Shown here: piece after piece, positions 1-26,822 of the stretch
Numbering within the stretch: the first letter of the stretch is position 1
Layout of the letters: the number at the start of each line of letters is the position of its first letter
NCBI GenBank assembly: GCA_016840035.1
Contig: JAEOTC010000106.1
Span: 1-26,822 of the forward strand
DNA: 26,822 nt
Direction: 5' to 3'
DNA from: Candidatus Hodarchaeota archaeon
GTDB lineage: Archaea; Asgardarchaeota; Heimdallarchaeia; Hodarchaeales; Hodarchaeaceae
Notes under the pieces: model-generated
Seen by the model: the letters and a program-made list of their open reading frames with translations, nothing else
What the model was told of the DNA's origin: nothing
The model's database searches: none
Translations under genes and position numbers: made by a program

Positions 1-239
1 TCATGAATTTTTTTTGGATATTGTTATCGATGGGTTTAGGATCTATTAGCGAGGAAGGAGATCCATCAGGAATGCCTTCCCTTGAAGATATGTCGTTAAT
101 TGTGAATTTAGATATTCAGATAAAGGAATTTCTAATCCTTCCTTTAGGTTTGTTATTATTTGCGTTTGCTGCGATTTTGATCTCAATTCAAGTATTCAGA
201 CGAAGAAAATCAACAAAAACAACAGAAATTGTATCATAA
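1..239 (+). CDS. Probable 3' end of a membrane protein, likely truncated by the window start
   Basis: The frame is open from the window edge to TAA at 237-239. It has a hydrophobic segment (FLILPLGLLLFAFAAILISIQVF) followed by a basic tail (RRRKS). Confidence 0.55.
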   Translation, partial: MNFFWILLSMGLGSISEEGDPSGMPSLEDMSLIVNLDIQIKEFLILPLGLLLFAFAAILISIQVFRRRKSTKTTEIVS

Positions 240-265
240 GTAGAATTATTTCCAACTTATGCAGG

Positions 266-293
266 AATGTCAATGAAGAAAAAAAAGAGGGGA
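266..293 (-). terminator. U-rich archaeal-type terminator / 3' element of the 570-aa surface protein gene
   Basis: The minus strand reads TCCCCTCTTTTTTTTCTTCATTGACATT just after the stop codon at 302. Confidence 0.55.
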
Positions 294-301
294 AGAGATG
301 T

Positions 302-2014
302 TTATCTCTTCTTTTTGATCACAGCAACAACTGTTGTTATGACCATTAGCGAGGTAATAAATTCGAATCCGGGAATGAGATCTCCACCGCCTGCATTGCC
401 GCCTGCAACTGGATCTGCATCTTCAGGATCAGGGATACTAGAAACTAGGTCGGATTGAAGAACAATATTCACATCGAGTGCAATAGTACCGGTTTCTGTG
501 GCACCAGCATCAGCAGGAATATTAACTGCTTCAACAGTCGCACTAAGTTCAACACCTGCACCAGCTAGTAGGCCATCTTTAGTATATGCTAGCCAAGAAG
601 ATGCAGTGAGATCAACAGCCAGTTTTGCATCTGCAGGGATACCTGCTGCAGTTGCTCCTTCCATTTGTCCAGCATTCCAGTCAAGATCTAATTTGGTTTC
701 ACCATAGAAGAAATTTATATTTCCACTTTCCCTCAATTGATATACTGAATCTAAAGTATTCAGATCAAGTCCCATATCTTTAACTTCTTCTTCTTTGAAG
801 AAAGCTTCAAGACTCTTTTCAACAATTTCATTTACCTGAGAAATTGAAATTGTCGAAGCAGCCCACATGTCCCAATCGGGAGTAATACCTGGAGCGAGGT
901 TAGGTATAAGGGCAATTGAGGTTGTCCAAGGGGTATATGGAAGCATAATCATCATATATTCTGATTGATCCATTACAGGTTGACCTGTAAATCCGTTCCA
1001 CCACAGTTCTTCCACAACTTCTTCCATCATTTCGCTTTCAGGATTGTACACTTCTATTCGTGTATTATAGTAACATCCTGAGACTTCTTCCACATCAAAT
1101 TTAATAACATCCATGCCGTCAAGATCAGTGACAGTATCTGCAGCATAAACAAGTGAATCATCTATCTGATCACTGACTGCAGCGGAAAAACCTGTTACAC
1201 TATGAGTAAAGTCTGCGGTAGTGAAGCTCAAAACCATATCATTTAAGTTACGGACTTCTGTCGGAAGAACATTAACTTGCTTACTATCGAAAGAAAGACC
1301 AATACCTAAGTGGTTTGAGGTACCATCACCAGTTAAATCACCATCAACGGTTCCAGTAATACTTTTGAATACCCCAGCATTATCACCTTCTCTAAACCAA
1401 GCTACTGTAAGAGATATGTCAACACCATCAGAGGTGGTACCAGACATATCAAATTCAAAATCTGAACCAGCTTCGTTTGTGACTGTGACAGTGGCATCAG
1501 TACTACCTAGAGCTTCTAGTTCTGTTTGATAATCACTCCATGAATTTGGATTTAAGTAGAATGGTAAACCAAAGGAATCTTCAGTTCCAGCTAATAATTC
1601 AGTCATATCAGAACCAGGAAATGAACCAAGTCCAATCCCTACTCCTTCAGTTAACTGGAATTCAGTACCGAAAATATCAATAATTTGTGGATCAGTATCT
1701 TCTGGAAGAGGTATTACTATCGTTTTTCCTAACACAACGTAGAGATCAAGCATATAGTACCCATTTGAATAGGTATCCATTACCTTGATGCCTAACGTAC
1801 TCCCAGACAGATCAAGCACAAAATCTGCTAAATCAAATGGTGCTTCTTCTGCGGGGATTAATTCTTCCCAGGGGACATCCCATGTACTAACTTTATAAAC
1901 AAAAGTATCCCCAGGATCAATATTAGCAGGTGTAGTAGCAACTGACATGAAAATGAACGTACTCATCATCAGGAGACTCACTACAACTGGTAACAAACGT
2001 AATTTTTTCATCAA
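302..2014 (-). CDS. Secreted acidic cell-surface (S-layer-like) protein with PGF-CTERM-type sorting signal
   Basis: N-terminal signal peptide (MKKLRLLPVVVSLLMM...), D/E/T-rich body, Gly linker, then IPGF + TM helix + KKKR. An SD-like AGGAG precedes the TTG/ATG start (2014/2011). Confidence 0.85.
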   Translation of the reverse strand: MMKKLRLLPVVVSLLMMSTFIFMSVATTPANIDPGDTFVYKVSTWDVPWEELIPAEEAPFDLADFVLDLSGSTLGIKVMDTYSNGYYMLDLYVVLGKTIVIPLPEDTDPQIIDIFGTEFQLTEGVGIGLGSFPGSDMTELLAGTEDSFGLPFYLNPNSWSDYQTELEALGSTDATVTVTNEAGSDFEFDMSGTTSDGVDISLTVAWFREGDNAGVFKSITGTVDGDLTGDGTSNHLGIGLSFDSKQVNVLPTEVRNLNDMVLSFTTADFTHSVTGFSAAVSDQIDDSLVYAADTVTDLDGMDVIKFDVEEVSGCYYNTRIEVYNPESEMMEEVVEELWWNGFTGQPVMDQSEYMMIMLPYTPWTTSIALIPNLAPGITPDWDMWAASTISISQVNEIVEKSLEAFFKEEEVKDMGLDLNTLDSVYQLRESGNINFFYGETKLDLDWNAGQMEGATAAGIPADAKLAVDLTASSWLAYTKDGLLAGAGVELSATVEAVNIPADAGATETGTIALDVNIVLQSDLVSSIPDPEDADPVAGGNAGGGDLIPGFEFITSLMVITTVVAVIKKKR

Positions 2015-2029
2015 ATGTTTCTCCTTTCA

Positions 2030-2099
2030 ATTCTTGAATTTCATTCTTAACTAATTTCACTCAAGAATCAACTATATTTACAGGTTCATTGAAATAAAA
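2030..2099 (-). promoter_or_regulatory. Putative TATA-like element and 5'-UTR hairpin of the 570-aa gene
   Basis: Inverted repeat ATTCTTGA (2030-2037) / TCAAGAAT (2061-2068) lies just upstream of the AGGAG. The minus strand has TTTTATTT near 2092-2099, about 25 nt further upstream. Confidence 0.4.
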
Positions 2100-2224
2100 G
2101 CCTTACCTTATCAGATCGAAGTAAAAATCTTCTCAATAATATTCTAGACATGATTTTTTGACCCATACTTCTAGTAAAGTGACTATTAAAACGGAAATAA
2201 ATCTTCGGAAGCCATTTTGAAGGG

Positions 2225-2294
2225 GGATTGAACTTCTCTAAATCGGGGAGAGCGAAAACCTGTGCTTATATAGTCATAGAGAAGTCCTCAATCC
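2225..2294. repeat. 16-bp interrupted inverted repeat in the divergent intergenic region
   Basis: GGATTGA-ACTTCTCTA (2225-2240) pairs with TAGAGAAGT-cc-TCAATCC (2277-2294) across a 36-nt spacer. It is directly followed by a TATA-like ATAAATATATAAG. Confidence 0.75.
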
Positions 2295-2393
2295 ATAAAT
2301 ATATAAGAAATGAAACCCTCTTAGATGTGAACTTCGATTAGAGAACTTATTACACAATTTATGTAAATGAAAATAAATATTTAAGGGAAAAAA

Positions 2394-4262
2394 ATGAAGA
2401 AAAATACCTACTTTTTATTGACTATTCTAAGTCTACCATTAATTTTCACGATTATTCCTGTACAAGCGCGTCTCGATGGATTAACAATTGGGGAAACTAT
2501 AACATATAAGGTAACACAGTTTGATTACCCTTCGTATAATTATATTTACGGGGATCCAGAGGATTTACCCTATGATCCCAATGACTATAAGTTCGACTTG
2601 ACTGGTACCATCCTTGGAATGAAAATAATGGATAAGGGCACAGATGGCTATTATAGCGCAAATCAGTACATTGTTCTAGACAAGGATATCCAAATTCCAA
2701 TTCCATACTATCCTGATGCATCTGAATCCGAGAATGTTTTATACGAGATGTTTGGGGAAACAATTACAATTCCAGGTGGTGTGGGTATAGGTTTGGGAAT
2801 GACAGCTACCTTGAGTGATTTGCTATATGGAATAAATAATCCTGATCAATATGATTATTATGATTACTATTATTATTCACCAATTGGGTTATCTTTAGGC
2901 ATGATGGTACTTTATCTTGATCCAACTGAGTGGGATACATATGAAACTTATTTTCTTGAAAGTGGGGAAAATGACACGGGCACTAATTATTATACAACAA
3001 CATATATTGATGTTGTTAGAACAAGCTCCGAATTTATCGTAATTGTAACAATGGAGCACCAGTACACGTGGGATGATCCCCAACATGGTTATATCGACAC
3101 CATGACGAATGAATTTCGAATTAGTTGGTTTTCATCTGGATCAAATGCTGGTTTACTTGCAAAACAGTATTCGTTGATGGATCAACAATCTGTTTACACT
3201 GGAACGGAAAATAGCGATGAAACGCCTCCACACTTCCATCAAGAGATGGGAATCCAGTTTGATAGTAGAGAATATCTTCCTCTCCCACATGAAGTTCGAA
3301 ATCAAGATGATATTGTATTGAAACTAGAAGATGCATCTGTGAATGCAATAACTGACGGATTTTTCGATGTGGAATCAGTGAATTCTGGAATAGATTTTCT
3401 AACTGGTGAACTTACTGAAGCAACAGGCAAAGAAGTGTTAAAATTTGAGATAGAATCTGTTCAAGGATGCTATTACGAAACCAGTGTTCATACTTATGAT
3501 TCGAGTGAACAGACGTTAGTCGAAGGATCTGGAACTATATGGTGGAATGGATTCACAGGATATCCTACCTACAAGGATGATTATTATTATAGAGAATCCG
3601 AGCCTATTGATTATTGGAGTGGAAGTATAGCATTTTTCCCCTTCAGTCCAGCAATCACACCTGATTATGATATGTGGCGAGGTACCACAAAATCACTAGA
3701 TGCAATTTTTGAACTAATTTCTACGGCTATTAAGTCAACACCAGGTGTAGATTTCTTTACTGAAAATGGTATTACTGTCGATACTATTGATTTGTCTAGT
3801 GAACTACGTACAACAGGTGATTACAAATATATTTACTTGTATGGAGGTATTGAACTAAATTATAATAGTAATTTGATTGATCCATCCCATCGCAGTAGCT
3901 CTTGGATACCTGATCAGACTTTGACATTCATTCTAGATCTTGACGCATGGATCTCGTATACATTTCAAGGTTTAATCGCAGGAGCTGAAATTAATCTAGA
4001 CTTAGAGTTTGAATTCACTAATCTAGAAGTTGATCAAGGATATGATGGGGGCACATGGAATCCAGTATATGACAACGGAATCTTGGACCTAAGTATGTCT
4101 ATTAAACTTCAAAATACAAAATTTTCAGAAGTACCGGCGGCCTCAAATGCAGATCCTGATTTGGGAGACAACGGTGGAGGATTAATTCCAAGTTTTACTC
4201 TGGTGACAGCAATTGTAGTATTAACGTTTTTTGGAGCCCTTTTCAGACGCAAAAGGATATAG
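2394..4262 (+). CDS. Secreted acidic cell-surface protein, paralog of 302..2014, with a PGF-like (IPSF) C-terminal anchor
   Basis: Signal peptide ending VQA. Shares colinear motifs with the 570-aa protein (YKV, GxKxMD, GVGIGLG, EVRN, GCYY, WWNGFTG, ITPDxDMW, GLxAGA). C-terminus is GGGLIPSF + TM + RRKRI. Confidence 0.85.
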   Translation: MKKNTYFLLTILSLPLIFTIIPVQARLDGLTIGETITYKVTQFDYPSYNYIYGDPEDLPYDPNDYKFDLTGTILGMKIMDKGTDGYYSANQYIVLDKDIQIPIPYYPDASESENVLYEMFGETITIPGGVGIGLGMTATLSDLLYGINNPDQYDYYDYYYYSPIGLSLGMMVLYLDPTEWDTYETYFLESGENDTGTNYYTTTYIDVVRTSSEFIVIVTMEHQYTWDDPQHGYIDTMTNEFRISWFSSGSNAGLLAKQYSLMDQQSVYTGTENSDETPPHFHQEMGIQFDSREYLPLPHEVRNQDDIVLKLEDASVNAITDGFFDVESVNSGIDFLTGELTEATGKEVLKFEIESVQGCYYETSVHTYDSSEQTLVEGSGTIWWNGFTGYPTYKDDYYYRESEPIDYWSGSIAFFPFSPAITPDYDMWRGTTKSLDAIFELISTAIKSTPGVDFFTENGITVDTIDLSSELRTTGDYKYIYLYGGIELNYNSNLIDPSHRSSSWIPDQTLTFILDLDAWISYTFQGLIAGAEINLDLEFEFTNLEVDQGYDGGTWNPVYDNGILDLSMSIKLQNTKFSEVPAASNADPDLGDNGGGLIPSFTLVTAIVVLTFFGALFRRKRI

Positions 4263-4272
4263 AGTCTCCAAA

Positions 4273-4299
4273 TCCCTCTTCTTTTTTTCTCATTACATT
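4273..4299 (+). terminator. U-rich terminator / 3' element of the 622-aa surface protein gene
   Basis: TCCCTCTTCTTTTTTTCTCATTACATT begins 10 nt after the stop codon. Confidence 0.55.
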
Positions 4300-4398
4300 T
4301 TTCGATTGGTTTTTGCCCACCTCAGAACCTTTTTGTAAACCATCCTTCTACTCTTTGAATCGTTCATTGTCATTTGAAAGAGCTAATCTGGGATTAAT

Positions 4399-5940
4399 AT
4401 GGTAATAAATTCTGTTGGAAGGAATATCCCTACACGATTATTTGGAAAAGAATACCTCCCATATGCAGGAGCATATTCTACTCCTCCCAAGGGACAACGG
4501 GTCGGAAGAAAGTATCGTTCGAAAATTATTACTCCATCCAAGAAAAGAATATTCGATGATTTGGAAAAAGTAATCCGGCAAATTGGAATAAAAGATGGAA
4601 TGAGTCTTGGATTTAACCATAATTTAAGGTACGGAGATTTGGTTATCTGTCAAGTAATGAACACCATAGCAAGTATGGGAATTAAAAATTTAACACTTGC
4701 TTCCACCGCACTATTCCCAAATCATGAACCATTGATAGAACATATTCATTCTGGAGTTATTGGTGAAATTTCTGGTAGCATGAACGGACCTATAGGAAAA
4801 GCTGTAAGTACTGGAGAAGTTAAAATCTCAACCAGCCTTCGCTCGCACGGAGGGCGCGCACGAGCGGTTGAATGTGACGATTTACATTTAGATGTCGCAT
4901 TTGTTGCCTCCCCCGCCGTAGATATGATGGGAAATATGAATGGATGTCAAGGACCGTCAGCTTTTGGAGCAAATGGATTCGCAAATGAGACAGATTCGGT
5001 TTATGCAGATAATGTTGTTCTTGTTACAGATAATTTAACAGAAAAACCAGTAACCCCAGTGAGTATACGAGGATCAAATGTAGACTATATAGTTACGGTT
5101 GATAAAATTGGAGATCCGAACAAAATTGTCGCAGGGAGTTTAGGAAGAAACGTAACAGGAACGCATACCGCAATTGCAGAAGAAGTAATTAACGTTGCTA
5201 GGAGTGCTGGCTATATAAAGAATGGATTTTCCTTTCAAGCAGGAGCAGGTGGAGTTTCATTAGCTACCGTTCATTATCTAGAGGAAATTATGACTGAACA
5301 AGGCCTTAAAGGGAGTTTTATTCATGGTGGAACTACCGAAGCCGCGGTAGAGCTTCTAGAAGCAGGTTTGTTTCAACGAATATATGATGGACAATCCTTT
5401 GATCTTGCGGCAGTTAAATCCCTTAAAGAAAACCCTCTGCACATCGAAAGTTCCGCTTATCATTCATACAATATTTATGCTCCAGGAGGGCCATTAGCCA
5501 ATTATGTGGATATCGTAGCATTAGGAGCAACTGAACTGGATATTAATTTTAATGTCAATGTGAATACTCATAGCGATGGATTACTGCTTCACGGGATTGG
5601 AGGTCATACAGATGCAGCAGCAGCACGTTTAACCATAATTACATGCCCAATTGCTCGTAAAGTTCCCATAATTCGTGATGATGTGACAACGATATCAACT
5701 CCGGGAGAGATGGTGGATGTTGTAATAACTAATGCTGGAATTGCTGTTAATCCAAGAAATAAAGATCTCATTAAGCAATTGAAAAATACAGACCTAAATT
5801 TTCTTGATATAACCGAATTACGAGATTTGGCATATAGTGAGGCTGCATTACTTGAACCTGACTTCACCGATGAAATTTGTACGGCCGTTGAATATCGAGA
5901 TGGAACACTATTAGATGTAGTTTACCGTGTAAATGCATAA
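4399..5940 (+). CDS. citF: Citrate lyase alpha subunit / citrate CoA-transferase (CitF family)
   Basis: CitF-like motifs GIKDGMSLGFNHNLRYGD, SHGGRARA, DVAF, FQAGAGG, LGATELDINFNVNV, GGHTDAA and EYRDGTLLDVV; length 513 aa. Confidence 0.88.
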   Translation: MVINSVGRNIPTRLFGKEYLPYAGAYSTPPKGQRVGRKYRSKIITPSKKRIFDDLEKVIRQIGIKDGMSLGFNHNLRYGDLVICQVMNTIASMGIKNLTLASTALFPNHEPLIEHIHSGVIGEISGSMNGPIGKAVSTGEVKISTSLRSHGGRARAVECDDLHLDVAFVASPAVDMMGNMNGCQGPSAFGANGFANETDSVYADNVVLVTDNLTEKPVTPVSIRGSNVDYIVTVDKIGDPNKIVAGSLGRNVTGTHTAIAEEVINVARSAGYIKNGFSFQAGAGGVSLATVHYLEEIMTEQGLKGSFIHGGTTEAAVELLEAGLFQRIYDGQSFDLAAVKSLKENPLHIESSAYHSYNIYAPGGPLANYVDIVALGATELDINFNVNVNTHSDGLLLHGIGGHTDAAAARLTIITCPIARKVPIIRDDVTTISTPGEMVDVVITNAGIAVNPRNKDLIKQLKNTDLNFLDITELRDLAYSEAALLEPDFTDEICTAVEYRDGTLLDVVYRVNA

Positions 5941-5982
5941 AAGTATCTTTTACTCGAAATTGCATCCAGGAGTAAGACCAGA

Positions 5983-6372
5983 ATGAGTTGGGAAGAGATA
6001 GATAAGCTATTGGTAAAGATGTTTGATACCCAGTTAAAAAAACTGAAGAGAAATCAGAAACTAAGTGAAAGAGATTCTCAAAAGAATGAGACTCCCTCTC
6101 TGGAATTCAAAGGTTGGTTGACTGAGTTCATTCAGGATAGCTCTGATTATGAGAAATTTAAACAATCACGATTAGTATGCAAGCGATGTGGAGAGAAAAT
6201 TGAAAATACAAAATTCGTGGTAATTTTTCACCCAGATCATCCTGATGATTACACAAAACAACTTTATTTTCATTCAGGGGAACAATGTAATCCAAGAACT
6301 CGATATCTGAATATAACACGGAAAATGTGGTTAATACGTTATCAATTAGAAAGTGAATTAAGGAATCCTTAA
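5983..6372 (+). CDS. Hypothetical protein with a CxxC...FHxxxxC Zn-finger motif
   Basis: SD AGGAG lies upstream of the ATG. CKRCGEKI...LYFHSGEQC resembles treble-clef (PARP/LIM/TRASH-type) fingers. Confidence 0.65.
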   Translation: MSWEEIDKLLVKMFDTQLKKLKRNQKLSERDSQKNETPSLEFKGWLTEFIQDSSDYEKFKQSRLVCKRCGEKIENTKFVVIFHPDHPDDYTKQLYFHSGEQCNPRTRYLNITRKMWLIRYQLESELRNP

Positions 6373-6379
6373 CTTTCTT

Positions 6380-6421
6380 GTGAAATTTTGTTTTTTTCCA
6401 CGAAAATCTTAAAAATTTCAC
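6380..6421. repeat. Perfect 10-bp inverted repeat upstream of acnA
   Basis: GTGAAATTTT (6380-6389) and AAAATTTCAC (6412-6421), separated by a 22-nt spacer containing a T7 tract. Confidence 0.5.
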
Positions 6422-6462
6422 CTCTTAGTGTTTTCTAGTTGATAGTTGAGGAGTGTACTTCT

Positions 6463-9153
6463 TTGTTCTCGATTGAAAATATTCAGAAGGTTAAACAGGT
6501 AAAGGATTTTGGTCAAGGTGACATAACAATCTTTTCCTTACACATTTTAGAAGATCTAGGACTAGACCTAGATCGCTTACCGTTTTCTATCCGTGTAATG
6601 CTAGAAAACGTCTTAAGAAGTTATGATGGCAAACTAATAACCGAGAAGGATGTTAGTACGGTGGCTTCATGGCCAAAGAAGCTAGGAGAGACAATCCCGT
6701 ATATGCCAGCTCGTGTATTATTACAAGATCTAACAGGTGTCCCACTAATCGTAGATATGGCTGCTATTAGAGAAGCTGTTTATAATCTAGGTGGAGATCC
6801 TGCTGAAATTAATCCACTTATCCCCACTGATTTAGTCATCGATCATTCAGTTCAGATTGATTATTTTGGTGTTACTGATGCCTACGAACAGAATTTGGAA
6901 AAAGAATATGAAAGAAACTCTGAAAGATATAAACTAATCAAATGGGCTCAGAATTCCTTTCAAAACACACGGATTGTACCAACAGGGTCTGGTATTTGTC
7001 ACCAAGTCAATTTAGAATATCTTGCTTCAGTTGTGGATATTCGTGAAGAAAATGGAGAGAAAATAGCGCTAGTAGACACGTGTGTTGGGACAGATTCACA
7101 CACACCCATGGTGAATGGAGTAAGTGTTATTGGTTGGGGTGTCGGGGGTATCGAAGCCGAAGCTGTTATGTTGGGTCAACCATATTATTTACCTCTCCCT
7201 GAAGTTGTCGGAGTTAAACTTTCTGGTGAACTTCCTGAAGGAACTACGGCAACTGACCTAGTTCTTACGATTACTGAGAATCTAAGAAAACGGAATCTTG
7301 TAGGAAAATTTGTGGAATATTTCGGTCCAGGAGTAGCAAACTTATCAGTTCCAGATCGTGCAACACTAAGCAATATGTCTCCAGAAATGGGAGTTACAGT
7401 TGGATTTTGGGCGATTGATCAACAAACTCTTAATTACATGGAATTGAGTGGTCGTGATCCTGAGCATATTGCATTTGTAAAGCAGTATGCACAAGATCAA
7501 AAGCTGTTTAGGACCATAGATACACCAGATCCTCACTTCACAGAAGTAGTAGAATTTGATCTCTCAAAAATTGTACCTTCCATTGCCGGACCACTAAACC
7601 CTGAAGAACATGTATCCTTATCAGATGCGAAAGAACGAGTACGTACATTTCTTGACGACCATTTAAAGACTAAGGATTCAGAGAAAAGACAAATTGAGAT
7701 TGACCTTGATGGGTTAACTTGGCCACTCAGGGATGGTGATTTAGTAATTGCTGCTATTACATCCTGCACAAATACTTCAAATCCTAGTGTGATGATAGGT
7801 GCAGGATTGCTTGCAAAAAATGCCGTTAAACTTGGATTGAGGGTGAAACCTACAATTAAAACCAGTCTTGCACCAGGGTCAAAAGTAGTAACCGATTATC
7901 TCGATGATCTACACCTAACTCCCTATTTAGAATCCTTGGGATTTCACCTTGTCGGATATGGGTGTACCAGCTGTATCGGAAATAGTGGTCCGCTTAGACC
8001 GGAGATAGAGGACGCTGTTAAATCTAATGATTTGTATGTTACCTCTATCCTTAGTGGAAATCGAAATTACGGCGGAAGAATTCATCAACTTACTCGAGGA
8101 AATTTTTTAGCTTCTCCTATGCTTGTTGTTGCATACGCACTGGCTGGCACGGTGGATATTGACCTATCAAAAGATCCTCTTAGTCATACACCAAATGGAA
8201 AACCCATTTACTTGAAAGATATTTGGCCTTCTGCTGATGAGATTAATTATGCCGTACAGAAAGGACTTTCTTCTGAGATATATATGAAGGAATATGCTCA
8301 AATTAGTGAAGGAGATCCTTACTGGAAAGCGTTGAAAGCCCCAACAACAACTTTATTCGAATGGGATGAAGAATCTACATATATTCGTAATCCTCCATTC
8401 TTTGAGGATCAGTACTTTTCTCTTAAACCTAAAACATTCAAAGATATCAAGGGAGCACGAGTTCTTGGGCTATTTCATGACAAAGTATCCACTGACCACA
8501 TTAGTCCTGCAGGAGCAATTGCGACCGAAAGCCCTGCTGGAACTCATTTGATATCCAAAGGTGTCCCAATTTCTGCTTTCAATACATATGGTAGTCGCAG
8601 GGGAAATCATGAAATTATGATGCGTGGTACTCTGGCGAATATTAGAGTGAGAAATCAACTCACTCCTTCTAAAGAGGGTTGGTGGACAATTCACCATCCA
8701 AGCGGGGAATTAACAAATTTCTACGATGCTGCAATGAAATATTCAGAGGATTCTACTCCAACAATTGTACTAGGATCAGCACTTTATGGAGTTGGAAGTT
8801 CTCGTGATTGGGCTGCGAAAGGGGTTGCTCTTCTTGGAGCACAAGCGGTCTTTGCGAAAAGTTTTGAAAGGATCCATAGGAGTAATCTTGTTGGCATGGG
8901 TGTTTTACCCCTCGAATTTGAGGAGGGTGAAGGATGGCAAGAGCTTGGATTAGATGGGACAGAAACCTATGATATTATCGGTCTCGAAGCAGGTTTATCT
9001 CCAAAGATGAAATTACAAGTTATCGCAAATAAGAATGATGGATCAACCATCAAATTCTCTGTGATCGCACGAGTAGATGCTGAAATCGAGATTGAATATT
9101 TTAAACACGGTGGAATTTTGCAATTCCTAGTAGCTTCTGTTATTAATAAATAA
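6463..9153 (+). CDS. acnA: Aconitate hydratase A (AcnA/IRP1 family)
   Basis: Motifs DHSVQ, GICHQVNLE, DSHT, TSCTNTSN, GCTSCIGNSG, SGNRN, TDHISPAG and GSSRDWAAKG; the three Fe-S Cys are present. The start is probably TTG 6463, after SD GAGGAG (6448-6453); the ORF track begins at 6439. Confidence 0.96.
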   Translation: MFSIENIQKVKQVKDFGQGDITIFSLHILEDLGLDLDRLPFSIRVMLENVLRSYDGKLITEKDVSTVASWPKKLGETIPYMPARVLLQDLTGVPLIVDMAAIREAVYNLGGDPAEINPLIPTDLVIDHSVQIDYFGVTDAYEQNLEKEYERNSERYKLIKWAQNSFQNTRIVPTGSGICHQVNLEYLASVVDIREENGEKIALVDTCVGTDSHTPMVNGVSVIGWGVGGIEAEAVMLGQPYYLPLPEVVGVKLSGELPEGTTATDLVLTITENLRKRNLVGKFVEYFGPGVANLSVPDRATLSNMSPEMGVTVGFWAIDQQTLNYMELSGRDPEHIAFVKQYAQDQKLFRTIDTPDPHFTEVVEFDLSKIVPSIAGPLNPEEHVSLSDAKERVRTFLDDHLKTKDSEKRQIEIDLDGLTWPLRDGDLVIAAITSCTNTSNPSVMIGAGLLAKNAVKLGLRVKPTIKTSLAPGSKVVTDYLDDLHLTPYLESLGFHLVGYGCTSCIGNSGPLRPEIEDAVKSNDLYVTSILSGNRNYGGRIHQLTRGNFLASPMLVVAYALAGTVDIDLSKDPLSHTPNGKPIYLKDIWPSADEINYAVQKGLSSEIYMKEYAQISEGDPYWKALKAPTTTLFEWDEESTYIRNPPFFEDQYFSLKPKTFKDIKGARVLGLFHDKVSTDHISPAGAIATESPAGTHLISKGVPISAFNTYGSRRGNHEIMMRGTLANIRVRNQLTPSKEGWWTIHHPSGELTNFYDAAMKYSEDSTPTIVLGSALYGVGSSRDWAAKGVALLGAQAVFAKSFERIHRSNLVGMGVLPLEFEEGEGWQELGLDGTETYDIIGLEAGLSPKMKLQVIANKNDGSTIKFSVIARVDAEIEIEYFKHGGILQFLVASVINK

Positions 9154-9154
9154 T

Positions 9155-9188
9155 CTTGGGGGATTTGCTTTTTCTTAAAATCCCCAAG
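9155..9188. terminator. Hairpin between convergent acnA and the DinB gene (possible bidirectional terminator)
   Basis: CTTGGGG(G)ATTT ... AAATCCCCAAG forms an 11-bp stem with one bulged G. The right arm overlaps the last codons of the DinB gene and a T-rich tract follows. Confidence 0.55.
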
Positions 9189-9696
9189 CTCCTTTTTCTC
9201 TCGCCCTTTTTATTTCTAGAATTTGGCCCGCATGTGTAAATACGTGGTTAAAGTGAAGAACGAATACTTTCATATGATTTCGATTTTTCCAATGCGGGGG
9301 TAGCATTGAATCATCTGGAAATTCCTCTAACCAGTTTTCATCTTTCGTCATAAGTTCCTCAACAATTTTTCCAGTTACTTGTTTAAAATTCTCAAATAAA
9401 TCATTAAGTGAATACTCCTTAGGAAATCCTCCCTCTGTAGCAAATCCGAATGTATTATAAAATTCTTCAGGAAGCAGAGGATCATTTCTGAGAAATAATT
9501 GATTAACTATTTGCTCGTGAGAGACTAAGACATGGCCTACGATCCAACCTGCTGCAGGTGCTTGTGGAGAGTTATCCTCTCTCCTCCAACTCAGGTCTTC
9601 ATGAGTCATATCCTTTGTAACAAACTTGATTTGATTTTCTAAGGCAAAACAAAATGATCGAATTACTGTCATGGCTCTTACTAGATCCACCTCCAA
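9175..9696 (-). CDS. DinB/YfiT-like four-helix-bundle metalloprotein
   Basis: GWIVGHV near the N-terminal third and HFNHVFTHAGQI near the C-terminus give the His triad typical of the DinB superfamily. Confidence 0.8.
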   Translation of the reverse strand: MEVDLVRAMTVIRSFCFALENQIKFVTKDMTHEDLSWRREDNSPQAPAAGWIVGHVLVSHEQIVNQLFLRNDPLLPEEFYNTFGFATEGGFPKEYSLNDLFENFKQVTGKIVEELMTKDENWLEEFPDDSMLPPHWKNRNHMKVFVLHFNHVFTHAGQILEIKRAREKGAWGF

Positions 9697-9806
9697 AAAA
9701 TTGACATAATAAGTGAGAACGAAATGGGTGGTATTTTAAATTTTTCAGGTAGAACAAAGTTCCTATAAGAATTCGAATGTAAAGTCTTCATATACGGGTT
9801 TGTTAA

Positions 9807-10436
9807 ATGAGGTTCATAAAAAAGAAGATTTCATTTCTTCTAGTCCCCTTTTTCGTTCTTTTGATAAGTATTCTTTTATTAAATATACTTTCATTAATTG
9901 AACCAGATCCAATGGACACAATTTGGGAAACACGTCAATTAATTATTGGCTTGTTTGTTTTTACGAGTTTTTCCTTTATTCCTGGATTCATTCAATTATC
10001 CTTCCTTAATTCCTATCCTTGGTTACATGTAAATCTTTCTCACCACTCTGATTTGTTCAAAAAGCATGAATTAAGGTATAAGAATTCATATTTTTGTGTT
10101 GGTTGCTTAGGATCAACGATTAGTATATTGCTAGGGAATTGTATTCTAATTCTCTATTTCTACTTTCCGTCTTCATTTTCGACCATAAATGTCACTCTTC
10201 TCTTTGAAGTAGGGTTACTTATTATTTTGGGTGCCTACAGTAGATATTTCACTGAGTTTTCTGCTAAGATACGATTAATGCAACATACGTGCCTATTTTT
10301 TGGATTATCGATTCTCATAATTGTAGAAGACATCGTTTTTCAATCTGCATTATTTGCTGTATTACTATTACCTAGTTGGCTTTGTTTTTTACTCGTCCGA
10401 GTGAAATTAAGTAAAATTGATCACATAGAACACTAA
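9807..10436 (+). CDS. Multi-pass membrane protein with HH...H...CxxC motif (DUF2085-like, putative metal binding)
   Basis: About 6 hydrophobic segments and the loop LSHHSDLFKKHELRYKNSYFCVGCLG. Confidence 0.65.
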   Translation: MRFIKKKISFLLVPFFVLLISILLLNILSLIEPDPMDTIWETRQLIIGLFVFTSFSFIPGFIQLSFLNSYPWLHVNLSHHSDLFKKHELRYKNSYFCVGCLGSTISILLGNCILILYFYFPSSFSTINVTLLFEVGLLIILGAYSRYFTEFSAKIRLMQHTCLFFGLSILIIVEDIVFQSALFAVLLLPSWLCFLLVRVKLSKIDHIEH

Positions 10437-10522
10437 TGATCACATATTTTTTTTCTGTAATTAGGAGAGGACAATTTTTAATCTAATAAAATGCTTTGCA
10501 ATTTAGTTATTAGTGGTTAATA

Positions 10523-11248
10523 TTGATCGAGCTTAATTTGGCAAGTACTGTTGGTTTGTGGATACTAGCAGTCCTCCTAGGTCTTAAACATTCTTTTGAT
10601 GCTGATCATCTGGTAGCAGTAACAGGAGTTCTAAGTAATGCGCCAAATTCCAAATACACCACTAGATTGAGCATTAGTTGGGCATTAGGCCATATGATCA
10701 CGGCTTCAATACTAACCATAATATTATTTTCATTTAAAGAAACCTTGTTAAAAGAGATATTGAGTAATGCGGAGCTTATTGTTCCTTTTATGCTGATAGT
10801 GATCGCAGCGCTAACAATAGCTTGGGAGTTTGAACTTCTTCATTTTCATCGACATGAACATACACAAACAGACATTGAAGAAACTAAAGGGCACACCCAT
10901 CTTCATTTTCACCTTCCGAATTTATCTGAACATGGTACGATGATGGGGATAGGTATTATTCATGGTTTAGCAAGTAATGATGAATTATTACTGCTTTTTA
11001 CTCTTACACTCGGAATTAATGAGTTATGGGCGATTTTGGTTGGAGTAGTATTTTTCACCGTCGGTGTTATCGGTGGTATGGTTATGTACGGGTGGTTGAT
11101 AAATTTTCCAAGCCAACGCTGGGGAGAAAAACGTGTAACTCGTGTAATTAACTTATCAATTGCTTCTGTGACCATAATTTATGCAATCTGGTTATTACTT
11201 GGTCTTGAGGGTCTAAATATTGTCGATGCTTTTCGCTCATTATTCTGA
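10523..11248 (+). CDS. Nickel/cobalt transporter (NiCoT/HoxN-UreH-like)
   Basis: GLKHSFDADH signature, WALGH, a His-rich loop (HFHRHEH...HTHLHFH) and GIIHGLA. Confidence 0.82.
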   Translation: MIELNLASTVGLWILAVLLGLKHSFDADHLVAVTGVLSNAPNSKYTTRLSISWALGHMITASILTIILFSFKETLLKEILSNAELIVPFMLIVIAALTIAWEFELLHFHRHEHTQTDIEETKGHTHLHFHLPNLSEHGTMMGIGIIHGLASNDELLLLFTLTLGINELWAILVGVVFFTVGVIGGMVMYGWLINFPSQRWGEKRVTRVINLSIASVTIIYAIWLLLGLEGLNIVDAFRSLF

Positions 11249-11296
11249 AGTGAGACAGAGTACAATTAAAAACCCTTTTTTTCCTTTCTCTAAATA

Positions 11297-12055
11297 GTGG
11301 TTGGTATCATGGTTGCCTATGAAATTGCAGTAATGTTTTATGGTACTGTTGCTGGGTTGGCAACACTATTAGGAATCCTTCTCATGCGCGGAAAGCAGTC
11401 ATGGGCAATTGAAAGATCTCAATATGTTAACTCCTTTGCCGCTGGGTTAATTTTAGCATTAGTCTTTTTTCATTTAATGCCTGAAGCTGCAGATCTAACA
11501 GAAATTGCTTTTCCAATAATTTTTATTGGATTTTTTGGTTTTTATTTCTTAGAAAACTTCATTGTAATTCACTCTGGAAGTGAATTGCATTTTCATGAAA
11601 GCGATCCATGTTTACAACATTCTTCTGAAATTAATGGTTATATGGCCTTCTCAGGATTAGCCTTTCATTCTTTTATCGACGGAATCATCATTGGAGTTGG
11701 ATTTGAACTTGGAACAGAAATTGGAGTACTCGCAGCTTTTGCAGTGATAGCTCATGAAGTTCCTGAAGGGGTCACCTCATTCGCTCTGATTAACGAAACA
11801 ATTCCTGATAAATCATTTTTATTCTCATTGATTGTTGCTCTGGTAACACCCATCGGCGCACTGATCTCTCTAACGTTTATTCATAATTTGAATGAAGAAT
11901 TAATTGGTGCATTATTAGCTTTGGCAGCTGGAACGTTCATTTACATTTCTGCATCAGATCTGATTCCTCAGACACATGGAACTCACAATTTACGGATAAT
12001 GGGAGCATTTCTACTTGGTGCGGTTGTAATTATCCTTATTTCGTTGATCTCATAG
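11297..12055 (+). CDS. ZIP family divalent metal (Zn/Fe) transporter
   Basis: FAAGLIL, HLMPEA, HSFIDG, AHEVPEG and GTFIYISASDLIP. The start may be ATG 11309. Confidence 0.92.
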   Translation: MVGIMVAYEIAVMFYGTVAGLATLLGILLMRGKQSWAIERSQYVNSFAAGLILALVFFHLMPEAADLTEIAFPIIFIGFFGFYFLENFIVIHSGSELHFHESDPCLQHSSEINGYMAFSGLAFHSFIDGIIIGVGFELGTEIGVLAAFAVIAHEVPEGVTSFALINETIPDKSFLFSLIVALVTPIGALISLTFIHNLNEELIGALLALAAGTFIYISASDLIPQTHGTHNLRIMGAFLLGAVVIILISLIS

Positions 12056-12063
12056 TACTAGGA

Positions 12064-12948
12064 TCATACTAGTGATTTCACGTCTGCAGTTGCTATTTCC
12101 TTAGTTTTCCGATTCACGAGAAAGTTTCCTATCCAAACAAAGAGGATGGCTACTACAAAACTGATAATTGGAAGTCGAAATAGATAATCATTTTCAGGTT
12201 GAAGGTATAGAACTAAAAGTGTTGTGGCAAGACTTGGGAAGAAAAGATAAGCCCCAGTTCGAAGAAACCAAAATCCATTCGATCCTAATTGGGGTACATA
12301 ATGTCTAGTTAACCCTCCAAATGATGCTGCATCAGCTATTATGTTACCCATCGCTTCATCGTTAGGATGTCCATCTGGAAAATGGACAAGCACCCGTCTG
12401 AATTTTCTACGAAATAATCCAAACGAGAGGAGTTCAAATAAACCAAAGAAGATTGCAAGTACAAATTCAATTCCCAAAGCTACCAGGGGAATAAAATAAG
12501 GTGCTAAATATATTATCAGAAGGAAAACGGCCACTATGGCGAAAAATGCAATTAGAGCTCCAACACTATCACTATTTGAATCACAATCGCTATTTGTATT
12601 GCAACTACCAGTATTACAATCAGAACTAGAACCACTTGATCGACATCCACCTGATGAGGTTCTACCTGTTCTTGTTCCCGATGTACGTCCTCTAGATCTA
12701 CTTTTTGTATAACTTGAGGGTGAAGATCGCGTTGTACGACCACAATTGATATCTCCACAATAATAATAACCTCGACAGCAGGATTCATCTACCATAGCGG
12801 CTCCTGTCCCATCCCCAAATTCCTGTATCTCTTGACGAGCGCATACGGTGTCTCTTGCTGCCAATGCCATTACGTCAGCTTTCACCCCATGTTGAGAACA
12901 TATTTCAGATATTGTATTGGCTGATATTCCATTAAATTCTAATTCCAT
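12064..12948 (-). CDS. Hypothetical membrane protein with a Cys/Ser/Gly/Arg low-complexity N-terminal region and about 4 TM helices
   Basis: SD-like GGTGA upstream and a 16-nt gap from the channel gene. Ten Cys occur in the first ~125 aa, followed by hydrophobic helices. Confidence 0.7.
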   Translation of the reverse strand: MELEFNGISANTISEICSQHGVKADVMALAARDTVCARQEIQEFGDGTGAAMVDESCCRGYYYCGDINCGRTTRSSPSSYTKSRSRGRTSGTRTGRTSSGGCRSSGSSSDCNTGSCNTNSDCDSNSDSVGALIAFFAIVAVFLLIIYLAPYFIPLVALGIEFVLAIFFGLFELLSFGLFRRKFRRVLVHFPDGHPNDEAMGNIIADAASFGGLTRHYVPQLGSNGFWFLRTGAYLFFPSLATTLLVLYLQPENDYLFRLPIISFVVAILFVWIGNFLVNRKTKEIATADVKSLV

Positions 12949-12964
12949 GCTTCTTCACCAGACT

Positions 12965-13990
12965 TTAGCTAAATTGGGTTTTTAATTGCCTTAAAGATTT
13001 GATTTCACCAAGAGTTAACAAGATTGAACCAGGATTGATTTTTTCATTTGGTTCAGGGTGAGGTTGATTATCTATTGCGAGTATAGTTATATCGAACTGA
13101 CTCTCTATCTCTCCAACATTTAAAGGTGAGGCGCGTTTCTCAGGGGATATTTCTATTTCCATAAGGTGAATGTCTTTTTTTCCCTTTTTAGACTTTAATG
13201 TTTGAATTATCCCATCCTCAAAGCTAGTAGCTACAAATGCTGGTGCGGCTATCGCACTTGTACTTAATGCTGCGTCAATATCAAACAATTCGGTCACCTT
13301 TTTCGAGAAAGCAACATCAAATGCCCGAATCACTGTACGCAACGTAGGATTCATTTCTTTAGCTATAGTAGCAATTTTAAAATTCACTAAATCGTCATTT
13401 GTAACTGCTATCAATGCCCTCGCTCTTTTAATATTTGCTTTTTCAAGTATTTGACGTTGAGTAGCATCACCGAAAATTAAAGCAATTGAAGGATGTTCTA
13501 GTAACTCATTAATCAATTCTGTTGATTTTCCATCCTCCAAAGTAATTACAGTGGTTTCAATGCCGTCTTCTTTCAGTTCATTTAGAACTCGATTCCCAAC
13601 ATTGCCTAACCCAACCAATATTGTATGCCGCTCCATATCCTGTGCCAACCAGTTATTCCAAGCTTCTATTCGATATCTGTATGTGAATACGATCATTCCA
13701 AACTCGAGAATTCCAATTCCTATTAATAAAAGGCCTAAGAATGGGTATACAACGAATAGAAGTTTAATTATAATATCACCCCCATGGGGGAAACTGTATA
13801 CCTCTAGAGAGAGTAAAAGCGAGATTGTAGCTAAGATATTGTCGATTATAGTACCAGTATATTCAGGATCAAACGAGGGGAGGTAGTACCATTGAAAAAT
13901 AAGGCTCCCTAACACGATTGTTCCTAGAAGAAGTGCAATTGCATTTCTTAGCTGTTTAAATGCCAGAATAATCGATCTAACTTTTTTCAC
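12965..13990 (-). CDS. Two-TM channel-like protein with RCK (TrkA_N/TrkA_C) domains
   Basis: TM, pore-like helix, TM, then HTILVGLGNVG, GDAT, A..LIAVTNDDLVN and a C-terminal TrkA_C-like region. No TVGYG filter. Confidence 0.82.
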   Translation of the reverse strand: MKKVRSIILAFKQLRNAIALLLGTIVLGSLIFQWYYLPSFDPEYTGTIIDNILATISLLLSLEVYSFPHGGDIIIKLLFVVYPFLGLLLIGIGILEFGMIVFTYRYRIEAWNNWLAQDMERHTILVGLGNVGNRVLNELKEDGIETTVITLEDGKSTELINELLEHPSIALIFGDATQRQILEKANIKRARALIAVTNDDLVNFKIATIAKEMNPTLRTVIRAFDVAFSKKVTELFDIDAALSTSAIAAPAFVATSFEDGIIQTLKSKKGKKDIHLMEIEISPEKRASPLNVGEIESQFDITILAIDNQPHPEPNEKINPGSILLTLGEIKSLRQLKTQFS

Positions 13991-14091
13991 ATGTTTACGG
14001 AAATTATCGCTTTATTATCTTTTATGGTTGCGTAACATTGTGCAGTTAGAGAAAAAATTCAAGAAAAAACTCCAAGAGAGAGGAAACTTGA

Positions 14092-14943
14092 GTGAAATCA
14101 ATGCGTAGAATTGTCATAGGGGGTAATTGGAAAATGCAAGTCACTTCCACAACTGAAGCTGTGAGTATTGCTGATGACATTGCTCAGGGGTTATCTACAT
14201 TATCATCAGTGCATGTATTTATCGCTCCCTCTTTTACCGAGTTATATTCGGTGAATAAAGCGGTTAAAGAGACTCAGTTAAAACTTGCGGGGCAAAATAT
14301 GTATTACCATGAAAAAGGAGCTTTTACCGGCCAAATTTCACCTCTTTCTTTAGCAAATCTTGTGGATTATGTAATTTTGGGGCACTCTGAACCTCGACGC
14401 ATATTCGGGGAAACAGATGAATTTATCCGTCAAAAACTATTGAAAGCTCTTGAAATCGGGTTGATTCCAGTTCTTTGTTTGGGTGAAACAGCTAAAGAAC
14501 GGGAAGAAGGAAATACAAAAGCTATTCTTCATCAACAGCTTGCAGGAAGCTTAAAAGGATTACAAATCGAAAAGATGAAGATGATTATCTTAGCATACGA
14601 ACCAGTCTGGGCGATTAATAACAAATTTCTAAATCCTGATACTGAAATTCGGCCTGCTACACCTATAGAGGCAAACGAAACCCATACAATTATTCGAGAT
14701 TGGTTAAAAAATGAATTTGGTGCACCAGTAGCTGAAGAGATTTCAATAATCTATGGAGGTAGTATGAATGCCCAGAATGCCAAAGAATTGTTGGCACTAG
14801 ACCAAATAGATGGTGGCTTAATAGGTGGAGCATCTTTGTCTGCTGAGAAATTTTTACCCATTATTAGGACTGCAGCTCATTTGTTGGAAAATCGTTCGAC
14901 GGATTACAGATGGGAAAGTAATACTTTGCGTTTTGATGAATAA
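14092..14943 (+). CDS. tpiA: Triosephosphate isomerase, bacterial/eukaryotic type, with an atypical loop 6
   Basis: GNWKM, GAFTG, ILGHSE, AYEPVWAI, YGGS and GGASL; the catalytic Lys, His and Glu are present. The start is GTG 14092 or ATG 14101. Confidence 0.9.
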   Translation: MKSMRRIVIGGNWKMQVTSTTEAVSIADDIAQGLSTLSSVHVFIAPSFTELYSVNKAVKETQLKLAGQNMYYHEKGAFTGQISPLSLANLVDYVILGHSEPRRIFGETDEFIRQKLLKALEIGLIPVLCLGETAKEREEGNTKAILHQQLAGSLKGLQIEKMKMIILAYEPVWAINNKFLNPDTEIRPATPIEANETHTIIRDWLKNEFGAPVAEEISIIYGGSMNAQNAKELLALDQIDGGLIGGASLSAEKFLPIIRTAAHLLENRSTDYRWESNTLRFDE

Positions 14944-15002
14944 CCATCTCGCTTTAATTTAAATAATAAGGTTAGAAAAATAGTCGTTCTTCCCTGAAAG
15001 CA

Positions 15003-15058
15003 TTTTTATAGCTGTCTGTCATTCAGAATAATTCATCTGGGTCATAACATGACTAGAT
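15003..15058 (+). promoter_or_regulatory. TATA-like box and short 5' hairpin upstream of dodecin
   Basis: TTTTTATA (15003-15010), then about 25 nt later ATCTG(G)GTCAT-aac-ATGACTAGAT (15035-15058). Confidence 0.35.
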
Positions 15059-15084
15059 TATAACTAAAAAGAAGAGTGATTAAT

Positions 15085-15291
15085 ATGGAATCCACGTACA
15101 AGCTGATTACTTTGGTGGGTAGTAGCCCAAATAGTTTCGAAGAAGCAATTCAAAACGCTGTTAGTGACGCATCGAAATCACTACGGGATCTACGCATTGC
15201 CTCAGTAGAAAAGCAAGATTGCAAGATTGAAAATGGGAAAATTGTTGCCTACAGGGTTAGGTTTACGCTCTCATTCAAGTATGAGGTCTAA
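15085..15291 (+). CDS. Dodecin (flavin-binding protein)
   Basis: TYKLITLVGSSPNSFEEAIQNAV..ASKSLRDL...YRVRFTLSF is a dodecin pattern at about 68 aa. ATG 15085 is favoured over GTG 15076. Confidence 0.92.
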   Translation: MESTYKLITLVGSSPNSFEEAIQNAVSDASKSLRDLRIASVEKQDCKIENGKIVAYRVRFTLSFKYEV

Positions 15292-15333
15292 AGATAATTT
15301 TTCCAATTTCTACTTTTTTTTCTTGTCATCTCC

Positions 15334-16653
15334 TCACTTATATGCCTTTTTTATGAAAATCAAAGTTCCTAGCAGGAAAATCAGTGAACCAACAATAATT
15401 AATAAGAATATATCTAAGATGAATCCACTAGGCTCAACATTTAGAATCATTATTTTCCTTAATGCTTCACCTATGCAAAAGAAAGGATTTAGATGCCATA
15501 GTTGAACTTCCTCAAGAATCGGAATATGTGGGAGGGGAATAAAATTTCCAGTTAGGAAGGTTAAGGGTATAGCAATCATACTTGGTAGGTAGGTTGCCAT
15601 CTGGCCGTCTGTAGAAGCGGCAACTGCTAAACTAATGCCTAAAAGAGGGAGAACTGCAAAAATACTCAAGAAAAGAATGAATATTCCCTGGAAATTACCT
15701 TGAACAGGAAAGCTTAACCCGTAAAACAAGGTTAGAACCACGATAATCATTGTCGATAAGGTTGTGATGAGCTGAGTTATGGTGAGTCCAGTTAGAAAGC
15801 TTCGGACTGGGAAATCACTTAATTTTAACCTATCAACAGTACCCTGTTCTCTCTCGTAACCTACAATTCCTGAAACACCAGTACTTGAAGAGATTAAGAC
15901 AAAAACCAGTAATGCTGGGACAAAAATTTCAAATTCATTGAAGATTATTGCTGATATTGATTCATGGGTGGTATTAAGATGTTGAAATGAGGGTAACCCT
16001 GAAACCCAGTAATAGTCCAAATATCGTTCTAACATGCTAGTAAGTAAAATAGAGGCCTCTGAAAAACGTGCATAGGAAAAATCCCCAATTAATTCAACTG
16101 TTGCTTCAGAATAATAAAAATCTGTATTATTGAGAATTGGATCACTCTCAGTAACATTTAATCGATGATTTAGTCCTGTTAATAACGATAATGAGAAATT
16201 ATTAGGAATTATGAAACAAAGACTAATGTGACGAGTTTGTACAGCCTTACTTGCGGTCTCAATCTCATCGAATTGAATGATTTCAAATCGTTGGTTGTTT
16301 TCTTCTGACATTAAGCTATCAGTATTATTTATATTATCTATGAACTCTTTACCGAATCCTACTTCTAGAGGATTTCCAGAAAGACCTATATTATTAATAA
16401 TTTGGTTGAATTGGATTTTTTGATCTGGATTTATAGCAACCACATGATCTTGATTAATGACTCCAATTGAATATATACTACCAGAGTCCCCTACGATTAC
16501 AAATGAACTTTCATCCCCATACAACATTGCCATTCCAACTATAAAGATAAGAGGAACAATGAAGATTACTCCCACTCTTTCCATGCTACGGAAGGTCTGT
16601 TTCAGGCATTTTACTGAATATACTATCGTAAAATTCATTGACTTGACCTCCAA
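15334..16653 (-). CDS. ABC-2 type exporter permease
   Basis: N-terminal TM, large extracytoplasmic domain, EREQGTVDRLKLS and five C-terminal TMs including FLTGNFIP. Confidence 0.88.
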   Translation of the reverse strand: MEVKSMNFTIVYSVKCLKQTFRSMERVGVIFIVPLIFIVGMAMLYGDESSFVIVGDSGSIYSIGVINQDHVVAINPDQKIQFNQIINNIGLSGNPLEVGFGKEFIDNINNTDSLMSEENNQRFEIIQFDEIETASKAVQTRHISLCFIIPNNFSLSLLTGLNHRLNVTESDPILNNTDFYYSEATVELIGDFSYARFSEASILLTSMLERYLDYYWVSGLPSFQHLNTTHESISAIIFNEFEIFVPALLVFVLISSSTGVSGIVGYEREQGTVDRLKLSDFPVRSFLTGLTITQLITTLSTMIIVVLTLFYGLSFPVQGNFQGIFILFLSIFAVLPLLGISLAVAASTDGQMATYLPSMIAIPLTFLTGNFIPLPHIPILEEVQLWHLNPFFCIGEALRKIMILNVEPSGFILDIFLLIIVGSLIFLLGTLIFIKKAYK

Positions 16654-18017
16654 AATCGAAAATAGGCAAAGAAGAGAAGTGAACAGCAGAAAAATCCCAA
16701 TGATAGGACAAAACTTAGTAGAATGTCTGGTAATACCTGAATCAAGGTAAAGTCATACAACATGACCTGTCTAAGAGCAGATACAGTATGAGTGAGGGGG
16801 ATAAGATCCCAAATAAGGAAATCTCGTGGAAAACCGCTTGCAGTTGGAATGATCTCTTTGAAAAGGATAATTTTTGGTACTTCAATGAATGCTCCGCTCA
16901 TAAAACCTAGAAATGGTCCTCCAAACCCAAGTATCGTCCCAACAACATCTTCATTTGAGAATATGGCTGTTGTGAAGTAAAGTAAAGAGGCAGAAAAGGG
17001 AAGAATTGTTAAAGCAATTAAGTATGCCAAAATTATATCGCCATTAGGTTGGAATCCCATTAAAAGGCTACTAGTGAATAGAATAAATGCTTGACCTATC
17101 ATAACTGGGATCTGGATTAGAAATGTACCAAGAATGTAAGTCGTAGGAGAAGATGAAAGACGTATGATATCAAATGTCGTATTCTTCGGACGAAATTCCA
17201 TACAAAAGAAGAGGGAAATTAACGAAGGTTGCATGATAATTCCAAATGCGATAAGGCCAGGAGTCGAAAGACCGAAAAGAGAGAATGTGGGAATAGAAAC
17301 TTGATACTCCTCATTCATAGCGATTTGAATGCTACCTCCTGGACCCCGAAATGCACTAGTCAAATCTAAATATGCATTAAGAATGTTTCCAAGAATAGAA
17401 TTCGCAATTTGATAATTCAGATAACTCTCGTCTCCCCTTATAATAACTTCCTCACTTATATTTATAGGAAGGTCAGGTATAGACGCATCAAAAGTTTGTA
17501 AGTATTCATGGAAGTATAAACCGTATGAATTCCTCCAATAGCCATTAAGAATACCCAGGGAAGCGTTAGAAAATTGGCGAGGGAGGATAAGGACAATATC
17601 TAATTCTCGATTTTTGAGTTTCGAATCTGCTTGCATTTCGTCACTATACTCTGTAATTTCAAAGATATGAGACGAATTTTGTTGATTATTATAGGTTAGA
17701 TTTCCAAGAATATTAACAAATTCGCTCCCGAATCCCTTAGAAAGAACATCAGTAGAATGGAATTCCTGTAAAGTACCATTTCCCAAAAGTGTTTCATTTT
17801 GAAAGAGGAGTTGAATTTCATCTGTCAATCCCTCATCCTGATTGATAATCCCGAGTAAAAAAGTCTGATTTTCACCAATTGGGGATGCGGAAAATCCAAA
17901 CCAATATAAGCCAATAAAGAATATTGGGAACAGAATTAAATAGGGAATAGTCCATCTACTACGAATGATTTGCAATCCAATTCTATGTGAAATTCCTAAT
18001 GCTTGTCTTACTGACAT
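16635..18017 (-). CDS. ABC-2 type exporter permease (second paralog)
   Basis: Same architecture (GIINQD, ILPRQFS, FMSGAFI, PLTH..ALRQVML); overlaps the downstream permease. Confidence 0.88.
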   Translation of the reverse strand: MSVRQALGISHRIGLQIIRSRWTIPYLILFPIFFIGLYWFGFSASPIGENQTFLLGIINQDEGLTDEIQLLFQNETLLGNGTLQEFHSTDVLSKGFGSEFVNILGNLTYNNQQNSSHIFEITEYSDEMQADSKLKNRELDIVLILPRQFSNASLGILNGYWRNSYGLYFHEYLQTFDASIPDLPINISEEVIIRGDESYLNYQIANSILGNILNAYLDLTSAFRGPGGSIQIAMNEEYQVSIPTFSLFGLSTPGLIAFGIIMQPSLISLFFCMEFRPKNTTFDIIRLSSSPTTYILGTFLIQIPVMIGQAFILFTSSLLMGFQPNGDIILAYLIALTILPFSASLLYFTTAIFSNEDVVGTILGFGGPFLGFMSGAFIEVPKIILFKEIIPTASGFPRDFLIWDLIPLTHTVSALRQVMLYDFTLIQVLPDILLSFVLSLGFFCCSLLFFAYFRFWRSSQ

Positions 18018-18028
18018 ATTTTACTCCC

Positions 18029-19000
18029 TCAAGATCTTAACCTACGGCCAGTTAAATTAATGAAAACATCCTCAAGTGTAGTTCCTCTTATTGAAAGGTT
18101 ATTAACAGAAAACCCTTGATTTTCGATAGATGCAAGAATTCTTGTTAATTTGGGAACAACATCAAGAGCTCGAATTGTACACACACTTTGGGAAGTGGAA
18201 ACCTCCTCCAGATGAAGAGGAGGGTCTAAAGCAAGCAAATATCCTGGAAGTGATTCAATCTCCGTATCTCCTAGATGGGAAACCTCAATCTCAACCAAAT
18301 CTCCTTCTCCAATAGATGTTTTTAGATTCTCAGGAGTATCTAATACAAGAATTTCCCCATTATCAATGATTGCTACTCGATTTGAGAGACGATCAGCTTC
18401 TTCCATATAATGGGTGGTTAGAATAACCGTTTTACCTTGTTTAGGAAGATTACGTATGAATTCCCAAACAACAATTCGTGATTGAGGGTCTAACCCAGGA
18501 GTAGGTTCATCACATAAGATAATTTTGGGATCATGCACTAATGCTAATATTAAATTTAACCTACGTTTCTGACCCCCTGATAAATCTTTGGTTATCGCTT
18601 TTTTCTTTTCTTCCAGCCCTATTCGCGAGATTAAAGAATTGATTCGCTCTTTCGCAATCATTTTCGGGATATTGTATATTTTAGCTAGGAACCAAAGGTT
18701 TTCTTCAACAGTTAGATCTTCATAGAAAGTTGGGTTTTGGGGAATAATTCCTAATATTTCTTTGAGCTTATTACCTGATTTGTGTGGATTCTCCCCTAAG
18801 ATCTTAACTTCGCCAGAATCTGGACGTAGTAAGCCAACGATCATTCTGAGACTAGTTGTTTTTCCAGCCCCATTTGGCCCGAGGAACCCGAAAATCTCTC
18901 CTTCATAGATATCAAAGCTAATTCCTTTAACCGCATTGACCTGTCTTTCTCCTTTCCCGAATACTTTTTTCAGTGCTTTAACTTCAATTATCTTCTTCAT
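18029..19000 (-). CDS. ABC transporter ATP-binding subunit (DrrA/CcmA-like)
   Basis: Walker A GPNGAGKT, signature LSGGQ, Walker B ILCDEPT, H-loop TTHYMEEA and C-terminal TLEDVF. Confidence 0.95.
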   Translation of the reverse strand: MKKIIEVKALKKVFGKGERQVNAVKGISFDIYEGEIFGFLGPNGAGKTTSLRMIVGLLRPDSGEVKILGENPHKSGNKLKEILGIIPQNPTFYEDLTVEENLWFLAKIYNIPKMIAKERINSLISRIGLEEKKKAITKDLSGGQKRRLNLILALVHDPKIILCDEPTPGLDPQSRIVVWEFIRNLPKQGKTVILTTHYMEEADRLSNRVAIIDNGEILVLDTPENLKTSIGEGDLVEIEVSHLGDTEIESLPGYLLALDPPLHLEEVSTSQSVCTIRALDVVPKLTRILASIENQGFSVNNLSIRGTTLEDVFINLTGRRLRS

Positions 19001-19526
19001 TATTGTCGTTCCTTAAGCATTTGATTAGATACTGAAGACCCTCCTCCATAGCTCTGTTATACAATTGGATTCCAAGATATTGTACTTGAACTGCGTTGTA
19101 TAACTCTGGATCGAGCTTTTTGATATCTGAAGACCTTAATTCTTCAAGAACATCCATTACATCTCGATTCTTATCTATGAATTGTTGAAACATTAATTCT
19201 AGCAACGTAGAATCATCAGCAACGTGATATGTGTAACCCAGTTTATGAGAACCTTTTCTTTTTAAGGTTCCATACTGTACATTAGTTTTTATTGCCCTAT
19301 TTACTGATGCTATTGAGGTAGGGTATTTCGATTCATTAGTAAATAATTCCTTTAATCTTTTAGAGATAGTCACTTGAGTCCATCCATTTTGATTAGGCTC
19401 AAGCCACATGAGTGCGTCTATATACCCTGATAAACCTGGAAACCCATAACTCTCCCAATAATTTGCTAAAATATCAAAGAATTGTTTTCGATATTTACTG
19501 AAATTCCTATTCTCTTCAATATTCAT
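18984..19526 (-). CDS. GbsR/MarR-like winged-helix transcriptional regulator
   Basis: WESYGFPGLSGYIDALMWL...WTQVTIS..L...SIASVNRAIK...YG pattern. It is the first gene of the ABC operon and overlaps the ATPase start. Confidence 0.72.
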   Translation of the reverse strand: MNIEENRNFSKYRKQFFDILANYWESYGFPGLSGYIDALMWLEPNQNGWTQVTISKRLKELFTNESKYPTSIASVNRAIKTNVQYGTLKRKGSHKLGYTYHVADDSTLLELMFQQFIDKNRDVMDVLEELRSSDIKKLDPELYNAVQVQYLGIQLYNRAMEEGLQYLIKCLRNDNNEEDN

Positions 19527-19562
19527 GAGTTATCGAGGAGTCATGATTCGTTGCATTTTTAA

Positions 19563-19605
19563 AATTTCGTATTGTTGAAATTCAGAATTTCATATGATTG
19601 AAATT
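19563..19605. promoter_or_regulatory. Tandem palindromic operator, AATTTC-N8-GAAATT x2
   Basis: AATTTCgtattgttGAAATT (19563-19582) and AATTTCatatgattGAAATT (19586-19605). They lie between the regulator start and a minus-strand TATA-like TGTATAAAA (19604-19612). Confidence 0.75.
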
Positions 19606-19644
19606 TTATACAAATGCTTTGATATGCATTTAATTGCTAAATTA

Positions 19645-20442
19645 TTAGATTAATTTATGTAAAAAAGACTCAATTGCCTTCATATACCTATCAAATCCTA
19701 GATACATGAGATCGTTGTGACCTGCATTAGGAACTATCACTAAATCCCTTTTATCACTGGATAAGCTCTCATAGAGGGCATACCCGTTGCTAACTGGTAT
19801 AATAAAATCATTTTCACCATGAATGATTAATGTAGGGATGGTGATTTTCTCCATCAAGGGTAGGGGTGAAATATCAGGTTCTTTGTCTTCAGGAAGAAAG
19901 TTACGTGGAATCCCAAGTCTCTGTAAGAGTTCATAGGTGTCTGCGAATCCACTTTCGAGAATAAGGCCAGAGAGTTCTTCTTGGTAAATTCCCGCTATTT
20001 CTATAGCAGATGCACTTCCCAAGGATCGTCCCATTATTATGATAGGTCCTCTTATTCCCTGTTGCTGAAGAATATCTTTGAACTGAGAGAAGATAGTATG
20101 AGAATCCTGAATCATATTAGGAAGAGTAGGATTACCATTACTCTGTCCATATCCTCTGTAATCAACAACACAGAAATTGATTCCTCTTTTCACATATTCT
20201 GGTGCCAGATCATGATAATCTTCTGCGATTTCCCCGTTTCCGTGAAAAAATAAAATTGTAGGGGCTTCTGAATCTGCTGTTTTATGTAAAAATCCACATA
20301 TTCTGATTCCTTCTCCCACATCGAAACAAAGAAAGGTTCTGTTCTCTAAATCCTCAGTTCCTTCCGATGCTTTGCGAGGGTGAAAAACCCTTTGATTGAT
20401 CAAAGGTTGATCTAAAAAAGTTAAATCTCTGACTTTGGTCAT
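19645..20442 (-). CDS. Alpha/beta hydrolase (Bem46/ABHD13-17-like)
   Basis: FFHGNGE, DYRGYGQS, nucleophile GRSLG, IIHGEND and AGHND. Confidence 0.9.
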   Translation of the reverse strand: MTKVRDLTFLDQPLINQRVFHPRKASEGTEDLENRTFLCFDVGEGIRICGFLHKTADSEAPTILFFHGNGEIAEDYHDLAPEYVKRGINFCVVDYRGYGQSNGNPTLPNMIQDSHTIFSQFKDILQQQGIRGPIIIMGRSLGSASAIEIAGIYQEELSGLILESGFADTYELLQRLGIPRNFLPEDKEPDISPLPLMEKITIPTLIIHGENDFIIPVSNGYALYESLSSDKRDLVIVPNAGHNDLMYLGFDRYMKAIESFLHKLI

Positions 20443-20457
20443 GCGATTTTCCAGCCA

Positions 20458-21189
20458 TCAAACGAGGGGGACAAGACTGCTCTCAATAGAAAAGACTCCA
20501 AACATAATGGGAAGATATACAATAACTGAGGCAATGAGATCCCAAATATAGTGTTCACCAAGATAGATTACAGAGAAACAAAAGAAGATGCCTAATAAAA
20601 TGAAAAATACTATACCAGCAGTCCATACCCACCAAGGTGATGATAAACTAATAAAATAACATAAGATAGCGCCTGCTAGCATTAAACCTAAATGGTTCGA
20701 TGGTAAACCATTATACAAGAGACCATTCACCGTATCTGATTTTTTAAATTGTTCAAGTCGCAAAGGAATGATCGGAAGATCGCGTCCAAAATCGTTCCAC
20801 CTATTAGGTACAATTACAGGATAGATGAATTGGATAGTCATACTTGTTCCCCAAGAGAGTATAACTGGGAGCCCGTATCGCCATGCTTGGTCTCCTTGAA
20901 GCCCACAAATATAAACTTCGATGATAACGGTAATAGTAAACGCCCATAACCATAGCTGCATTGTCGAAAAATCAAGAATCTTTGTAATTCTTTCATTGGT
21001 TCGTAATTTCTCCTGTAGAAATTGAGTTGGTTTTGGAGAGAAGAATTTCGCTCGTTTTTGCACACGTTCTGGGGTTTGCCACAATCGGGCAGTCCACCAA
21101 AATATCAGCATTCCGATTGTAACTAGAAGTAAGAAGACATTGAATGGAGTAGCAAAGGCTTCTTCATAGGCGGCTATGACATTATCCAT
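20458..21189 (-). CDS. PAP2-superfamily membrane enzyme (Aur1/IPC-synthase-like PAP2_3 group)
   Basis: Multiple TMs with YPVIVP, GLPSNH and GEHYIWD. ATG 21189, with AGGA upstream, avoids overlap with the ACT gene; the ORF track begins at 21270. Confidence 0.75.
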   Translation of the reverse strand: MDNVIAAYEEAFATPFNVFLLLVTIGMLIFWWTARLWQTPERVQKRAKFFSPKPTQFLQEKLRTNERITKILDFSTMQLWLWAFTITVIIEVYICGLQGDQAWRYGLPVILSWGTSMTIQFIYPVIVPNRWNDFGRDLPIIPLRLEQFKKSDTVNGLLYNGLPSNHLGLMLAGAILCYFISLSSPWWVWTAGIVFFILLGIFFCFSVIYLGEHYIWDLIASVIVYLPIMFGVFSIESSLVPLV

Positions 21190-21217
21190 TAAAATACATC
21201 CTGATTTAGAAAATATT

Positions 21218-21667
21218 TCATTGACATGACTTTTTGGGATTCTCTGTAATTTGTAGAAAACCTGAAGCATCTAAAAATGCCTGTGCTTTCTGAAAATCAC
21301 CTTCATCAACTGCAAAGGCATAATGAGCAGCATTTGCTGCAAATCTTAGCAGGTAAAATGAATATACACGAATTCCCTGATCGAAAAGTAGCTGTGCGAA
21401 ATTACCGAAAGTACCTGGTTCATCAGGCAATGCTGCAACCAAAACGTTTTGTTTACTAAACGATATATTCAGGTTTCGTAGCAGCTCATGAGTTTTCTCT
21501 TCATTATCCGTAAAGAGAGCAGCTGTGCAAATTCCAAATGCAGAGGTGCCCGCCATTGATACGATATCTATATCATTCTCCCCTAGAGTTTTCCCTATTT
21601 GTGCGAGTAGCTTTAACGCATCTGTATCATTTTCTAAATGGATTATAAATTGCTGCACGCTTCTCAC
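21218..21667 (-). CDS. Tandem ACT-domain protein
   Basis: Two ACT-like units: LENDTDALKLLAQIGKTLGENDIDI and LPDEPGTFGNFAQLLFDQGIRV. Confidence 0.8.
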   Translation of the reverse strand: MRSVQQFIIHLENDTDALKLLAQIGKTLGENDIDIVSMAGTSAFGICTAALFTDNEEKTHELLRNLNISFSKQNVLVAALPDEPGTFGNFAQLLFDQGIRVYSFYLLRFAANAAHYAFAVDEGDFQKAQAFLDASGFLQITENPKKSCQ

Positions 21668-21829
21668 CTAAGAGATGACTTCCAAAAGTACTTATATTGG
21701 AGAATCAGTGTATTAATTATAAATGCTGTGAGAGACAAATTTCCTGAGTTGGTGATATAAACAAAACGATCATTTGAAGATTATAATTTCTTAAACTCCC
21801 TTAAAATCGTCTAATCAGAGTGAGAAATA

Positions 21830-22486
21830 ATGCAAATAATCTATCTCTACGGATTCGCATCAGGACCACTATCAAATAAAGCCCAATTTTTCAAGCATAA
21901 ATTTGATTTACTTGGTATTCCTTTAGACATCTTTGATTTCATACCCAATCGTAGGCATTTTCAACAAATGCAGCCTTCAAAGCTTGTAGAGAATCTTGTA
22001 CAATATGTAGAAGAGAACTATCCAAGTGAACAGGTGATTCTATTCGGTTCAAGTTTTGGAGGACTGATTGCTGCATGGTATTCAGCACTTTATCCGAATA
22101 TGATTACTAAATTAATTCTGATGGCACCAGCTCTACAATTCACTCCAGAATTTATTGCTAAAACTCTAGGAACAACGTTACAGGATTGGCAAGAAAAAGA
22201 CACCGTATTGGTCGAACATTATAGGTTTAACGTAAAGGTTCCCTTGAATTACTCTTTCGTACAAGATTTACAAGAGAATTCGCCCCCAATTTTCTCTCCT
22301 ACTCAGTTCCCAGTCCCAACGGTAATTTTCCATGGGAGAAACGATGCTGTAGTTCCTATCCAATGGAGTATCGATTTTGCATTCGAAAATCCAAAAGTTA
22401 CCCTGAATATATTAGAAGGGGATCATCAGCTTTTAGATCAAAAACAAATAATGTGGAACAGTATCCAGTCATTTCTGTCTAGTTAA
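21830..22486 (+). CDS. YqiA/YcfP-family alpha/beta hydrolase (esterase)
   Basis: YLYGFASGPLSNKA, GSSFGG, LILMAPA, FHGRND and GDHQL. Confidence 0.88.
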   Translation: MQIIYLYGFASGPLSNKAQFFKHKFDLLGIPLDIFDFIPNRRHFQQMQPSKLVENLVQYVEENYPSEQVILFGSSFGGLIAAWYSALYPNMITKLILMAPALQFTPEFIAKTLGTTLQDWQEKDTVLVEHYRFNVKVPLNYSFVQDLQENSPPIFSPTQFPVPTVIFHGRNDAVVPIQWSIDFAFENPKVTLNILEGDHQLLDQKQIMWNSIQSFLSS

Positions 22487-22869
22487 AGGTCATAAACAAT
22501 ATTTTCAAGGGTTTGTTTGACCTGGGCACTTAATTGGGAAATCTCTTGTCCTTCTGCAGATGTTGCTTTATGTTTTGGATCCGCCCAGCCTGAAAGCATT
22601 GGCCAAATGTTAATCGCTGTATTTTGTTCATCCTGAACTTGTAATAGGGGTGAAAGTAGTTTTTCAAAATCATGGTATATTTTGCAATCTAGCGAGATCT
22701 TGATCAGGGGGCAATAATACTCTTCAGGATTGGTTCCACGACGCAGTAAAGGGCGTATGTCTTGAGTGTAGCATAGCGTAGTTTGACCAATCCGAAGTAC
22801 GCAACCCGCGTGAAAATCACTTTTCTCCACTCGAAAAGGGCAAAAACCATGCTCTAGAATCTGCATCAA
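22483..22869 (-). CDS. Hypothetical 4-Cys protein (paralog A)
   Basis: Clear similarity to 22942..23331 (GFCPFRVE, GCVL, CY, CPL, INIWPML) supports coding status. Confidence 0.8.
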   Translation of the reverse strand: MMQILEHGFCPFRVEKSDFHAGCVLRIGQTTLCYTQDIRPLLRRGTNPEEYYCPLIKISLDCKIYHDFEKLLSPLLQVQDEQNTAINIWPMLSGWADPKHKATSAEGQEISQLSAQVKQTLENIVYDL

Positions 22870-22941
22870 TGATGTATAGAACCATAATTTTTTAAGTGTA
22901 ATCTGAGGAATCTATTCGGATTATCAGCGACAAAAATCTTA

Positions 22942-23331
22942 CTAATCCATCTCAAAGATGATTTCGTTCAATTCTTCCCTCACCTTGATACTCAGCTTCT
23001 CCATGGCAATTCCCTCTGGAGTTTTAGCTTTATTCTTAGAATTAGCTATTCCAGTTAACATAGGCCAAATGTTGATTGTTGTACTCTCTCTATCTTGAAT
23101 TGTAAATATATAATCTACGAGCTGCTCAAATTTTTTATATAATTCTTCCTTGATTATCACTTGTGGTAAAAGAGGGCAGAAGTAGCTTGCATCCCGGTAT
23201 ACTATGGGCCGCTCATCAGTAGAATAGCATTGAGAATCCGTACCTTTTTGTAATACGCAGCCTGGAAGATGTTCAAGTATTTCAACCCGAAAAGGACAGA
23301 ACCCACGTACTTTCAACACGGTAAACTCCAA
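22942..23331 (-). CDS. Hypothetical 4-Cys protein (paralog B)
   Basis: Same motifs as paralog A and near-identical length; TTG start. Confidence 0.8.
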   Translation of the reverse strand: MEFTVLKVRGFCPFRVEILEHLPGCVLQKGTDSQCYSTDERPIVYRDASYFCPLLPQVIIKEELYKKFEQLVDYIFTIQDRESTTINIWPMLTGIANSKNKAKTPEGIAMEKLSIKVREELNEIIFEMD

Positions 23332-23466
23332 AAATAAGAACTCAGATATATGAAATTAGAGTTTTCTTTTAAATCTGATCTTATAAATTTTCTTACCATA
23401 TGAATATACTGATTAAAACCCATTTTAATCGATAAAGCTTCGCATGCATATCAGAATTTCTAAGAC

Positions 23467-24675
23467 TTGAAGGATGAAATGATGAATTCTAAGGAATTAA
23501 AGCAATTAATTTTACAGGAAGCAAAGGAAATTGAATCTTATATCATAAAAACACGTCGTCATATACATCAGTATCCAGAAACCGCCTTTGAGGAGGTTAA
23601 AACTCGTGATCTTGTTGAAAAACAACTACAGGAAATTGGATATAAAACAGTGAGAACCGCAAAAACTGGTGTGGTTGGAATTCTTCAAAGTGCAAAATCT
23701 GGTCCAACTATTGCACTCCGTGCCGATACTGACGCTCTAAACCTTACAGAAGAGAATGATGTCGAATATGCCAGTACTATCCCAGGTAAAATGCATGCGT
23801 GTGGACATGATGCTCATACGGCAATGTTACTAGGTGCAGCTCAATTAATTTTTAAAAATAAAGATCATCTTTCTGGTACGTTAAAACTTATTTTTCAACC
23901 TGCAGAGGAGGGTGGTGGAGGTGGTAAACTCATTTGTGATGAGGGACATCTAGAGGATGTTGACAGAATTTATGGAATTCATGTGTGGAGAGAATTAGAA
24001 TCTGGTCTTATTGGATTGCGAAAGGGAGGAATGTTAGCTTCGGCCGATGAATTCTCTGTTGTCATTACCGGAAAAGGGGGTCATGCAGCGGCTCCTCATC
24101 AAGCAGTTGATCCAACAGCTGTTCTTGTTGATATCTATAACGCTCTCCAAAAAGTAGTTTCCAGAGAAATTGATCCTTTCGATGATGTGATCATTACAAC
24201 ACCTGTATTGCAGGGAAGCGATGCATTCAATGTGATCCCTAGAGAGGCGAAATTAAAGGGAACATTTAGAACAATGGATCCTGTGGTTAGAGATCACATT
24301 CTGAAGCGTATCCCAGAGATAGTAGACGGGTATTGCCAAGCTTGGAGATGTGAAGGAGAAGTAATCTTCAATACTGGTGATATGATCCCCTATCCCCCTC
24401 TGATCAACGATGGCCAGTCAATAGACGACGTTATTACTCTCTTGAAAGACACTGAATTGGAACATGTATCAATGGATCCTTCTATGGGTGGGGAGGATTT
24501 CGCGTTTTACCTTCAAAAGACGAAAGGCGCTTTTCTTACTTTAGGTATTCAGAATGAAGAAAAAGGAATAACAGCCCCTCATCATCACCCACAATTTGAT
24601 GTAGATGAAGCTGTATTGTGGAAAGGAACGGCATTATATGCCCTACTTGCATTTTCAACTTTATTTATTGAGTGA
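23467..24675 (+). CDS. M20D family amidohydrolase / carboxypeptidase
   Basis: RRHIHQYPE, LRADTDAL, MHACGHDAH, FQPAEE, GKGGHAA, GEDF and HHHPQFD. The start may be ATG 23479 or 23482. Confidence 0.93.
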   Translation: MKDEMMNSKELKQLILQEAKEIESYIIKTRRHIHQYPETAFEEVKTRDLVEKQLQEIGYKTVRTAKTGVVGILQSAKSGPTIALRADTDALNLTEENDVEYASTIPGKMHACGHDAHTAMLLGAAQLIFKNKDHLSGTLKLIFQPAEEGGGGGKLICDEGHLEDVDRIYGIHVWRELESGLIGLRKGGMLASADEFSVVITGKGGHAAAPHQAVDPTAVLVDIYNALQKVVSREIDPFDDVIITTPVLQGSDAFNVIPREAKLKGTFRTMDPVVRDHILKRIPEIVDGYCQAWRCEGEVIFNTGDMIPYPPLINDGQSIDDVITLLKDTELEHVSMDPSMGGEDFAFYLQKTKGAFLTLGIQNEEKGITAPHHHPQFDVDEAVLWKGTALYALLAFSTLFIE

Positions 24676-24680
24676 ATTGA

Positions 24681-25832
24681 ATGATCTTTGAAGAAAATCT
24701 TTTGGATATATTGAATGAAACGGGGATAAATGTCCTCTTAACTAATCCTTGTGCTCGATTACAAACAATCTTAAATCTCCTATCTGATGACAAGAATTTC
24801 GATGTTTTAGAGATAACTCGAGAAGAACATGGTGTTGGGTTAGCTGCAGGTGCGTATCTGGCCGGAATGAAACCAGCTATGCTGATTCAAAGTACTGGAA
24901 TAGGAAATATTCTCAATACTGTTGCATCTTTGACCTTAACCTATCAATTCCCTCTCTTGATTATAGCAAGTTGGAGGGGAGTAATAGATGAACCTATAGT
25001 TGCGCAAAATATCTTTGGAAAAGCAGTAGAAGGACTTTTATCATCTCTAAAAATTAAAACTTTGATAGTTGATGAGAATTCAGACTTATCCGATATAAAA
25101 AAAGATATAGAACGATGTTATGAACAAAATGAAGTAATTGTTCTTTTATGCTCCCCACGTGTGTGGACTCAGTCGAAAGAATTGTATTTAGAAAAGGAAT
25201 TTGTGTATTCACGCCAAAGAAAACAACCACAGAAAGTGAAATCCGACGAGCTTTGTATTAAACCTAGTATGACTAGAATGGAAGTTCTTAAAGATCTTAC
25301 TAGGAATATGACATCTAATGATGTCGTTATCGCCAATATTGGTTTTCCCTCTCGTGAATTATTTCACATTGATGACCAAAATCAATTCTTCTACATGACA
25401 GGTAGTTTTGGACAGGTTAGTTCGATCGGTCTTGGAATCGCCAGATATAAACCTAACAAACATGTTTACGTTCTTGAAGGAGATGGAAGTATGTTGATGA
25501 GTCCTGGGATTCTACCCATGATTTCTGCCTATTCCCCCGATAATTTAACCATCGTTTGCTTGAATAATGGAAGTTATGGTTCAACTGGAAACCAACCAAC
25601 CCTTTATACCTCAGGATTCATTGATTTCTGCCTAATTTCACAAGGATTTGGATTTAATCCTGCAGGGATTGAAAATATATGCCAGAAGGATGAACTCCTG
25701 AATATAATTCCTCAGATGTCTGAGTTCCAACTAATACAAATCTTCATTAGACCTGTAAACGCTAAAGTTGAGAGAATTCCTTTAACACCCAAGGAAATAG
25801 GGGATAGGTTCATTCGCTCATTAAAAAGTTGA
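24681..25832 (+). CDS. comDE: Fused sulfopyruvate decarboxylase ComD-ComE (TPP-dependent; phosphonopyruvate decarboxylase not excluded)
   Basis: N-half has NPC, TREEHGVGLAAGAYLAG, QSTGIGN and SWRG. C-half has ANIGFPSRELF, FYMTGSFG, GDGS and NNGSYGSTGNQ. Confidence 0.8.
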   Translation: MIFEENLLDILNETGINVLLTNPCARLQTILNLLSDDKNFDVLEITREEHGVGLAAGAYLAGMKPAMLIQSTGIGNILNTVASLTLTYQFPLLIIASWRGVIDEPIVAQNIFGKAVEGLLSSLKIKTLIVDENSDLSDIKKDIERCYEQNEVIVLLCSPRVWTQSKELYLEKEFVYSRQRKQPQKVKSDELCIKPSMTRMEVLKDLTRNMTSNDVVIANIGFPSRELFHIDDQNQFFYMTGSFGQVSSIGLGIARYKPNKHVYVLEGDGSMLMSPGILPMISAYSPDNLTIVCLNNGSYGSTGNQPTLYTSGFIDFCLISQGFGFNPAGIENICQKDELLNIIPQMSEFQLIQIFIRPVNAKVERIPLTPKEIGDRFIRSLKS

Positions 25833-25834
25833 AA

Positions 25835-26822
25835 TTAAATTCCTTTCTTAAATTCACGTTTTTCTACGTTGTTATTCTGCTTCTGAAGCGTCTGTGATAT
25901 CTTAGATGGCTGGATTCCTGAAGTTATTTGAGAAATCAGTTTCTTTTGATCTATCAGTGAATATCCGCATATTGGACATCCTGATTTCCCTATCAACTCA
26001 TCCACCGAGCTAAAGTCTAAGCCACATCCCCGACAACTAAATGGGAATGCGATTAATTCTCCCGAACAGTTCGGACAATTTGTAGACCCCACTGTAATTA
26101 GATCAACATAATCTGGGGTACAAACAAACCGCTTACAGGACTTACATTGGAAATAATTTTCACCTTGAATCTCACCAATACATACCTGACAATTTGTATC
26201 CCGTGGAGGAATAGATTCTAATAATAGCATATCAGATTTAAGAATGAGGGCTCCATCTTCAAAAGCTAATTTTTCTTTTATAGTCCTTGGAAGGTTGATC
26301 TGGCTTGTTTCCAGTTCAGAGGAGAGGGATTCGATATGGATTGCCTTTCCCCTTATAAGATCTTGGATCCATGTTGGTTTTGGCTTGTAATAATTAATTG
26401 TATCTTCAGCTCTAGTCCTTATTTCTTTCCCAATTCGGAGAGATTCTGCTTTAACTATTGGATAGCTTTTGATGGTAGCCATAATTAAAAGGCCCAAAAG
26501 TGAAGCTAAAATTATTATAGCCAATAATAATGTCACGGGGTTCAAAATAAAATTGTTTGGATCAGTTCCAATGATTATTTCAATATTATCATTAAAAAAG
26601 TCATTATCACTATCAGAATCACGTGGGTTGGTACCATATAAAAATTCATCTCTATTACTCAATCCATCTGAATCCGCGTCATTATCACCGTCATTAATCC
26701 CAATAATAAAATTAAATCGATACTCAAAAATATTAGACATCCCATCATTGTCTAAATCATCATTCGCATCGTCCTTTCCAGCCTGAAGACCATTTTCATA
26801 CTCAAACAAGTTAGGCATTCCA
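25835..26822 (-). CDS. 3' part of a single-pass membrane protein: DxDxDG Ca-binding (TSP3-like) repeats, TM helix, cytoplasmic RING-like finger and Zn ribbon
   Basis: The frame is open to the window edge; GGA precedes the ATG and continues the DG-M-x-N repeat. Repeats include DLDNDGMSN, DADSDGLSN and DSDND. TM is LLLAIIILASLLGLLIMATI, followed by five CxxC pairs and one CxxD. Confidence 0.85.
   Translation of the reverse strand, partial: GMPNLFEYENGLQAGKDDANDDLDNDGMSNIFEYRFNFIIGINDGDNDADSDGLSNRDEFLYGTNPRDSDSDNDFFNDNIEIIIGTDPNNFILNPVTLLLAIIILASLLGLLIMATIKSYPIVKAESLRIGKEIRTRAEDTINYYKPKPTWIQDLIRGKAIHIESLSSELETSQINLPRTIKEKLAFEDGALILKSDMLLLESIPPRDTNCQVCIGEIQGENYFQCKSCKRFVCTPDYVDLITVGSTNCPNCSGELIAFPFSCRGCGLDFSSVDELIGKSGCPICGYSLIDQKKLISQITSGIQPSKISQTLQKQNNNVEKREFKKGI

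Follow-up and report, generated by a model that had tools for sequence, protein, structure and literature searches.

What does an archaeal surface protein do with a cysteine-rich tail inside the cell? The locus that raises this question lies at one end of the window, by which we mean the whole contig of 26,822 nucleotides from a Hodarchaeota archaeon. A minus-strand ORF there (25835..26821; 328 codons plus stop) forms the 3' part of a gene that runs off the contig; as the window is the whole contig, the frame stays open on its 5' side. A preliminary description, made from the letters alone, had noted acidic repeats, one transmembrane (TM) helix, an eight-ligand motif and a further CRGC...CPIC pair. 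All of these are present. It had read them as a possible surface receptor coupled to ubiquitin-like or protein-interaction signaling, in the manner of eukaryotic membrane E3 ligases.

The complete gene

The sequence visible in the window corresponds to the last 42% of the gene. Contig C193, from the same assembly, carries its N-terminal part (L003:13125-14609:+), and an exact overlap of 127 nt joins the two contigs into a gene for a protein of 781 aa, which provides the full gene that the preliminary description lacked. An assembly-wide search found the overlap only at these two contig ends, and the join was confirmed by a colinear ortholog of 782 aa (P0002); orthologous ORFs of 775-803 aa occur in five genomes of the same genus. 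We could rule out a repeat-induced misjoin at the contig break, since the 127-mer is confined to these two ends and the orthologs are colinear. From its N terminus, the full protein comprises a signal or anchor segment, a seven-bladed WD40 propeller and five TSP3-type DxDxDG repeats; after one TM helix comes a cytoplasmic tail (residues 569-781), in which all 11 cysteines of the protein fall. An NCBIfam search returned nothing relevant. The features in the window, from the gene to the end of its tail, are as follows.

25835..26822, minus strand: 3' part of the 781-codon gene (ORF list, translation, contig overlap, colinear orthologs); the stop codon is at 25835-25837
26543..26821, minus strand: end of the ectodomain, with TSP3-type acidic DxDxDGxxNxxE repeats (Pfam TSP3_bac, motif scan of the joined protein)
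26477..26542, minus strand: single TM helix, residues 547-568 of the full protein (Kyte-Doolittle scan)
26216..26374, minus strand: predicted winged-helix domain, three helices and a beta hairpin, of PCI/BirA-N type (AlphaFold2, VIA-align)
26066..26191, minus strand: eight-ligand RING-like finger, C-x2-C-x11-C-x2-C-x4-C-x2-D-x11-C-P-x-C (column conservation, profile and structure matches)
25967..26035, minus strand: predicted third zinc site, a CRGC-x15-CPIC ribbon packed on the RING-like finger (conservation, AlphaFold2 model)
25838..25966, minus strand: predicted C-terminal helix packed on the zinc module, followed by a polar low-complexity tail (AlphaFold2, RING alignments)

Ectodomain and topology

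The part of the gene on the second contig encodes a WD40 propeller with the expected seven repeats (PF00400, seven stretches, E 2.6e-65, Pfam on L003:13125-14609). A motif scan of the joined protein identified five full DxDxDGxxNxxE repeats. The last two lie in the window (DLDNDGMSNIFE and DADSDGLSNRDE), together with a partial repeat at the window edge (the DSDSDND stretch). They belong to the bacterial TSP3 type (TSP3_bac, PF18884, 27.2 bits vs a cut-off of 25) and, judging by their family, may bind calcium. N-glycosylation sequons are not enriched in the ectodomain (10 observed vs 8.0 +/- 2.4 expected by composition).

In a Kyte-Doolittle scan of the joined protein, the TM helix and the N-terminal signal or anchor are the only hydrophobic segments. 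The 15 residues preceding the TM helix hold no Lys or Arg, vs five in the following 20. Because of this asymmetry and of the N-terminal signal or anchor, the zinc fingers are predicted, with good support, to be on the cytoplasmic side, where the preliminary description had also placed them. We therefore regard the protein as strongly predicted to be a type-I membrane protein, with the WD40 propeller and the five TSP3 repeats facing outward.

A RING-like finger in a conserved module

The finger sequence, CQVC-x11-CKSC-x4-CTPD-x11-CPNC, occupies exactly positions 26066-26191 and fits the RING spacing C-x2-C-x(9-39)-C-x(1-3)-[CH]-x(2-4)-[CH]-x2-[CHD]-x(4-48)-C-x2-C. For comparison we aligned 72 copies of the module, taken from 63 proteins. 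Cys fills the columns of ligands 1, 3, 4 and 5 in 68 to 71 rows and those of ligands 7 and 8 in all 72, where it forms a closing C-P-x-C (the CPxC knuckle). Ligand 2 is more variable (59 Cys, 6 Asp and 2 His among 72 rows). Ligand 6 is His in 29 copies, Cys in 27 and Asp in 14, i.e., one of the three in 70 of 72, so that the Asp noticed at this position in the preliminary description has many counterparts among its relatives. The CxxC-x15-CxxC ribbon that follows is found in 63 of the 72 copies and is missing solely from C-terminal second copies. The conservation of eight ligand columns and of the ribbon across 72 copies argues that the pattern did not arise by chance. Furthermore, nine terminal copies hold the eight ligands alone and end directly after ligand 8, which indicates that the eight-ligand unit is self-contained.

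In the databases, 65 representatives carry the module in which a winged helix, the eight-ligand finger and the CxxC-x15-CxxC ribbon follow one another. All of these proteins are unnamed; where the source organism has a name, it belongs to the Hod- or Heimdallarchaeota. The module defines an uncurated family that is almost wholly limited to one Asgard genus, where it has expanded to 4-12 copies per genome. It is joined there to varied sensor-like or membrane N-terminal parts (propeller, beta-helix, LRR, multi-pass). Our literature searches found no description of this family.

Curated models were of little help in classifying the finger. No curated RING model (zf-UDP, Prok-RING_2, zf-RING_4/5, zf-RING_2) reached its cut-off on any member, and Pfam gave only mixed sub-threshold matches across the 72 copies (DZR, zf-UDP, Prok-RING_2, B-box, FYVE). 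A genome scan with zf-RING_2 (PF13639) misses the present gene and finds at least six canonical RINGs (e.g., C184:77452-77583). A single-sequence phmmer search of the tail against the PDB returned insignificant matches only (E about 0.2). The ESM Atlas yielded no usable match by features, and by shape it gave only TM < 0.4 to RING, RINGv, DZR and B-box clusters. The profile search brought up the RING of cellulose synthase (CesA; 1e-6), slightly ahead of TFIIH p44 (5o85_B, 1.5e-6), and RING1B (2e-5), with the eight ligands in register. The likeness to p44 had been noted in the preliminary description, and it is borne out by this match and by a structural one (8ebs_E residues 337-387, Z 3.8, rmsd 2.6 A over 51 residues).

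AlphaFold2 modeled the module at pLDDT 95.9 with the 72-row alignment and the zinc part alone at 88.0. The latter was folded and searched separately because the winged helix dominated structure searches with the whole module. In the finger model, the elements follow the order strand-strand-helix; the beta hairpin bears ligands 3 and 4, and the central helix starts at ligands 5 and 6. Foldseek matched the finger to RING1B (rmsd 2.3 A over 48 columns), TRAF6, RNF125, TRIM21, c-Cbl and the ZZ domain of p62 (TM 0.67-0.77). An exhaustive VIA search placed RING, U-box or ZZ domains at nearly all of its 50 best ranks, with the peptide-binding RING of IRF2BP2 first (Z 4.6-4.9), a low score of the kind expected for a domain of only ~50 residues. 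These models and searches give good support to the cross-brace RING-type fold proposed in the preliminary description, and they disfavor serial ribbons.

The ribbon was modeled at pLDDT > 90 and matches Pfam DZR weakly (15.8 bits, below the cut-off of 27.3), and the C-terminal helices span model residues 148-156 and 163-167; RING alignments of IRF2BP2 and RNF213 in the VIA search extend to the C-terminal helix. For the winged helix (model residues 1-60), VIA-align gave the BirA N-domain at Z 6.1, and PurR, ScpB, UFL1/DDRGK1 and the proteasome-lid PCI at Z 4-5.8. A Pfam PCI domain is found in 7 of 63 family members. The tail is strongly predicted to be a rigid module of a winged helix, a binuclear cross-brace finger with Asp as its sixth ligand, and a third zinc ribbon.

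The ubiquitin system of the host genome

The preliminary description had proposed a check of the genome for ubiquitin, E1 and E2. We found ubiquitin-like genes, including ubiquitin genes on C184 and C3, genes for E1 and JAB, and four E2 matches above cut-off. One member of the module family, a soluble paralog of 585 aa with two module copies (L019:6894-8651), adjoins an E1 (L019:9133-10383), a Ubl ending in GG (L019:10407-10745), an E2, a JAB and ESCRT-II. This arrangement was found in seven of eight genomes checked and recurs in L020, L021, G256, G241, G139 and G130; the synteny covers one genus, and it is that of the paralog rather than of the present gene. The cluster holds no canonical RING, and the paralog is the sole RING-like gene there. 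The present gene is not near ubiquitin genes. Its conserved neighbor (L003:10950-13103) encodes a vWA surface protein, and small GTPase genes flank its orthologs. We considered a link between this neighbor and the vWA domain of p44 and dismissed it as coincidence, because the neighbor is a separate, extracellular type-I protein.

The finger itself has hydrophobic residues at the positions where active RING E3s contact the E2. The position between ligands 1 and 2 is Leu, Ile, Val or Met in 66 of 72 copies (Val213 here; P0001 numbering throughout), the position four residues after ligand 6, in the central helix, is Leu, Ile or Met in 57 of 72 (Leu241), and Pro follows ligand 7 in 55 of 72 (Pro250). 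In many RING E3s, an Arg or Lys linchpin (sometimes Asn) activates E2~Ub. This Arg/Lys linchpin is absent after ligand 8, where the present protein has Ser and the column holds mainly Asp (17), Gly (16), Asn (12), Ser (11) and Gln (5).

We also carried out the co-fold with an E2 that the preliminary description had proposed, using one E2, that of the cluster. The zinc module with three Zn and this E2 scored 0.37, vs 0.00 for the best of three controls; at least 97% of contacts are common to the runs, and the partner pLDDT is at least 83. In calibration, 58 of the 80 solved complexes reached the mark, as did 2 of the 110 mismatched pairs; with a score of at most 0.60 it was reached by only 7 of the 80 solved complexes and by both of these mismatches. 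The pass may also simply mirror likeness, because RING-E2 complexes have already been solved. The co-fold lends weak support to the idea that the zinc module may bind the cluster E2. None of the outcomes that the preliminary description had named as fatal to its reading was encountered, i.e., serial ribbons, a finger outside the cell, or a genome with neither E2 and ubiquitin nor a predicted E2 interface.

What the tail may do

We suggest, with a probability of about 0.4, that the tail could be a membrane-tethered, E2-recruiting, RING E3-like unit of an outward-sensing surface protein. The ectodomain, probably with the conserved vWA neighbor, would bind something extracellular. The tail would then recruit an E2~ubiquitin-like conjugate to the cytoplasmic side of the membrane for modification of the receptor itself or of nearby proteins, and such tagging may feed the ESCRT pathway. 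In favor of this E3-like reading we counted the conserved hydrophobic positions of E2-contact type and the CPxC knuckle, the ubiquitin system of the genome with the paralog beside the E1-Ubl-E2-JAB cluster, and, weakly, the E2 co-fold. Against it we counted the missing linchpin, the Pfam RING models below cut-off, the lack of ubiquitin genes in the gene's own neighborhood, the low structural Z-scores, and the fact that the RINGs of CesA and IRF2BP2 and the p44 domain are best known for interaction, less as ligases. Asgard cascades of E1, E2 and RING proteins are functional in vitro (bioRxiv 10.1101/2023.07.25.550441; PMC5654768).

The same fold could also serve without a ligase role, as a zinc-stabilized scaffold for protein-protein interaction or oligomerization that couples the surface protein to the cytoskeleton, small GTPases, ESCRT or PCI complexes. 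This is a serious possibility, if short of an even chance. It has precedents in the RING-like domains of cellulose synthase, TFIIH p44 and IRF2BP2, and in ZZ domains that bind peptide termini. The first two of these are the best profile matches and the third, a peptide binder, is the top structural one (Z 4.6-4.9), while the ZZ domains of p62, NBR1 and KCMF1 superpose at rmsd 2-3 A. The absent linchpin, the failure of all Pfam RING models and the weak E2 co-fold fit a scaffold, as are the PCI-type winged helix, the PCI scaffolding domains of seven members and the small GTPase genes flanking the orthologs. Against a scaffold stand the conservation of the E2-contact-type positions and of the CPxC knuckle, and the conserved E1-Ubl-E2-JAB cluster in which a paralog is the sole RING-like gene; the finger also lacks the closing His pair by which ZZ domains are defined.

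We consider it improbable that the tail is a membrane-tethered nucleic-acid-binding regulator, whose TFE/TFB-like winged helix and zinc ribbon, either kept at the membrane or freed by proteolytic cleavage, would adjust transcription to a signal from outside the cell. Zinc ribbons are frequent in archaeal transcription factors, and the winged helix does match the DNA-binding domains of BirA, PurR, MarR and NiaR (Z 4-6), but the protein-binding PCI, UFL1 and ScpB match it with equal rank. Moreover, the module is not basic (the winged helix has a net charge of -1 here, with a family mean of +0.5, and the zinc part one of -4, with a family mean of -1), and the zinc part matches RING, U-box and ZZ domains rather than TFIIB or TFE ribbons.

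Least probable of all are sequential DZR-type double or triple ribbons, with the RING likeness as an artifact of Cys-rich composition and of the structure predictor: DZR and DZR_2 match weakly in 28 and 21 of 72 members and the C4 ribbon of p44 (residues 287-318) aligns to ligands 7 and 8 and the next CxxC, but all DZR matches are below cut-off (PF12773, 14.1 to 15.8 bits vs 27.3, with 15.8 as the best for the present protein), two independent high-confidence models have the RING order of elements, terminal copies stop directly after ligand 8, and the exhaustive search returned no LIM or ribbon tandems and did return zinc-free U-boxes, so that the backbone fold rather than the cysteines drives the match.

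Returning to the E3-like reading, a broader version of it would be that Hodarchaeales have a lineage-specific, expanded set of receptor-type and soluble E3 ligases built on an undescribed module of winged helix, RING-like finger and ribbon, whose membrane members, such as the present protein paired with its vWA neighbor, would couple outside events to Ubl tagging on the inner side of the membrane and to ESCRT sorting. We regard this as speculative and rather unlikely. Ubiquitin-dependent sorting of surface receptors is viewed as a eukaryotic trait, and few archaea are as closely related to eukaryotes as the Hodarchaeales. Asgard archaea have ubiquitin, E1, E2, small soluble RING E3s and ESCRT, and we know of no described Asgard system linking the cell surface to this machinery. 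If the proposal is true, receptor-type transmembrane RING ligases and ubiquitin-dependent receptor down-regulation would have a counterpart, or a forerunner, in a prokaryote. A RING-type cytoplasmic output on propeller, beta-helix, LRR and multi-pass parts is a candidate for the link from surface to ubiquitin, one backed by the paralog in the Ubl-E1-E2-JAB-ESCRT-II cluster, and a few recombinant proteins would suffice to test it. If the module is non-catalytic, it is still a new and well-defined zinc module with a natural exchange of His, Cys and Asp at a metal ligand.

Comparison with known systems

The finger shares a binuclear cross-brace fold with the ZZ domains of p62/SQSTM1, NBR1 and KCMF1 (rmsd 1.9-3 A over about 50-55 residues, TM by target 0.67-0.77). 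ZZ domains have a last pair of the form His-x(2-3)-His and no long central helix or CPxC knuckle, whereas the present finger ends in an invariant C-P-x-C (72 of 72) and has an 11-residue segment with a helix after ligand 6.

With the RING of CesA (zf-UDP; 1weo, 8vi0) and with p44/Ssl1 (5o85_B, 8ebs_E) it shares the spacing C-x2-C-x(11-13)-C-x2-C-x4-C-x2-C-x(10-11)-C-P-x-C, aromatic residues at the second position ahead of ligand 3 and directly after ligand 6, and structural matches at Z 3.4-3.8. Unlike these, it has Asp as ligand 6, a winged helix before the finger and a CxxC-x15-CxxC ribbon after it. p44/Ssl1, a part of TFIIH, combines a vWA domain, a C4 finger and a C4C4 RING in one nuclear protein, whereas Pfam finds no vWA in the present chain, a single-pass surface protein; CesA is a multi-pass glycosyltransferase.

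RNF43/ZNRF3 and the PA-TM-RING proteins (RNF13/GRAIL/RMR) resemble the present protein in layout, from a signal peptide and an ectodomain through one TM helix to a RING-type finger in the cytoplasm, in a host with a ubiquitin system. The ectodomain differs, with WD40 and TSP3 and no PA domain, and so does the finger, which is C4C4-like with Asp and without His ligands rather than RING-H2. No sequence relationship is detectable outside the finger. Of the interpretation in the preliminary description, the fold, the topology and the ubiquitin system are supported, and the likeness to these ligases holds for the layout alone.

Finally, the small RING E3s of archaeal ubiquitin operons (Caldiarchaeum, PMC5654768; Helarchaeia, bioRxiv 10.1101/2023.07.25.550441) also occur in genomes with E1, E2, Ub and JAB. 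They are small, soluble, canonical and detected by Pfam, whereas the present module is larger, separate from them and often membrane bound, and their position beside E1-Ubl-E2-JAB is here taken by a paralog of the present family.

The receptor gene and its neighborhood

The window is the complete contig C51 of a 4.3-Mb assembly of 293 contigs, and the open frame of the receptor gene runs off its end. A second contig, C193, ends in a 127-base stretch that exactly matches the window end in reverse complement, and an assembly-wide search found this 127-mer confined to these two contig ends. Joining both contigs yields a single ORF of 781 codons. The join is confirmed by P0002, a colinear 782-aa "hypothetical protein" of Candidatus Hodarchaeota sharing the same domain order, and by orthologous ORFs of 775 to 803 aa in five genomes of the same genus.

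Features of the receptor gene, its neighbors, and its product
25835..26821, minus: 3' part of the receptor gene, open frame of 328 codons
26066-26191, minus: eight-ligand finger, C-x2-C-x11-C-x2-C-x4-C-x2-D-x11-C-x2-C
25967-26035, minus: ribbon, C-x2-C-x15-C-x2-C
23467-24675, plus: M20 peptidase/amidohydrolase, ordinary metabolism, convergent with the receptor gene
24681-25832, plus: fused TPP-enzyme N+C protein, ordinary metabolism, convergent with the receptor gene
L003:10950-13103 (contig C193): 717-aa vWA surface protein, directly upstream; N-terminal signal, C-terminal TM segment, short basic tail
Residues 12-32: hydrophobic signal/anchor segment
Residues ~57-350: seven-repeat WD40 propeller (PF00400, E 2.6e-65)
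Residues ~350-545: five DxDxDGxxNxxE repeats, bacterial TSP3 family (27.2 bits, cut-off 25)
Residues 547-568: TM segment, the sole hydrophobic segment besides the signal/anchor

The conserved neighbor of the receptor gene is the vWA gene, which adjoins it in all seven genomes examined (four in tandem, three convergent; 40-62% identity). This adjacency suggests that the two products form a surface complex. The stop codons of the receptor and TPP-enzyme genes lie 2 nt apart. Small GTPase genes of the Arf/Ras/RagA type flank orthologous receptor genes at two loci (L022:7429-8007 and 11052-11648; L023:7043-7741 and 10152-12472); the receptor gene in the window is not flanked by them.

The preliminary description had proposed acidic repeats, one TM helix, and a cytoplasmic RING-like finger followed by a zinc ribbon. 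Both cysteine motifs occur exactly as it gave them, and the repeats and the single TM segment were recovered. There is no K or R in the 15 residues before the TM segment and there are five in the 20 after it; therefore, the C-terminal 213 residues are cytoplasmic, as had been supposed. All 11 cysteines of the protein lie in this tail. N-glycosylation sequons show no enrichment in the ectodomain and do not count as evidence.

A family of RING-like modules

Searched exhaustively by HMMER with the tail as query, 1.84 billion representatives yielded 65 proteins at E<=1e-3, 13 of them at E<=1e-30. The conserved part spans ~160 residues, is mostly C-terminal, with host proteins ranging from 90 to 1,600 aa in length, and is sometimes duplicated. 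On the module, all Pfam and NCBIfam models stay below their cut-offs, and all named relatives are "hypothetical proteins" of Hodarchaeota or Heimdallarchaeota MAGs, with one labeled Thorarchaeota.

Zinc ligands of the finger in the alignment of 72 module copies
Ligand 1: Cys in 68
Ligand 2: Cys 59, Asp 6, His 2
Ligands 3, 4, and 5: Cys in 70-71
Ligand 6: His 29, Cys 27, Asp 14
Ligands 7 and 8: Cys in 72

Position 6, where the receptor has Asp, is limited to three classical zinc-binding side chains in 70/72 copies. The comparison gives good evidence that the Asp, already noted as a replacement in the preliminary description, is itself a zinc ligand. The ribbon is found in 63/72 copies; those without it are all second, C-terminal copies whose sequence stops just past ligand 8, so the eight-ligand unit stands on its own. 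The same genome encodes a 433-aa single-pass protein (contig C292, L016:1489-2790) whose ectodomain is followed by a Pro/Thr-rich linker, a pair of classic zinc ribbons, and, at the C-terminus, another copy of the eight-ligand finger, with C-x2-D as its first knuckle.

With the family alignment, AlphaFold2 predicts the whole module as a single rigid unit (pLDDT 95.9, pTM 0.89), ordered as three helices and a hairpin, strand-strand-helix, strands, and a last helix. Model residues 1-60 match winged helices (BirA N-domain, Z 6.1; PurR, ScpB, UFL1/DDRGK1, and proteasome-lid/eIF3 PCI domains, Z 4-5.8). The zinc part, modeled alone (pLDDT 88), was searched by Foldseek against the PDB, by exhaustive VIA-align over 48,161 chains, and by a profile search of PDB sequences. 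Foldseek returned RING1B-BMI1 (E 5.9e-4), RING1B (probability 1.0, with an rmsd of 2.3 A across 48 columns), TRAF6, RNF125, TRIM21, c-Cbl, Rad18, and p62 ZZ domains (TM by target 0.67-0.77). RING, U-box, and ZZ domains fill nearly all of the VIA-align top 50 (IRF2BP2 RING Z 4.6, RNF213 RING 4.2, Prp19 U-box 4.2, NBR1 ZZ 4.1, RING1B 4.0, p44 3.8, CesA RING 3.4); these scores are small in themselves, which is normal for a domain of ~50 residues. The profile search aligned all eight ligands in register with the CesA RING (E 1e-6), p44 (1.5e-6), and RING1B (2e-5), bearing out the likeness to p44 noted in the preliminary description. Such homogeneous lists, including zinc-free U-boxes, indicate that the match is driven by the backbone fold and not by cysteine content. 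Given these matches and the RING-like placement of ligands 5 and 6 where the central helix begins, we read the eight-ligand unit as a predicted cross-brace of RING type, with the ribbon as a separate element after it. Serial zinc ribbons in place of a cross-brace keep a small probability.

In a phylum-wide sample of 301 genomes, all 20 of the same genus carry the module (4-12 matches each), as does one of the two from the sister family. Elsewhere there is one strong match (E 5e-27), and the remaining ones (~1e-7) are likely generic zinc-finger matches. Some copies in related genomes contain an in-frame TGA, TAA, or TAG (e.g., G217:C1:604802-605200 and G211:C359:1871-2170) and may be pseudogenes, read-through of adjacent genes, or assembly errors. 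TM segments occur in about half of the 63 module proteins (ahead of the module in 27, as a tail anchor in 3), and the proteins' N-terminal parts comprise WD40-TSP3, right-handed beta-helix, LRR, multi-pass membrane regions, and PCI domains. A domain serving as shared output or effector would be expected to show just this pattern, one cytoplasmic module on varied sensor-like parts.

Does the module recruit E2 enzymes?

We tentatively favor an E2-recruiting, E3-like function for the module, with a probability of about 0.4. The genome has four E2s over the Pfam cut-off, ubiquitin-like genes, and a ThiF E1, in line with the ubiquitin system that had been anticipated. Beside ESCRT-II on contig C112 (L019:4979-13041) lies a ubiquitin-like conjugation cluster encoding, in order, EAP30 (ESCRT-II), Band7, a 585-aa soluble paralog, a 110-aa C4 ribbon protein, ThiF E1, a 112-aa Ubl ending ...QIKGG, a 262-aa zinc-ribbon protein, E2, and JAB; it contains no canonical RING. 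The paralog has two copies of the module (winged helix plus RING-like finger) and faint PCI matches. The gene order recurs on two metagenomic contigs, with paralogs about 42% identical, and 4-4.5 kb separate the paralog from a C112-type E2 in 4/5 further genomes. The cluster E2 (P0070, L019:11866-12417) retains HPN and its catalytic Cys, with about 7 additional residues separating the two (WHPNIAIGETRWKWGSNVC) that are conserved in 25 relatives; some databases label relatives of this E2 "E2 variant." The E2s, the ubiquitin-like genes, and a paralog within this Ubl-E1-E2-JAB cluster lacking a canonical RING count in favor of an E3-like role. So do the three positions at which RING E3s contact E2s, which are conserved and hydrophobic here: L/I/V/M between ligands 1 and 2 (66/72), L/I/M four residues after ligand 6 (57/72), and Pro after ligand 7 (55/72).

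Co-folding the zinc module (3 Zn) with the P0070 E2 lends the pairing weak support: it scored 0.37 (best control 0.00), by a mark reached by 58/80 solved complexes and 2/110 mismatched pairs but, at 0.60 or under, by only 7/80 solved complexes and both passing mismatches. The runs had at least 97% contact agreement and partner pLDDT of at least 83. Because many RING-E2 complexes have been solved, the score may reflect mere likeness to them.

Close behind in our estimate comes a non-catalytic scaffold. Several observations count against an E3: ligand 8 is not followed by an Arg/Lys linchpin, the module stays below the cut-off of every curated RING model, and zf-RING_2, which finds at least six canonical RINGs in the genome (one within the C184 ubiquitin cluster), does not detect the receptor gene in the same scan. 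Moreover, the receptor gene itself is away from ubiquitin genes, and the synteny concerns the paralog and is limited to one genus. It also counts against an E3 that the closest matches in sequence (CesA, p44) and in structure (IRF2BP2) are familiar chiefly as modules for interaction. The neutral to acidic character of the module makes nucleic acid binding unlikely.

The structural side of the first proposal, a cytoplasmic finger with a RING-like cross-brace in an Asgard genome that has Ub, E1, and E2, is supported. Returning to the E3-like reading, signaling by the receptor through ubiquitin-like conjugation, as first proposed, is plausible and unproven. Compared with known systems, the predicted RING-type finger is new in belonging to a new module, and a receptor-like architecture carrying such a finger is new for prokaryotes.
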